A DNA stretch of 64,000 nt from Myxococcota bacterium (GTDB lineage: Bacteria; Myxococcota_A; UBA796; UBA2385): positions 128,001 to 192,000 of the forward strand of contig JBIJDH010000008.1 of assembly GCA_044344255.1 (NCBI GenBank). Direction: 5' to 3'. The notes beneath the pieces were generated by a model. The model made no database searches. It was not told the DNA's origin and was given only the letters and a program-made list of their open reading frames with translations. The position numbers and the translations under genes are program-made. Below, piece by piece: positions 1 through 64,000 of this stretch (within the stretch, counting starts at the first letter, position 1; the number at the start of each line of letters is the position of its first letter).

Positions 1-1
1 C

Positions 2-1204
2 ACCCCGCTCGGCGGCATCGACTCCGCCTTCCGCTGGTCCAACGGCAACCTCGCCTCCACCGACGCCGACGCCGCCCTCTCGCCCTCGTCCTGGTCGCGG
101 TACTATCCGTACACCACCTCTGTGTACTGGACCTACACCGACCTGACCGCCCAGGACTTCCTGAAGGACGACACCGGCGACCTCTTCCCCGGCCAGCGTC
201 AGCTCCTCCAGCGCTGGGACGAGGTCTACGATCTGCCGGGGGAGAGCTCCACCCTCGGCGCCTACTCCATCCAGCTCGACTGGTACACGACCTATTACGG
301 TGGCACCGGCTTCTACTCCATCTCGCCGGGCATCGACGACGTGATCGCCGAGGGGGACGGCGTCTTCGAGAGCCTCACCGAGAACGGCGTCGACCCTGCG
401 GTGCGACTGTACATCCTCGCCGGCGAGAACCCGATCATGCCGAACGGCACCTCGGACTACCTCGCCTCCTCTTTCGATGAGTCCTGGATCGACGTCGCCA
501 CCGCCGGCATCGACAAGTGGGCCCTCCTCCTCGGCGATCTGGTGGGCGACACGCTGATGAGCGTGGGCTACGCCGACACCGACATCGCCGGGCTGGCGAG
601 CGGCAAGCTCATCCTCGGCGAGGTGAGCGGCCCCTCGGACGGCCTCGTCTTCGTCGACTCCGCCACGATGAGCACCACCCTCACGGGCCGCGGCGCCAGC
701 GTCGAGGAGGTCTACGTCGCCAACCTCTCCCACCTCGACCTGCTCTACGCCTCCCCCATCACCGGCCAGCTCCTCAAAGACGACGCCGCCACCGACCCCG
801 AAGAGAAGGGCTGGGAGGACGGGCTCGGCGACCGCTACATCGAGGCCGACACCCTCGGCTGGGTGCAAGACGCCCTCTCCGAGGACGACACCGGCACAGA
901 CGGCACAGACGGCACAGACGGGACTGACGGAACCGACGGCACGGATGGGACCGACGGCACCGACGGCACGGATGGGACCGACGGCACCGACGGCGGCGGC
1001 GACACCGGCACCACCGGCGACGACGGCGCCGGCGACGGCGGCGACGGCAGCGCCGAGGACCCCGACGGCAAGTCCGGAACCGGCGCCCCCGCCTGCGGCT
1101 GCGCCTCGACGACGAGCCCCCTCAGCGGCGCCCTCGGCCTGCTCCTCGCGGGCGCGGGGCTCGCGAGCCGGCGGCGGACCGGCCACGATCGACAGAGCCT
1201 CTGA
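2..1204 (+). CDS. Alpha/beta-hydrolase-like surface protein with MYXO-CTERM-like tail (5' partial)
   Basis: Frame is open from the window edge. TPLGG, SDGLV and SHLDL are lipase-like motifs. A (GTD)n linker precedes the C-terminal ACGCAS, hydrophobic helix and RRR. Confidence 0.6.
   Translation, partial: TPLGGIDSAFRWSNGNLASTDADAALSPSSWSRYYPYTTSVYWTYTDLTAQDFLKDDTGDLFPGQRQLLQRWDEVYDLPGESSTLGAYSIQLDWYTTYYGGTGFYSISPGIDDVIAEGDGVFESLTENGVDPAVRLYILAGENPIMPNGTSDYLASSFDESWIDVATAGIDKWALLLGDLVGDTLMSVGYADTDIAGLASGKLILGEVSGPSDGLVFVDSATMSTTLTGRGASVEEVYVANLSHLDLLYASPITGQLLKDDAATDPEEKGWEDGLGDRYIEADTLGWVQDALSEDDTGTDGTDGTDGTDGTDGTDGTDGTDGTDGTDGTDGGGDTGTTGDDGAGDGGDGSAEDPDGKSGTGAPACGCASTTSPLSGALGLLLAGAGLASRRRTGHDRQSL
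893..991 (+). repeat. 9-bp coding tandem repeat (Gly-Thr-Asp x11)
   Basis: ggNacNgaY units with synonymous variation. Confidence 0.9.
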
Positions 1205-1270
1205 GCGAGCCCGCGCTCCGGCCAGACGATACGGGGGCCCGCCCCCCACCATCCGCGGCCCGGAGCGCTC

Positions 1271-1888
1271 ATGTCGATCGTCCTCTACCACCACAGCCAC
1301 ACCCGAGCCGCCAACGTCGTCTGGATGCTCGAAGAGCTGGGCGTGCCCTACACCCTCGAGCACGTCAGCCTGAAGACCGGCGGTCACAAGACCCCGGCGA
1401 TGTTGGCGATGAACCCGATGGGCAAGCTGCCCGTGCTGGTCGATGATGGCGTGGTCATCACCGAGTCGGCGGCCATCGGCCTCTACCTCGCGGATCGGTA
1501 CGGGAGCGGCACGCTGGCCCCCGCCCTCGACGACCCCGCCCGCGGCACCTACCTGCGCTGGGCCCTCTTCGCCCCGTCGGTGATCGAGCCCGGCTCGATG
1601 GCGAAGGCCGGCGGCTGGACCGCCCGCGAGGGGGCGGTGGGCTGGGGCAGCCACGACGCGATGATCGCGGCGATAGAGAGCGCCATCGGCGCCGGGCCCT
1701 TCCTGTTGGGCGAGCGTTTCACGATGGCCGACGTCATCTTCGGCGGCACGGTCCGCTTCATGCTCGCCTTCAACATGCTGGAGCAGAAGCCCGTCTTCGT
1801 AGACTACGTCGCCCGCATCAACGCCCGCCCGGCCAACCTCGCCGCCCGGGCCCGCAACGAGGCCGAGCTCGCCGCCCACCCGGACTGA
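1271..1888 (+). CDS. Glutathione S-transferase family protein
   Basis: NPMGKLPVL, ITESAAIGLYL, FTMADV motifs. Confidence 0.95.
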   Translation: MSIVLYHHSHTRAANVVWMLEELGVPYTLEHVSLKTGGHKTPAMLAMNPMGKLPVLVDDGVVITESAAIGLYLADRYGSGTLAPALDDPARGTYLRWALFAPSVIEPGSMAKAGGWTAREGAVGWGSHDAMIAAIESAIGAGPFLLGERFTMADVIFGGTVRFMLAFNMLEQKPVFVDYVARINARPANLAARARNEAELAAHPD

Positions 1889-1889
1889 G

Positions 1890-1909
1890 CCCCGGGAGGC
1901 CCTCCGGGG
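1890..1909. terminator. GC-rich hairpin between convergent genes
   Basis: CCCCGG(G)AG-GCC-CTCCGGGG inverted repeat between the GST and SDR stops. No U-tract. Confidence 0.35.
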
Positions 1910-1913
1910 AGCT

Positions 1914-2594
1914 TCACAGGCCGCCGTTCGCCGGGAGCACCTTGCCGCTGAGGGCCGTGTTGTGGTGGATGAACCACAGCGCGGTCGCCGCGGCCTCCTC
2001 GGCCCTCCCCACGCGCCGCAGCGCCGAGAAGCGGGTGTACTCCGCCGCCTGCGCGGCAGAGACGGCCTGCGCCGCGCCGCCGTCGAGCAGGCCGAGGGCG
2101 ACGCCGTTCACGAGCAGGCCCTGGGGCCCGAGCGCGTGGGCGAGGGCCATCACGGCGGCCGACAGCGCTCCCTGTGCCGCCGCGAGGTGCGGGGCGATGG
2201 GGAAGGACTGCCCGGGGGCGAGGCCGGTGAAGGCGACGAGGTTGCGGGGGCGGCCCGCTGGGCGCTGGGAGAGCGCCGCCGCCGCGTCGATCAGCGCCCC
2301 GGCCTGCACCCGGACCGCGTGGCCGAGGGGGTCGGGCCCCAGGCCGACCGCGGGGGCGGCGGCGCAGTGCACGAGGTCATCGGCCATGAAGCCCGCAGCG
2401 TCGAGGGCGGCGAAGAGGGCGGCGACGGCGCCGGGCAGGGCGAGGTCGCAGCGGAGGGCGAGGCCCGGCAGCGCGGCCGCCACCGCCTCGCCTTGTTGGT
2501 AGGTGAAGGCCACGCGGTCTCCCCCGCGGGCGAGGCCCCGCACCACGGCCTGGCCGACGTGGCCGCTCCCGCCGAGCACCAGCACCCGCCTCAT
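1914..2594 (-). CDS. SDR family oxidoreductase, FabG-like, catalytically degenerate
   Basis: Begins MRRVLVLGGSGHVG. ATG at 2594 overlaps the upstream stop (ATGA). YxxxK is replaced by LAAAQ. C-terminal ANGG. Confidence 0.85.
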   Translation of the reverse strand: MRRVLVLGGSGHVGQAVVRGLARGGDRVAFTYQQGEAVAAALPGLALRCDLALPGAVAALFAALDAAGFMADDLVHCAAAPAVGLGPDPLGHAVRVQAGALIDAAAALSQRPAGRPRNLVAFTGLAPGQSFPIAPHLAAAQGALSAAVMALAHALGPQGLLVNGVALGLLDGGAAQAVSAAQAAEYTRFSALRRVGRAEEAAATALWFIHHNTALSGKVLPANGGL

Positions 2595-3904
2595 CGGCTC
2601 GTCTCCCAGAGCCAGTCGAGCTCGGCGCGGATGTCGGTCACGACGGCCTCCAGCGTCTCCATCGGGATGTTGTATCGAGGCTGCATGCGAAAGACCGACC
2701 AGTCGTGGCCGCAGGTGAAGAAGAACCAGCCCCGCCGATAGAGCCGGTGACAGAGCAGGGGAGAGACCGTGGCCCGCTCGGCGAGGCCGTGAAAGCCGAA
2801 GTGCTCGAAGGACAGCCAGGGGTGGTCGAGGGGCCGCAGCTTGAGGCCGAGCATCAGGCCCTCGCCGCGCAGCTCCTCGACGAGCGGGTGCCCGCCCACC
2901 GCGGCCTCCAGCCAGCCCCGAAAGCGGGCGCCCCGCTCGCGGACGCCCTCCAGCACCGCCTCGTCGATGAGGTTGAGGGCGGCGATGCCGGCCACCATCG
3001 AGAGCGCGTTGTAGCTGAAGGTGATGTTGTGGCTCTCGCCGTCCTCGAAGTCCATCCCATAGGCCCGATTGAACCAGGCGGCGGAGGTGAGCATCGCCGA
3101 GGTGGCGACGAGGCCGCCGCCGAGCTGCTTGGCGAGGAGGACGGCGTCGGGCCGGCGGGGCCAGCGCTCGCTCCGGGTGAAGGTGCCGGTGCGGCCGAGG
3201 CCGGTCTGCACCTCGTCGGCGACGAACAGCACGTCCTGCTCGCGGGTGAGCCGGCCGGCGGCCTCGACCCACTCCGGGGGCAGCACCCGCACGCCCCCCT
3301 CCCCTTGGATGGGCTCGACGATCAGCGCCGCGACGTCACCCTCGGCGAAGGCCCGCTCCAGGGCAGGGACGTCACCCCAGGGCAGCGACTCGGCGTGGGC
3401 GAGCATCGGGCCGAAGGGGTCGGAGAAGGGCCCCTTGGCCATCAGCGCGGTGCTGCCGACGCCGCAGCCATGGTAGGCGCCCTCGAGGCCGAGGATGCGC
3501 CTCCGCCCCGTGGCGGCGCGGGCGAGCTTGATCGAGGCCTCCACGGCGTCGCTGCCCGAGGCGCCGAACCAGCTCCGGTCGTAGCCCGTGCGCTCGAACA
3601 GGAGCCGCCCGAGGCGCCCGGCCCAGGGCGTGACGCGGGCGGGGTACCAGCTCGGCGCGTCGGTCGCGAGGAAGTCAACCACCGCCCGCGTGACCGCGGG
3701 GTGCCGGTGCCCGAGGGCCTGGGTGCCATGAAGGTCCTCGAACTCGCGGCCATCCACGTCGACGAGGCGGCCCTCGTGGGTGCTCACCACCTGCCAGGGC
3801 TCCCCGGCGAGGCGGGCCCGCTGGCCGAGCAGGGGATTGACGAATTGCATGTATTCGTCGAAGCCCCGCTGTTGGACCTCGGTGATCGTCGGCGGCGGTC
3901 GCAT
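2591..3904 (-). CDS. Class III PLP-dependent aminotransferase
   Basis: SGSDAVE, YHG, IVEPIQGEGG, DEVQTGLGRTG, AKQLGGG (PLP lysine). TGATG overlap with the upstream gene. Confidence 0.92.
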   Translation of the reverse strand: MRPPPTITEVQQRGFDEYMQFVNPLLGQRARLAGEPWQVVSTHEGRLVDVDGREFEDLHGTQALGHRHPAVTRAVVDFLATDAPSWYPARVTPWAGRLGRLLFERTGYDRSWFGASGSDAVEASIKLARAATGRRRILGLEGAYHGCGVGSTALMAKGPFSDPFGPMLAHAESLPWGDVPALERAFAEGDVAALIVEPIQGEGGVRVLPPEWVEAAGRLTREQDVLFVADEVQTGLGRTGTFTRSERWPRRPDAVLLAKQLGGGLVATSAMLTSAAWFNRAYGMDFEDGESHNITFSYNALSMVAGIAALNLIDEAVLEGVRERGARFRGWLEAAVGGHPLVEELRGEGLMLGLKLRPLDHPWLSFEHFGFHGLAERATVSPLLCHRLYRRGWFFFTCGHDWSVFRMQPRYNIPMETLEAVVTDIRAELDWLWETSR

Positions 3905-4668
3905 CAAATCCCCCCGTCCGCCGCGATGCGCGCGCCGGTGATATGTCGGTTCTGTCCAGAGGCCAGCCAGACGACGAGCGCCGCCACCTCGGCGGGCTGG
4001 ATCAAGCGGCCGAGCGGGCTCTGGGCGAGGTACTCGTCGAGCCGGTGCTGCGGCAGGCTGCGGGACTGACCCGCCTCCAAGAGCCCCGGGGCCAGCAGGT
4101 TGACCTGGATCCCGTAGCGCCCCACCTCGCGGGCGAGGGCCTCCGTCATCCCGCGCAGCGCCGCCTTGGAGGCCGCATAATGCACCGGGGCCTCCACCAC
4201 CCTCCCCTCGGAGAAGGCGCCGATCGACAGGATGTGGCCGCCCTTGGCCCGGATCATCGGCCGCAGGACCGCGCGGGAGAACAGGAAGGCCCCCTTCGCG
4301 TTGACGTTCATCACCGCGTCCCAGTCCTCGGCCTCGATGAGGGCCACCGGCAACACCTGGTTGATGCCGGCGTTGTTCACGAGCAGGTCAATCCCGCCCC
4401 ACTCGGCCACGAGGGCGCTCACGGTGGCGCTCACGTGGGCGGGGTCGGCCACGGAGCCACGAAAGGCGCGGGCCTCGGGGCCAAGCTCGCCGAGGAGCTC
4501 GACGGCGTCGGCCTCGGCACGGAGGTAGGTGAAGGCCACGCGGGCGCCCGCCGCCCGGAGCGCCGTGCAGATCGCCCGCCCGAGGCCCCGGGAGCCCCCG
4601 GTCACGAGGCAGCGCCGGCCCGCGAGCGGCGACTCCATCGGCGGCGAGGCCGGCCCGTCCGCGCTCAT
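3904..4668 (-). CDS. 3-oxoacyl-ACP reductase-like SDR
   Basis: TGGSRGLG, NNAG, YAASK, ADGG motifs. Confidence 0.92.
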   Translation of the reverse strand: MSADGPASPPMESPLAGRRCLVTGGSRGLGRAICTALRAAGARVAFTYLRAEADAVELLGELGPEARAFRGSVADPAHVSATVSALVAEWGGIDLLVNNAGINQVLPVALIEAEDWDAVMNVNAKGAFLFSRAVLRPMIRAKGGHILSIGAFSEGRVVEAPVHYAASKAALRGMTEALAREVGRYGIQVNLLAPGLLEAGQSRSLPQHRLDEYLAQSPLGRLIQPAEVAALVVWLASGQNRHITGARIAADGGI

Positions 4669-6146
4669 CGGCCCTCCCCGGCGTCGAGCTCGACCGCGCC
4701 GAGGTCAAAGCGGCCCCCGGCGCGCGGGCCCCAGCTCCGCGGCGCGCTCATGAAATTCGCCTCCTTCTCTCGATAGAGCACGTTGTAGGCACAGACGGGG
4801 ATCGTAGATCCGTCTGGGTAACAATTGGCGTCACAGCAGGCCGCGAGGCGCTCGGTGTCGAAGGTCTCTTCGTCCATGTGCGCGTGTACATAGATCGCCT
4901 TGATCCAGCGCTCCGAGGCGCGAAGGCTCTGCTCGGGGTCGAGGCTGCGGTCGCTCGGGAAGGCCTCGCGCAGGAGCCCCTTCAGCAGGCGGAGGATGCG
5001 CGCGGCGTCGGGAGGGTCCTCCGCCCACAGACGGTCAATCGCCTCTCGAAGGGCGGCCTCGAGGCGCGGGGTGGGCTCCATGTAGAGGGTCTCCGACAGG
5101 GAGAGGTACATCGTCATCGGATCGAGGAAGCGCGTGAAGGGGATGGGCGGCCCGCCCTCGGGATCGACGAGCAGATAGGCCACCTGGTAGCAGAGCGGGT
5201 GCGCGCGGGGAGAGGGCACGAAGTCATCGACGCCGATCCAGCCCGTCTGTGCGGCGATGCGCTCCAGCACCTCGTAGAGCGAGATGCGGCCCCCGCGGTC
5301 AAAGGTCGCGCCGCCCTGTCCGGTGTAGGTCATCGCGTGCACCTCGACGTGCCGCACGCAGGCGCGGGCCATCGCGAAGTCGAGGATGCGCCCGATCTCG
5401 TGGTCATTGTACCCGCGCGTGACGACCGGGATGAGCGTGACGTCGACGCCGTACCGCTCGAGGTTGTCGAGGCAGCGCAGCTTGGCCGGCAGGAGCGAGA
5501 CCCCCTGCATCAAGACGTCGGTGGCGGCGTCAAAGGTGTCAAAGGACAGGGCGACGCGGGCCCCGAGGCCCTGGAGCCGCGCTACCAGCGCCTCATCGCG
5601 GAGCTTCAAGCCGTTCGAGCAGATGGTGACACGCCGCACCCCCTCCTCCTGGGCGATCGCCAGGAACTCCTCGAAGCGCGGGTGGAGCATCGGCTCGCCG
5701 CCCGTGAGGTTCAAGAGGTCGAGCGTGCCGCCCCGACGGGCCTTGACGTGCCGCAGCACCGCCCGAAAGTCCTCCAGGGGCATGTGATAGGCGGCGTCGT
5801 TCTTGTTGTGGACGTAGCAGATCGGGCAGTCGAGGTTGCAGGCGCTCGTGATGGTGACCACGGGCATCGCCACCGGCACCTGGTGCTGCTCGCAGGGCCC
5901 GCAGTCAAAGGGGCAGCCGAGGTCAACCGCCCGCCGAAGCTCGCGGAGCGCCGGCACCGCCGGCCTCCAGGCCCGCGTGCGCTCGTACCAGTCCACCGAC
6001 GTGCCGATGGCGATGTCTTGCGCCCCGTGGGCGGGGCAGCGCTTGAGCAGCCAGACCGCGCCCTCCCGGGCCACCACCCGCGCGGGCAGGCCCTCCTTGC
6101 AGACGCGGCAGAGGCTGGAGGTGAGGTGGAGGAGGCGGTCGGTCAT
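4665..6146 (-). CDS. Radical SAM enzyme, Tes/GDGT-MAS (MJ0619)-like family
   Basis: SLCRVC..KRCPAHG, CPFDCGPCEQH, CNLDCPIC, GGEP, HPLC and CC..PDGSTIPVCAYN. Start placed at MTDRLL. Confidence 0.88.
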   Translation of the reverse strand: MTDRLLHLTSSLCRVCKEGLPARVVAREGAVWLLKRCPAHGAQDIAIGTSVDWYERTRAWRPAVPALRELRRAVDLGCPFDCGPCEQHQVPVAMPVVTITSACNLDCPICYVHNKNDAAYHMPLEDFRAVLRHVKARRGGTLDLLNLTGGEPMLHPRFEEFLAIAQEEGVRRVTICSNGLKLRDEALVARLQGLGARVALSFDTFDAATDVLMQGVSLLPAKLRCLDNLERYGVDVTLIPVVTRGYNDHEIGRILDFAMARACVRHVEVHAMTYTGQGGATFDRGGRISLYEVLERIAAQTGWIGVDDFVPSPRAHPLCYQVAYLLVDPEGGPPIPFTRFLDPMTMYLSLSETLYMEPTPRLEAALREAIDRLWAEDPPDAARILRLLKGLLREAFPSDRSLDPEQSLRASERWIKAIYVHAHMDEETFDTERLAACCDANCYPDGSTIPVCAYNVLYREKEANFMSAPRSWGPRAGGRFDLGAVELDAGEGR

Positions 6147-6238
6147 GGGCTCGCTTATCCTCTCCCCCCGCCGCCTACCCGAGCTTCTTCCGGAAGCGGA
6201 GCGAGGCCCATCGCCGTGAGCATCGCGGTGGCCATCAG

Positions 6239-6364
6239 GAGCTGCACGTCGAAGATGAGGGGCAGGGACTCGATCCCGGCCTCGTCGCCCGGGTCTTCGA
6301 GCCCGGGGTGACGACCAAGGCGCGGGGCAGCGGCCTCCGTCTGCCCGCCGCCGTGCCCGCATGA
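6239..6364 (+). pseudogene. Sensor histidine kinase HATPase_c remnant
   Basis: Translates ELHVEDEGQGLDPGLVARVFEPGVTTKARGSGLRLPAAVPA* (G1, F and partial G2 boxes). Stop overlaps the regulator ATG. Confidence 0.75.
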
Positions 6365-7566
6365 AGGCGCGCGTGCTGGTGGTCGATGACGACCCGGGCC
6401 TCCGCTACACCCTCGTGGAGATCCTCGAGGCCGAGGGCCTGGAGGTCACCGCGGTCGACAGCGGCGAGGCGGCGCTGCTCGCCCTGCGGTCGGGGGCCTA
6501 CTCGCTCGTCATCACCGACCTCCGGATGCCCGGCCTCGACGGCATGGGCCTGCTCGCCGCCCTCCGCCGCGAGCCGCGCCCGCCGCGGGTGGTGATGATC
6601 ACCGCCCACGGCTCGGAGCGCACCGCCGTGGAGGCGATGAAGGCCGGCGCCTGGGACTACCTGCGCAAGCCCTTCGAGGTCGAGGAGCTCTTGCGGGTGG
6701 TGGAGCGCGCCGTCGAGACGCTCCGCCTCGCCGCCGAGAACGAGCGCCTCTCCGGCGAGCGCATCCTGTCGCGGACCATGGTCTTCGCCTCCCCACGCGC
6801 CGAGCGGCCCTACGTCCGCTTCAACTGCGCCGCGATCAGCCCCGACCTCGCCGAGGCCGAGCTCTTCGGGCACAGCAAGGGGGCCTTCACCGGCGCCGCC
6901 CGGGCGCGGCCCGGCCTCTTCGGAGAGGCCGACGGCGGCACCCTCCTGCTCGACGAGGTGGGCGAGCTCGACCTCTCCACCCAGGCCCGCCTGCTGCGCG
7001 CCCTCCAGGAGGGGGAGATCCGCGCGGTCGGCGAAGAGCGGCCGCGAAAGGTCAACGTGCGCATCCTCGCCGCCACCCACCGCGATCTGCGCGAGCAGGA
7101 GAGCCAGGGCCGCTTCCGCGAGGACCTCTTCTATCGCCTCAACGTCGTCAACCTCCGCGTGCCCGCCCTCCGCGAGCGCCCCGAGGACGTGCCCGTGCTG
7201 GTGCGCCACTTCCTCGACCGCTTCGCGGAGCGCTTCGGCACCGGCCCCATCCGCCTCGAGCCCGCCGTGCTCGACCGCCTCCTCGCCTGGGGCTGGCCCG
7301 GCAACGTGCGCGAGCTCATCAACACGATGGAGAGCCTCGTCGCCTTGTCGGTCGACGGCGTCATCGACCCCGCCCTCCTCCCCGGGGAGGGAGAGGCGGC
7401 GCTCCCCGCCCTCGGCCTCCGCGAGCGGGTGGACGCCTACGAGCGCGGCCTCATCGTCGAGGCGCTGCGCGCCGCCGGCGGCAACCAGTCCGAAGCGGCC
7501 CGGCGCCTCGGGCTGCCCCGGGTGACCCTCCACGACAAGCTGCGGCGGTACGGCCTCGAGGGCTGA
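6361..7566 (+). CDS. NtrC-like sigma-54 response regulator with internal deletion of the Walker A region (possible pseudogene)
   Basis: Receiver domain, GAFTGA, LLLDEVG, DLFYRL, WPGNVREL and HTH are present. GESGTGKE is absent. Confidence 0.85.
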   Translation: MKARVLVVDDDPGLRYTLVEILEAEGLEVTAVDSGEAALLALRSGAYSLVITDLRMPGLDGMGLLAALRREPRPPRVVMITAHGSERTAVEAMKAGAWDYLRKPFEVEELLRVVERAVETLRLAAENERLSGERILSRTMVFASPRAERPYVRFNCAAISPDLAEAELFGHSKGAFTGAARARPGLFGEADGGTLLLDEVGELDLSTQARLLRALQEGEIRAVGEERPRKVNVRILAATHRDLREQESQGRFREDLFYRLNVVNLRVPALRERPEDVPVLVRHFLDRFAERFGTGPIRLEPAVLDRLLAWGWPGNVRELINTMESLVALSVDGVIDPALLPGEGEAALPALGLRERVDAYERGLIVEALRAAGGNQSEAARRLGLPRVTLHDKLRRYGLEG

Positions 7567-7818
7567 GCCAGCGCGGGCGCCCGGGGCGCGCCGGCCGCCG
7601 ACCCGGACCTCGGTGGGGACCGAGAACCTGCAGGCAGTCCATCCACGACGCCGACTTTCACCGCCGAATTGCCGACCAAGGCGGGTGAGCAGTTCCCATG
7701 TCTGGTCCCGGCAACGGTGGCGCAGGGGCCCGTCGTCTGCGCCTGCCGAGCACCCGTGATAAGCTCCGAACATCGCGCGGAGTTGGCCCTGGACAGATGC
7801 ATTCGGTGGGGTGTTTCC

Positions 7819-9483
7819 TTGAAGTGGTTGTTCTGCGGAGCCCTCCTTCCGGCCATCGCCTGCGGGTCCGGTTCCAAAGGCGGGTCATCTCCTGGCTCCG
7901 ACGACGGTGCCCCCACCGATGACACCGCCGGTAGTGGCGCTCCCGTCACCGACACCAGCACCACGGTCGGAGATACCGCAGACGGCGACACCGCGGTTGA
8001 TGACACCGACTCGGGTGGTGGTGCTGATGGAGGAGACACCGGTTCGGGCTACCCTTCCTACACCATCGTCCCCCTCGACGAGGGAGACTACACGACGCTT
8101 ACGCCATCGACCGAAATGATCGGTGGGTGGTCCCTCGGGGAGAGTCTGGCCCTCACCAGCGACCTCTGGGGAGACGGCCGTCCGGAGGTGGTCAGCAGCG
8201 CCTTCTACGACGACGGATACGGGGATGCGATCTCCACCACCTACGTCTTCGACAGCGAGTTCTTCTCGTCCGGCCCGAAGGACGGCGTTGCGAACGACGA
8301 GGCGCGGATGCAGATCGACACCGTGAACGGCGGCGCCAACTCGTACCCGGGGGTCATCGGCGACCTTGATGGGGATGGGCTCGACGAGCTGGCGCTGGAA
8401 GCGGATGGTTGGGGGGCCGCCTCTGTCCTCATCCGTGGTGACCACCTCGCCACCCTCAGCGGGCTCATCGAGAGGGAGGATCTTGACCGCGATGCGGACA
8501 TGACCTTCACGGGCTGTCCCGGTGGCTTCGCCCGCGTGTGGCACTCGGGCCACCTTTCTGACCCCGCCGGCCTACAAGCCGACATCGTGGTCGACTGCTG
8601 GGGCGACATCGTCGTGCTCCATGGGTCAGACCTTTATGATGGTGAGAATAGGATTGGCGACGAAGGACAGGCGCGGATCTACAACACAGACACATGGGGC
8701 GGATCGCCCGTGGTGGAGGGAGATCGCCTCTACGAGCCCACGATTCTCGGAGACCTGGATGGCGACGGACTATACGAGCTTGCGATCCCGATGTGGTCCA
8801 AGTCCGAACCCTACAACTACATATTCTACGGGGACTCCCTCAACTTTGAAGCCCCGACTTCTACCACGGACGCCGACATCGTTTTCAAGACTCCGGATGC
8901 GGTGTCGTGGGGGGACCACGCGACTTTCTATTTTCAACCTACTCCACTCTCTGACGTCAACGGAGACGGCGTCGCGGACGTGCTCTGGAGCTCAGGCTAC
9001 GCCCAGGCAGACGACCGCGAAGACGTCGGCATCGCTTGGCTCTGGTCCGGCGCTCGCCTCGCTTCGCCAATGGTCGGTGAGGTGGGGGATGCGGACGTGA
9101 CATTCACCGCCGACTTGCCCTACTCCTACGTCGGAGACTCGGCGGCCGACGCAGGCGATGTCGACGGCGACAGCCTCAGCGACCTGCTCATCCACTCGTC
9201 CGGATATGACGCGGAAGACGCGATCAACCTCCAGCCCTGCGCACACCTTGTCCTTGGTGCGAAGCTCATCGGGGGTGGCAGCTACAACCTCGACCAGGCC
9301 GGGATAGGCTTCGTGCCCCAGGATGATGGGTATCGAAATCTTGGCCCGGGGGCTGGAGAGTACGCCGGAGGACAGGACCTCGATGGGGACGGGGTCGGCG
9401 ACCTCCTGATCGGGAACTCCGACTGGACTGGGCTGGACTACGGACGCATCTGGATGATCCCCGGCGGCACCCTCCCGCTCTGA
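7819..9483 (+). CDS. FG-GAP/integrin-alpha repeat lipoprotein
   Basis: Lipobox-like AIAC, acidic D/T/G linker, repeated GDLDGDGxxEL/DVNGDG motifs. TTG start inferred. Less extreme GC3 than its neighbours. Confidence 0.85.
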   Translation: MKWLFCGALLPAIACGSGSKGGSSPGSDDGAPTDDTAGSGAPVTDTSTTVGDTADGDTAVDDTDSGGGADGGDTGSGYPSYTIVPLDEGDYTTLTPSTEMIGGWSLGESLALTSDLWGDGRPEVVSSAFYDDGYGDAISTTYVFDSEFFSSGPKDGVANDEARMQIDTVNGGANSYPGVIGDLDGDGLDELALEADGWGAASVLIRGDHLATLSGLIEREDLDRDADMTFTGCPGGFARVWHSGHLSDPAGLQADIVVDCWGDIVVLHGSDLYDGENRIGDEGQARIYNTDTWGGSPVVEGDRLYEPTILGDLDGDGLYELAIPMWSKSEPYNYIFYGDSLNFEAPTSTTDADIVFKTPDAVSWGDHATFYFQPTPLSDVNGDGVADVLWSSGYAQADDREDVGIAWLWSGARLASPMVGEVGDADVTFTADLPYSYVGDSAADAGDVDGDSLSDLLIHSSGYDAEDAINLQPCAHLVLGAKLIGGGSYNLDQAGIGFVPQDDGYRNLGPGAGEYAGGQDLDGDGVGDLLIGNSDWTGLDYGRIWMIPGGTLPL

Positions 9484-9489
9484 CCTCCC

Positions 9490-9692
9490 TGCTCTCACCG
9501 CCCTCCTGCGCCTGGACTTCAGCCTCTTGCACATGGCCCTCGTCGCCTCGTCGGTAGACAGAGTCATCGAACCCGCCCTCCTCCCAGGGGCAGTCCGAAG
9601 CGGCGCGGCGCTTCGGGCTGCCCCGGGTGACCCTCCACGAAAAGCTACGGCGGTACGGCCTCGACGGCTGAGCCAGCGAGCGGGCCCAGGGC
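9490..9692 (+). pseudogene. Degenerate second copy of the 3' end of the sigma-54 regulator
   Basis: 9538-9590 matches 7335-7387 and 9591-9678 matches 7486-7573, with substitutions. Confidence 0.8.
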
Positions 9693-9701
9693 TCGCGCGC
9701 C

Positions 9702-10964
9702 TCACCCCTCCGCGAGCACGGCGCCGATGGGGTCGGCGTTGACGAGGTCACGGGGCTCGAGGCCGGCGAGGGCGTAGAGGGTAGCGCCGATGTGCTCGGG
9801 CGTGAGGGCCTCGCCGTCCGGCTCGACGTTGCCGGTCGCGAGGTCGATGGGCTGGCCGCGGAGGTCGTCGTCGAAGGCGCCCGCGACCACGCCGCCGCGG
9901 ACCCCGGCGCCGATGAGCATGGCGGAGGTGAAGGTCCAGTGGTCCTTGCCGGCCGCCGAGTTGAGGCGGGGGCTGCGGCCCATCTCGGAGAGCACGACCA
10001 CGGTGGTCTCGTCGAGCAGGCTCCCGCCGCCGGCGCCGGCGCGGGCGGAGAGGGAGTCGAGGATCAGCTCGAGGTCAGAGAAGAGGAGCTCGTAGTTCTC
10101 GTTCTGGCTGTCGTTGTCGGAGTGGGTGTCCCAGCCGCGGTCGAAGAGGCCCTGGTGCTCGACGAGGGCGCAGCGAGAATAGCCCTGCTCGAAACACTGC
10201 AGCGCCGCCACCACCCGGTCGGGGACAGAGACGAGGGCGTCGGTGCCGAGCTCGCCCTGGTCGAGGAGGGTGGCGTTCTCGCGGGCCACGTCGAGGAGGC
10301 CGTAGGCCGAGACGAGGGCGCCGGACAGGGCGGCGGGCTGGCCCCGCTCCTGCTTCGCCGCCCAGGCCTCGGCGCGGGCGCGGGCGAAGGCGCGGGCGGC
10401 GGCGCTGCTCGAGGGGGACGGGACGAGGAGCGGGGTATCTGAACGGTAGACAAACTCCCCGCTGAGGAGGTCAGAGAGCTGGTTGTTGGCGCCGAGGCGC
10501 ACCACGGAGGCGCCGTGGCTCGCGGTGAAGCTCGGGCCGGTGAGCACGAGGTGGGGCAGGGTCCAGCGGGGATCGGCGGCGGCGATGTTCACGGCCCAGT
10601 CGTCGGCCTCCCCCTCCCCGGCCCCACAGAAGAGCAGGCGGCGGCAGCGCTCGTGGGTGAGCGAGCGCACCTCCAGGCCATTGATGAAGGCCGTCTGGTC
10701 GCCATATCGCTCGAGCGTCCGTCGGACGGAGGGGCGGTTGGGGTTGTCGACGATGGGCAGGCCCCCGACCAGGGCGATGAGGCCGCCCGGGTCTCCATCG
10801 ACCCGATCGGGGGAGAGCCCCGGCGCGAAGACCCAAGTGGGGTCCCAGCCGCCGCGGGCGAAGATGAACAGGAAGCGGTGGTTCGAGGCGTCGGCGGCGC
10901 GGGCGCGGCGCGGAGCCGCGGCCAGGGCCAACGAGAAGGCGAGGAGGGAGCGACGACTGAACAT
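9702..10964 (-). CDS. DUF1501 domain protein with Tat signal
   Basis: SRRSLL Tat motif, GGWD, WDTH, SEMGRSPRLN..GKDHW. Confidence 0.92.
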   Translation of the reverse strand: MFSRRSLLAFSLALAAAPRRARAADASNHRFLFIFARGGWDPTWVFAPGLSPDRVDGDPGGLIALVGGLPIVDNPNRPSVRRTLERYGDQTAFINGLEVRSLTHERCRRLLFCGAGEGEADDWAVNIAAADPRWTLPHLVLTGPSFTASHGASVVRLGANNQLSDLLSGEFVYRSDTPLLVPSPSSSAAARAFARARAEAWAAKQERGQPAALSGALVSAYGLLDVARENATLLDQGELGTDALVSVPDRVVAALQCFEQGYSRCALVEHQGLFDRGWDTHSDNDSQNENYELLFSDLELILDSLSARAGAGGGSLLDETTVVVLSEMGRSPRLNSAAGKDHWTFTSAMLIGAGVRGGVVAGAFDDDLRGQPIDLATGNVEPDGEALTPEHIGATLYALAGLEPRDLVNADPIGAVLAEG

Positions 10965-12655
10965 CAGTAGCTCATGAAGCGCGGGTCTTGGAGGAGGGCG
11001 GCGAGGCTGCCCCGCCAGGCCTCGGCGGCCCGCGCGTCGGCGGCCCCGTCGGCCTCGGCCTCGAGGGCGCTCCAGAGCGCCCCCACGTCGGAGATCCAGC
11101 CCTCATCGGGTAGATCGGCGTAGAGGCGGCGGTGGAGCGAGCGCAGGCCGGCCACGAAGGCGGGGTCACCCGGGCGGTCGGCGAGGGTGAGGCCCATGAA
11201 GAGGCGGGGCTCACCGCCGGCGACGAGCTCCCGCTCCACCGCGTGGGCGGCCGAGGCCTCGGCGGCGCTCTGCATCAGGGCCAGCCAGGTGAGGCCCGGC
11301 ACGTCCTGGCTGCGGGTGGCATAGAAGCCGTCTACTCCGCCGCCGAGGAGGCGATAGCCGAGGATGTCGTTGCGGAGCTGATCGAAGCCACCCTCGAGCC
11401 AGGTGAAGCCGGTGAGGTCTTCGAGCACGCTCGCGAGCAGGGGCGCGTCCAGGATGCGCACGGCGCGCTCCCGGGCGCGCTCCGTGTCGGTGGCCGCCGC
11501 GGAGAAGCCGCCGAGCTGATACCGCGGGCCGGCCACCACCGCCTGGAGGACCGTGGTGTATCGCCCGTCTGCCGCATAGGCCTCGACGATGCCGGCGAGC
11601 TCGGCCTCGTCTTCATAGACCACCGGGCGGCGCCAGAGCAGCGCGGCGGCGGTCTCGGCGGTGCAGCGGGCGAAGCGGGGATCCGCGGCGATGAGGGCGC
11701 CGAGCTCTCCGAGGCCGGTGAAGGGGATCCCGTAATAGGCCGGCGTGACCCCGAGGAGGGCCTCTCCCATCGGCTCCCGCTCGGGGTGGTACCGCTCGAG
11801 CTCGTCGAGGTTGTACTCGTTGGCCGGCCAGAAGCCGAAGAGGGCGGTGGCCATGGGATCGAGCGAGGCGTGGCAGCCGAGGCAGTAGGGGTTGGTGCGG
11901 AGGTTGTCCTCGATGTCGGCGGCGGAGGCCGAGGCCGAGGCCGAGAGGGTGACCGGGCGGGCCGAGTAGTCCTCACAGAGCAGCAGGCGCGAGATAGCCG
12001 CCGCTCGACCTCGATTGTAATTGGACACCGTGGAGAAGTAGCGCCACCACAGGCCGTTCGTAGCCAGCACCCCGGCGGCGGGGCGGTGGTCGGTGTAATG
12101 AACCGCCTGCCAGCCGTCGCCGCCGACAGGATAATCGAGCGGCCAGAGCGGGCCGGTCACCTCATTCGCCATCGTCCAGTCGGCGGTGACGATGGTGGAC
12201 CAGGGCAGGTCGGCCGCCGCCACCCGCGCCATCAGCCGCAGGGGCTCCTCGCCCACCGCCCGCTCGAAGGGGTACTCGAGCGTCGGGTCCTCGTGGAATT
12301 CCGGGTTCTCGCGGGCGAGGACGAGGAATTCGTCGACCTGGGTGCGCCAGGCCTGGGCGTAGAGATAGACGAGCCGCTCCTCGAAGCGCGGGTCGGCGAA
12401 CAGGGCCTCGGCCTGGACAGAGACCGGCTCGGCGGCGAGGGCGTCGAGCTCGGCCTCGGTGGGGAGCGTGCCGCGGAGGTCGAGGCTCATCCGGCGGAGG
12501 AGGCGCTCGGGGCCGAGGGGGACGCCGAAGGCCTCCGCCTCGGCGGGCGCAGGCGCGTAGGCGGCCGCCGGCTCTCCGCGCAGGGCGGGGTCTCCCTGGC
12601 AGGAGAGCGCGAGGAGGAGCCCGAGCAGGCGCGGGGTGGAGGTCATCCGCGTCAT
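10964..12655 (-). CDS. DUF1549/1553/1585-like c-type cytochrome lipoprotein
   Basis: LALSC lipobox, RLLRRMSLDLRGTLPT, CLGCH heme motif, adjacent to DUF1501 gene. Confidence 0.8.
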   Translation of the reverse strand: MTRMTSTPRLLGLLLALSCQGDPALRGEPAAAYAPAPAEAEAFGVPLGPERLLRRMSLDLRGTLPTEAELDALAAEPVSVQAEALFADPRFEERLVYLYAQAWRTQVDEFLVLARENPEFHEDPTLEYPFERAVGEEPLRLMARVAAADLPWSTIVTADWTMANEVTGPLWPLDYPVGGDGWQAVHYTDHRPAAGVLATNGLWWRYFSTVSNYNRGRAAAISRLLLCEDYSARPVTLSASASASAADIEDNLRTNPYCLGCHASLDPMATALFGFWPANEYNLDELERYHPEREPMGEALLGVTPAYYGIPFTGLGELGALIAADPRFARCTAETAAALLWRRPVVYEDEAELAGIVEAYAADGRYTTVLQAVVAGPRYQLGGFSAAATDTERARERAVRILDAPLLASVLEDLTGFTWLEGGFDQLRNDILGYRLLGGGVDGFYATRSQDVPGLTWLALMQSAAEASAAHAVERELVAGGEPRLFMGLTLADRPGDPAFVAGLRSLHRRLYADLPDEGWISDVGALWSALEAEADGAADARAAEAWRGSLAALLQDPRFMSY

Positions 12656-13767
12656 CCGGGCGGCAGGGCGAGGCTATCGAGGACGGGGCCCCAGTCGGGG
12701 CAGAGCTCACCGATCGGCGCCCCCGTGGGGTCGGCGGCGTCTCCGCAGCCCGAGCAGTCCGCCCGCAGCTCGACCGGATACCAGTAGCCCACGTCATCGC
12801 GGACAGAGAGGCGCCCGCCGGTGGGCGCGCCGGGACAGGCGGCCGTGTCGAGGGTGACCGCCTCGAGGAAAATGGCGAGCCCGTCGGCGGAGAGGCCCCC
12901 ATCCAGCGTGGCGGTCTGTCGATCGGCCTCCCAGACCCCGGAGAGGTCCAAGGTCATGCTGGGGGTGAGCGCGAGCCAACCCTCCCCCCAGTCCCAGCCC
13001 CAGGTGCCGTGCACCGACTGCCACCAGGCCACAGGCGCCTCCCCCTCGGCCCGCCACCAGAAGAGCTCGCCGCCGAGCACGCCCCAGCCGCCGGTGGGGC
13101 TCTGGACGAAGCCGTCGCCGTCCATCTCCTGGAGGACACCGTCGGGCTCGAGGGTCTCGGCCCGCAGCGTCAGCCCGGCGAAGACCCAGCCCTCCGGGGT
13201 GGTGCAGCCGGGGATGGGGGCGTGGTAGTCGTGCAGCGGCTCGCGCCAGCCGCTGGGACAGGGGTCGCCGCCGTGGGCGTAGAGCAGATCGACATAGGCG
13301 AGGAAGAGGTGGTCGGCGCGGGGGAGGCCGGCGCCGAGCACCGCCTCGACCCGCGCCCCCAGCTCAAGGGCGTCGAGGTGGACGGGGGGCTCGAGGACGA
13401 CCGGCTCGGAGACCTCGAGGGGATCGACGCAGGCGAGGTAGGCGGCGAGCGCGGTCAGGGAATCGGCGTCGACGCCTCCGCCGACGGGCATCGACTGGAG
13501 CGAGAGCACCGAGCGCTCAATGGCGGCCGTGTGGGCGGCGACCTCGGCGGCGCTGTCGAAATTAAGGCCCTCTGGCGCCCCGCGGCGATCCGGCGTGGTG
13601 GCGGAGTGACAGGCGCCGCACCAGGTCCGAAAGAAGCCGGCGCCCCAGCCGGCCCAGGAGACGGTCGGCTCACACGCAGGGTCTGCGTCGCCCGCGTCAC
13701 CGGCCGGCGCCGCCTCCGCGTCCGCAGGGGTGGGCTCGGCGCCACAGGCGAGCAAGAGGAGCAGCAT
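12652..13767 (-). CDS. c-type cytochrome domain lipoprotein
   Basis: MLLLLLAC lipobox, CGACH followed by MP (possible distal ligand). Confidence 0.75.
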   Translation of the reverse strand: MLLLLLACGAEPTPADAEAAPAGDAGDADPACEPTVSWAGWGAGFFRTWCGACHSATTPDRRGAPEGLNFDSAAEVAAHTAAIERSVLSLQSMPVGGGVDADSLTALAAYLACVDPLEVSEPVVLEPPVHLDALELGARVEAVLGAGLPRADHLFLAYVDLLYAHGGDPCPSGWREPLHDYHAPIPGCTTPEGWVFAGLTLRAETLEPDGVLQEMDGDGFVQSPTGGWGVLGGELFWWRAEGEAPVAWWQSVHGTWGWDWGEGWLALTPSMTLDLSGVWEADRQTATLDGGLSADGLAIFLEAVTLDTAACPGAPTGGRLSVRDDVGYWYPVELRADCSGCGDAADPTGAPIGELCPDWGPVLDSLALPPG

Positions 13768-13846
13768 CCCCCCAAGGTAGCAGACCGGGTTGGCTGAGGC
13801 ACCGCGCTCGGAGCCGGATAGGGGGTCTGCCCTCCCGAGGTGCTCC

Positions 13847-14710
13847 ATGCTGCTGCTCATCTCCCTCCTCTTCGGCTGTCGCAGCGAAGACATCGCGCAG
13901 GCCCACAAGGGCCGCCTCTTTGACCGCACGGGCGTGCTCGCCGGCTTCACGGGCGGAAACGGCTTCAGCGGCCCCGTCCTCGGCCCCGGCACCCACTGGA
14001 CCGGGCTCTACGACGAGCTCCGCGTGGTGGACTGCAGCACCCGCACCGTGAAGGAGCCGATGGTCGCGCTCACCCGCGACGGCGTGCAGTTCGGGCTCGA
14101 CATCTACCTGCGCTTCCACGCCGACTGCGGCGAAGACAACGTGATGAAGATCCTCGAGACCGTCAGCCCCGACAAGGGCGACGTCATCACCTCGGAGGCC
14201 TTCTACAACACCTACGTGCGCGGGGCCCTCGGCGAGGCCGTGCGCGAGAACATCTCCCCCCACAACGCCAATGACCTGAACAACAAGCGCGAGGAGGTGC
14301 TCGTGGGCATCCGCCAGCGCTTCCTCGACATGCTGAAGGACCGCGACCAGAAGTTCGTGGTGGTCGAGGAGCTCAACCTCTCGAACATGGACTTCCCCGA
14401 CGAGATGGACCAGGCCAACAACGAGCGCGCCGTGCAGTCCGTGCTCAAGGACAAGGCCATCGCCGAGCGGGAGAAGGTGGCCGCGGAGATCGAGACCGCC
14501 TCCAAGAAGGAGGAGCTCGCCCAGAAGGAGGGCGCCGTCGAGGCGGCCCGCATCCGAGAGATCGGCCGCGCGCTCGCCGAGAACCCCGCCTACCTGCAGT
14601 ACGACATGCAGCTCAAGCTGCCGGGCATCTACGAGAAGGCGGGCGCCAGCGGCAACATGGTGATCACGGCCCCCAGCCCCACCGTGATGATGACGAACGC
14701 CAAGCCCTGA
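13847..14710 (+). CDS. SPFH/Band 7 (prohibitin-like) protein
   Basis: LGPGTHW, LTRDGVQFGLDI, C-terminal E/A-rich coiled coil, LLFGC lipobox-like N-terminus. Confidence 0.85.
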   Translation: MLLLISLLFGCRSEDIAQAHKGRLFDRTGVLAGFTGGNGFSGPVLGPGTHWTGLYDELRVVDCSTRTVKEPMVALTRDGVQFGLDIYLRFHADCGEDNVMKILETVSPDKGDVITSEAFYNTYVRGALGEAVRENISPHNANDLNNKREEVLVGIRQRFLDMLKDRDQKFVVVEELNLSNMDFPDEMDQANNERAVQSVLKDKAIAEREKVAAEIETASKKEELAQKEGAVEAARIREIGRALAENPAYLQYDMQLKLPGIYEKAGASGNMVITAPSPTVMMTNAKP

Positions 14711-14792
14711 CGCGAGACGCTGAGGCGCGACGTCGTGTGAGGCCCGTCAGCGGCGAACCGGGGAGAGGGACTCCATACTGGAGAGGGAAGAA

Positions 14793-15746
14793 TTGAGGCG
14801 CATCATCTTCGGGTTCTCTCTGCTGTCTGTCGCCGGCCTCGCCGCCTGTGGGGCCGGCGCCGACCCGGGCGAGGGCCTCTCCGCCCAGCCGGGCTGGGAC
14901 GACCCCACCGCTCGCCGCTGGACCCGCGCAGGCCAGTGGTACCCCGAAGACCCCGACGCCCTCGACGCGGCCGTCTATGGCCTCATCGACGAGGCCGGCG
15001 GCAGCGCGCGGCCCGCCCGCGCCCTCCTCTCTCCGCACGCCGGCCTGTCCTACTCGGGGGCCGTGGCCGCTGAGGCCTGGGCCCGCGTCGAGGTGCCGGA
15101 CACGGTGATCATCCTCTCCCCGCACCATTGGGCCGAGGGGGCCGACGCCGCGATCTGGACCGAGGGCCCCTGGCTCGTGCCCGGCTACGCCATCCCGATC
15201 GATCAGGCCCTCACCGACACCGTGATGGCGCAGATCCCCGACCTCGTCTCCGACCGCGCGGCCTTCGACCACCACGAGGTCGAGATGCTGCTGCCCTTCC
15301 TCTCCCGGGTGAACCCGGACGTCGAGATGGTGGTCATCGGGCTCCGCGACAACCAGGACTGGCACTTCCCCGACTTCGACCTCGCGCGAATCGAGGAGAT
15401 GGGCGCCGCCCTGGCCGAGGTCATCGCCGAGCGGGAGGCGGCGGGCGAAGCGGTCCTGCTCATCCTCACGACCGACCTCGTGCACTATGTGCCCCGCGAG
15501 CAGGCCGACCAGGAGGACCCCATCCTCCTCGACCACATCGCGCGCCTCGACGCGGCGGGGCTCTACGAGAGCGTGGCCGAGCAGGAGCTCAGCATCTGCG
15601 GGGAGGTGCCGATCGCGGTCGGGATGACGGCCCTGCGCGCCCTCGGGGCGACCGAGCTCGAGCTGCTGGCCTATGACACGAGCGACAGCCGCACCGGGGA
15701 CTCGAGCTCCGTCGTCGGCTACGCCTCGGGGCGGGTGCTCCCATGA
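14793..15746 (+). CDS. Memo (AmmeMemoRadiSam protein B-like) with lipoprotein signal
   Basis: AGQWYP, SPHAGLSYSG, TTDLVHY, SICG, VVGYAS. N-terminal LAAC. Confidence 0.88.
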   Translation: MRRIIFGFSLLSVAGLAACGAGADPGEGLSAQPGWDDPTARRWTRAGQWYPEDPDALDAAVYGLIDEAGGSARPARALLSPHAGLSYSGAVAAEAWARVEVPDTVIILSPHHWAEGADAAIWTEGPWLVPGYAIPIDQALTDTVMAQIPDLVSDRAAFDHHEVEMLLPFLSRVNPDVEMVVIGLRDNQDWHFPDFDLARIEEMGAALAEVIAEREAAGEAVLLILTTDLVHYVPREQADQEDPILLDHIARLDAAGLYESVAEQELSICGEVPIAVGMTALRALGATELELLAYDTSDSRTGDSSSVVGYASGRVLP

Positions 15747-17008
15747 GCCCCAGCGCGAGGCTCCGCCGGCTCGGTCCTATCGCCCTGCCCGCGCTGTCCG
15801 CGCTGTCTCTCGCCTGCGGCGGGAAGGGCGGCGACACCGGAGTCTGTGAGGCGCCCGCCCTGCGCAGCGCCGATTGGGCCGCGGGAGACCTCGACCAGGA
15901 TGAGGGGCAGGCCGGGGTCGCCTGGTCCGCGGCCCTCGCCGGAGGTTATCTGCGGCGGGTGCAGAGGCCGGCCGACTGTGTCGACGACTCCGGGGACGGG
16001 TGTATGCCCTTCGTCTATCAGTATGACCCCCGCACCGGAGAGGGAGAGGACGACGAGTCGATCCACCGACAGGTGGTGGGCACCCTCGCCCTCGCCCGAC
16101 TGGCCAAGGTGACCGGCGAGGAGCGGCTCCGACAGGGCGCGGAGGACGCCCTCACCCTGCTCGTCGGACAGGCGGTCACCCTCTCCGACGGGCGGATCCG
16201 CCTCTCCGACCTCGGCGCCACCGGCCTCCTCGTGATGGCCATCGCGGAGTACGAGCGCGCGACGGGGGACGCCCGCTTTCACAGCACCCTCGAGGGGGCC
16301 GGCGCCACCGTGCTCGCCGCGGTCGCCCCCGACGGCTCCTTCAACGAGGGGAGCGCCCTCGTCTGGGCCCAGCTCCACCACGCCCTCTGGAACCTCTGGA
16401 CGGCGACCGGCGACGCGGCCTATCACGAGGCCCTCGAGCGGGTGGTCGCCTATGCCGACACCCAGCAAGGCGACACCGGGGTGGGCGGCTACTTCGAGTT
16501 CCCCTACATCTATGGCCTCTGGGCGAATGAGCCCATCACCGAGCTCTATCGCGAGCGCCCCGACGAGGCCCTCCCGGCGCTGGTCTTCGCGGTGGGCGAC
16601 GACGTGCTCTCCCGCCAATACAGCGACCGCGGCACCGGCGTGAGCCCCTCGGACTGCGCCTACACGGGCGGCTGGACCCCCACCGACGGCCACTCGGCCC
16701 CCAATTGGAACCACACCATCAAGCTCGAGGCGATGGCCGACGCCTATCGGATGGCGGAGCTCACCGACGACGCCGACCGTATCGAGCGGTACGGCCACGC
16801 GGCCCGCATCGGCGCCGCCTGGCTGATGGGCGACCAGTACCGCGGCGACGAGACTGACACCTTCGCCGTCCCCGGTGAGGCCATCGGCGGCATCCCGCTC
16901 TTCGAGGGCGACCCCGACGTGCGGGTCGACATCCCCGGGCACGGCTCGATCGCGCTCTTGAAGGTCTCTCAGTGGGTGGTCGGGGAGGCGGCGCCGGGCT
17001 CCCTGTGA
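15743..17008 (+). CDS. Alpha/alpha-toroid (six-hairpin glycosidase-like) lipoprotein
   Basis: LSLAC lipobox, FVYQYDP..HRQ, LGATGL, GG..VRVDIPGH, helical repeats. ATGA-coupled to Memo. Confidence 0.6.
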   Translation: MSPSARLRRLGPIALPALSALSLACGGKGGDTGVCEAPALRSADWAAGDLDQDEGQAGVAWSAALAGGYLRRVQRPADCVDDSGDGCMPFVYQYDPRTGEGEDDESIHRQVVGTLALARLAKVTGEERLRQGAEDALTLLVGQAVTLSDGRIRLSDLGATGLLVMAIAEYERATGDARFHSTLEGAGATVLAAVAPDGSFNEGSALVWAQLHHALWNLWTATGDAAYHEALERVVAYADTQQGDTGVGGYFEFPYIYGLWANEPITELYRERPDEALPALVFAVGDDVLSRQYSDRGTGVSPSDCAYTGGWTPTDGHSAPNWNHTIKLEAMADAYRMAELTDDADRIERYGHAARIGAAWLMGDQYRGDETDTFAVPGEAIGGIPLFEGDPDVRVDIPGHGSIALLKVSQWVVGEAAPGSL

Positions 17009-17041
17009 GCGTTGCCGACCGCCGACGGCACCCCGCGCCGG

Positions 17042-18328
17042 TCAGTCGAGCAGCTCCCCCTCCTCGATCAGCAGCTCGACGAAGTCACCGCGCAGGCAGT
17101 GCTGGCTGGCCATGCTGCTGCCATAGGCGCCCCCCGGATAGAGCACGAGATGGTCCCCCTCCTCGAGCTCGGGGAGCGCCACGTCGCGACAGAAGACGTC
17201 CACCGCCTCGTTGATGTGCCCGGCGAGGTGGTAACGATGGTCGGGCGCGGCCAGGGGGCGCTCGACATGAAAGACCGCCGGAGGGAGCCCGTAGTGGGCC
17301 GCATAGAGGTTGACCGCATGACCGGCGTCCACCCCCGCCCAGGTGATCTCGCCCTTGGGCTCAACGGTGTTGACCTCGACGAGCAGGAGCCCCGCTGCGT
17401 CGATGAGGAAGGTGCCGGGCTCGACCAGCACGCGGCGCCCGAGGGGGCCGAGGTGCTCCTGAATGGCGGGGACGAGGTCACCCGGCCGGAGGGGCTGGTC
17501 GGCGCGACGCCGCCGGGCGCCGAGGCCCCCGCCGAGGTTGAGCTGCTCCACGCCGGGGTGGGCGCGGGCGACGGCGGCGAGCCGCTCGAGCACCCCCTCG
17601 ACAGCCGCGAGCGCGCCCCGCTGGAGGCCCCAGCCGAGGTGGGTGTGCAGGGTGTCGACGACGAGGCCGAGCGACTGACAGAGGGCGAAGACCTCGGGGA
17701 GGTCCTCCCAGAGGAAGCCGAATTTCGAATTGCCATAGGCGAGCTTGGGGTCGTCGCCGTAGCCCACCGCGACGCCGGGATCGATCCGCAGGCCGATCCG
17801 GTGCCCCCCCGGCACCATCGCGGCGAGGCGGCGGAGCGCGGAGCGGCTGTCCAGGTTGAGGTGGACGCCGCTGCGGACGAGGCGCACGAGGTCGCGCTCG
17901 GAGAGCATCCCGCCGGTGAAGGACACCTGCTCGGGGCGGAAGCCCACCGCGAGGGCCCGCTCCACCTCGCCGGGGGAGCAGGCGTCGATGCCGACGTCCC
18001 CCTCGGACAGGAAGAGGGAGAGGAGGGGGCGGTGCCGATTGGCCTTCATCGCGAAGAGGATCTGCGCAGGGAGGCCGGTCGCGGCGAGCGCGGCGCGGAG
18101 CTCCCCGAGGGCCTGCCGCACCCGCGCCGCGTCGTAGACATAAGCGGGGGTGCCGTGGGCGCGCGCCAGATCGCGGAGGGAGCGCCCAGCGAAGCACAGG
18201 CCACCCGGCCCGACCGAGAGGCCCGTCCAGTCGAGGGCCTCGCGCTGGGGATCGATCCGCCCGAAGCCGGGCGGAGCGCGGCGCGCGGGGGGGAGAAGGA
18301 GGGAGCCCGGCGGGGCAGACGCGGTCAT
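17042..18328 (-). CDS. Diaminopimelate decarboxylase-like (group IV PLP decarboxylase)
   Basis: GTPAYVYD, FAMKAN, SKFG, NLGGG, EPG, GAYGSSMAS. Confidence 0.85.
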   Translation of the reverse strand: MTASAPPGSLLLPPARRAPPGFGRIDPQREALDWTGLSVGPGGLCFAGRSLRDLARAHGTPAYVYDAARVRQALGELRAALAATGLPAQILFAMKANRHRPLLSLFLSEGDVGIDACSPGEVERALAVGFRPEQVSFTGGMLSERDLVRLVRSGVHLNLDSRSALRRLAAMVPGGHRIGLRIDPGVAVGYGDDPKLAYGNSKFGFLWEDLPEVFALCQSLGLVVDTLHTHLGWGLQRGALAAVEGVLERLAAVARAHPGVEQLNLGGGLGARRRRADQPLRPGDLVPAIQEHLGPLGRRVLVEPGTFLIDAAGLLLVEVNTVEPKGEITWAGVDAGHAVNLYAAHYGLPPAVFHVERPLAAPDHRYHLAGHINEAVDVFCRDVALPELEEGDHLVLYPGGAYGSSMASQHCLRGDFVELLIEEGELLD

Positions 18329-18368
18329 GCGGCCACGCTATCCGGGGCGGGACGCCTGCGGAGAACCG

Positions 18369-18923
18369 ATGCTGCTCCTCCTCCTCGCCCTCGCCTGCGC
18401 GCATGTCCCCGGGGGAGCCTCGCCCCTGCCCCCCGCCGGGCTGCTCTCGATCTCGCTGCCCGACGGCACGCTGCCCCGGCCCTTCACCGCCGAGCAGATC
18501 CGTGCGGCGATGCCGGTGGGCACCCAGATCGACCTCCGCGTCGCGGTCGGCGGCCAGGCCCCCGTCTCCTTCCGCTGGGTGGTGAGCGCCGCCGACGCCG
18601 AGACGGTCACCATCCTCTCCTCCACCCAGGGGCCCGACGGCCGCTGGACCCCGGACGAGGGGGACGGCCGCAGCCGCTGGAGCGAGCTCGTCGAGCACGC
18701 CGCCTTCCCCTCCAAGCAGAGCCAGCGCGTGGAGTCGACGGTGGACACCCCGCTCGGCCACTTCGACACCTGGCGCTACACCGTGAACGGCAAAGACGAG
18801 GCCGGCCGCGACCAGGTGAGCACCTACCACTTCGCTCGGACCCTGCCCGGCCCGCCCGTGCTCTACACCGTCGAGCAGGGCGGGGTGGAGGTCTTCCGGA
18901 TGAGCCAGACGCTGCGGCGCTGA
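18369..18923 (+). CDS. Hypothetical lipoprotein
   Basis: MLLLLLALAC signal, typical codon usage, LPGPPV motif. Confidence 0.7.
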   Translation: MLLLLLALACAHVPGGASPLPPAGLLSISLPDGTLPRPFTAEQIRAAMPVGTQIDLRVAVGGQAPVSFRWVVSAADAETVTILSSTQGPDGRWTPDEGDGRSRWSELVEHAAFPSKQSQRVESTVDTPLGHFDTWRYTVNGKDEAGRDQVSTYHFARTLPGPPVLYTVEQGGVEVFRMSQTLRR

Positions 18924-19016
18924 TCGACGGTCGGCGGGGGACTGCGCTCCCGCGCGACGCGCCTTGCCGCAATACAGCATCACGGATATTGCAGCGCGGC
19001 AAATCCGGAGCGCCCG

Positions 19017-20285
19017 ATGTCTGAGTCCGCCCCGCTGGCCGAGGCCAGCCCCGCCACCCCGCGCGCAACCTACGCGCTCGGGCTGCTCTGCGTCGTCTAC
19101 CTCCTCAACTTCCTCGATCGCACGCTCATCTTCGTCCTGTTTCCGCCCATCAAGGCCGAGCTCCACTTCACCGACACGCAGCTCGCCCTGCTCGGCAGCA
19201 CCTCCTTCGTGCTGTTCTACACGGTGCTCGGGATCCCCTTCGGCCGCCTCGCAGACCGCGTGTCCCGCACCCGGATGATCGCGGTGGGCCTCGCGGTCTG
19301 GAGCCTCTTCTCGGGGCTCACCGGCTTCGCCGACAGCTTCGCCACCCTCTTCTTCTGCCGCGTGATGGTGGGCGTGGGCGAGGCCACCCTCGGGCCGGCG
19401 GCGATGTCCCTGCTGTCTGACCTCTTCCCTGCGCATCGGCGCGCCACGGTGCAGTCGATCTACTCGGCGGGCATCCCCCTCGGCGCGGCCGCCGCCATCT
19501 TCCTCGGCGGGCACATCGGCGGCGAGTGGGGCTGGCGGACCGCCTTCTACGTCCTCGGCTTCCCCGGCCTCTTCCTCGCCGGCCTCGTGCTGGCGCTGGC
19601 CGAGCCCCCCCGCGGCCGCACCGAGGCCGCCAGCGCCGCCGAGGCCCCGCCCGACTGGCGCGTGCTGCTTCGCAGCATCCCCCTCCGCTACCACATCGCC
19701 GGCTACGCGCTGATGGCGGTGGCCGGGAACTCGCTCTCGATCTGGCTGCCGAGCCTCCTCGCGCGCCACTGGCAGATGCCGCTCAGCGACATCGGCAACT
19801 TCGGCGGCTTCGCCACCGCGCTCTCGGGCGGCCTCGCCACGGCCTTCGGCGGCGCGGGCGCCGACGTGCTGCGCCGTAAGGACCGCGGCGGTCGCCTCCG
19901 CTTCTCGCTCATCCTCGCCCTCCTCTGCACGCCGCTCTGGATCCTGCTGCTCTGGTCGCCCGTGCTCATCGGGGTCAAGCTCGCCTGGTTCCTGCTCGCC
20001 GGCTTCGGGCTCGCCTGGCTCGGCCCCGCGGCGGCCGACGTGCACGACATCGTCGGGCCGAAGCTCCGGGGGCTCGGCATCGCGGTCTACTTCTTCTTCG
20101 TCAACATCGTGGGCTACGGCGTCGCCCCCCTCATCGTGGGCGCGCTCAACGACCGAATGGGCGTCGCCGCCGATCCCGGCCTCATGCGCACCATCCTCCT
20201 GCTCTGCCCCGCCGCCTGCCTGCTCGCCGCCCTCTGCTTCTTCATCGGCAGCCGCAAGCTCGCCGCCGAGCCGCACCGGGCCTGA
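19017..20285 (+). CDS. MFS transporter (spinster-like)
   Basis: NFLDR, GRLADRVSR, GVGEA, multiple TM helices. Confidence 0.93.
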   Translation: MSESAPLAEASPATPRATYALGLLCVVYLLNFLDRTLIFVLFPPIKAELHFTDTQLALLGSTSFVLFYTVLGIPFGRLADRVSRTRMIAVGLAVWSLFSGLTGFADSFATLFFCRVMVGVGEATLGPAAMSLLSDLFPAHRRATVQSIYSAGIPLGAAAAIFLGGHIGGEWGWRTAFYVLGFPGLFLAGLVLALAEPPRGRTEAASAAEAPPDWRVLLRSIPLRYHIAGYALMAVAGNSLSIWLPSLLARHWQMPLSDIGNFGGFATALSGGLATAFGGAGADVLRRKDRGGRLRFSLILALLCTPLWILLLWSPVLIGVKLAWFLLAGFGLAWLGPAAADVHDIVGPKLRGLGIAVYFFFVNIVGYGVAPLIVGALNDRMGVAADPGLMRTILLLCPAACLLAALCFFIGSRKLAAEPHRA

Positions 20286-20336
20286 TCCGCGCCGGCGCCC
20301 TCGCCCGGCCGCCGCGACGGGCTAAGCCGCGGCCCC

Positions 20337-21602
20337 GTGAGCACCCCCCTCGCCGCGCTCCAGAGCCCCGCCTTCCGCCGCTACCAGGTGGCGCGGCTCT
20401 GTACGATCCTGGCCACCCAGACGATCTCGGTCGCGGTGGGCTGGCAGGTCTATGACCAGTCGCGAGAGCCCCTCTCCCTCGGCCTGATCGGCCTCTTCCA
20501 GTTCGTGCCCCACCTCCTGCTCTTCCCGCTCACGGGGGCCGTCGCCGACCGCTTCGACCGGAAGCGGGTGGTGATGGCCTGCTACGCGGTCTTCCTAACC
20601 ACGAGCCTCAGCCTCGCGGTCATCGCCAGCCTCCACCTGCCCGTGGTCTGGCCGATCTACGCGGTGCTCGTGCTGCACGCCGCCGGGCGCTCCTTCTACA
20701 GCCCCGCCGCCCAGGCCTTCCTCCCCGAGACCGTGCCCGTCGAGGTCTACTCGGGGGCGATGACCCTCTCCTCCTCGCTCTACTCCTTCGGCTCCATCGC
20801 CGGGCCGGCGCTCGGAGGCGTGGTCTACGCCGTGTCGGGGAGCGCGGCGGTCACCTACAGCATGGCCCTGGTGCTGCTGCTCATCGCCCTCGTCGTGATC
20901 ACGCCGGTGCGGCCACAACGGACGGGGCGAGCGCCGCGGGAGCCGGGGGTGTCGAGGTCCGCCGAGGTGCTGGCGGGCCTGCGATTCATCTTCGCCCACC
21001 CCATCATCCTCGGCGCGATCACGCTCGACCTCTTCGCGGTGCTGCTCGGCGGGGCGGTGGCCCTCCTGCCCATCTTCGCCCGCGACATCCTCCACACCGG
21101 CCCCTGGGGCCTCGGCCTCTTGCGGGCGGCCCCCTCGATCGGGGCGCTGCTCTTCGCGCTGCTGCTCGCCCGCTTCCCGATCCGCGGGGGCGCTGGCTGG
21201 AAGCTGCTCGTCGCGGTCGCGGCCTTCGGGGCGGCCACCGTGGTCTTTGGCCTGTCCACGACCTTCTGGCTCAGCCTCTTCGCCCTCTTCTGCGCCGGGG
21301 CGGCCGATGAGGTGTCGGTGGTGATCCGCCTCAACCTCGTCCAGCTCAACACGCCCGATCACCTGCGCGGCCGGGTCACGGCGGCGGAGTTCGTGTTCAT
21401 CACAGTGTCGAATGAGCTCGGCGAGATGGAGTCCGGCCTCGCCGCCGCGGCCTTCGGGGCCGTGCCCGCCGTGGTGCTCGGGGGCGTCGGGAGCATCGTC
21501 GTGGCCTGTGTCACCGCGCTCGTGGCCCCCCGCCTCCGCTCCGTGGACAGCCTCGCCCCCGCGCGGGGGTTGGACAGCCCTACGGGATCATCAGCGACTT
21601 GA
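20337..21602 (+). CDS. MFS transporter (EntS/DHA3-like)
   Basis: GAVADRFDRK, LDLFAVLLGG, TPDHLRGRV, SNELGEMESG. Confidence 0.92.
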   Translation: MSTPLAALQSPAFRRYQVARLCTILATQTISVAVGWQVYDQSREPLSLGLIGLFQFVPHLLLFPLTGAVADRFDRKRVVMACYAVFLTTSLSLAVIASLHLPVVWPIYAVLVLHAAGRSFYSPAAQAFLPETVPVEVYSGAMTLSSSLYSFGSIAGPALGGVVYAVSGSAAVTYSMALVLLLIALVVITPVRPQRTGRAPREPGVSRSAEVLAGLRFIFAHPIILGAITLDLFAVLLGGAVALLPIFARDILHTGPWGLGLLRAAPSIGALLFALLLARFPIRGGAGWKLLVAVAAFGAATVVFGLSTTFWLSLFALFCAGAADEVSVVIRLNLVQLNTPDHLRGRVTAAEFVFITVSNELGEMESGLAAAAFGAVPAVVLGGVGSIVVACVTALVAPRLRSVDSLAPARGLDSPTGSSAT

Positions 21603-22566
21603 GGAGGGAGTCGGGGCAGCCGTCCTCGTCGTTCAGGTCATTGATCGTCTCGGCGTCAGCGGGGCACTGGTCCAAAGCATCTTCGATGCCGTCCTGATCG
21701 CGGTCGCCGGCCACCGCTCCGTCGCCGGGGTCGGGCTCGGTCACGAGCGGGTTGGGGTGCTTGCGGATGAGGAAGTCATCGAGGTTGACCGGCGCAGGCT
21801 CCTCGGGGGCGCTCACGGTCCCGCTCAGGCCCTCCCGAACACCGGGGAGATCGAGGACCGGCGTGGTGCGGTAGGCGATCGCCACCGGCTCGAGGCTGGC
21901 CTGCGAGCAAGCCATCGACAGCGAGGCCTCGGCAGAGCCCAGCATCACGAAGCGGCCACCCGCGTCGACGCGCCCGCAGGTCTGCTCGGCGATCTCGGCG
22001 GTGAGCACCTCCTGGACGACGTACATCGCCGAGAGATCGGCGCCGCCCCGCCCGGCCGCGACGAGCACCTCGCGGCAAGCCGGAGTGGGCACCATCTTCA
22101 AGAGCGGCAGCGCGACGTGCTCCGGAGTGCCGAATTTCACCTTCTTCACGAGGCTGCCGCCGGCCTGGACACGACCCGCGCCCACGTCGACGCTGACCCC
22201 GGCTTGCAGCTGCGTCACCACCTCGGCGGCGGTGTAGGTGCTGCGGCTCGCGGCGACGGTGAAGCAGTCGTCGATCTGCAGGCGGTCGCCCTGCCCAGAG
22301 CGCTGGAAGACGTAGCCGACCTTGAAGGCGCCCGAGAGCTCGGGCGTGGGCGACCAGCCCGTGCGCTCGAGGAGGCGCGCCAGGGCGGGGATATCGCCGG
22401 CGTTGGCCGCGGGGCCGCTGTCCGAAACGAGCTCCCCCTCGATCTGCTGCTGCGCCTTCTCCCTCGCCGAGCCCCGCTCCCGGGCCGCGGCCGAGCCACC
22501 CAGGAGCAGGAGCGCGGCGGCGAGACGCAGGGGGAAGGCGGAGGTGGGGGTCCAGCGGGGGATCAT
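21580..22566 (-). CDS. Secreted hypothetical protein with thrombospondin type 3-like Ca-binding repeat
   Basis: Signal peptide and C-terminal DRDQDGIEDALDQCP..DEDGCPD. Confidence 0.7.
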   Translation of the reverse strand: MIPRWTPTSAFPLRLAAALLLLGGSAAARERGSAREKAQQQIEGELVSDSGPAANAGDIPALARLLERTGWSPTPELSGAFKVGYVFQRSGQGDRLQIDDCFTVAASRSTYTAAEVVTQLQAGVSVDVGAGRVQAGGSLVKKVKFGTPEHVALPLLKMVPTPACREVLVAAGRGGADLSAMYVVQEVLTAEIAEQTCGRVDAGGRFVMLGSAEASLSMACSQASLEPVAIAYRTTPVLDLPGVREGLSGTVSAPEEPAPVNLDDFLIRKHPNPLVTEPDPGDGAVAGDRDQDGIEDALDQCPADAETINDLNDEDGCPDSLLKSLMIP

Positions 22567-22640
22567 CGGCGCTCCAGGTGAGCAGCGTATCCAGCGCGAC
22601 GCGCCCGCCCCCCACCGGGCCCCCAGATCGAGGAACCCGT

Positions 22641-22673
22641 TTGTGGAACCAATTGTGGAACCCTTTGTGGAAC
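22641..22673. promoter_or_regulatory. Three direct repeats TTGTGGAAC with 12-bp period
   Basis: Exact copies at 22641, 22653 and 22665 between divergent genes. Confidence 0.55.
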
Positions 22674-22811
22674 GAGACGCCCCTCCCCCCCTCCCGCGGA
22701 GGGGGGGACAAGGGATAGGGGGCCCCACTCGCCCCGGTCTGCCCTGCAGCCCGGCTCCCCCCGCGCGGCCCTCCGCGCCCACCTCCCCCGCGTTGTCCCC
22801 CGGAGGCCAAC

Positions 22812-25800
22812 TTGGCCGGTCCCCGCCTGATCCAGGACGCGCCCGACGCACCCGAAGAGCCCGGCAGCCAGGACGTCGAGGGCCTGCTGGCCGAGCTCCG
22901 AAAGGCCCGAGAAGAGGCCCGCTGGGCCCGCGCCGAGGCCCTCGCCGCCTCGGCGAAGGTCGATCGCGCCGCCACGCAGGTCCAGCAGGCCCGCGCCGAG
23001 ACCGAGGCTGCCTTTCACGACGCGGCTTACGCCCGCGCCGAGGTCCGCGCCGCCGAGGAGGCCGAAGAGCTGGCCCGCCAAGCCATGGACTCCCTCAACA
23101 GCGACCTGCGGTCCGCGAAGCTCGACCTCGACCTCGTCAAGGCCGACGCCGCCCAGCGCGTGAAGGCCGCCGACGCCGACGTCCACGCCGCCCGCACCGA
23201 GACCCGCACCCTCCGCGCCCAGATCGAGGGCCTCCGCGAGAACCTGCGGGACGCCGACCGGGCCCGCGAGGAGGCAAAGGAGCAGGCCGAAGAGGCCCGC
23301 GAGGTGGCGCTCGGCGCCTCGGCGGAGCGAGATCAGGCCGCCCAGAAGGCCCTCGTGTTGGTGGCCCAGGTCAACGCCGCCTGCGCCGAGACCGCCGAGG
23401 CCCGGAGCGCCCTCGCCGCCGCCCGCGCGGAGTCGGAGGGCCTGCGGATCGAGGCCGCGGCCCTGGACAAGTCGAACAACTACCTCGAGGCCCTGCGGGT
23501 CCGCACCGAGGAAGACCTCCGCCTCCTCCGCGGTGAGCGCGACCGCCTCCTCCGCCGCGCCGACGCCGCGGAGGCCCAGCTCCCCGGCCTGGAGGCCGCT
23601 CGAGGCGCGCTCACCGTCGAGCGCGACCAGCTCCGCGCCGAGGCCCAAGCCCTCCGCCAGCGGGCGGAGTCCGCGGAGAACGAAGGCCGACAGCTGCACA
23701 CCGCCTCCGACACCTGGCGGAGCACCGCCGAGGCCCGCTCGGCCGAGCTCGACACGCTGCAGGGCCGCATCGTCGAGGTCGAGCGCCAGCGGGAGGCCAC
23801 TCACGCCGCCCTCGACGCGGCCCAGGCGGAGAGCCGAAAGCTCCTGGCCCGACGCGACGCCGCCCGGCTGGAGATCGAGCAGCTTCAAGCGAACCAGAGC
23901 GGCCTCGTGGGCCAGCTCCACGCCTTGAGCGACGAGATCTTGAGGCTCCAGGACGAGCTGGACCGCGCCTCGCAAGCCACGGCCGCCGCGCAGGCGCAGG
24001 TGGAGCGCACCCGCGTCGAGCTCGAGCGGAGCCGCGGCGAGGTGGAGCGACTCGCGGCCGCCGAGGCCGGCCAGCGAGAGCTCGCCGCTCGAGCCGCCGC
24101 TGAGGCCGAGCGGGCCCGTCAAGAGTCCACGGCTGCCCTCCAGCGGGTGATCGAGGCGGAGCAGGAACGCGACCTCGCGATCCAGGCCGCGGGCGCCGAG
24201 CGAGACGAGGCCTTCGTCACCGCCCGCGCCGAGCGAGACGAGGCCATCGGCGCCGCCCGCGGAGAGCGAGACGAGGCCATCGGCGCCGCCCGCGCCGAGC
24301 GAGACGAGGCCATCGACGCCGCCCGCGCAGAGGCCACGGCCGCCGTTGCCCGCGCAGAGGCCGAGCTGGCCCGCGTGACCCGCGAAGCGCAGCGCTCGAT
24401 CGAGTCCGCCGAGCGGGCGGCGACCGAGGCAGAGTCGGCCCGCCAGCGGATGGAGGCCGGGCTGGAGGCCGCACGCGCCCGCGCCATCGAAGCCGCCAAC
24501 GCCGAGAAGGACGCGGCCATCGCCGAGGCTCGCGCGCGCGCCGCCCAGTCGGTCGCGGAGGCCCAGACGATCGCGGCGAAGGCCATCGCCGAGGCCGCGC
24601 TGGAGCGAGATCGGGCCGTGACGACCGCCCGCGACGAGCGGGACACCGCGGTGGCCGCGGCCGATGCCGAGCGGGACGCCGCCGTCGACGCCGCGAGAGA
24701 CGAGGCCCGCAGCGCCTGGCTCCAGGCCCGCACCGCCGCCGCCGAGGCCGAGCAGGCCCGCGAGGCGGCCGACTTCACGCGTCGGGAGGCGGACCGCGCC
24801 CACACCGCCGAGGCGCGCGCCGAGGCGGAGGCCGCAGGCGCCGTCACGGCCCGAGAGGAGGCCCTGGAGGCGCTCCGCCGAGCCGAGCTCGAGGCCGATC
24901 GCGCCCAGACCGAGCGCGAGACCGCCTTCCGGGCCGCCGAGGCCGCGAGGACAGAGACCGCCCGCGCCACAGCGCAGCGAGAGCAGGCCGAGGCCCAGGC
25001 CGAGCAGGCCCGCCGCGAGGCCGACGCCGCCCGCTCCGAGCGCGACCGGTCGATGGGAGAGAGCCGCAGCGCGCTGCAGCAGGCCCTGGAGTCCGAGGCG
25101 CGGCGTCAGCAGGCCCTCGCCGATCGGGCCGAGGCCCTGGCGGCGGCAGAGCGCACCGCCCAGGAGGCTCGGGAAGAGGCCGCGCGGGCCTGGGCTCAGG
25201 CGCGTCAGGACATCCAACAGGCCCGCACCACCGCAGCGAGCCAGGTCGCCGAGGCGGAGTCGAGGCGAGACGCCGCCGAGGCCGAGCGCGAGCGCGCCGT
25301 CGCCGAGGCCGGCCGCGACCGCGCCGAGGCCAGCCGCTCTGCGGCCGACCGCGACGCCGCCCACGAGGCCCGAGAGCGGGCCCTCGCCGAGGCCGAGGCC
25401 GCGCGGGGGCTCGCCCACCGCGCCCTCCTCGCTCAGCGGGTCGCCGAGCAGGCAGCAGAGCGCGCGATCGGCGAAGCCGAGGTCGCCGCCGCAGAGGCCG
25501 TGGCCGCCGCCCGAGTCGCCGAGGGGGCCCACGTTCGCGCTCAGGAGGCCGACGAGCGGGCGCGCCAGCACCTCCTCGCCGAGGCCGAGGCTCGTCAGGT
25601 CGCCGAGGCCGCCGAGGCGCGCGCCGCGGGCGCCCTCACCCAGCAGGCCCGCGCCGAATCGGAGGCCGAGGCCGCCCTGGCGCGAGCCCGACAGGCCGAA
25701 GAGGACCGCGAGCTGGCGCTGAGCGCCGCCGGCCGGGTGCTCGTCACCGCCACCCGCGCAGGAGACGCGGCGGAGCGCAGCCGCGCCGAGCGAGACCGCG

Positions 25801-26867
25801 CACAAGCCCTGGCCGACGCCGCCGCTGAGCGCGCCGCCGAGGCCGAGGCCGAGCTCGCCCTGCGGACGCGCCTCGTCGCCGACCTTCAGGTCGAGCGAGA
25901 CCGGGCCCAGGACGCCGCCGAGCAGCACCAGGACGCCCTGCTGGCCCTGCAAGAAGAGCTGCTGCGCGCCTTGGCTGAGGCCCGCGCCGCCCAAGCGGCC
26001 GCCGCCGCCCAGGAGGTGGAGGCAGAGACCGCCCTCCGCCTGAAGGCGGCGGCCGAGCGCGCCGCTGGGGAGGCCTTGGCGGCCGCCCACGCTGCCAAGG
26101 ACTCCGTCGAAGGGCTGCAGCTCGAGCGGGACACCGCGCTCGCGGCGGCCACGGTCGCGCGGGAGGAGGCCGACAAGGTCCTCCACCAGCGCAGCAACGC
26201 CCGCAACGAGGCCGCCCGGTACGCCGCAGAGCTCGAGCGGAGCCGCCTCGAGCTCCAGGGCCACATCGAGGAGGCCCGCGCCGCCATCGAGGCCCGCGAC
26301 GAGGCCCTCGCCGAGGCCAGCGCCGCCCGTCGGCAGCTCATGGCGGCCCTCTCCAACCGTGAGCAGTCCAGCCGGGCCGGCGAGGAGGCCCGCCGCCAGA
26401 GCGAGCAGGCCGAGTCCGTAGCCGAGGCCGCCCGCGCTGAGCGGGACGCCCTCCGCGCCGAGCGGGACACGATCCGAGAGGCCTTACACCGCGCGCGAGA
26501 GAACGAAGCGGCGCTGCTGTCCACGGCCGCGCAGAGCGTCCGTCGGGCGCAGGCCGAGGCCGAGGGCGTGCGCGCCCAGCTCAGTCAGCTCCAGGTCCAG
26601 CTGCGCCTCGGGGTCACCGAGTCCACCCGCGAGGTCCACGAGGCCCGGGGGCGCCTCGCAGGCACCGAGACCCAGCTCCTCGAGCTCCGCCAGATCGAGC
26701 TGCGGCTGCGCGCCGAGATCAGCGCCCTCGAAGAGCGGCTCCGCGCCGCACAGACCGAGGCCGAGGCGGCGCGAAACGAGCAGAGCGAGACCCTCGCCTG
26801 GGTGATGCGCACGGTGCGACCGGACCCGAGTCCGCGCCCGGACGTCCAGGCCCTCGAGGAGGCCTGA
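22812..26867 (+). CDS. Giant Ala/Glu/Arg-rich coiled-coil protein
   Basis: 1351-aa helical low-complexity ORF with strong GC3 bias. No ATPase, TM or signal motifs seen. Confidence 0.85.
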   Translation: MAGPRLIQDAPDAPEEPGSQDVEGLLAELRKAREEARWARAEALAASAKVDRAATQVQQARAETEAAFHDAAYARAEVRAAEEAEELARQAMDSLNSDLRSAKLDLDLVKADAAQRVKAADADVHAARTETRTLRAQIEGLRENLRDADRAREEAKEQAEEAREVALGASAERDQAAQKALVLVAQVNAACAETAEARSALAAARAESEGLRIEAAALDKSNNYLEALRVRTEEDLRLLRGERDRLLRRADAAEAQLPGLEAARGALTVERDQLRAEAQALRQRAESAENEGRQLHTASDTWRSTAEARSAELDTLQGRIVEVERQREATHAALDAAQAESRKLLARRDAARLEIEQLQANQSGLVGQLHALSDEILRLQDELDRASQATAAAQAQVERTRVELERSRGEVERLAAAEAGQRELAARAAAEAERARQESTAALQRVIEAEQERDLAIQAAGAERDEAFVTARAERDEAIGAARGERDEAIGAARAERDEAIDAARAEATAAVARAEAELARVTREAQRSIESAERAATEAESARQRMEAGLEAARARAIEAANAEKDAAIAEARARAAQSVAEAQTIAAKAIAEAALERDRAVTTARDERDTAVAAADAERDAAVDAARDEARSAWLQARTAAAEAEQAREAADFTRREADRAHTAEARAEAEAAGAVTAREEALEALRRAELEADRAQTERETAFRAAEAARTETARATAQREQAEAQAEQARREADAARSERDRSMGESRSALQQALESEARRQQALADRAEALAAAERTAQEAREEAARAWAQARQDIQQARTTAASQVAEAESRRDAAEAERERAVAEAGRDRAEASRSAADRDAAHEARERALAEAEAARGLAHRALLAQRVAEQAAERAIGEAEVAAAEAVAAARVAEGAHVRAQEADERARQHLLAEAEARQVAEAAEARAAGALTQQARAESEAEAALARARQAEEDRELALSAAGRVLVTATRAGDAAERSRAERDRAQALADAAAERAAEAEAELALRTRLVADLQVERDRAQDAAEQHQDALLALQEELLRALAEARAAQAAAAAQEVEAETALRLKAAAERAAGEALAAAHAAKDSVEGLQLERDTALAAATVAREEADKVLHQRSNARNEAARYAAELERSRLELQGHIEEARAAIEARDEALAEASAARRQLMAALSNREQSSRAGEEARRQSEQAESVAEAARAERDALRAERDTIREALHRARENEAALLSTAAQSVRRAQAEAEGVRAQLSQLQVQLRLGVTESTREVHEARGRLAGTETQLLELRQIELRLRAEISALEERLRAAQTEAEAARNEQSETLAWVMRTVRPDPSPRPDVQALEEA
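24195..24326 (+). repeat. 33-bp coding tandem repeat (AERDEAxxAAR x4)
   Basis: Near-identical gagcgagacgaggcc..gcccgc units. Confidence 0.85.
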
Positions 26868-26870
26868 GCC

Positions 26871-27737
26871 ATGGCCCAGCCCGAAGCGCTCCGCTGGGGG
26901 GTCGTCGGGCTCGGCTCGGCCGGTCGATCCCGCACCGAGGCCCTCCGACAAGACCCGCGCGCCGAGGTGATCTGCGGCTTTCGCGGCGGCGTGGCCGCGG
27001 CAGGGCTCCCGGTCGCCTCGAGCGTGGAGGCCTTGCTCGAAGAGGTAGACGCGGTCGCCATCTGCTCCCCCGATGACACCCACCCCGCCCTGGTCGAACA
27101 GGCGCTGCGTGCGGGCCGCCATGTGCTCGTCGAGTACCCGCTCGCGCCCGATCCCGACTCCGTGCACCGCCTCTTCGACCTCGCAGCCCAGGTCGGGAGG
27201 GTCCTCTACGTCGAGCACATCGAGGTGCTGGGCGCGGCCGCGCGCTTCATCCGTGAGCGGGCGGCCGGTCGCGAGCTCCACGGCGGCGCCCTCCGCTTCG
27301 TCGGCCTTCCACGGGCCGGCACCTGGTCGCTGGCCCACAGCAACGTGGCGCGCCTGCACCGCCTGGTCGACGCCGTCGGCTTCCCCGTCGCCGTCGAGTC
27401 CGAGACCCGCGAGCCGGACCACCTCACCGCGATCCTCCGCTACGATCGGCACTGCACCGTCGAGCTCGATCTCCGCGCCGAACCCGGCGCGCGGCGTCGC
27501 ATGGAGCTCGCGCTCCAGCTCCAGGGCGGCGATCTCCTCCAAGCCGGTGACATCGTCTTCGATCGCGGTCTCCCCGTGAACCTCGGCGACGGGCCGGGGC
27601 TCTTCCTCCGAGACCAGCGCATGGCCAGCGCCGCGATGCTCGACGGTGCCCCCCTCCCCATCGGCCCCGAGCGTGAGGCCGGCCTAGCCTCCTTGGCGAT
27701 GCGCCTCGCCGGCCCGACCGTCCGCCTCCCCGGCTGA
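26871..27737 (+). CDS. Gfo/Idh/MocA oxidoreductase, biliverdin reductase A-like
   Basis: GLGSAG, HVLVEYP, VEHIEVL, LFLRDQ. Confidence 0.8.
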   Translation: MAQPEALRWGVVGLGSAGRSRTEALRQDPRAEVICGFRGGVAAAGLPVASSVEALLEEVDAVAICSPDDTHPALVEQALRAGRHVLVEYPLAPDPDSVHRLFDLAAQVGRVLYVEHIEVLGAAARFIRERAAGRELHGGALRFVGLPRAGTWSLAHSNVARLHRLVDAVGFPVAVESETREPDHLTAILRYDRHCTVELDLRAEPGARRRMELALQLQGGDLLQAGDIVFDRGLPVNLGDGPGLFLRDQRMASAAMLDGAPLPIGPEREAGLASLAMRLAGPTVRLPG

Positions 27738-27904
27738 GCGCGCGAGGGCTGTCGATCCGATCAGGGATCGCGTCGCGATCGGCGACGCCGAGGTCGGGGC
27801 ACCCTGCTCGAAGATCTGCTGTCCGCCGATCGAATGGACCAAACCGTTGACACGTCAACAGAATATCTCGGTCCTACCGGACAGAATTGGTCCTAGCCTT
27901 CGCC

Positions 27905-27934
27905 TTGACGGTGGGGGGCCCAGGCCGGTAGACT
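27905..27934 (+). promoter_or_regulatory. Sigma-70-like promoter
   Basis: TTGACG-N18-TAGACT, followed by AGGAG RBS and ATG at 27959. Confidence 0.55.
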
Positions 27935-27958
27935 CTGGACACCAGTTCAGGAGTCCGC

Positions 27959-28306
27959 ATGTTCACCAGCTCGGTCGCTCACGCTGCAGATCTCGGCGGT
28001 TCCGCCTTCGGTCAGGCCGCTCTCGGTCAGGCCTCCTTCGGTCCGGCCGCCCTCGGCCCCGGCCTCGCCCCGTCCGGCTGGAGCACCCCCGCAGTTGAGG
28101 TCCTGACCGCCTTCTTCTCGGCGCGGCCCTTCGATCCGGCGCTGAGCGAGCTCCTCTGGACCGGCAGCGTCTCCACGCTCCTGCTGCTGGCCGGCGTCCT
28201 CACCGTCGCGATGTTGCCCTGGACTGACCGGGAGATCGGAGTGGTGCATGGGACGGCGCGCGGCCTCTTCTCGTGGGCGCCCCTGCGGGCCCTGGCTCGG
28301 CGCTGA
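27959..28306 (+). CDS. Small hypothetical membrane protein
   Basis: RBS and promoter upstream, pentapeptide-period N-terminal repeats, one hydrophobic helix. Confidence 0.55.
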   Translation: MFTSSVAHAADLGGSAFGQAALGQASFGPAALGPGLAPSGWSTPAVEVLTAFFSARPFDPALSELLWTGSVSTLLLLAGVLTVAMLPWTDREIGVVHGTARGLFSWAPLRALARR

Positions 28307-28357
28307 GCGGAGGCCCCGCCCTCCCTGACTGAACAGCCAGGGGGTTGCAGCCCGCGA

Positions 28358-29569
28358 TCAGGCGCTGAGGCGGTCCACCACGGCGATCACCTCGTCCACC
28401 TGCTCGGCGCTGTTCATCCAGTGCGGCGAGAAGCGGAGCCGGCCGTCCGGCAGGGCCACCGAGATCCCCGCCGCCTCGAGGCCCGCCTTCCAGCGCAGCA
28501 CATCCTCGCCGCGCGGGGGGAGCACCGAGAGGATCCCCGAACGCCCGGCCGCCCCAGGGGAGCGCAGGCTCACCCAACCCCGACCGACGAGCCCGGCCTC
28601 GAGGGTGTCGAGCAGCCCGCTCACATGCTCGAAGACGGCCGGGACCGAGAGCGCCTCGATGGGCGCGAGGCCCGCCTCCAAGGCCGCGAAGCCCACCGCG
28701 TTCCGGGCGCCGCCCTCGAGCATGTCGGCTCGTCGCCGGATGGGGCGATCGGAGCGCAGGTGGCCCGCTCCCTTGAAGAGGAAGTCCACCGGGTCTTCAT
28801 GGCTCAACCAGCCCGCCATCCGCGGGACGAGGGACGCCTCTCGCCCCGGCGCCACCCAGGCGAATCCGCAGCCTTCGAGGCCCATCAGCCACTTGTGCGC
28901 GCCCGCGACGAGGTAGTCGATGCCCAGCGCCGGCGCGTCGAGGGGAACGACGCCGAGGGCCTGGATGCCGTCCACGAAGAGCTCGGCGCCGGCCGCATGG
29001 GCCAAGCCGGCCAGCTCCCCGAGGGGCATGCGGAGCCCGGTGGAGAACTGCACCGCGCTGACGGCGATCAGCCGTGCGCCGCCACCGATGGCCCGCTCTA
29101 CGTCCGAGAGGCCGCTCCCGTCGACAAAGCCGTGGAGGGGGAGCCGGATCAGCTCCAGGTCGAAGGTGCGGGCCGCCTGCTCCCAGGGGGTCACGTTCGC
29201 GGGGAACTCCCCTTCGAACAACACGACCCGGTCGCCGCGCAGCCAGGGCAGCGAGAAGGCGATGTCGCGCACCCCCGCCGTCGTGCCCTCTGTCAGCGCG
29301 ATCTCCGCCGCGCTCCCCCCGACCAGCTGCGCCAGCCCAGCCCGGATGCGCTCGCGCTGACCGATCCAGGCGCCGATCGCCCCGATACCCTCCCGCGCGT
29401 AGCCCACGACCAGCTCGGACACGGCGGCTTCGACCAGTGAAGATGCAGGAGATACGCCCGCATGATTGAAGTATACGCCCTCCCGAAGCCGCGGGAAGAG
29501 GCGACGGTCGCCCAATCGGAGGTCGGGGGGGACGGTCGGCTGCGGGGCGAGGGAGGGTGCGGCGTGCAT
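28358..29569 (-). CDS. Aminotransferase class V (cysteine desulfurase/IPN epimerase-like)
   Basis: YFNHAGVSP, EFPAN, VDGIQ, GAHKWLMG, RFSPH. Confidence 0.9.
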   Translation of the reverse strand: MHAAPSLAPQPTVPPDLRLGDRRLFPRLREGVYFNHAGVSPASSLVEAAVSELVVGYAREGIGAIGAWIGQRERIRAGLAQLVGGSAAEIALTEGTTAGVRDIAFSLPWLRGDRVVLFEGEFPANVTPWEQAARTFDLELIRLPLHGFVDGSGLSDVERAIGGGARLIAVSAVQFSTGLRMPLGELAGLAHAAGAELFVDGIQALGVVPLDAPALGIDYLVAGAHKWLMGLEGCGFAWVAPGREASLVPRMAGWLSHEDPVDFLFKGAGHLRSDRPIRRRADMLEGGARNAVGFAALEAGLAPIEALSVPAVFEHVSGLLDTLEAGLVGRGWVSLRSPGAAGRSGILSVLPPRGEDVLRWKAGLEAAGISVALPDGRLRFSPHWMNSAEQVDEVIAVVDRLSA

Positions 29570-29803
29570 GCACACTCCCTGCCCGTCTCCGTCTCAAATT
29601 GCAAATCCAGGCCCGCTCCCTTGGCCGCAACACCCGACTGCGAATTACCATTCCCCACCGGGTCAGCTCCCGGCGGCCGGTGACCCCTCGCGCTCGCAAG
29701 GGGCTTGCAAACAGGTCGCTGGCACCGTAAACCCGAATCATCCACCGACTTGTCCTTCCACCAGGTGGTTCGTCCACCAAAGATTCTCCTCGGAGGTCCC
29801 TCG

Positions 29804-30433
29804 ATGAAGCGCCTTTCCCTGGTCACACTCGCCTTCGCCGGCTTCTCCATCCTTGCCTGCGCGGGCGGCGACGACGGCACCGCCACCGACGAGGGGGGCG
29901 AAGAGGAAGAGGGCGAGGAGATCGAAGCCGAAGATCTCCCCGAGATCGCGATCACCGAGCCCTGGCGCAGCATGAACCTGCCCCTGAACGACGGTCAGGT
30001 CGTGCTCTCCGATTCCAACGTCTTCCTGGCCGCCTACGACGCCGCCACCGTTCAGGGCCTCACCAACTCCTGGCCCGCTGCGGTCGAGGGCAAGGGCTGG
30101 GACAAGAGCTGGGACGGCTCTGACCCCACCTTCACCGTGATCATCTACACCAAGAAGGGCGGCACCCAGCAGCTCGGCCTCGCCATCGGCCAGGACGAGT
30201 CGGCTCCCGGCGTCACCTTCGTGTACCTCGAAGACCTCGACAAGGTCCCCGAGGGCGAGTCCACCGTGAAGTCGGCCAAGTCCGGCAAGCGGAAGATGGC
30301 TCGCACCAACACCTACAAGAGCAACCAGGCCACTCGCAACAGCCACAAGCGCAGCGGCGGCGGCACCAGCAAGAAGAGCGGCGGAAAGGGCGGCGATAAG
30401 AAGGGCGCCAAGAAGGGCAAGAAGCACGACTGA
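29804..30433 (+). CDS. Hypothetical lipoprotein with Lys-rich tail
   Basis: GGAGG RBS, ILAC lipobox. Confidence 0.8.
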   Translation: MKRLSLVTLAFAGFSILACAGGDDGTATDEGGEEEEGEEIEAEDLPEIAITEPWRSMNLPLNDGQVVLSDSNVFLAAYDAATVQGLTNSWPAAVEGKGWDKSWDGSDPTFTVIIYTKKGGTQQLGLAIGQDESAPGVTFVYLEDLDKVPEGESTVKSAKSGKRKMARTNTYKSNQATRNSHKRSGGGTSKKSGGKGGDKKGAKKGKKHD

Positions 30434-30555
30434 GCCGAGACGCGCACCTCCACGGGCGCGCTCCCCCAACACGGCCGGCCCTCATCACCTGAGGCGCCGG
30501 CCGTTCCACTTCGCGGCGCGTCGATCGGCGCCGAGCGCAGGAGCCGGTCCGCCCG

Positions 30556-31005
30556 ATGTCCTCCAATGAACCACCCCTGTGGATGGCGCCGATCGTCGCG
30601 ATCGGCTTCCCCTTGGTGTTCGCGCTGTGGTGGAGCACGGTCGTCTGGATCATCTCGCGTGTCAGCGGCTGGTCCGCCCTCGCGGCCGCCTATGGCACCG
30701 ACCGACCCCTCCCCGATGACCACGTCTCCTTCGCCTCGGGGCGGATGCGGTGGGGCGCTCGGTACAACAACTCGCTCCACCTCGCGGCCACGGCCGAAGG
30801 GCTCTTCATCGACGTCTTCACGCTGTTCCGCCCCGGCCACGGGCGCCTCTTCATCCCATGGGGAGAGCTCCGCGCCACCGACGAGCGCGTGATGTTCGTG
30901 ATGCCGGCGCTGCGGCTGCAGAACCAGCGCGTGCCCGGCGTCCCCCTCGTGCTCTGGTCCGCCGACGCGCTGGCCCTCGTCCGCGCCCACCTGCCCGCCG
31001 CCTGA
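30556..31005 (+). CDS. Hypothetical membrane protein
   Basis: N-terminal TM helix, SGWSALA and LFIPW motifs. Confidence 0.75.
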   Translation: MSSNEPPLWMAPIVAIGFPLVFALWWSTVVWIISRVSGWSALAAAYGTDRPLPDDHVSFASGRMRWGARYNNSLHLAATAEGLFIDVFTLFRPGHGRLFIPWGELRATDERVMFVMPALRLQNQRVPGVPLVLWSADALALVRAHLPAA

Positions 31006-31087
31006 GGCCGCCCGTCGGGCAGAGCGCGGCGGCAGAGCCCTCGAACGGCCCGCGCGTGCTACCCTGCCCCGCCTGCCGGAGAAGGAC

Positions 31088-32521
31088 TTGAAGCCCACCC
31101 ACGACCCGTTCCACAGCGAAGCCCTCGGATACGCCCCGCCGGGCAAGACGATCCTGGGCCACCCCATCGGGCTCTTCGTCCTCTTCTTCACCGAGATGTG
31201 GGAGCGCTTCTCCTACTACGGCATGCGCGGCCTGCTGCGGGCCTACATGGTCTACTACCTCTTCTCCTCGGCGAACCTGCTCAAGTACCCCGAGGAGGCG
31301 CCGACCGTCACGGGGGACCCCACCGACCCCATGGGCGTGCTGGGCTTCAGCTTCTTCCGGGGGATCTACTCCGAGGGCTCGGTCAACGACATGGCGTCGA
31401 GCCTGTACGGGCTCTACACGGCCCTCGTGTACGCCACGCCCTTCTTCGGCGGCCTCATCGCCGACCGCTTCCTCGGACAGCGAAAGTCCGTGGTCGTAGG
31501 CGGCATCATCATGGCTGTCGGCCACTTCGTGATGGCCTCCGAGCAGCTCTTCTTCGTGGCGCTCGGGATGCTCATCATCGGCAACGGCTTCTTCAAGCCG
31601 AACATCTCGACCCAGGTGGGTGACCTCTACCCCCCCGGAGATGCCCGCCGCGATGGCGCCTTCACCATCTTTTACATGGGCATCAACCTCGGGGCCTTCA
31701 TCTGCAACCTCGTCTGCGGCACCCTCGCCGCGGTCTACGGCTGGCACTGGGGCTTCGGGGCGGCAGGCGTGGGCATGGTGCTCGGGCTCGTCGTCTACCT
31801 CCTCGGCCGCAGCACCCTCGCCCCCGAGAAGCCCCGCGCCGTCAAGCAGAACAACGCGGGCTCCACGGAGCCCCTCACCGGCGAAGAGTGGAAGCGGATC
31901 GGCGCGCTGGTCGTGCTCTTCCTCCTCAACATCACGTTCTGGGCAGTCTACGAGCAGCAGGGCAACACGCTGCAGGCCTGGGCCGACACTCAGACCGTCT
32001 GGCCCAAGATCGGCGACTTCCAAATCCCGGCCAACTGGTACCAGTCGTTCAACCCGGGAGTCATCATCTTCCTGGCGCCCCTCCTCGACATGTTCTGGGG
32101 CTGGCAGAAGGAGCGCGGCACGGAGCCCTCGAGCGTCTCGAAGATGGCCCTCGGCTCCATGCTGCTCGGCGTCTCCTTCATCGTGATGGTGGTGGGCGCC
32201 CAGCTCGTGGGCGACGGCAAGGGCAGCCTGTTCTGGCCGCTCTTCTGCACCTTGATCCTGACCGTGGGCGAGCTCTACCTCTCCCCGATCGGCCTCAGCC
32301 TCGTCACCAAGGTCTCGCCGGTGCGCATCGTCTCGATGATGATGGGCATGTGGCTGGGGTCGAGCTTCATCGGCAACTACCTCTCCGGCTGGCTCGGCAC
32401 CTTCTACGACGACATGACCAAGCCCGCCTTCTTCGGCATGCTGTCGGCGATCGGCTTCGCCACCGGCTTCGCGATGTGGGCCTTCAACCGCCCCCTCAAG
32501 CGGGTCATCGGCGGACACTGA
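31088..32521 (+). CDS. POT/PTR proton-dependent oligopeptide transporter
   Basis: EMWERFSYYGM, GGLIADRFLG, FKPN, FYMGINLG, ELYLSPIG. Confidence 0.96.
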   Translation: MKPTHDPFHSEALGYAPPGKTILGHPIGLFVLFFTEMWERFSYYGMRGLLRAYMVYYLFSSANLLKYPEEAPTVTGDPTDPMGVLGFSFFRGIYSEGSVNDMASSLYGLYTALVYATPFFGGLIADRFLGQRKSVVVGGIIMAVGHFVMASEQLFFVALGMLIIGNGFFKPNISTQVGDLYPPGDARRDGAFTIFYMGINLGAFICNLVCGTLAAVYGWHWGFGAAGVGMVLGLVVYLLGRSTLAPEKPRAVKQNNAGSTEPLTGEEWKRIGALVVLFLLNITFWAVYEQQGNTLQAWADTQTVWPKIGDFQIPANWYQSFNPGVIIFLAPLLDMFWGWQKERGTEPSSVSKMALGSMLLGVSFIVMVVGAQLVGDGKGSLFWPLFCTLILTVGELYLSPIGLSLVTKVSPVRIVSMMMGMWLGSSFIGNYLSGWLGTFYDDMTKPAFFGMLSAIGFATGFAMWAFNRPLKRVIGGH

Positions 32522-32545
32522 GCGCGTCGAGGCGGAGGGGCGCCG

Positions 32546-33328
32546 ATGTCTGCCCGTGAGCGGCCGGCCGGCCAGGAGGGAGCGCTCTCCTGGATCTGGA
32601 GCGGCTACGACAAGAAGAGCGCGGGGGCCCTGGTCACCGTGCTCTGTGTCTACGTCGCGGTCGGCTACCGCTGGCAGCACCTGATCGACCCCTCCAGGGG
32701 CATGGACTGGCTGCTCGCAGGCATCTGGACCTTCATGACCTTGCTGTTGATCTGGCGGCTCGACACCCGCCAGGATCTGCGGCTCGTCTTCGTGGGCCTC
32801 GTCGGCGGCGCGGTCATCGAGTGGTGGGGCACGACGACGACGCTCTGGTGGTATTTCACGGCGGAGCGCCCCCCGCTGTGGATCATCCCGGCCTGGCCCA
32901 CCGCCGCGCTGACCATCCACCGTCTGCCCTCGCTCATCGGGCGCGCCTGGCCGGGTATCGAGCGCCTCGGCCGCGCCTACTGGCTGGCCTTGCCCCTCTT
33001 CTGCCTCGCCATGACCCGCTTCTTGTGGCCGACGATCCACGTCCTGTCGAGCCAAGTGGTGGTGCTGCTCATGATCGGCGTGATCTTGGTGGGGGCGCGG
33101 CCGAACCGCGACTTCTCCATCTTTGTCACCGGCACGATGCTCGGCTTCTTCCTCGAATATTGGGGGACGAGCCGCCACTGTTGGACGTACTACACCCGAG
33201 AGATCCCGCCGGTGGAGGCCGTGTTCGCCCACGGATTCGCGGCGGTGGCCTTCGCCCGCATGGACCAGCTGCTCGTGTGGGTCATCGGGGGCGGCCCCTT
33301 CAAAAGACCAGCACCAGCCCGCCCGTGA
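32546..33328 (+). CDS. Hypothetical polytopic membrane protein
   Basis: Internal duplication of ExWGT..WxYxTxExPP motif, several TM helices. Confidence 0.75.
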   Translation: MSARERPAGQEGALSWIWSGYDKKSAGALVTVLCVYVAVGYRWQHLIDPSRGMDWLLAGIWTFMTLLLIWRLDTRQDLRLVFVGLVGGAVIEWWGTTTTLWWYFTAERPPLWIIPAWPTAALTIHRLPSLIGRAWPGIERLGRAYWLALPLFCLAMTRFLWPTIHVLSSQVVVLLMIGVILVGARPNRDFSIFVTGTMLGFFLEYWGTSRHCWTYYTREIPPVEAVFAHGFAAVAFARMDQLLVWVIGGGPFKRPAPARP

Positions 33329-34160
33329 GCAGGCCCGCCCCGAGGCCGAGGCCCCAGAGGGCGCGATCGCGCGGGCCGTGGACCTCCTCGTCGAGGAAGC
33401 GGGTGTCACCCCGATGGTCTCCGGTGGGGTCGTCGCGGAGCGCGGCGTAGTCGTCATAGTTGCGGTAGGCCAGCCCGAGCTGCCAGCCCCCGAGCGCCGC
33501 GCTGACGGCCCCCGCGCCCAGCAGGGACAACCCCAGCGCGCGCGGGGGCCGCGAGGCCGGCTCCGCCTGCGGCGGGGATACCGGCTCATCCACGCGCGCC
33601 TCCGTCACCCACGTCGCCCCCGTCGCCCCCGTGAAGGGGCTGAGGGTGACGGGGAGCTCGGTGTTGAGGCCCATCCGCACGGTGACCCAGCGGTTGATCG
33701 GCAGGTAGCCCGGGGCGGAGAGGGAGACCCGGAAGGTGCCGCAGGTGAAGGAGACGGGGACCTCGGTGATGCCGGGCACCGTGTCACCGTCGACCCAGAC
33801 ATCGGCGTCGGGCGGGGTCGGCGACACCCGCAGCGTGCCTCCGCTCGGGATGAGGGGGAGGTCGAGCGGCGTCGTCTCTCCGTTTCGCACGACCACGTCG
33901 GCTTCGCCGACGCTGCACTCGCCGAGCAGGCGCAGGTGGTGCGGCCCGGCGGAGAGGCCGGTGAGCGTGGAGGGGCTGCGCAGACCGCTGTCGAGGCCAT
34001 CGACGAAGATCCGCGCCCCGGGCGGATCGGAGCGGAGCTCGACCCGCCCCGCGGCGTGGGCTTGCCCGCCGAGCGAGAGCGCCCCCGCGAGGAGGCAGGC
34101 CCGGGGCGCGCGCGGCGCCCGCGCAGGGGGAGGGCTCGAGGGGGGGGCTCCGGTCCGCAT
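33300..34160 (-). CDS. PEGA domain protein
   Basis: SDPPGARIFVDG..SP and TPPDADVWVDG repeats, C-terminal hydrophobic helices. Confidence 0.85.
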   Translation of the reverse strand: MRTGAPPSSPPPARAPRAPRACLLAGALSLGGQAHAAGRVELRSDPPGARIFVDGLDSGLRSPSTLTGLSAGPHHLRLLGECSVGEADVVVRNGETTPLDLPLIPSGGTLRVSPTPPDADVWVDGDTVPGITEVPVSFTCGTFRVSLSAPGYLPINRWVTVRMGLNTELPVTLSPFTGATGATWVTEARVDEPVSPPQAEPASRPPRALGLSLLGAGAVSAALGGWQLGLAYRNYDDYAALRDDPTGDHRGDTRFLDEEVHGPRDRALWGLGLGAGLLTGGLVLVF

Positions 34161-34355
34161 CAGGGCCCGACTGTACTCGGGAGGGGGGAGGGCCACAAGC
34201 ACCGGCCCGCCCGAGGCTCCGCCACGCCCGCCCGCTCGCCCGAGGCGGGGGGCGGGATAGTCCACCACCCAACGACCGCACCGCCGGTCGGGGCGCGTCG
34301 CCGAAGGCGGTCCCCCGCCGCGGCGCTCCTCCACGCGGTTCAGCGAGGGACAGCC

Positions 34356-35807
34356 ATGGCACAGCTCACTCAGGGCCCAGGACGGCAGCGCGGCGACGAC
34401 ATGCGGAGCGTGCTGCGGCAGGCCCTGCAGATGTCGGCGGGCGCGGCGGCGAACGAGCCTGGCGAGCTCGTGGAGCTCCGCTACCACAAGAAGGTCTTCC
34501 GCAGCGTCTCCGTGCTGGCCGGTCGGGTCGAGCGCAGCACGAACCGGCACCGCGAGGGCGTCGGCGTGCGCGTCCTCTCCCGCGGCACCTGGGGCTTCGC
34601 CTCCACCGGTGACGCCAGCGTCGGCGCCATCCGCACGGCCATCGATCGCGCCCGCCGCGCCGCCCGCGCCACCGCCGCCTTCCGCAGCGCGCCCCTGCCC
34701 TCGCTCCCGGCCGTTGACCTCGCGGTGGGCGACTTCGAGGAGCCCGGCGTGGAGGAGATCCTCGGCCGCAGCGCCGAAGAGCGGCTCTCGCTCGCGATGG
34801 GCCTCGAGTCCGAGGTGCGCCGCTCAAGCCCGCAGATCTGCAGCGCCACCGGGACCTACAACGAGATCTACGAAGAGAAGGCCGTGGTCACGAGCGACGG
34901 GGCGGACTGCGCCTGGCGGCTGGTGCGCCCCGAGCTCTCCGTGTCGGCGGTGGCAGAGCGGGACGGCCAGCGCACCGACGTCGCCGAGTCGATCGGGGTC
35001 ACGGGCGGCTGGGACTGCCTCTTCCGCACCGCCCCCGCCGCCCTGGCCGAGCGCGCCGCCGCCTCCGCGATCGACCTCCTGAGCGCCCGCACCGCCGAGG
35101 GCGGCCGGGCGAAGATCATCCTCTCCCCCTCGCTCGTCGGCCTGCTGGTGCACGAGGCCATCGGCCACACCGTCGAGGCCGACTTCGTGCACGCGGGCTC
35201 CGTGGCCAAGGGCAAGCTCGGCCAGCGCGTAGGCAGCGAGCTCGTCACCCTGGTCGACTCGGGGCACAGCGAGCACCACAAGGGGGCCGGCGGCACCATC
35301 CCCGTCGATGACGAGGGCGTGCTCAGCCAGCGCACCGTGGTGATCGAGCGCGGCATCCTCAAGAGCTACCTGCACAACCGGGAGTCGGCGGCCCGCGACG
35401 GCCTGCCCCCCACCGGCAACGCCCGGGCCTGGGAGTACGCCGACCAGCCGCTCATCCGCATGCGCAACACCTGCATCGAGCCCGGCACGGCCTCCCTCGA
35501 GGAGATGATCGCGAGCACCGACGAGGGCTTCCTGCTCGAGGGCCCCCGCAACGGCCAGGCCGACTCCACCGGCGAGTTCATGTTCGGGGTACGGGCGGCC
35601 CGGCGCATCCACAAGGGCAAGGTGGGGGAGCTGCTCCGCGGCGTGACCGTCACCGGCAACGCCTTCGAGGTGCTCGAGAGCGTAGACGCGGTCTCGACAG
35701 AATTCCAATGGGACCTCGGCTCGGGCCACTGCGGCAAGGGGCAGCCCGCCAAGGTAGACGCCGGCGGCCCCTGGCTCCGCTGCAGCGCCATGCTCGGGGG
35801 TGTCTGA
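34356..35807 (+). CDS. tldD: TldD family metalloprotease
   Basis: HEAIGH, DDEGV, TGNARA, IRMRNT, CGK. Alternative start at 34401. Confidence 0.9.
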   Translation: MAQLTQGPGRQRGDDMRSVLRQALQMSAGAAANEPGELVELRYHKKVFRSVSVLAGRVERSTNRHREGVGVRVLSRGTWGFASTGDASVGAIRTAIDRARRAARATAAFRSAPLPSLPAVDLAVGDFEEPGVEEILGRSAEERLSLAMGLESEVRRSSPQICSATGTYNEIYEEKAVVTSDGADCAWRLVRPELSVSAVAERDGQRTDVAESIGVTGGWDCLFRTAPAALAERAAASAIDLLSARTAEGGRAKIILSPSLVGLLVHEAIGHTVEADFVHAGSVAKGKLGQRVGSELVTLVDSGHSEHHKGAGGTIPVDDEGVLSQRTVVIERGILKSYLHNRESAARDGLPPTGNARAWEYADQPLIRMRNTCIEPGTASLEEMIASTDEGFLLEGPRNGQADSTGEFMFGVRAARRIHKGKVGELLRGVTVTGNAFEVLESVDAVSTEFQWDLGSGHCGKGQPAKVDAGGPWLRCSAMLGGV

Positions 35808-37186
35808 TGGGACAGCCCCCGGCCCCCGACCTCTCCGACGACCCCCTCTTCCAGCGCGAGCGGTCCGAGCTGCTCGACCTCTGTGAGGCGGGCGTCCTCG
35901 CCGCCCGGCGGGGCGGGGCCGACGAGGCCGAGGTCTACACCCTCCGCTCCCGCAGCACCGAGGTGACCTTCCTCGCCGGAGACCTCGACCAGGTCAAGCT
36001 CAGCGACGAGACCAGCTTTGGCGTGCGCGTCTTCGTCGGCGAGCGCCTCGGCTTCGCCACCGGCAACCGGCCCGAGCAGCTCCAGGCGGTGGTCGCCGAG
36101 GCCGTCGCCGCCGCGCGTGTCTCCCCGGCCGACCCCCGCAACCGCCTCCCCGAGCTCGCCGGGAGCCCCGCGGCCTGCTCCCCCGTCGACCTCTCCCTCC
36201 GCAGCCTCGACGCCGGGGCCCTGGCCGCCCTCGTCCGCAGGCTGGTCGACCGGGTGCGGGAGCGCGATCCGCGCGTCGTCATCGACAACACCGCCGTCGA
36301 GACCCGAGAGACCCTGCGCGCCATCGCGAGCAGCCAGGGCGTGCGGGCGGCCGCCGCCTCGGGCTCGGCCGGCGGTTACCTCTTCGGCATGGCGGTGAGC
36401 GAGGAGGGCGTCGCGAGCTTCTTCGACGACCACGACTCCGTCCAGCAGCTCGACCGCCTCGAGCCCGCCCTGCTCCTCGCCGCCGACCGCTTCGTCGACA
36501 AGTGTGTGCGGGCGACGGGCGCAGGCAAGGGGGAGAGCTTCCGCGGCCCCCTCCTCCTGCCCGCAGAGTGCTTCGAGGAGCTGCTGCTCGGCGCCCTCGT
36601 CTCGATGCTCGGCGCCGACGTCGTGCGCCAGGGGCGCTCCCCCTTCCGAGGCCGCCTGGGCGAGCGAATCGCCGCCCCCGGCTTCACCCTCACCGAGGGT
36701 GGGGCCGGCCTCCCCGGCTACCCCTTGGCCCCCTTCGACCGAGAGGGGACGCCTCGGGCGCGCCGCGCCCTCGTCGAAGACGGGGTGCTCCGGAGCTTCC
36801 TCACCGACGGGGCCGAGGCCCGCACCCTCGGCCTGCCCTCGGGCGGCCACGCCACCGGGGGCGCCTCCGACCTCCCGCGGGTGGGCGCCTCCTCGCTTGA
36901 GGTGGCGGCGGGCCCCTCTCCCCTGCCCACGCTCTCGAAGGGCCTGCTCGTGAGCCGCTTCTCGGGCTCGACGAACCCGGTGAGCGGCGACTTCTCGGGG
37001 GTGGTGAAGGGCGGGCTCTTGATCAGCGGCGGCGAGCAGCGGCCGGTCAAGGAGACCACCATCGCCGGCAACCTCTGGACCGCCCTGCACGCGATCTCCC
37101 ACATCTCGAGCGAGCGCGAGCTGCAGGGCGGCACCCGACTGCTGCCCTCGGTCATCCTCGAGGACATCGCCGTGTCGGCGGGCTGA
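35807..37186 (+). CDS. pmbA: PmbA/TldE family protein
   Basis: PFDREG, NPVSGDFSG, TIAGN. TGATG-coupled to tldD. Confidence 0.88.
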   Translation: MGQPPAPDLSDDPLFQRERSELLDLCEAGVLAARRGGADEAEVYTLRSRSTEVTFLAGDLDQVKLSDETSFGVRVFVGERLGFATGNRPEQLQAVVAEAVAAARVSPADPRNRLPELAGSPAACSPVDLSLRSLDAGALAALVRRLVDRVRERDPRVVIDNTAVETRETLRAIASSQGVRAAAASGSAGGYLFGMAVSEEGVASFFDDHDSVQQLDRLEPALLLAADRFVDKCVRATGAGKGESFRGPLLLPAECFEELLLGALVSMLGADVVRQGRSPFRGRLGERIAAPGFTLTEGGAGLPGYPLAPFDREGTPRARRALVEDGVLRSFLTDGAEARTLGLPSGGHATGGASDLPRVGASSLEVAAGPSPLPTLSKGLLVSRFSGSTNPVSGDFSGVVKGGLLISGGEQRPVKETTIAGNLWTALHAISHISSERELQGGTRLLPSVILEDIAVSAG

Positions 37187-37226
37187 GCGGCGCCTCGCGA
37201 GGTTAGGCATGCGCGCAGGAGCACAC

Positions 37227-37676
37227 ATGCCGATCATCGACGATGTCTCGAACCAGATGAAGGACGCGATGCGGGCCAAGGAGTCCGCACGCCTGATGGC
37301 GCTGCGCAACATCCGCTCCGCCTTCATCGTGGCCATGAAGAAGGACGGCGCGGACACCCTGACCGACGCGCAGTGTGTCGACAGCCTGCGCAGCCTCGCC
37401 AAGCAGCGGAGGGACTCCATCGAGGCCTACGAGGCCGCCCAGCGCCCAGACCTCGCGGACCCCGAGAAGGCCGAGCTCGCGGTGATCGAGGGCTTCCTCC
37501 CGGTTCAGGCGGGCGAGGAGCAGGTGCGGGCCTGGGTGGTCGAGGCGATCGCCGCCACGGGGGCGACCACGCCCGCCCACGTCGGCAAGGTGGTGGGCGC
37601 CGTGCTCAAGGCCCACAAGGCCGACGTCGACGGCGGCGTCGTGAAGGCGATGGCCACGAGCCTCCTCGGCGGCTGA
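37227..37676 (+). CDS. GatB/YqeY domain protein
   Basis: MKDAMRAK, KQRRDSIEAY, GKVVG. Confidence 0.93.
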   Translation: MPIIDDVSNQMKDAMRAKESARLMALRNIRSAFIVAMKKDGADTLTDAQCVDSLRSLAKQRRDSIEAYEAAQRPDLADPEKAELAVIEGFLPVQAGEEQVRAWVVEAIAATGATTPAHVGKVVGAVLKAHKADVDGGVVKAMATSLLGG

Positions 37677-37743
37677 CCGCCGTCGCAGACTTTCTCGCGC
37701 GCGCTGTCCCCCTTCCCGGGGGGGGCCCGGGTCTCAGAGGGCG

Positions 37744-38331
37744 ATGATCCCCCTCCCCGCCCTCCCGGAGCCGCTGACGATGCCCGCCTCGGCCACCGAT
37801 CCCTCGCCCCGCCTCGCCCAGGGCCGGAGCGGGCCAGGGGAGGCGGAGCGGGCCTTCGAGGCGCTCCTGGCCGAGCAGGCCGGCCCGATGGCGGCGCTCG
37901 CCACCCGCCTGCTCGGCGACGCCACAGAGGCCCACGACGTGCTCCAGGAGGCGTGGGTCCGCGCCTGGTCGCACCGGGACGCGCTCCGCGAGCCCGGCGC
38001 CCGCGTGGGCTGGCTGCGCTGCATCGTCGTGCGCGAGTGCTGGCGGGCCCTCCGCTGGCGCCAGCTCCGGCGCTGGCTGCCCTTCGGCGAGGCGGTGCCA
38101 GACCTCCCCGTCCCCTCCGACCCTGACCACGCCCTCGACGCCGCCCGCGTCCGCCGCGCCGTCGCGGCCCTCTCGCCGAAGCAGCGCCTCGTCTGGGGCC
38201 TCCGCCACGACGAGGGCTGGACGATCCCCGAGATCGCTGCGGCCACCGACCTCTCCAGCGAGACGGTCAAGACCCACCTCTCCCGCGCCCTCTCCGCGCT
38301 GCGCGCCGCCCTGGAGCCCCACCATGCCTGA
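37744..38331 (+). CDS. ECF RNA polymerase sigma factor
   Basis: DVLQEAWVRAW, EIAA..TVKTHLSRA. Confidence 0.9.
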   Translation: MIPLPALPEPLTMPASATDPSPRLAQGRSGPGEAERAFEALLAEQAGPMAALATRLLGDATEAHDVLQEAWVRAWSHRDALREPGARVGWLRCIVVRECWRALRWRQLRRWLPFGEAVPDLPVPSDPDHALDAARVRRAVAALSPKQRLVWGLRHDEGWTIPEIAAATDLSSETVKTHLSRALSALRAALEPHHA

Positions 38332-38860
38332 GGCCACCGCCCGCTCCCCCGCTGATCCCCGCCCAGCCGACTGTCTCCCCGTCGAGGCCGCCCTCGCCCT
38401 GGGCGAGCCCCTCGACCCGTCGGGCCAGGCGCACCTCGCCGCCTGCCCGCGCTGCACGCGGTCCGCCGCCCTCCTCCGCCTCTCGCGGTCTCCGCTCCCG
38501 GCGGTCCTGCCGGCGGCCCCCACCCTCCCCACGCTGCGGGCCCAGGCGAGCGTGGCACGGCGACGGCAGGCCGGCCTCCGGGGCGCCCTCGCCCTCGCCG
38601 CGCTGGCCCTGCTCACGGTCGCCGTCCGCGAGAGCACCCTCGACCCGGAGGCTGGAGCGCCCACCGACCCGGTCACGGCCCGGGCACCCGACCCCGCCGC
38701 CCTCCACGACGGCACCGCGGACCTCATGGAGGGCCTCGACCTCCTCAACGGTGAGGCCGACGAGGACTCACTCCTCGACGACTTCGCCCTCCTCGACCCC
38801 TACCCGAGCGAAGAGCTCGACGACCCGACATCCACCCTCTTCGGAGCAAGGAGCCTATGA
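38324..38860 (+). CDS. Zinc-finger (ZAS) anti-sigma factor
   Basis: HLAACPRC plus TM helix, overlaps the sigma gene. Confidence 0.75.
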   Translation: MPEATARSPADPRPADCLPVEAALALGEPLDPSGQAHLAACPRCTRSAALLRLSRSPLPAVLPAAPTLPTLRAQASVARRRQAGLRGALALAALALLTVAVRESTLDPEAGAPTDPVTARAPDPAALHDGTADLMEGLDLLNGEADEDSLLDDFALLDPYPSEELDDPTSTLFGARSL

Positions 38861-39450
38861 TGAACCTCATCTTCCTCGTCCTCGGCCTCAACCTGGTGCT
38901 CGACCAGAGCGTCGCCCACGCCGCCCCCACGCCGCCGCACCCGCCAGCGCCACCCGCCGCTGACCTCGAAGACATGCACGGCGACGGCGTCGCCGACGAT
39001 GGCGACCGGGAGGACGACGACGACGGCGACCCCATGGACGGCGACTTCGACGAGGTGGCCGAGCAGATCGGCGCCACCCCCGAGCAGCGGAAGAAGATCG
39101 AGGATGCCTTCTACGCGTCCCACCAGGAGCGCATCGACCTCAAGGCCAAGAAGGCCAAGGCCGGCCTCGAGCTCAAGCGCCTCCTCCACGCCGACACCCT
39201 CGACGAGAAGGCCGTGGGTAAGGCCACCGAGGCCCTGGTCTCCGCAGAGTCGGCCCTGCGCCGCAACCAGATCGACCTGATGGTCTCCCTCCGCAAGGTG
39301 CTGACCGCCGACCAGTGGGCCACCCTCGAGCAGCTCCGCCGAGACGGGCGGCGCAGCGGCCACGGCGGCGGCCACGGCGGGAAGGGCGGGAAGGGAGGAA
39401 AGGCCGGGAAGGCAGGGCGGATGGAGCGCGAGGCGTTCGGCCCGCGCTGA
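38857..39450 (+). CDS. Spy/CpxP/heavy-metal sensor-like periplasmic protein
   Basis: Signal peptide, ATPEQ and LTADQ (LTxxQ) motifs. Confidence 0.85.
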   Translation: MMNLIFLVLGLNLVLDQSVAHAAPTPPHPPAPPAADLEDMHGDGVADDGDREDDDDGDPMDGDFDEVAEQIGATPEQRKKIEDAFYASHQERIDLKAKKAKAGLELKRLLHADTLDEKAVGKATEALVSAESALRRNQIDLMVSLRKVLTADQWATLEQLRRDGRRSGHGGGHGGKGGKGGKAGKAGRMEREAFGPR

Positions 39451-39555
39451 GGGCGAGGGACAGCTCGAGGGTGGACCCCGATGAGGCCGCGCTCATCGAC
39501 CTCTCCGCGAGGTTAGCGGAGCCGGTGTAGGCCCCACCCGCCCTTGGGATCGCCC

Positions 39556-41685
39556 ATGTCCGCCCCCCCCCCCCGCCGCCCCCCCCTCGGGCCCCGAGGC
39601 CCCTGGGCGCTCGGGCTCACCCTGCTCCTCGCGGTGGGGTCGGCCGCCGCGGCGCCACAGCCCCGGCGCCCCCTCCCCAAGGTCACGCCCACCCTGCCCG
39701 CCGACCCTGGCTGGCCGGGCTCCCGCCTCGTCCTCCAGGTGAAGCTACAGGACGCCCTCCTCGCCCGGGCCACCGCCGAGGGGGGCCTCCGCAGCGAGGC
39801 CGGCCGCGCGCTCGCGGGCCTCACCACCCTCGCGGCGCAGCACGGACTGCGCTTTCGCCCCGCCTTCCCGCTCTCCGGCCCCGCGCTCCGCGGCCTCGAG
39901 CTGCGCGCCCTCCAGCGCTCGGGCCGCGAGCAGCCGGATCTGGCCGGCATCTTCGTCGTAGAGGGCGTGGAGGGCGAGGCGCTCCTCTCGGTCGCCCGGG
40001 CGCTGCACACACGGCCCGAGGTCGAATTCACCAGCCTCAGCTGGTCGCTGCCGCCGCCCCCCGGCGACATTGCGCCCACCACCGACGACTACTCGGCCTA
40101 CCAGACCTACCGCGATCCCGATCCCGGCATCGACCTCGCCTTCGCGGCCGCGCTCGGGGTGGACGGCGCCCACGTCCAGGTCAGCGACTGCGAGTACGGC
40201 TGGGAGACCGGCCACGAGGACCTCGTCGACCGCGACACCCACCAGGAGCCCGGCACCGTCATCCCGAGCATCATCGCCGAGTACGGCTACGACTCGCACG
40301 GCACCGCCGTCCTCGGAGAGCTCTCCGCCGTGGACAACGGCTACGGCTGCACCGGGCTCGTGCCGGGGTCGGAGGTCCACACCTACCCCGAGTACATCGA
40401 GCTCGACGGCGCGGAGGTCTGGCGCCGCCCCGACGCCGTCGCCGCCGCGGTCGCCGCCGCGCTCCCCGGCGACGTCGTCGTGCTTGAGATGCAGGACATC
40501 CAGCGGCCCGGCGGCAGCTACTGCCCGGCCGAGGTGGAGCCCACGCTCTGGACCGTCGTGCGCGTCGGCGCCGACGCAGGCGTGGTCCTCGTCGGCGCCG
40601 CCGGCAACGGGTCCGAAGACCTCGACGGCGACTGGTACGTCGAGAACTACCTCGCCCGCGGGGACAGCGGGGCCATCCTCGTCGGGGCCGGCTCACCCGA
40701 CACCACCCACGCCCCCCTGTACTTCTCCACCCACGGCAGCCGGGTGAACCTGCAGGGCTGGGGCGGCTCAGTCTTCACCCTCGGCTACGGCAGCTTCGCC
40801 ACCGTCGGCGACGACCCCAACCAGGCCTACACGAGCGGCTTCAACGGCACGAGCTCGGCCACCCCGATCGTCGCCGCCGCCGCGGTGGCCCTCCAGGACT
40901 ACGTCCTCGCGCACACCGGGCTCCCCCTCGGCCCCGAGGCGCTGCGCGAGGTGCTGATGGCGACCGGCATCCCTCAGGGGAGCGGCGCCCTCGTCGGCCC
41001 GCTGCCCGACCTCGCCGCCGCCATCCTCTCCGTCGACGCCGATCTCGACGGCGCGCTCAACGACAGCGTGGGCGGCGACGACTGCGACGACGCCGACCCC
41101 GGCCGCGCCCCGCTCACCCCCGAGATCGCCTACGACGGGATCGACCAGGACTGCGACGGAGCCGATCTCATCGACGTCGACGGCGACGGCGCGACGGCAG
41201 AGGAGGCGGGGGGCGACGACTGCGATGACCAGGACCCAGCCGTGAACCCGACCGCCGTGGAGACCTGGTACGACGGCATCGATCAGGACTGCGACGGCCA
41301 GGACGACTTTGACCAGGACCAGGACGGCTTCACCGAGGCCGAGGGCGACTGCGACGACACGCAGGACACGATCTACCCGGGCTCCGTCGGGGCGGACGGC
41401 GAGGTGAACTGCGGAGCGGTCGCGGACACCGACAGCGGCGGACCGGGAGACTCCGACGCCCCGACCGAGGGGCCGCCCGGCGAGGGCGAAGGCAAGGGCT
41501 GCGGCTGCGCGGCGGTCTCCAGCTCGACCTCCACCCCGACCGCGGGCGGCCTCTCGGCGATCGGTCCAGCCCTCGGCGCCCTGCTGATGGCGGGGCTCAG
41601 CCGCGCTCGAGCTCGAGCACCGCGTACTCCGCGGCCTCCCGCACCCGGGGCTCCGGGTCGTCCTCGGCCGCGCGGACGAGGGTGA
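39556..41685 (+). CDS. S8 serine peptidase with DCDD metal-binding repeats and MYXO-CTERM-like tail
   Basis: DCEYGW, HGTAVLG, AAGNG, GTSSATP, DCDD..YDGIDQDCDG repeats, KGCGC tail. Confidence 0.92.
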   Translation: MSAPPPRRPPLGPRGPWALGLTLLLAVGSAAAAPQPRRPLPKVTPTLPADPGWPGSRLVLQVKLQDALLARATAEGGLRSEAGRALAGLTTLAAQHGLRFRPAFPLSGPALRGLELRALQRSGREQPDLAGIFVVEGVEGEALLSVARALHTRPEVEFTSLSWSLPPPPGDIAPTTDDYSAYQTYRDPDPGIDLAFAAALGVDGAHVQVSDCEYGWETGHEDLVDRDTHQEPGTVIPSIIAEYGYDSHGTAVLGELSAVDNGYGCTGLVPGSEVHTYPEYIELDGAEVWRRPDAVAAAVAAALPGDVVVLEMQDIQRPGGSYCPAEVEPTLWTVVRVGADAGVVLVGAAGNGSEDLDGDWYVENYLARGDSGAILVGAGSPDTTHAPLYFSTHGSRVNLQGWGGSVFTLGYGSFATVGDDPNQAYTSGFNGTSSATPIVAAAAVALQDYVLAHTGLPLGPEALREVLMATGIPQGSGALVGPLPDLAAAILSVDADLDGALNDSVGGDDCDDADPGRAPLTPEIAYDGIDQDCDGADLIDVDGDGATAEEAGGDDCDDQDPAVNPTAVETWYDGIDQDCDGQDDFDQDQDGFTEAEGDCDDTQDTIYPGSVGADGEVNCGAVADTDSGGPGDSDAPTEGPPGEGEGKGCGCAAVSSSTSTPTAGGLSAIGPALGALLMAGLSRARARAPRTPRPPAPGAPGRPRPRGRG

Positions 41686-43606
41686 GGCCCACCGGGGCGC
41701 GGCCGCTGAGCAGCGCGGCCTGGGAGATGCCCCGCACCGCGGCCACCCGCACCCGGCCGTCGCGATCGCGCAGCATCCCGGCGAGGGTCTTGAGCGCGGC
41801 GGCCTCTCCGACACGGCCGAGCGCGGCGGCGGCGGCGGCGCGCACCCCGGCGTCGGGGTCGGTCAGGAGGGAGCGGGCCTGGGCCTCCCAGTCTCGGCGG
41901 CCGAGGAGCTCGATGGCGAGGGCCGCGCCGCGCCCCCAGGCCGGGCCACCGCCGGCGCGGTAGTCGGTGACCGCGCGCTGGAGCACCGGCGCGGAGAGGC
42001 GGAGGAGCTCGTTGACGAGGCGCCCCCGGTCGGCGGGGCGGACCACGGCGAGCAGGCGCAGGAGGTCCTCCACGTCGGGGGGCATGGCGTCGGGGAGGGC
42101 CTCCTCCGGCACCGGCCACCAGACGGGCCCCTGCTTCGGTCCCACCTCGAAGCCCTGTGCGACCGGGCGGCGGAAGGGCCGCGGCGCCACGTTCTGCACC
42201 ACCGGCTGCCGGCCGCTGATGCCGGGGGAGGTGGGGGGATCGGCGAAGAGGTCATCGAGGGACATGGCGCTGCTCGCCTGCCCGGTGGCGCCCCGGGCGC
42301 CGACGATCGGCCCACCGGCGAGGCGCCCGGCCGGCGGGGCGCTGCTGTGGAGGAGGAGGCCCTCGGAGCGAGCGGCGGGCACCGTCTCTCGGATGAAGGT
42401 GGGCGCGGCGGCGGTGCTGCTACGGCGGGCCCGCTCCGGGGCGGCCGCAGGGGCTGGCTCCGGGGCGGTGGCCTGCGCGGCGACCGGCACAGCGACCGGC
42501 GCAGCGGCCGCTGGGACGTAAGCGCCGACGAGGGTGGGGGCGGCGCTCGGCACACCCGGCGGGGCCGCGGCGGGGAGCGGCGCAGACGGAGGCACGAAGC
42601 GCGGCGCCGGCGGAGCGGGGCGGACCTCGAGCACGAAGTCGAGGAAGGCGCTCGCGTGCTCCACCGTCCAGCGCTCCTCCGCGCGGGCCCGCATGGTGCC
42701 CTGGATGAACTCGGAGAGGAGGGCCCCCTTCTTCGAGAGGGCGACGGGCCCCGCCAGCTTCGGGGGGAGGGTCGCCCGGAGGAGGTCGAAGTACTCCTCC
42801 AGGTCGGCGTCCGGGGGCAGATCGAGGGGCGGTCGGCCGGTGAGCAGGAACCAGCAGACCGCTCCGGCGGAGAAGAGGTCGGAGGCGGTGGTGGCCGACT
42901 CGCCGATGAACTGCTCCGGCGCCGCGTACTGCGGCGTGCCGATGAAGGCCCCCTGGCGGGTCATCCCCGAGGCGAGGCCCCGCTGCACCTTGGCGATGCC
43001 GAAGTCAGCGATCCGGATGGCCGGGATCTCCAGCCGCCCGACCGGCCGCCGCAGGAGGACGTTGGCCGGCTTGAGGTCGCGGTGGACGATGTCCTTGGCG
43101 TGGGCGACCGAGAGGGCCTCGAGGATCTGCCGCACGATGCCGGCGACGGTCCAGGGCGGCAGCGGCCCGCTCTTCTCGACCAGCTCTTCCAGGGTGCCGC
43201 CCGCCTCGAAGCGGGTCACGAGGTAGGGCGCCTCCCCTTGCCGCTGGACGAAGGCCAGACACTCGACGATGTGGTCGTGCGCCAGGTCGCGGAGGATCTG
43301 CGCCTCCGTGGCGAGCCTCCGCAGGAAGGCCCCGCTGTCCCGCTGCGGGTGGAGCACCTTGATGGCGAGATCGGGCGGCTGGGGCTGATCGTCGGCGTCC
43401 AGCTCCCGCGCGTGGTAGGTCACGCCGGCGCCGCCCAGGGCGAGGGCCCGGATGACCCGGTAGCGCCGATCAAGGAGGTCCCCCTCCCCATAGAGGCGGG
43501 ACCAGCCCGCGAGGGGGCGACGACACCGACAGCCGAGGCTGGGGCAGAGCTCGCCGTCCGCCTCGAAGGTGTTCAGACAACGCGGGCAGTAGAAGGATGA
43601 GGACAT
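41597..43606 (-). CDS. Ser/Thr protein kinase with N-terminal Cys motif and C-terminal HEAT repeats
   Basis: HRDLKPAN, DFG, GTPQYAAPE, DxDxxVR repeats. Confidence 0.92.
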   Translation of the reverse strand: MSSSFYCPRCLNTFEADGELCPSLGCRCRRPLAGWSRLYGEGDLLDRRYRVIRALALGGAGVTYHARELDADDQPQPPDLAIKVLHPQRDSGAFLRRLATEAQILRDLAHDHIVECLAFVQRQGEAPYLVTRFEAGGTLEELVEKSGPLPPWTVAGIVRQILEALSVAHAKDIVHRDLKPANVLLRRPVGRLEIPAIRIADFGIAKVQRGLASGMTRQGAFIGTPQYAAPEQFIGESATTASDLFSAGAVCWFLLTGRPPLDLPPDADLEEYFDLLRATLPPKLAGPVALSKKGALLSEFIQGTMRARAEERWTVEHASAFLDFVLEVRPAPPAPRFVPPSAPLPAAAPPGVPSAAPTLVGAYVPAAAAPVAVPVAAQATAPEPAPAAAPERARRSSTAAAPTFIRETVPAARSEGLLLHSSAPPAGRLAGGPIVGARGATGQASSAMSLDDLFADPPTSPGISGRQPVVQNVAPRPFRRPVAQGFEVGPKQGPVWWPVPEEALPDAMPPDVEDLLRLLAVVRPADRGRLVNELLRLSAPVLQRAVTDYRAGGGPAWGRGAALAIELLGRRDWEAQARSLLTDPDAGVRAAAAAALGRVGEAAALKTLAGMLRDRDGRVRVAAVRGISQAALLSGRAPVGLTLVRAAEDDPEPRVREAAEYAVLELERG

Positions 43607-43648
43607 GGAGCCCTCACCCTACCACTCTGAACCCGACCACTCTGAGGC

Positions 43649-44362
43649 TCAGACGACCGCCGGGCCGATGTACCGGACCGCCACGATGCGGGCGCCCGGG
43701 TAACGGCCGGCCAGGACGGCGGTCGCGTGGGAGGTGGCGGCGGAGATGTCGGTGGAGACGATGAGGAAGTCCTCCGACTCCCCCTCGAGCGCGATCGAGA
43801 AGCCATGGAGCCCACCCGTGACGGTCGCCCGAGCGGGCGCCGGGGCGCGCACCGCGGCGGGGGCGGCCTGCACCGGCGCCGAAGCCACGGGAGCCTCCAC
43901 CACGGCCTCCGACTCCGCCTCGTCGGCGCCCTCGGGGGCTCCGTCGCGCCAGAGGGCGGGGATCTCGTGCCGACGACGGAACGCACGAACGTTCTGAGCG
44001 GTCACACCGGCGCGGACCGCGATCTCGGCGTCGGGCACGACGCCGAGCTGCGTGAGGAAGGGGTCGAGCAGCGACTTCCTGCGAAGGGGGGCGCCCTTGT
44101 CGGCAGACGGCGCGGCGGCGGCGGCCGGCGCGGCGGCGGCAGCGGCGGCGCGCGCGGCCCGACCGCCCGACTTCTTGGCCGGCGCCGGCTCCCGAAACCC
44201 GAACTTGTGACCTTCGTAGCCGTCGATGCCGATGCGACGCCGGTAGCGGCCCACCGTCGGCGGCGTGGTCCCCGCCATCTGGGCGAGCTCGTGGTCGGGC
44301 AGCTTGCCCATGAGGTGCTTGAGGGCGTCCAGCTCGGGATAGTTCTTCGGCTTGCGAGGCAT
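43649..44362 (-). CDS. Hypothetical protein with two HTH-like GxxPDxE(L/I)A repeats
   Basis: MGKLPDHELAQMAG..RYRRRIGI and LGVVPDAEIAVRAG..AFRRRHEI. Confidence 0.75.
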   Translation of the reverse strand: MPRKPKNYPELDALKHLMGKLPDHELAQMAGTTPPTVGRYRRRIGIDGYEGHKFGFREPAPAKKSGGRAARAAAAAAAPAAAAAPSADKGAPLRRKSLLDPFLTQLGVVPDAEIAVRAGVTAQNVRAFRRRHEIPALWRDGAPEGADEAESEAVVEAPVASAPVQAAPAAVRAPAPARATVTGGLHGFSIALEGESEDFLIVSTDISAATSHATAVLAGRYPGARIVAVRYIGPAVV

Positions 44363-44557
44363 TGTGTGTTCCGTCTGCTCGGTTCTGGAGGGGCGGCTGT
44401 TCCTACCACATCTACGATCAGAGGTCGATAGGCTGTGCGGGTATCAGGATCTTTCGAATAACAACTTCGTCATGCCCTCTCCCTTCCTGAAATGCAAGGT
44501 CACCCGCCGTCGCGCCCAAATTTCGAGCCACGAATCAAGGGAGACCGGTCGTTTCAC

Positions 44558-44673
44558 GTTCCGGGTAGCTCCTTGAGGATAGACGAACAACGTCGGCCTC
44601 AAAGCAGCCAGTTCATGACCGGAAGATCCTACAACAGGTCGAGGGGTCGGTTCAATCCTCCCCCCGGGACACC
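44558..44673 (+). ncRNA. tRNA-like structured RNA of unknown class
   Basis: Hand-folded: 8-bp acceptor-like stem, TAGCT start of D-arm, enlarged D hairpin, TTCATGA loop, variable hairpin, GGTTCAATCC T-loop, A-CC 3' end. Confidence 0.45.
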
Positions 44674-44744
44674 GCTTCAAAACTTTCGGCAAGCGGACGG
44701 ACAAAGGCGGCCAGGGCGGAGCTCCCCCGCCGTGGCCTGCACGC

Positions 44745-45098
44745 TCACCAGTAGTCAGCCGTGCAGAACACCGAGCCCTCGAGGCCCACCACCCGGCTCA
44801 TGCAGGAGAGGCGCATCCGCGAATCCACCCGGTTCCGAGACTTGAGCTCGGCCTCCGCGTCGCTCTCTGCAGACAGCAGCCCGCGTCCTGCGAGCACCCG
44901 GAGCCCGCACTGGCCGCAGAGGCCCTCCGCCGCGCAAGCGTGACCGATGGGCAGCCCGAGCCGCCTCGCCGCCGAAAACAGGCTTGTACCCCACTGAACT
45001 TCGATGGAAGGCCCAGCGAGCGCGGACACGTCCGCCGCTCCGCCCGCCTCCGGGAGGAGGGAGCGACCGCCTGCGGGAAAGTACACACGAACCGGCAT
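44745..45098 (-). CDS. 2Fe-2S ferredoxin
   Basis: CAAEGLCGQC...RLSC. Confidence 0.85.
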   Translation of the reverse strand: MPVRVYFPAGGRSLLPEAGGAADVSALAGPSIEVQWGTSLFSAARRLGLPIGHACAAEGLCGQCGLRVLAGRGLLSAESDAEAELKSRNRVDSRMRLSCMSRVVGLEGSVFCTADYW

Positions 45099-45169
45099 CA
45101 GCGGCCCCGGATAACGCGCCGTCCGGGCTCCAGCCCCGACAATCGGAGAGGCGGGGGTTATCGGCGGAG

Positions 45170-46621
45170 ATGCCCACCCACACTCGCATCACCCTCCTCG
45201 ATCGCGACCACTCACCTCCCGTGGGGGCCTGCAACCTCATCTTCGGCAGGCGGGCCGCGCTACACACCTCTGAATGGAGGGAGAAGTTTGGGATCTCCGC
45301 CGAGACCTGGGCGGCGATGCTGAACGCGACGCCCGGCGGAGACAGCGGCGCCTGCACGTCGACCTGGATCGACGACAAACAAGTGCTGATCGGGGTCTTG
45401 CCCGAGGCCTGCTCCCGCCACAACAGCCCCACACGCGCCTGGGCCATCCCCGACCTCGTCCGTCGGGTCCGACCCCGCGGAGACGCACTGATCATCGGCC
45501 TCATCGAAGACGAGGCTCACGCTCCCGCCGTGGCGATGGCGGTGGCCCGAGCCCTGCCGCTCTACCAGCAGAGCAGCGGGGCCCGCTCCGAGCGGGTCGT
45601 CCGGCTCGGTCTCTTCGGCCCCAACGGCCTCGTCGACGATCCGTCCCTGCAGCACGGGATCGACGCCGTGCGCGACGCCGCCCGCCTCGGTGACATGCCA
45701 ACCCTCGAGCTCGGCCCAAGCGCCCTCGTGATGGAGGCCCGCGCCGTCGCCCAGGCGCTCGGCGTCTCCATCGAGGTCATCGAAGGGGAGGCCCTCCGCG
45801 ACCAGGGCTTCGGCGGCCTCTGGCACGTCGGGAAGGCCGCCCGCCAGCCCCCCGCCCTCGTCGCGCTGCGCTGGCGGCCCGAAGGCGCCCGCCGGCACGT
45901 GGCCTGGGTGGGCAAGGGGATCGTCTACGACACAGGCGGCCTCAGCATCAAGGCCAAGACGGCGATGCCGTCGATGAAGGGCGATATGGCGGGGGCCGCG
46001 GCGGTGCTGTACGCCTTCCGCGCCGCGGTGCTCGCCCGCCCCGACTTCTCGATCACGGCGGTCCTCTGCATCGCCGAGAACGCCGTGGGTCCAGACGCCC
46101 TCCGACCGGACGACATCATCACCCTGCGCTCCGGTCGGACGGTCGAGGTGAACAACACGGACGCCGAGGGGCGCCTGGTCCTGGCAGACGGCGTCTATTG
46201 GGTTTCAAAGACCGAAAGTCCCGATCTGGTGATCGACATCGCGACCCTGACCGGCGCGGTGCTCCAGTCGACGGGGAAGGTCCACGCCGGGGTGGTCTCG
46301 AATACGGAGATAGTCGAGATCGCTGCGACCCGCGCGGGCCTAATCTCCGGAGAGACTTGCTTTCCCCTCCTCTATGCGCCAGAGCTCTTACGCAAGGAGT
46401 TCAAAAGCGTGGTTGCTGACATGAAAAACTCGGTTAAGGACCGAAATAATTCTCAATCGTCCTGCGCCGCAATCTTCGTCGCCGCCCACCTCCCGGACCC
46501 CGCTCCACCCTGGCTCCACATCGACATCGCCGGCACCGCCTGGGACGGGGAGCGACGGCTGACCGGCTGGGGGGTGGGCCTCCTCCTGGCCCTTGGCGCC
46601 GGCCCCGGCCCGGGCGAATGA
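45170..46621 (+). CDS. M17 leucyl aminopeptidase, NPEPL1-like
   Basis: VGKGIVYDTGG, MKGDM, NTDAEGRL, SRHNSP, ADMKNSV, HIDIAG. Confidence 0.92.
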   Translation: MPTHTRITLLDRDHSPPVGACNLIFGRRAALHTSEWREKFGISAETWAAMLNATPGGDSGACTSTWIDDKQVLIGVLPEACSRHNSPTRAWAIPDLVRRVRPRGDALIIGLIEDEAHAPAVAMAVARALPLYQQSSGARSERVVRLGLFGPNGLVDDPSLQHGIDAVRDAARLGDMPTLELGPSALVMEARAVAQALGVSIEVIEGEALRDQGFGGLWHVGKAARQPPALVALRWRPEGARRHVAWVGKGIVYDTGGLSIKAKTAMPSMKGDMAGAAAVLYAFRAAVLARPDFSITAVLCIAENAVGPDALRPDDIITLRSGRTVEVNNTDAEGRLVLADGVYWVSKTESPDLVIDIATLTGAVLQSTGKVHAGVVSNTEIVEIAATRAGLISGETCFPLLYAPELLRKEFKSVVADMKNSVKDRNNSQSSCAAIFVAAHLPDPAPPWLHIDIAGTAWDGERRLTGWGVGLLLALGAGPGPGE

Positions 46622-48804
46622 GGGCCCCATCCCACCGGCCCCTCGGGCCGCGTGGCGACGGAGCGCGAGCGGATGGCCCGTGGATGGACCGCCTGCGAGC
46701 CCTGCTGCTCGCCCTGCTCGTGGCGACGGGCCTCTGCGGCCCCGCGAACGGGGGCGAGGGACCGGAGGCGGTCGGGGCAGGGCCCGGCGCGAGCCCGACC
46801 GAGCCCGCGCCCCTGGCGCGGGAGGGAGAACGAATGGGGGACGCGACGGTCGCCGGGCTGGTCGAGCACCGCGAGTTCGTGCGGATCCTCCTCCGCCTCG
46901 CGGACGGCCGCAGCCTCGCGGTCGAGATCAAGCCCCTCGAGATCGGCCACCGCCCCGCCTGCGCCGTGGGGGAGCTCGGCGTCTACCCGCGCTGGGAGCA
47001 GCTCGGAGAGGCCGTGGAGATCGAGGCCCAGCCCCCAGGGGTCCTCGCGGTCTGCGAGCGGCTCCGAGCGCAGGCCGGGGAGCTCCGCCTACGGAGGGCG
47101 CCGGCCGACGTGCCCTACACCGCCAGCCCCGACGAGGCGCCCGCTCCGGCCTCCATCCGCACCGCAGAGGGCGGGCTCCCGGTCCGCGGGCTCCTCATCG
47201 GGGTGGTTCTCTCCATCGGCCTCGGCGGCCTGCTCGGGGTGGTCCGCGCGCTCCAGGCGCTGCGCGGGGATCGACCCGGCCTCCGCGACCTCGCCCTCGT
47301 CTCCGCGATCTCCCTGGGCGCCCGCCTGCTCCTCTCCCCGCGTACGGTCTTCATCGGGCCCGACGCCGGCTATGAGGCCCTCACGATCGGCTGGGGAACG
47401 CCGGGGGTCCACCCGCTCTACGGCGGGGGCTTCGGGGCCCTCATGGCGCCCGCCGCCTCGCTCTGGCCGCAGTCGGCGAGCGCGCTCTTCACCACCCAGC
47501 TCTGTGTCGCGAGCCTCGCGGCGCCGCTGCTGTTTGGCCTCGTGCGGCTCTGCCTCCCTGGCCCGACCGGTCGTTTCCCCGCCCTCGTCGCCGGCCTCGC
47601 CCTCGCCCTCCTCCCGGTCCACCTCCGGCTGAGCGCCACCGAGGTGATGACGCTGCCGCTGCCCACCCTCGAGCTCGGCGCCCTCGTCGCCGCCGCGGTC
47701 GTCCTCCGCGGGGGGAGCCCTGCCTGGGCCCTGCTCTCGGCGCTCTGCACCGGCCTCGTCCCCAACGTCCGCCCCGAGGCCGCCACCTTCCTGCCGGTGG
47801 GCCTGGGCGCCCTCCTCTACGCGCTCCATCGCCGTCGCGGCGAGCCTGCGGTCTGGCTCTCCGTCGGGGTGGCCTCCGCGGTCGGCCTCACCCTCTTCGC
47901 GCTCCGCTTCACCGCCCTGCCCCCGCTCGACGAAGGCGGGCCCACCAGCCTCTCCCGTATGTTCTCGCTGCGCACGCTGGGTGACGTCCTCCTGCCCACC
48001 CTCGCCGCCCCCTCCCCGGTCGGGCACGCCGGGCAGGTCTTCCTCAACCCCCGCTACACCCCCGCCCTCCTCCCGCTGCTCGCCGTCGCGGCCCTCTGGA
48101 GCCCGCGCCGCCGCCTCGTATCCGCGACCTGCGGCTGGCTCTTGTTCATGCTGCTTCCCGTGCTCCCCAAGGACAGCCCCACCGCCGACGCCTGGCGCCT
48201 CCAGCTCCCCGCCCTCGTCCCCGGCCTGTTGCTCAGCGCCCTCGGCGCCGAGGAGGTGGTGCGCCGCCACACCGCGCGCGTTCGGCCCGCCCTGCTCGGC
48301 GGGCTCCTCCTCCTCCCGCTGGCCTGGGTGCCGTGGATCCGTCAGCCCTGGGCCACGCACGCCGAGTGGGCGCTGCTCCAGGAGGCGCTGCCCACCCTCC
48401 CGGCCAACACCACCCTCCTCGTCGCCGATCGCGGCTCCCACCCCGAGAAGGTGATCGAGGTGCTCAGCGCCCTCGCCCCGCAGCTCGCCGTCGAGCCGAT
48501 GAGCCCCTGGCTGGCCCGTCCGGGGCCGCACCAGAGCACCTTCGCCTGGGTGGGGGTGGTCTGCCACCTCGCGCGCGTCCCGGGCCGGGAGAAGGAGCTG
48601 GCGGCCAACCCCTGCGCCGGGCTCCAGGAGCGGTGTCGCCTGACCCCCTGGAAGATCGCAGAGACCGAAGCGTGGGGCGACACCGACCTCGAGTTCGACG
48701 CTCCACACCTCTCGATCGGCCTCTACCGCATCGACGCCTGCACCGCCCCCGGCAGCGCGCCGCCCGTCGCCGCGCCGTCGCCTGGACCGGAGACAGCGGG
48801 TTAG
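46618..48804 (+). CDS. Polytopic membrane protein, possible GT-C glycosyltransferase-like
   Basis: Signal-like segment, many TM helices, RPE motif. Alternative start at 46684. Confidence 0.6.
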   Translation: MRAPSHRPLGPRGDGARADGPWMDRLRALLLALLVATGLCGPANGGEGPEAVGAGPGASPTEPAPLAREGERMGDATVAGLVEHREFVRILLRLADGRSLAVEIKPLEIGHRPACAVGELGVYPRWEQLGEAVEIEAQPPGVLAVCERLRAQAGELRLRRAPADVPYTASPDEAPAPASIRTAEGGLPVRGLLIGVVLSIGLGGLLGVVRALQALRGDRPGLRDLALVSAISLGARLLLSPRTVFIGPDAGYEALTIGWGTPGVHPLYGGGFGALMAPAASLWPQSASALFTTQLCVASLAAPLLFGLVRLCLPGPTGRFPALVAGLALALLPVHLRLSATEVMTLPLPTLELGALVAAAVVLRGGSPAWALLSALCTGLVPNVRPEAATFLPVGLGALLYALHRRRGEPAVWLSVGVASAVGLTLFALRFTALPPLDEGGPTSLSRMFSLRTLGDVLLPTLAAPSPVGHAGQVFLNPRYTPALLPLLAVAALWSPRRRLVSATCGWLLFMLLPVLPKDSPTADAWRLQLPALVPGLLLSALGAEEVVRRHTARVRPALLGGLLLLPLAWVPWIRQPWATHAEWALLQEALPTLPANTTLLVADRGSHPEKVIEVLSALAPQLAVEPMSPWLARPGPHQSTFAWVGVVCHLARVPGREKELAANPCAGLQERCRLTPWKIAETEAWGDTDLEFDAPHLSIGLYRIDACTAPGSAPPVAAPSPGPETAG

Positions 48805-48833
48805 CTCGGCGTCCCGAAGCAATAGGGGCACCG

Positions 48834-49709
48834 ATGTCGATCCGCACCTCTGATCTCCCCCTCCTCGCCTGCCCGGACACCCACGGCCCGCTCTCCTGGC
48901 GGGGCACCAACGTCGAGCTCGAGCTCCAGGACGGCGTGCTCGTCTCCGAGCGCAGCGGGCTGGCCTGGTGCGTGGAGGAGGGCTGGGTCCGCCTCTGCCG
49001 TGAGCCGGCCGTGAAGGGCAAGAAGGCCCTGCTGCACCGGATCTACGACACGCTCCCGAAGCTGCACGACCCCCTGGTGAGCGGCACGCTGCCCCTCTTC
49101 CAAGGCAAGGGCACCGAGCGGGAGCTCCGCTCCGCCGCCCTCGATCGCCTCGACCTCGGCGCCCTCAAGAGCGCCGGCTCCGGCGCGCGAGTGCGCATCC
49201 TCGAGGTGGGGGTGGGCTCGGGAGCCAACCTCCCCTACATCCTCGAGCGCCTGCCCGACGGCCTCCTGGTCGAGATCTGGGGCGTCGACATCTCGATTGG
49301 GATGCTGGAGCGGGCGAAGGCGCGGGTAAAGCAGGACGACATGCTGCGCCCGATCACCCGCCTGTTGATGGCCGACGCCGCCCTCTTGCCCTTCGCAGAC
49401 CAGACCTTCGATCGTGTCTTCCACATCGGCGGCATCGGCGGAATGGCCGATCCCGGGCGCGCCCTCGCCGAGCTCGGCCGGGTGGCCAAGGCCGGCACAC
49501 CGATCGTCGTCGTCGACGAGCAGCGCGACCCCGCTGCCCCGCTCAACCCGCTCCAGGCCCTCGCCTTCAAGGCCATCACCTTCTACGACGAGGCGCCGGC
49601 CTCACCCAAGGCCCTGCTCCCGAAGGGGGCCGTGGGCGTGAAGGATGAGCAGATCAGCCCCTTCTACTACTGCCTCAGCTACCGGATGGAGGGGCCGCGC
49701 GCCGCCTAG
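48834..49709 (+). CDS. Class I SAM methyltransferase with Trm112-like N-terminus
   Basis: LLACPDTHGPL, ILEVGVGSG, GVDIS, LPFADQTFD. Confidence 0.88.
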   Translation: MSIRTSDLPLLACPDTHGPLSWRGTNVELELQDGVLVSERSGLAWCVEEGWVRLCREPAVKGKKALLHRIYDTLPKLHDPLVSGTLPLFQGKGTERELRSAALDRLDLGALKSAGSGARVRILEVGVGSGANLPYILERLPDGLLVEIWGVDISIGMLERAKARVKQDDMLRPITRLLMADAALLPFADQTFDRVFHIGGIGGMADPGRALAELGRVAKAGTPIVVVDEQRDPAAPLNPLQALAFKAITFYDEAPASPKALLPKGAVGVKDEQISPFYYCLSYRMEGPRAA

Positions 49710-49750
49710 GCGCCCCGCCCCCGGTCGTTCAGCCCCCCCCTCCCGGTCGC

Positions 49751-51610
49751 TCAGGCCCCCGGAACAAAGATGAAGACGGTGGTGGTCTCGAGGATGATCT
49801 CATCGTCGGCCACGAGGTTGAAGGTGACCGGGTAGGTCTGGTCGGTCTCCTCCGATGACACCGTGCCCACGAAGGTGACGGTGAAGGTCACCTTCTCTCC
49901 GGAGTCCACGTCGTAGTAGGCCTCGGGATCGATGCTCTCGACCATGTTGTAGGGGTCATCGACCACCACGAGCTGCACCTTGTCGAAGTGTGCGTCCTGG
50001 ACGAGGCCATTGACGGCGTCGACCACCGCCTCGCGGAAGTCGGAGCTGGAGCCGTTCCAGGTGACCGCGGCCGCCTCGGTGGAGCCGTCGCCGTCCATGT
50101 CTCCGAAAGAGCCGGTGGACTCCGCCACATCGACGAGCTGGTTGTAGGGGTTGCCGCTCGTCGGGGCGTTCACGCCGATGCCGATGAACTTGGCGTTGAG
50201 CGCGGCCATCGCGGTGAGGGCGTCGGAGCGACCGGCGTCTTGCGGGCAGCCGCCGGGGGTGGGGTCACCCGAATCGGCGTCGCGGAGGGGGGCGTCGGTG
50301 GCGAGGATGAAGATCGGGAGCACGTCCTGGCGGAAGCCCATGCCGCCCTGATCGCCGGTGCCAGACACCGAAGCGTCGTAGGTGCCGGGCTCGGCGCCGC
50401 CAAAGGCGTCGCTGCCGTCAGAGATGAAGGGGTAGACGTCGGGGGTGGTGTCGTACTTGCCGTCGCAGTCCTGGTCGTAACCCTTACCCTCGGCGGCCTG
50501 GAGCAGCGCCTCGAAGGAGGACTCGGTGGTGTCGTCCCCGCTGTGGATGCCCACCGCGTTGAGCTTGGCCTGCACCACCGCCACGTCATCGGTCTGCTGC
50601 TGGCGGAGGAAGAAGGGCTTGTCCGAGCCCGAGCCGGTGCCCCCCGTCCAGTTGTAGTCGTCGTAGGTGACCACGCCGAAGGTGATGTCGGGGATGTCGG
50701 CGGTGAGCGTACCGGCGATGCTGGCGAACTCGTCGGCCATGGCCTGGGCGAGCCCGCTCATCGAGCAGGTGGTGTCGAGCAGGAAGGCGATGTCGGCCAG
50801 CTTGTACTCGACCTCATACTCGAGATCGAGGGGCAAGGTCTCCCCCGGGGTCACCTGGAGGCAGACGCCGTCGGCGTTCCCGATGCCGTCCTGGGTGGCC
50901 ATCTTGGTGCCGGAGGGGTCATTGCTCTCGACGTAGAGGGCGCCCACGTAGCTGTGCTCGACCAGCGGCGTGAAGCTGACGTCCACGACGACGCCGTCAC
51001 CGGGCTCGATGTCGATGGGCAGCGTCGGGACGTTCTCGACGGCGAAGCCCTCCCCGATCTCGGTGATGGTGTCGATGGTGAGCGTCGCCGTGCCCACGTT
51101 CGACAGCGTGACGGGGATGGAGTCTGAACACTGGAGCGCCAGCACCCCGAAGTCCCAGGCGTTGGGATCGATCTGCAGGCGGGGGGAGCCGGCGGTGCCG
51201 AGCAGCTCGACCGGGGCCTCGGGGGAGTCGGGGTCGTTCGACACGACCCAGGCCATGCCGCTGTCCTCCGCGGTGGTGGGCGTGTAGGCGACGTCGATGT
51301 TCGTGCTCAGGCCCGACTCGAGCGAGAACGCGAGGGGGGTGGTGACCACGGTGAAGGCGCCGGAGCCGCTCAGCCGCACATCGTCGACGATCAGCGTCGC
51401 GTCACCCTGATTGGTGACCGTGAAGGTCTGGGTCACCAGATCACCGTAGGGGACGAGCTCGTAGAGGAGCTGGCTCGGCTCGACCAGCACGTCCGGCTCG
51501 TTCGCCCCACCAAAGCCACCCTTGAAGCCCTGGTCTGGCGCGCACGCCACCGCACCCAGCGCCGCACCGGCGGCCAGCCAGCCGCGCGCCACACGCAGGC
51601 CATTGGCCAC
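49751..51610 (-). CDS. Lipoprotein with two ASH/choice-of-anchor D Ig-like domains and a vWA domain
   Basis: AVAC lipobox, NxGxATL..SNDP repeats, FLLDTTCSM MIDAS-like motif, TDAP. GTG start inferred. Confidence 0.85.
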   Translation of the reverse strand: MANGLRVARGWLAAGAALGAVACAPDQGFKGGFGGANEPDVLVEPSQLLYELVPYGDLVTQTFTVTNQGDATLIVDDVRLSGSGAFTVVTTPLAFSLESGLSTNIDVAYTPTTAEDSGMAWVVSNDPDSPEAPVELLGTAGSPRLQIDPNAWDFGVLALQCSDSIPVTLSNVGTATLTIDTITEIGEGFAVENVPTLPIDIEPGDGVVVDVSFTPLVEHSYVGALYVESNDPSGTKMATQDGIGNADGVCLQVTPGETLPLDLEYEVEYKLADIAFLLDTTCSMSGLAQAMADEFASIAGTLTADIPDITFGVVTYDDYNWTGGTGSGSDKPFFLRQQQTDDVAVVQAKLNAVGIHSGDDTTESSFEALLQAAEGKGYDQDCDGKYDTTPDVYPFISDGSDAFGGAEPGTYDASVSGTGDQGGMGFRQDVLPIFILATDAPLRDADSGDPTPGGCPQDAGRSDALTAMAALNAKFIGIGVNAPTSGNPYNQLVDVAESTGSFGDMDGDGSTEAAAVTWNGSSSDFREAVVDAVNGLVQDAHFDKVQLVVVDDPYNMVESIDPEAYYDVDSGEKVTFTVTFVGTVSSEETDQTYPVTFNLVADDEIILETTTVFIFVPGA

Positions 51611-51813
51611 GGAAGGGACTGGGCCCGGCGAAGAAGAGCGGGGAGGAGATGGGAAGAGAGAATGGAAGCGCAAAGCGACTCTCCGACGACGTCCGACGTT
51701 CCGAGGATGGTACCCGGCCGCGGGGGCGTCCGCCATCGCCGCGCTCGAGCCTTGACCAAGATGTCCTCCCCCGGAGGCGGCGGGTTAGCGGGCCGAGCCC
51801 TCCCGGAGACCCC

Positions 51814-52884
51814 ATGTCCACCCTCGCCTCCCTGCTCGAAGGCTTTGATCCCGACGCCGCCGCCGTGGAGGGCGCCCTCTTCGGCCTCCCCTTCCCCGCC
51901 GAGCGCTGTCGGGTCCAGGTGATCCCCGTGCCCTGGGAGGCCACGACCTCCTACGGTCGCGGCACCGCCCACGGCCCGAGCGTGGTGCTCCAGGCCAGCG
52001 CCCAGGTCGACCTCCACGACCTCGACTTCGGGGACGTTTGGCGCGAGGGCATCGGGCTCCTCCCGACCGACCCCCGCATCCCCGAGGCCGCCGCCGCCGC
52101 AGAGGACGACGCCCTCGCCGTCATCGACTCCGGCGGCGCCGAGCCCGAGCTGGCCGCCAAGGTCAACGCCTGGTCGGAGGTGGTCAACGACGCGGTGTAT
52201 GAGGCGGCCCAGGCGGTGCTCGCCCGAGGCGCGATCCCGGCCGTGCTCGGCGGTGATCACAGCGCCCCCTACGGCCTCATCCGCGCCCTCTCCGAGCGCC
52301 ACCCGGGCCTCGGCGTGCTCCACATCGACGCCCACGCCGACCTCCGCGACGCCTACGAGGGCTTCGAGTGGAGCCACGCCTCGATCTTCCACAACGTGCT
52401 GAAGCTGCCCGGTGTGAGCCGGCAGGTCGGCGTGGGCTGGCGGGACGTCGGCCGGGCGGAGATCGATCGGGTCCACGCCGAGCCGCACCGCATCCGCGCC
52501 TTCTTGGACCGCGACCTCGCCTTCGAGCTGGCGCGGGGGCGCACCTGGGTGGAGCTCTGCCAGCGCATCATCGACGCCCTGCCCGAGCAGGTCTATGTCA
52601 GCTTCGACATTGACGGCCTCGACCCCTCCCTCTGCCCGCACACGGGCACGCCGGTCCCCGGCGGGCTGTCCTTCCGCGACATGCAGGTCCTCCTCTGCAT
52701 GCTCTCCGACCAGCGCGAGGTGGTGGGCTTCGACCTCTGCGAGGTCTCCCCGGGCGAAGGCGCGCTCGACGAGCGGGAGGACTGGGACGCCAACGTCGGC
52801 GCCCGCGTGCTCTACAAGCTCGCCGGCTGCGCCCTCCGCTCGCGGACGGTCGAGCTCCGTGCCCCCGCCGGAGCCGCGGGATAA
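51814..52884 (+). CDS. speB: Agmatinase (ureohydrolase family)
   Basis: GGDHS, DAHAD, SHAS, SFDIDGLDP, GTPVPGG. Confidence 0.88.
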   Translation: MSTLASLLEGFDPDAAAVEGALFGLPFPAERCRVQVIPVPWEATTSYGRGTAHGPSVVLQASAQVDLHDLDFGDVWREGIGLLPTDPRIPEAAAAAEDDALAVIDSGGAEPELAAKVNAWSEVVNDAVYEAAQAVLARGAIPAVLGGDHSAPYGLIRALSERHPGLGVLHIDAHADLRDAYEGFEWSHASIFHNVLKLPGVSRQVGVGWRDVGRAEIDRVHAEPHRIRAFLDRDLAFELARGRTWVELCQRIIDALPEQVYVSFDIDGLDPSLCPHTGTPVPGGLSFRDMQVLLCMLSDQREVVGFDLCEVSPGEGALDEREDWDANVGARVLYKLAGCALRSRTVELRAPAGAAG

Positions 52885-52903
52885 ACCGCGGGCTCTGCGC
52901 CCG

Positions 52904-52970
52904 CCCCCTCCTGGTCCCCCCCTCCTGGTCCCCCCCCCTCCTGGTCCCCCCCTCCTGGTCCCCCCCCCTC
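52904..52970. repeat. Intergenic C-tract tandem repeat (TCCTGGT-C7-TCCTGGT-C9)x2
   Basis: Read directly from the sequence upstream of asnS. Confidence 0.9.
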
Positions 52971-52985
52971 AGGCCCGCGTGACCC

Positions 52986-54412
<1,427 letters not shown>

Positions 54413-54416
<4 letters not shown>

Positions 54417-55408
54417 GCTGGGCCCGCGTCGGGCTGCTCGTCCCCTCCGCGCCGGGGGGCCTCGCGCGGCCCCCGGAGGCGCTCCCCCTTGGCCGGGCCG
54501 CGCTGCAGCTCGCCGCGGAGGGGATCGAGGTCCTGCTCGGGGAGAGGCTCGAGGGCGGGCGGATGAGCGGCCACCTCGCCAGCGTTGGCGCCTGGGAGCC
54601 CGTATTCGAGCGGCCGATCGACGCCCTCTGTGACCGCTTCCCCTCCCAGGGGCGTTCGGCGGTCTGGGCGGCGGCGATCGGCGGCGCCGGCGCCCTGCCC
54701 TTCGGCAATCCGCCCTCTTTCACGGAGCTGTGCCGCGATAAGCTCGTGGCACAGCGGGTCCTCGAGGCGAGCGGGGTGGAGATGCCTGCGGTCGAGGCGG
54801 ACCCGGCTCGCTTCCGGGAGCGCCTCGCCGAGTGGGGCGCCGCCTTCCTCAAGCCCCGCTACGGCTCGCTTGGGGCCGGGGTCCGGCGGGTGACGGTCGG
54901 GGACGCGCTCCCGGCCATCGTCGAGGGGCTGCAGGGGCTCGAGCCGGCGCTGCTGCAGCGGGCCGTGCCGCCCCCCGCGGGCCTCGCCGGCTGCGTGATC
55001 CGCCTCCTCCTCCAGCGCGAGCCCGACGGCGCCTGGGTGGCCCTCCCGCCGGTGATCCGCAGCAGCACTGAAGATCCGGTGGTCAACGTCGCTCGGGGGG
55101 CGACGGTCTCCGCCTCGCTCCCCGCCCACGCGGCGCTGGCGCTCGAGGTGGCGGGCCGCCGGCTCTCCCAGGCCCTCGATCGCCTGGCCGACGCCGCCTG
55201 GATCGTCGAGGTGGGGGCCGACCTCTGCCTCGACCCCGACGGCGAGCCCCACCTCATCGAGCTCAACGGCCGGCCGCGGGGGCGCCTCGCCGAGCTCGCC
55301 AAGCTCGACCCCGGGCGCTTTCAGGCGGCGCACGAGGCGGCGCTGCTGCGGCCCCTCCGACGGATGGCGGCGCTCGGGACACCGATCCAACCTTCATCCA
55401 TCACCTGA
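54413..55408 (+). CDS. ATP-grasp ligase (YheC/D or RimK-like)
   Basis: [31 protein letters not shown]. Frame is open back to CTG at 54413; first ATG is at 54563. Confidence 0.8.
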
Positions 55409-55478
55409 GATCGGGTCTTGTCAGGTCGAGGGCGATCACGGTAGGCTCCGGCCGGGCTGTCCTGCCCGGGAGCCGCCG

Positions 55479-56180
55479 ATGCTGATCCCCTCACTGCTGT
55501 CGCCGCTGCTGTCACTCTGGCTCCTCGCCCCCTCCGCCGCGGCCGCCGAGCCCACGCCCGACCGCCCGAGCATCTCGCGCTCGGGCTTCCTCGCCGCGGC
55601 CAACACCCTCGAGATGGAGGTCGGCGGCCGCTGGCAGGACGGGGCGCGGTCGGTGCCCTCCACCTTCAAGGTGAGCTTTGGGAGCGTCGAGCCTCGGCTC
55701 GGCTTCAACCTCGCCGGCCTCGACACCGAGCAGCTCGGCCTGAACGCCGGGGCCAAGTTTCGCTTTGGAGACAACCCGAAGGCGGGCATCGCCGGCTACG
55801 TCGCCACCGCCGTGCCCACCCACTCCGGAGAGGCCTGGTGGGCCACCGCGCAGGTGCTCGCCACCGGGCGCTTTGACTCCGGCCGCTCGCTCCAAGGCAA
55901 CGGCGGCCTGCTCGTGGGCGCCGCCAACGACGAGCTGGCGCTGATCGGGGTCCCACTCTCGGTGCTGCTCGACCAGCCGGTCACGCGGCACACCGGCGTC
56001 TTCGGCGAGCTCGGCTGTGTGCTCGATCAGGGGCTCCAGAACTGGGTGATCGACCTCGGCGCCCACTGGGCTCCGACCAACGCGATGGTGGCCGACATCG
56101 GCGCCGGCTGGGACCTCGGCGTCGAGGCCCCCTTCGTTCAGCTCGGCCTCACCGGCAACCTCGGCAAGTTCAAGCGGTAG
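55479..56180 (+). CDS. Putative outer-membrane beta-barrel protein
   Basis: Signal peptide, PDRPS motif, amphipathic beta pattern. Confidence 0.7.
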   Translation: MLIPSLLSPLLSLWLLAPSAAAAEPTPDRPSISRSGFLAAANTLEMEVGGRWQDGARSVPSTFKVSFGSVEPRLGFNLAGLDTEQLGLNAGAKFRFGDNPKAGIAGYVATAVPTHSGEAWWATAQVLATGRFDSGRSLQGNGGLLVGAANDELALIGVPLSVLLDQPVTRHTGVFGELGCVLDQGLQNWVIDLGAHWAPTNAMVADIGAGWDLGVEAPFVQLGLTGNLGKFKR

Positions 56181-56195
56181 CGCGACCCGCCCCCC

Positions 56196-59100
56196 TCAGG
56201 CCCTCGGCCGCGGCGCCCGGGAGAGGCCGCGGGCGGCGGCGGCGCGCGGGAGATCGCCCGCCTGCTCGGCGATCCCCGCCGCGAAGTCCAACATCTCCCG
56301 GCTGTCGGCGTCGAGCTCGGTGCGCCGCAGGTCGGCCTGGGCCGCGACGAGCAGGCGGTCGAAGGTGCGCCACTGCCCCCGGACCGCGGCGACGGCGGCC
56401 TCGCAGACATAGGCGGCGAGCAGCCTCCCGCCCCGCGCCTCCTCCAACAGGGAGCGGAGGAGCGCTCGGCTCTGGTCGTTCGCCTCCGCACCCTTGCCCT
56501 GGCGGAGCAGCACACCGACGAGGTGGAAGGCGGCGGCGTCGGAGCCAGGGGCGCCGAGGTCACGGAAGCGGTCGAGGGCCGCGCGGTAGTGTGCCTCCGC
56601 GGTGGGGAGATCGCCGGAGAGCCGCGCCACGTCGCCCAGGCCCACCCGGGCGTGGGCGGGCTCCTGGCTGCGGATGCTCTGAGAGAAGCCCGCCTCGGCC
56701 GCCCGCAGGTGCGCCTCGAAGGGGAGGCCGGCGCGGTGGCAGAGGCGGGCCAGCGCCACCTCCGCCGTCGCCCGCCCGAAGGGCTCGTCCTCGAAGGCCT
56801 GGACCGCCACCTCGAGCGGGGGCCGCGCGCGGTCGTCCTCTCCGAGCTCTGCGAGCAGCAGGCCCTGATCCCGGAGGCACCAGGCGCGGGCCGGGGGGTC
56901 CTGGGCGAGCTCGGTGGCCTCGAGCAGCGCGCCCAGGGCCGCCCGCCGACGGCCGGCGTGCCAGTCGAGCCGGCTCCGCTCGCGGAGCGCCTCGACGAGG
57001 AGGTCACCTTGACCGCTGGCGCGGGCGTCCCGCTCGGCCTCCTCGGTGAGGCGCCGAGCCCGGTCGAGGGCGCCGCGGCGCCGGGCCACCCGGGCCCCCA
57101 TGATCGCGCCCTCGACGCGCCGACGATCGAGCGGGGGCAGGCCGAGGCGGTCGAGCAGCTCCTCCCGCTCGGCCAGGGCCACCTCCGCGGCCTGGTACTC
57201 GCTGTCCCGCACGCACTGCCAGGCGCCGCGGCTGAGCGGCTCCAGGGCCTCCTCGAAGGCGCCCACGAGGCGGAGGTGACGCCCGAGGCGCAGGGCAAGG
57301 GCTGGGTTGCGCTCGAGGCGGGGCCGCAGCATGTCGGCCGCCGCCTGGTGCCAGCGCGCCGAGCGCTGACCGGCCTCCGCCTCCCGAAGCACGCTCTCCC
57401 GCAGCATCGCGTGGATGAAGGACCACTGCCCCTCCCCCTCGGACTGCACGAGGCCGCGCGAGAGCAAGGCCTCCATGAGCCGCGGGCTGGCCCAGGCCCC
57501 GACCGCGCGGCAAGCGACGGCCCACTCCGCTCGATCCACCGACATGCCAAGGGTGGCCGCCACCTCGACGGCCTCCCGCTCGCCGCGCTCCATCCCCTCG
57601 AGGGCCGCGCCGAGGCGCTGCTGCCAGAGGCTGTGCAGATCGTCGGGGAGCTCGGCCGAGGCGCCATCGCGCAGCCGAAAGCCCGTCTCGCCAGGGACGA
57701 GGAGGCCCCGCTGCACCCAGTCCCCCACGAGCTGCACGGCGAAGAGCGGGTTCCCACCGGTGCGCTGCTCGATGTCCCGCGCGAGGTCTCCTTCGACACG
57801 GAGGTGCTCGCGGATGAGGGTCTGTCGCCAGCCGGGCGCCAGCGGCCCCACCTCGATCCGGCGCGCCAGGGGCGTGGACAGCAGCGCCGCGAGCTGCTGA
57901 TCGGCCGCCGACTCGGGGGTGAGCTCCCGGGCGGTGAGCAAGAAGAGCACCGGGCAGCGTCCGAAGGCCTCGCGAGAGACAAAGTGGCGAATGAAAGCGA
58001 GGGAGTCCAACCCCCACTGGACATCGTCGAGCCGCACCACGATCGGGCGCCGCGCCGCGCAGGCCAGGAGCAGCCGGCGGGTCGCCGCGTACCGCTCGAC
58101 AGCGCTGGCGAAGGGCCGAGCCCGCTGCCCCTCGGCGGTGGTGAGGGCCAGAGCCTCGGCGAGGAGCGGCTCCTCGATCGGGCCGAGCTCGTCGCGGAGC
58201 TGCTCCCGCGCTTCCTCGAGGCCGAGCCCCGTCACCCGCAGCCAGCGCCCCAGCGCCGGTCCGAGGCCATCGGCGGCGGCGGCGCGCTGGCCGTGCACGC
58301 CCTCGACCACGTCGGCGACACCAAGCTCGTGGAGGCGCTCTCCCAGCCAACGGGCGAGGCTCGTCTTGCCGCAGCCAGCCGGCCCTTGCAGCAGGACGAT
58401 GCCCCCCGCGCCGCGGTCGAGGTCGAGGGCGGACTCCCAGAGGCCCCGCTGCGCCGCCTCCCGCCCGACCACCGGCAGGCGCCGGAGGCCGAAGAGGCCG
58501 AGGCCCGCCCCGACGAGGCGCATCGAGGGCCGCCGGCGCTCCCCAGCGGCGGGCGAGGAGGGGAGGGGTCGGCGCCACCCTGTCGCAGCTGCCCCCGGGG
58601 GCCCGATGTGGGAGAGGGCCCCGGCGGCGTCTGCGGCGCGCTGAAAGCGGTGGGCGGGGTCCTTCGCGAGCATCCGCCCGAGCCAGGCCTGGAGCCCCTC
58701 CGGCACCGCCGCCCGAGCGACGTCCGGAGAGGCGGCCGGGAGGGACGAGGGGGGCAAGGGGAACAAGGGAGGCAACGGGGCGTGGAGCTGGGCCTCCAGC
58801 AGCGCCTCGATCGACCGCCCCCGCCCGAAGGGGGGCTGTCCGGTCACCAGGGCCCAGCCGACCGCCCCGAGGGAGTAGAGGTCAGACCAGGGTCCGTACC
58901 GCCCCGCCTGTCCGCGGACCTGCTCGGGGGGCATGTACGCGGCGGTGCCCACGCCGGGGCCCAGGACCTCGGGATCGGTGAGCTCGCCGTGTGTGGTGGC
59001 GAGCCCGAAGTCGAGCAGGACGGCGCGATCGGCCGCCACGACGATGTTCCCGGGCTTTATGTCGCGGTGCAGCACGCCCCGCGCGTGGGCGTGCGCCAAG

Positions 59101-59549
59101 CCAGCCAGCAGCCCCTGGAGGATCTGCTCCACCCTCCCCCAGTCGAGGCGACCGGTCAGCCCGAGCAGCCCTCGCCCCTCGATGAGCTCCATCGCCAGCC
59201 AGGGGCTGCCCACAGGGAAGCCGCTCGCGGGATCGAGCTCAGCCTCGCGCTCGGTGATCTCGCCGTAGTCCAACACCGTGACGATGTTGGGGTGGTCGAG
59301 CCGGGCCATGGCCCGAACCTCGGCCCGAAAGCGCTCGAGGAACCAAGGGTCACCGGCGAAGGTAGAGTGCACCACCTTGATCGCCACCGGCACCTGCTCG
59401 CGGCGGTGCAGGCCTCTCCAGACCGCGCCCATCCCTCCCTGCCCCAGCGGCTCATCGAGGCTGAAGGGGCCCACCTCCACCGGTCGGGCAGCGCGCACCA
59501 GGGGCCTCCGCCAAGCGGCACAAGAGAGGAGGAGCAAGGGCGAAGCCAA
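56196..59549 (-). CDS. Ser/Thr kinase-AAA ATPase-TPR protein
   Basis: HRDIKPGN, DFG, GPAGCGKTS, LDDVQW, TGGNPLF, TPR-like C-terminus. Alternative GTG start at 59498. Confidence 0.92.
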   Translation of the reverse strand: MASPLLLLSCAAWRRPLVRAARPVEVGPFSLDEPLGQGGMGAVWRGLHRREQVPVAIKVVHSTFAGDPWFLERFRAEVRAMARLDHPNIVTVLDYGEITEREAELDPASGFPVGSPWLAMELIEGRGLLGLTGRLDWGRVEQILQGLLAGLAHAHARGVLHRDIKPGNIVVAADRAVLLDFGLATTHGELTDPEVLGPGVGTAAYMPPEQVRGQAGRYGPWSDLYSLGAVGWALVTGQPPFGRGRSIEALLEAQLHAPLPPLFPLPPSSLPAASPDVARAAVPEGLQAWLGRMLAKDPAHRFQRAADAAGALSHIGPPGAAATGWRRPLPSSPAAGERRRPSMRLVGAGLGLFGLRRLPVVGREAAQRGLWESALDLDRGAGGIVLLQGPAGCGKTSLARWLGERLHELGVADVVEGVHGQRAAAADGLGPALGRWLRVTGLGLEEAREQLRDELGPIEEPLLAEALALTTAEGQRARPFASAVERYAATRRLLLACAARRPIVVRLDDVQWGLDSLAFIRHFVSREAFGRCPVLFLLTARELTPESAADQQLAALLSTPLARRIEVGPLAPGWRQTLIREHLRVEGDLARDIEQRTGGNPLFAVQLVGDWVQRGLLVPGETGFRLRDGASAELPDDLHSLWQQRLGAALEGMERGEREAVEVAATLGMSVDRAEWAVACRAVGAWASPRLMEALLSRGLVQSEGEGQWSFIHAMLRESVLREAEAGQRSARWHQAAADMLRPRLERNPALALRLGRHLRLVGAFEEALEPLSRGAWQCVRDSEYQAAEVALAEREELLDRLGLPPLDRRRVEGAIMGARVARRRGALDRARRLTEEAERDARASGQGDLLVEALRERSRLDWHAGRRRAALGALLEATELAQDPPARAWCLRDQGLLLAELGEDDRARPPLEVAVQAFEDEPFGRATAEVALARLCHRAGLPFEAHLRAAEAGFSQSIRSQEPAHARVGLGDVARLSGDLPTAEAHYRAALDRFRDLGAPGSDAAAFHLVGVLLRQGKGAEANDQSRALLRSLLEEARGGRLLAAYVCEAAVAAVRGQWRTFDRLLVAAQADLRRTELDADSREMLDFAAGIAEQAGDLPRAAAARGLSRAPRPRA

Positions 59550-59637
59550 GGGGTGCTGGGAGCGGTTCGACGCTCATCGCCCGAGGCGGGTATCTTAGGG
59601 TTAGAAGACCAGCGCAGCGCGAATATCGCCTCTGCGC

Positions 59638-61437
59638 TCAGACGACCAGGGCCCGCGCGAGGTCCTCCATTCGGCGCCCCTGCCAGCGGCGGCGCCAGCC
59701 GCTCCCGGGGTCTCTCCAGCGAGCGATGCGGGCGGTGAACCAGTCGGCGTAGGGGTAGCGCTCCCCGCGCGGCTGGCGGATGTGGGAGATGAGCCCGTCG
59801 AGCCGGTCCAAGCGCCCCGAGATCACGGCCAGGCCGGCGTAGAGATCGTGGAGGCGGACGCTCGGCGGGGAGGTGGGGTGCTCGCGCTTGAGCGCTCGGT
59901 CATGGACGATCCCGATGCGGAGCAAGAGCTCGACCTCGTCTACGAGGGTGCGCAGATCGAGGCCGGCCGCGAGGGTCGTGCCGACCCGCCGCGCGATCTC
60001 CGCCTCACAAAAGGCCCCAGCCCGCGCGAGCCGCAGGTGGGAGCCCTCCTGGGACGGGGGCGCCCAGCCCTCCACGAGCTCACCGAGCTCAGCCTCGGTC
60101 AGCGGACGCAGACGGTCGACGCGCAGGGCGCCTGCTCCCCGGGGGCCACCGCTGGCCTCGAGCAAGACCCGCTCCACCGCCCCCTTCGGGCTGAGGCGCT
60201 CCAGGACGGCGTGGATCACCGCCGGGCCCTCGCCCGCGCGTCGGTAGAGGCCGGGAGCGAGCGAGACGACGAGGTCGTTGTGGCGGTCTGGGCGCCGCGG
60301 CGCCCCGCGCGGAGGGGGGAGCAAGAGCGAGACAGGGGGGTCGCTGGCCCCGGCGCCGTCTGCCGCTTGGACGTTCGGCGATCGGCGGACGAGCAGCCAG
60401 GCCAAGCCGCCGAGGGCCCCGGAGACGAACACCGCCAGCAGATCCCGGCGCCCCTCCGAAGCGGTGGGCTCGACGGGGAGGGTGTCGGGGACCACCGCGG
60501 GGCCGGTCCACCACCGGAGGAGCGAGAAGACCACGAGCATGGCGGCGCCCGCGTGCGCGAGCTGCACCACCGGCCCATGCAGATCCACGTGGAGATCGAC
60601 AACGTCGAGCGAAGCGAAGGGGAGGATCGCCAGCGACGCCCGCTGACCGACCGACAGCAGACCGAGCACGAGGCCGCCCACGACCAGGGGAGGCAGCGCC
60701 TCCCGGCGCAGATGGCGCTGCCAGCCGAGGGCCGAGCGCAGCGCGGCGGCGCTGACCTTCGCGCCGTCCGCCGACGGCAGGGGGGCCAGCCACCAGCTGC
60801 CGTTCACCGCCGCCCCGGCGAGCAGGTACGGCCGCTCCCCCTCGGGAGCGCGCCGCAAGATCCGGCTCATCAGGCCGAGGATGTTCCGCCGACGCCGATC
60901 GAAGAGCAAGAGGACCCCCGCCGCCGAGGCCCCCCAGAGGGCGCCGACCAGGGAGGAGGGGATCGCGATGTCACGGCCGCCGAGCGACAGGAAGCTGAGA
61001 TCGTCCTGGGTTCGCCCGAAGGCGGCCAACCGGGCCGCGTAGGACTCATCGAGGGCTCGGAGGCGGGCGACCCGATCCTGCCGCGTCGCCAAGACCCCGG
61101 CGGGCTCCTCCGGAGGCGCCGTGAGGGGGCGGCGCTCCCCGTTCACCCTCGCTTGCCTCGCCGCGACCTCGGCCGGCGCACGCTGTGCCGCCCAGCGGCG
61201 AGCGGCCACCTCGTTCGCGGCGGTGGCGCGCTCGATCTCGCGCTGCGACCGCGCCCACTCGGCCACGACCGCCGCCCGCTCCGAGCGCAGCTCCCCCGCA
61301 TGGCGGAAGTTCGGGACCACGAGGGTGATGAAGGCGACGCCGAGCGCAGACCCGGCCAGCCAGATGAAGCGGCGTGTGCCCTCGAGCAGGGCCGCGAGCT
61401 CCTCGGATTGGGCCTTCAGCACCGGATCTTCGGACAC
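59638..61437 (-). CDS. Hypothetical membrane protein
   Basis: GGAGG RBS plus GTG, several TM helices, long ORF. Confidence 0.65.
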   Translation of the reverse strand: MSEDPVLKAQSEELAALLEGTRRFIWLAGSALGVAFITLVVPNFRHAGELRSERAAVVAEWARSQREIERATAANEVAARRWAAQRAPAEVAARQARVNGERRPLTAPPEEPAGVLATRQDRVARLRALDESYAARLAAFGRTQDDLSFLSLGGRDIAIPSSLVGALWGASAAGVLLLFDRRRRNILGLMSRILRRAPEGERPYLLAGAAVNGSWWLAPLPSADGAKVSAAALRSALGWQRHLRREALPPLVVGGLVLGLLSVGQRASLAILPFASLDVVDLHVDLHGPVVQLAHAGAAMLVVFSLLRWWTGPAVVPDTLPVEPTASEGRRDLLAVFVSGALGGLAWLLVRRSPNVQAADGAGASDPPVSLLLPPPRGAPRRPDRHNDLVVSLAPGLYRRAGEGPAVIHAVLERLSPKGAVERVLLEASGGPRGAGALRVDRLRPLTEAELGELVEGWAPPSQEGSHLRLARAGAFCEAEIARRVGTTLAAGLDLRTLVDEVELLLRIGIVHDRALKREHPTSPPSVRLHDLYAGLAVISGRLDRLDGLISHIRQPRGERYPYADWFTARIARWRDPGSGWRRRWQGRRMEDLARALVV

Positions 61438-61556
61438 GATCGCCTCCCGGAGTCAAACGCTCCGCCTCCGCACCGTAGCACGCGACCACGGCGCGCAGCG
61501 GGGGAGGGCCGTGGTTCCAGGACGAGGGGCCCCAGAACGAGAGGATCCGAAACGAC

Positions 61557-61580
61557 AAAACCCCGCCGATTGGGCGGGGA
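61557..61580 (-). terminator. Rho-independent terminator of the tRNA cluster
   Basis: Minus strand CCCCGCC-CAATC-GGCGGGG-TTTT downstream of tRNA-Arg. Confidence 0.7.
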
Positions 61581-61623
61581 TCAGTGTCCAGATGTGTATA
61601 CATCCGGAAGAAAAAACCAAAAA

Positions 61624-61700
61624 TGGCGCACCCAAAGGGAGTCGAACCCCTAACCTTCGGATCCGTAGTCCGACGCTCTATCCAATTGAGCTATGGGTGC
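61624..61700 (-). tRNA. tRNA-Arg(ACG)
   Basis: GCACCCA..TCGGA-CTACGGA-TCCGA..GGTTCGACTC..GCCA. Confidence 0.97.
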
Positions 61701-61954
61701 ATTCAAGAACGGGCGCAGAAACCAAACCACCTACCTTTGTTCAGCTACTTGGTTCAGCTACATGCGCGCCGCAGATAGCCAACTTTCCACTTCCAGGCCA
61801 CCCCGATCACCAAAAATGGGACCTCACGACCGCTCACCACTATCTATCGACCCACTACCCATCAGCAAGAGCCGATGTGTGTCCAGATCCCCCAAACGGG
61901 GCCCACTGCTGAGCGGAGATCCTCAGACGATGGGTCGTCACTTCCGGGGAGAAG

Positions 61955-62047
61955 TGGCGGAGACGGAGGGATTCGAACCCTCGGTAAGGTTTTTGACCCT
62001 ACTTTTGCTTAGCAAGCAAACCCCTTCGGCCTCTCGGGCACGTCTCC
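61955..62047 (-). tRNA. tRNA-Ser(GCT)
   Basis: GGAGACG..TTTGC-TTGCTAA-GCAAA, long variable arm, GTTCGAATC, CCA. Confidence 0.95.
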
Positions 62048-62143
62048 CAACTTCACGCACCTGAACTGCTCGGACCCACGATCTAAGGGCACATTCTTCA
62101 AGAAGAACGGCGATTGTAAAGATCACACACCCGACGAATCAGG

Positions 62144-62228
62144 CGGAGGCGGTGGGATTCGAACCCACGGTCCCTTGCAGGACGACGGTTTTCAAGACCG
62201 TTGCCATCGACCACTCGGCCACACCTCC
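62144..62228 (-). tRNA. tRNA-Ser(TGA), CCA not encoded
   Basis: GGAGGTG..ACGGT-CTTGAAA-ACCGT, variable arm, ends G-CCT. Confidence 0.95.
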
Positions 62229-62322
62229 GAATCCCATCGAGCCAGAGGCCCGCGCGGGTTTCGCAAGCCACAGGCCAGCGGAGCGCCCACCTTCTAACGA
62301 CACCCCCCAAAGCTGGCAAGGC

Positions 62323-63006
62323 TCAGGGCAGAACTTCACCCGGAGCCTCCGACCACCTATCCCATTCATCGGCGAAGACCCTACCGATCTGCTCCTCGAC
62401 CTCGACGAGCTCCACCGCAGGCGAGCGGACTCCCCCGCCGCTCCCGGCCGCCGGAGCGAGCTCATCCCAGAGGCGGGTGACGAGCGCGCTGTCCATCCCG
62501 CAGGGGGCGATGCGCTCAAAGCCCGCACGGTCGATGCTCACGTTGAGGGAGAAGCCGTGCCAGCTCACCCAGCGGCGGCAGGCGATGCCGATGGCGCCGA
62601 TCTTCCGGCCGCGCACCCACACCCCGGTGTTGCGGGGGTCACGCCCGGCAGCCACGCCGAAGCGCGCGAGAGCGAGGATGAGAACCTCCTCGATAAAGCG
62701 CATCCAAGCGTGGAGATCGCGGCGGTGCTCCGGAAGCAGGACGACCGGGTACCCGACGAGCTGACCCGGGCCGTGATGGGTGACGTCCCCTCCCCGCTCC
62801 ACCGCCAGGACGGGGGTGTCTCCGGGGGCGAAGACGTGGCTCGCCGCCCCCCGAGCCCGGCCGAGGGTATAGACAGGATCGTGCTCACAGAGGAACAGCC
62901 GGTCTGGCGCCGCCCCCTGAAGGCGAGCAACCAGGGCCTCGACCATCCGGGCGTGGGCCTCGGCATACGGGAGCCTCCCCCAGCGGACGAGCTCGAGGCG
63001 GCTCAC
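62323..63006 (-). CDS. lipB: Lipoyl(octanoyl) transferase
   Basis: EHDPVYTLG, RGGDVTHHGPGQLVGYP, KIGAIG, PCG. Confidence 0.96.
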   Translation of the reverse strand: MSRLELVRWGRLPYAEAHARMVEALVARLQGAAPDRLFLCEHDPVYTLGRARGAASHVFAPGDTPVLAVERGGDVTHHGPGQLVGYPVVLLPEHRRDLHAWMRFIEEVLILALARFGVAAGRDPRNTGVWVRGRKIGAIGIACRRWVSWHGFSLNVSIDRAGFERIAPCGMDSALVTRLWDELAPAAGSGGGVRSPAVELVEVEEQIGRVFADEWDRWSEAPGEVLP

Positions 63007-63629
63007 CCCTGCTCCGCGAAGAGCCGCTCCACCTCGGCGAGCACGAGCGCGTGCACCTCGGCGACGGAGCCCGAGGCGTCGAGGCGGACCACCCGCTCAC
63101 CCCGGCTCCGGCAGTGCACCACGACGGCGCTGTAGGCGTCGGTCACATCGCGGAGCCGCTCGAGCGCCTCGAAGCGCTCTGGCGCCCCGCCACGGGCCTG
63201 GACACGGGCGAGACAGACCTCGGGGCTCAGCTCCAGCACCAGGGTGAGGTCTGGACGGCGGAAGGTCGCGTTCAGCTCGGCCACCGCCGCGAAGCCGATG
63301 GCCGCCGACTGATACGCGAGGCTCGAGTGGTAGTAGCGGTCCGAGACCACCACTGCGCCCCGCTGCAGGGCTGGGACCACCTCCCGATCGAGGTGGTCGC
63401 GGCGGTCCGCGGCGAAGAGGTAGGGCAGGACGGCGTCACCGAGGCGCGCGTTGCTGCTGCCGAGCGTGAGCGCCTCCCGGATGAAGCGCCCCACCGGCCC
63501 GCTGGAGGGCTCAGCGGTGCGCTGGACCTCCCTCGCGCCTCGGGCGCGCAGCCACTCCGTGAGGAGGCCCACCTGGGTGGTGCCACCCGAGCCGTCGATG
63601 CCTTCGATGACGATGAAGAGCGGTCGCAT
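63003..63629 (-). CDS. tmk: Thymidylate kinase
   Basis: EGIDGSGGTTQ, LFAADR, SDRYYHSSLAYQ. Confidence 0.93.
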   Translation of the reverse strand: MRPLFIVIEGIDGSGGTTQVGLLTEWLRARGAREVQRTAEPSSGPVGRFIREALTLGSSNARLGDAVLPYLFAADRRDHLDREVVPALQRGAVVVSDRYYHSSLAYQSAAIGFAAVAELNATFRRPDLTLVLELSPEVCLARVQARGGAPERFEALERLRDVTDAYSAVVVHCRSRGERVVRLDASGSVAEVHALVLAEVERLFAEQG

Positions 63630-63787
63630 GGCGCCTCCCTTAACCCGGGCGACCTCTGACGGGGACCCTCTCCGGCCTGCCCACCGCGGTCGGCCGCATC
63701 CGGCCAAGCACAACCGTTGCCAGCTTCTCACCGATTCGCCCCCCGATGCGGTGGGGACTCGGGTACAAGGACAGCGTCGGAGGAACA

Positions 63788-64000
63788 ATGAACTCATCCA
63801 TGCTCCTGGCCCTCTCCCTTGTCGGCGGCGCCCTGTTTGCGGGTCGCGCCGAGGCGGCCGCGCCCCGGCCCATGAGCTCGGCCCCAGGCGCCGAGGCAGA
63901 GTCCATCCACGACAACCTCCTCGCCAACTTCAACGCCCACTTTTACCCTGAGCGGCTGGTGGGCTCCGCTGAGCTCGCGGCGCATGCTCACGAGGGTGAT
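63788..64000 (+). CDS. Secreted protein (3' partial)
   Basis: GGAGG RBS, MNSSMLLALSLVGGALFAGRAEA signal peptide, frame open to the window end. Confidence 0.7.
   Translation, partial: MNSSMLLALSLVGGALFAGRAEAAAPRPMSSAPGAEAESIHDNLLANFNAHFYPERLVGSAELAAHAHEGD

Follow-up and report, generated by a model that had tools for sequence, protein, structure and literature searches.

A conserved four-gene module with a tetraether-synthase-like radical SAM enzyme and an aminotransferase in Myxococcota: a candidate acyl-chain tailoring pathway

Four genes of a Myxococcota bacterium, located in a window of 64,000 nucleotides (the whole stretch of DNA that was analysed), appear on balance to constitute a conserved and portable tailoring module of a larger type II PKS/FAS-like pathway. 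Acting on the acyl chain made by that pathway, the module would yield a lipid-like metabolite that carries an amine and is cyclised or cross-linked by radical chemistry. The parts of this proposal differ in strength: the module very probably belongs to a KS/ACP pathway and probably installs an amine, and the formation of a C-C bond by its radical SAM enzyme (enzyme A) is somewhat favoured.

Organization of the module

The genes lie on the minus strand and are joined by ATGA (4668), TGATG (3904) and ATGA (2594) overlaps, and all four reading frames are intact (Table 1), in agreement with the first-pass annotation of this DNA; the five Cys motifs that it gave for the radical SAM protein were likewise found. 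Apparent 770-aa and 700-aa "fusions" of enzyme A were rejected as ORF-caller extensions across antisense genes. A promoter and terminator scan returned no signal exceeding chance, and one RNA run, at 6% of sampled words, listed two 151-base contigs on the radical SAM gene, an observation that is neutral on expression. On its contig the module adjoins the remnant of a truncated sensor kinase and a response regulator from which 44 residues have been deleted. The earlier remark that no ACP or ketosynthase is adjacent stands for this contig, to which none of the three highest-ranking tblastn matches of any ACP or KS query mapped; both, however, exist elsewhere in the genome, on contig C52.

Table 1. 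Genes of the tailoring module in the window
Gene	Coordinates	Strand	Product length	State
Radical SAM enzyme, paralogue A	6146-4665	minus	493 aa	intact ORF
SDR1 ("SDRa")	4668-3904	minus	254 aa	intact ORF
Class III aminotransferase	3904-2591	minus	437 aa	intact ORF
SDR2, pseudo-SDR	2594-1914	minus	226 aa	intact ORF

Distribution among related genomes

Related loci were counted by tblastn in 80 genome loci, 63 of which had enough flank for their gene content to be read. All three partners lie beside the radical SAM gene in 60 of these 63 loci and in identical order in 54, and the association of the four genes is thus not due to chance; SDR1 adjoins the radical SAM gene, and SDR2 is present, in 62 loci each. 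The conservation of the set, on which the first-pass proposal depended, is therefore upheld. Of the metagenome loci, 56 of 80 were analysed, the other 24 being weak or partial matches. A plasmid search yielded 3 distant matches only (28-33%), and the one examined sat in an unrelated context.

An ACP occurs inside the fetched flank in 39 of the 80 loci. Among 28 genomes chosen for the apparent lack of an ACP or KS at the module locus, 27 encode three or more Tes-like paralogues, and the long core ACP was detected at E<1e-30 in 25; a weaker ACP match in G050, placed inside a KS/Tes cluster, brings the genomes with a clear core ACP to 26. The draft genomes G042, where enzyme A is the sole Tes-like gene, and G063, with no long ACP, depart from this pattern. 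A phylum-wide sample of 400 genomes contained 4 with enzyme A, each of which has two more paralogues, and 5 with such a pair of paralogues but no enzyme A, these paralogue counts being lower bounds as three candidates were scored per genome. An aminotransferase orthologue (56% or more) accompanies enzyme A in each of the 4; among the 5 with the pair alone, 3 gave no aminotransferase match; G348, an assembly of 960 contigs, has the aminotransferase and SDR1, with enzyme A undetected. Since related genomes are not independent, all such co-occurrence counts are overstated. None of 40 family and order relatives carries the module.

In the closest pair of relatives, L001/G041 and G424 (73-77%), 4-6 kb separate the module from the core cluster and paralogue B, and detachment from the core is otherwise common, complete Sorangium genomes included. 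Two divergent versions of the core are served: enzyme A is 64% identical across them, compared with 32% for the ACPs and 33-39% for the KSs, and the core-version label needs at least two changes on the starred branches of the tree. As the module plugs into both, it probably tailors a released product. ABC-2 exporter genes adjoin many of its loci.

Type II PKS/FAS-like core genes on a separate contig

Contig C52 encodes a FabZ-like dehydratase, two KS/CLF pairs, an ACP of ~140 aa and a nitroreductase-fold protein, along with a further pair of Tes-like radical SAM enzymes, which have an SDR of their own. Both KSs have Cys-His-His residues, the Cys being absent from their CLF-like partners, and the ACP retains its active Ser and contains an insert of about 55 residues. 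Judged by KS/CLF, dehydratase and ACP, the core matches a highly reducing type II PKS, a class which includes the aryl-polyene, ishigamide and "ladderane"-type clusters. It shares with these the KS/CLF pairs, the FabZ-like dehydratase, the dedicated ACP and, in most relatives, a FabG-type KR, whereas the ACP insert, the nitroreductase-fold gene, the two or three Tes-like enzymes, the SDR/pseudo-SDR pairs and the aminotransferases are additions of core and module. A FabG-type KR orthologue was found neither in C52 nor in G424; the best match in the genome (45%, on C36) might substitute for it. An antiporter gene and an ORF resembling an IS also lie within the C52 core. The cluster revealed no recognised thioester reductase or thioesterase, and two of the core's membrane proteins were matched to no family in the ESM Atlas.

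The existence of this dedicated ACP/KS core, on C52 and in relatives, answers the survey of ACP/KAS co-occurrence that had been suggested, and it strengthens the earlier inference that acyl chains are tailored with an amine. The anammox/Desulfotalea clusters, compared by description, also combine extended FAS II operons with radical SAM genes and with FabF paralogues that are non-catalytic; they differ in that a phytoene-dehydrogenase-like gene set, B12 radical SAM genes and methyltransferases are described for them, and their account nowhere uses the term aminotransferase (PMC2649909). The idea that the long ACP or the FabZ is of the anammox type was rejected, as no such ACP structure was matched and the FabZ is closest to canonical FabZ. 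A cispentacin cassette was also rejected, the AmcE/AmcF matches being weak.

Enzyme A and its position in the superfamily

Enzyme A is a member of the MJ0619/GDGT-MAS superfamily (IPR034474, PF23545 with PF04055), and the first-pass assignment to it was borne out by ligand spacing, by PF23545 (51 bits against a cut-off of 27) and by fold. The rubredoxin spacing, C13-X2-C16-X20-C37-X2-H40, equals the C9X2C12X20C33X2H36 of GDGT-MAS, and the four-domain fold is shared with GDGT-MAS/Tes (MJ0619; PDB 7TOL, 7TOM; NF045702; IPR034474), with the rubredoxin CCCH, N-auxiliary CCCH, RS CX3CX2C and C-terminal Cys ligands at matching positions. A rubredoxin Fe, an N-terminal auxiliary [4Fe-4S], the RS cluster and a C-terminal auxiliary [4Fe-4S] are accordingly predicted, the last with the putative ligands C319, C437/C438 and C452 and with His421 where GDGT-MAS has Met439. 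The ligand columns are invariant in 37/37 orthologues, except for C85 (36/37). The AF2 model (pLDDT 92.5) matched the GDGT-MAS fold in Foldseek with TM 0.78-0.80, and a VIA comparison with 7TOM gave Z 46.2 and an rmsd of 2.7 A over 431 residues at 26% identity.

Membership in Tes proper, by contrast, did not hold. Enzyme A scores 219.4 bits against the Tes profile NF045702 (cut-off 450); the corresponding scores of paralogues B and C are 233 and 267. In a quick IQ-TREE analysis of 49 rows, the eight Tes representatives above the cut-off form one clade (SH-aLRT 100), from which A-E are separated by several branches at 96-99; a FastTree of 103 rows likewise places enzyme A outside. The protein thus groups apart from the Tes clade while remaining inside the superfamily. 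An identity with TrsS (NF045646) was rejected (218 bits against 490), TrsS being a separate clade. Enzyme A further differs from GDGT-MAS/Tes in being one of three paralogues tied to an ACP/KS system, SDRs and an aminotransferase, and in its active-site residues: the Met439 equivalent is His421 in 37/37 orthologues, the Tyr459 equivalent is Asn441 in 36/37, and the invariant polar beta-6 residues His266/Glu268/His270 stand where Tes representatives mostly have G/N/Q. Both Met439 and Tyr459 are fully conserved across 1000 archaeal homologues (PMC9433317). Nonetheless, the GDGT-MAS variants M439A and Y459F/L remain active in vitro (PMC9433317), so that the replacements are compatible with Tes-like chemistry; the invariant His266/Glu268/His270, on the other hand, mean that the chemistry may differ from that of Tes.

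These residues bear on a less likely alternative, in which the pathway is the same and enzyme A catalyses desaturation or dehydrogenation, inserts sulfur taken from its His-ligated auxiliary cluster, or closes a C-N ring. The last would yield an N-heterocycle with the new amine, oxidisable by the nitroreductase-fold flavoprotein. Apart from the new polar triad, such chemistry is suggested by the His in place of a labile Met ligand and the Asn in place of Tyr459, by the S-C intermediate which GDGT-MAS itself forms with this cluster (PMC13459092), by the cyclisation of PigE products to N-heterocycles, and by the acyclic polyunsaturated compounds of the Desulfotalea FAS II and radical SAM clusters, compared by description (PMC2649909). 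Yet many family members other than Tes commonly have His here, so that it is no mark of a special reaction, and the sole characterised family member forms C-C bonds with the whole four-domain fold that enzyme A has kept.

A second alternative is that enzyme A joins membrane-lipid tails as Tes does, giving a membrane-spanning (diabolic-acid or brGDGT-like) amino-lipid, a role which Zeng et al. hypothesised for bacterial Tes homologues (PMC8941075). The fold match is full-length and takes in the helical lid region: lid helices are present in the AF2 model, at ~43% hydrophobic residues against 45% in Tes and a net charge of -2 against +7. One core version also adjoins genes for a flippase-like LPG-synthase TM protein, an acyltransferase-3 and a fatty-acid hydroxylase; a tblastn search of this genome, however, detected none of these membrane accessory genes. 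The position outside the Tes clade, the need for a dedicated ACP/KS core as well as for two further paralogues, the patchy occurrence (0/40 family and order relatives, 4/400 in the phylum) and the ABC-2 exporter genes beside many loci also speak against it, and Sahonero-Canavesi et al. attribute the membrane-spanning lipids of bacteria to Mss and found Tes homologues in few producers (PMC13159169). The membrane-spanning product that the first-pass annotation had considered is therefore improbable.

The aminotransferase and the SDR pair

The aminotransferase is a stand-alone PLP class III enzyme of the PigE/TamH lineage. It scores 198 bits against PF00202 (cut-off 30.5), Lys259 and the D-E-x-Q motif are intact, and the PLP Lys (K259), Asp (D230), Glu and Gln are kept in 75/75 orthologues. 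Its best PDB match is 4PPM, which we take to be PigE, and its best NCBIfam match is the C-terminal half of PigE (NF053554; profile positions 375-727 of 837). The score of 254 bits against 850 and the missing N-terminal thioester-reductase domain exclude a full PigE, and longer relatives, at 32-42% identity, are fusions of the reductase-transaminase type. PigE combines thioester reduction with transamination (PMC8341465), and a discrete ACP/reductase/transaminase route is described in Streptomyces (10.1101/2025.08.11.669332). Compared with the PigE/TamH/TabE-TabA fatty-amine routes, which proceed from acyl thioester through aldehyde to amine, the module shares the PigE-type aminotransferase, lacks an acyl-ACP-reductase/ALDH domain, flanks the aminotransferase with an SDR/pseudo-SDR pair and is linked to Tes-like radical enzymes.

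The two SDRs had been taken for ketoacyl reductases, a description which fits neither well. SDR1 has a FabG-like fold, with YxxxK intact, His163 and Arg27 invariant and the catalytic Ser replaced by Ala in this copy; its scores against two FabG profiles (196 against 222 and 188 against 298 bits) are under the cut-offs, and it groups apart from the KR clade of the core cluster. Among 37 orthologues the catalytic Ser is kept in 23, the Tyr in 32 and the Lys in 37, and classical reduction is uncertain because Ser and Tyr vary. SDR1 is predicted to be an NADPH-binding partner of enzyme A. The predicted A:SDR1 complex, scoring 0.44 compared with 0.01 for the best of 3 controls, supports this weakly, with at least 94% of contacts shared between runs and a partner pLDDT of at least 89; of 157 solved complexes, 116 reach the mark for this score, as do 2 of 215 mismatches, but at 0.60 or under it is reached by only 18 of the 157 and by both mismatches. 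In SDR2, YxxxK is replaced by LxxxQ. Its orthologues, which form their own clade, have Gln for Lys in 67/67, Phe for Tyr in 56/67 and Ala or Gly for Ser in 67/67, and a catalytic classical SDR was rejected; SDR2 is likely the non-catalytic subunit of a heteromeric SDR. A fused SDR1-aminotransferase ORF occurs in a single relative, L056.

The Ala of SDR1 might also be read as a sign that the family is real and this particular copy is orphaned or decaying, no longer working with the C52 core, a history to which the separate contigs, the neighbouring sensor-kinase remnant and shortened response regulator, and the insertions and missing KR of the core could be added. This is quite unlikely: the same Ala is found in 3/37 orthologues, L001 among them, none of the four ORFs is disrupted and their junctions overlap, every ligand and the PLP Lys have been retained, and detachment from the core extends to complete Sorangium genomes.

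Proposed pathway

In the favoured scheme, the core would build a chain on its own ACP, to be remodelled by the Tes-like paralogues B and C, and the module would act probably following release from the ACP. SDR1, with the pseudo-SDR2 as structural subunit, would provide a carbonyl, by reduction of the thioester to an aldehyde or by oxidation of an alcohol, which the PigE-type aminotransferase would convert to an amine. The 5'-dA radical of enzyme A would abstract H at an unactivated C-H, and the first radical would be parked on the C-terminal [4Fe-4S] cluster, as in GDGT-MAS, until the new C-C bond is closed. A bolder version is possible, though doubtful: each of three diverged Tes-family enzymes would in turn close a C(sp3)-C(sp3) bond on a chain from a dedicated type II PKS, giving a polycyclic or macrocyclic amino-lipid scaffold of a so far unseen kind. 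At least two of the three Tes-family enzymes are encoded with a dedicated SDR partner.

Implications

The lipid-building cluster served by the module is apparently undescribed and mostly myxobacterial. A full-text search of the main texts of papers, few of them from subscription journals, found no description of it, and look-ups of the term "radical SAM" in three Myxococcota papers gave no match (PMC13213394, PMC12766979, PMC13445942); these proteins may be among the unannotated nodes of the network in Lloyd's Supplementary Fig. 5 and of Zeng's Supplementary Fig. 4.

The role of bacterial Tes homologues is an acknowledged open question (PMC9433317, PMC8941075, PMC11868695), and such homologues serve to infer brGDGT producers. 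Since members of this clade go together with a dedicated ACP/KS pathway, scoring them as membrane-spanning-lipid synthases may mislead. The system is tractable, with cultured carriers (Sorangium cellulosum So ce26, other complete Sorangium genomes and Polyangium fumosum DSM 14668) and natural variants with and without the module. Should C-C coupling prove true, these enzymes would be new biocatalysts joining unactivated carbons, probably in the service of a new natural-product class. If the three-enzyme version is correct, tetraether-synthase chemistry would operate inside a natural-product assembly line, and an NADPH-binding SDR would be a subunit of a radical SAM enzyme.

The four-gene module

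The four genes of the module are coupled on the minus strand just as the first-pass annotation had it, the junctions from the radical SAM gene to SDR2 being ATGA, TGATG and ATGA. The set also holds together across genomes. Among the 63 of 80 genome loci with at least 1.6 kb upstream and at least 3.2 kb downstream of A, 62 have SDR1 and 62 a pseudo-SDR of the SDR2 type; the aminotransferase occurs in 60, the complete set of three partners likewise in 60, and the window's gene order in 54. Those relatives of A that bear names are mostly from Myxococcota, which makes a myxobacterium-like host likely.

Features of the window and of the core cluster
Feature	Location	Strand	Remark
620-aa secreted-looking protein, end part	window 122-1204	+	GTD repeats
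Ordinary glutathione S-transferase	window 1271-1888	+	convergent with module
SDR2	window 2594-1914	minus	
Class III aminotransferase	window 3904-2591	minus	
SDR1	window 4668-3904	minus	
Radical SAM enzyme A	window 6146-4665	minus	
Histidine-kinase ATPase-domain C-terminal remnant (presumed)	window ~6239-6364	+	just upstream of module
Sigma-54 response regulator	window 6361-7566	+	just upstream of module
FG-GAP repeat protein	window 7669-9483	+	GC3 0.77 vs 0.92-0.98 in neighbours
Core cluster	G000 (host):C52 ~97.7-120.1 kb (L089, L090)		holds both further Tes-like genes
Conserved core membrane proteins	L125:14651-15238; L089:12486-13616	-; -	without Pfam or Atlas family

The module lies 130-134 kb into a 277-kb contig of the host genome (8.18 Mb, 71% GC) and is thus truly unlinked from the core on contig C52. 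In both of the closest relatives only 4-6 kb separate module and core, which suggests relocation in the host lineage. The stretch just upstream, which we take from a recognised motif to be a histidine-kinase ATPase tail, overlaps the response-regulator gene at its end through ATGA; the remainder of the kinase is gone at the point where the module starts. Compared with its paralogues on contigs C23 and C77, the regulator lacks 44 residues in frame at the beginning of its AAA+ domain, as far as the Walker A region, and is probably inactive. A decaying local copy of the module is an improbable alternative; all four ORFs are intact. The FG-GAP protein was possibly acquired recently. The 620-aa protein has a Cys/hydrophobic/basic C-terminal tail, which to us resembles MYXO-CTERM, and the glutathione S-transferase is not among the recurring module neighbours.

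The radical SAM enzyme

A carries PF23545 and PF04055, retains all Cys/His metal ligands and matches the GDGT-MAS (Tes) structure 7TOL with an E of 1.5e-54. Its AF2 model (pLDDT 92.5) superposes 431 residues on 7TOM at Z 46.2, the next entry reaching Z 19.6, and fold comparison with GDGT-MAS gives a TM of 0.78-0.80. A is not Tes itself: it scores 219 bits against the Tes NCBIfam profile (cut-off 450), and together with its paralogues it falls outside the Tes clade (SH-aLRT 100). Its score against TrsS is 218 bits (cut-off 490). Markers for the tree came from 44 NCBIfam-scanned members of 150 representatives, 8 exceeding the Tes and 6 the TrsS cut-off.

Met439 and Tyr459 of GDGT-MAS are fully conserved in 1000 archaeal homologues, and variants M439A and Y459F/L keep activity, according to PMC9433317. 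These positions are His421 in 37/37 and Asn441 in 36/37 A orthologues, which, given the active variants, weakens the idea that A is Tes but not that it works like Tes. Another radical chemistry for A is a minority prospect. Unlike Tes representatives, which mostly have G/N/Q there, A orthologues have invariant His266, Glu268 and His270, a sequence feature hinting at a more polar substrate. A membrane-spanning lipid of the Tes type, for which the shared fold might speak, is a poor candidate for the product.

The aminotransferase and the SDRs

The suggested pairing of ketoacyl reductases with a class III aminotransferase survives for the latter, whose PLP residues are kept in 75/75 orthologues, and finds no support for the reductases. 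SDR2, with Gln for the catalytic Lys in 67/67 orthologues, is by its residues a pseudo-enzyme. SDR1 is distinct from the canonical KR of the core cluster; its Lys and Arg27, together with a His163 that is unusual, are kept in 37/37 orthologues, Ser in only 23/37 and Tyr in 32/37. Both SDR types match 5THQ well, an entry labelled 3-oxoacyl-ACP reductase that is presumably a tailoring enzyme of type II PKS pathways.

An SDR gene of its own comes after A, and likewise after paralogues C and D. The predicted A:SDR1 complex scores 0.44 against 0.01 for the best control, with contact agreement of at least 94% and partner pLDDT of at least 89, a hint that the two may associate; the mark is reached by 116/157 solved and 2/215 mismatched pairs, but scores reaching it at 0.60 or below comprise only 18 solved pairs and both mismatches. 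In one relative alone SDR1 and the aminotransferase form a fused ORF (L056:11488-13704, +), which might stem from faulty sequence.

The best PDB match of the aminotransferase is 4PPM, presumably PigE, and its best NCBIfam match is the C-terminal half of PigE. Its longer relatives have two fused domains, and 3-acetyloctanal aminotransferase is the name given to some of them. PigE reduces a thioester and then transaminates the aldehyde (PMC8341465). A discrete-enzyme version of the PigE-type route is described for Streptomyces (10.1101/2025.08.11.669332).

The core cluster and its two versions

The ACP and KS missed beside the module do occur there in some relatives, the fetched flank of A holding an ACP in 39/80 loci, a KS in 31/80 and another Tes-like gene in 37/80; in the host they are on C52, with two further Tes-like genes (47% and 35% identity to A). 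The C52 core encodes FabZ, KS1, CLF1, KS2, CLF2, a nitroreductase-fold protein and a 144-aa ACP, besides three SDR-fold genes, two membrane proteins, a SPASM radical SAM protein and another aminotransferase of PigE-like type, the second in the host. A second SDR1-like gene with a pseudo-SDR, an inserted cation/H+ antiporter and an IS-like ORF are also present. Both KSs keep Cys-His-His, and the Cys is absent from the CLF-like partners. One genome has a CLF1-KS2 fused ORF (L067:4654-7071, +). Another host contig (C36 29.0-31.6 kb; L162:7033-9630) carries a second set of KS, CLF-like and long-ACP genes. Its ACP is 45% identical to that of the core, and the 18 kb retrieved there showed no Tes-like gene.

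Version v1 of the core has two KS/CLF pairs and paralogues B and C; v2 has one pair and paralogues E and D, and in complete Sorangium genomes a distance of ~25-80 kb separates it from the module. When v1 genomes are compared with v2 genomes, A averages 64% identity, against 32% for ACP1/ACP2, 33-39% for the KSs and 44-46% for the core radical enzymes. On the A tree the core-version label needs 6 changes, and starred branches force no fewer than 2 of these. A module working with two ACPs this different probably takes as its substrate a product that is released or independent of ACP.

Proposed pathway

In the most likely reading, the core would build an ACP-bound chain and remodel it by radical chemistry, the SDR pair would supply a carbonyl, and the aminotransferase would convert this to an amine. 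A would form one further bond, slightly more likely than not to be C-C, by the GDGT-MAS route, in which the radical is held on the C-terminal cluster (PMC13459092, section 2.1). This reading is weakened by the lack of an evident release enzyme, by the absence of a KR from the C52 core (as from that of genome G424) and by co-occurrence counts taken among related genomes. The two core membrane proteins, the larger with several His-containing motifs, are candidates for release or oxidation steps.

Distribution of module and core

Among 28 genomes picked because their A locus showed neither ACP nor KS, 27 have at least three Tes-like paralogues and 25 a core ACP at E<1e-30. Of the others, G050 has a weaker ACP match within a KS/Tes-type core cluster, G042 a weaker one outside any such cluster, and G063 gave no core ACP match. 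A was found in 4/400 genomes of the phylum, each with at least two more Tes-like paralogues and an aminotransferase orthologue, and in 0/40 family or order relatives. Five of the 400 have a paralogue pair without A and four a single match; of these five pair-only genomes, three lack any aminotransferase match, the fourth has a 38% paralogue and the fifth, which is fragmented, a 49% match.

A sister clade in metagenomes has the same core without the module. Of the L166-L192 loci (L190, a v2 locus, being left out), 18 span 7 kb or more, and 12/18 of these hold a KS. A profile of the clade matched 10/301 genomes in the phylum to which G050 belongs (L027; labelled Planctomycetota), and Ca. Electrothrix is the name of one member. 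Literature searches found no description of a Tes-like/ACP/KS/amine cluster, though supplementary files may list these proteins; the individual parts are of known kinds, and what seems to be undescribed is their combination, along with the three-paralogue rule and the portable amine module. Module-less cores, paralogue pairs without A and the spread of the sister clade mark the core as widespread, with the module as an add-on to it.
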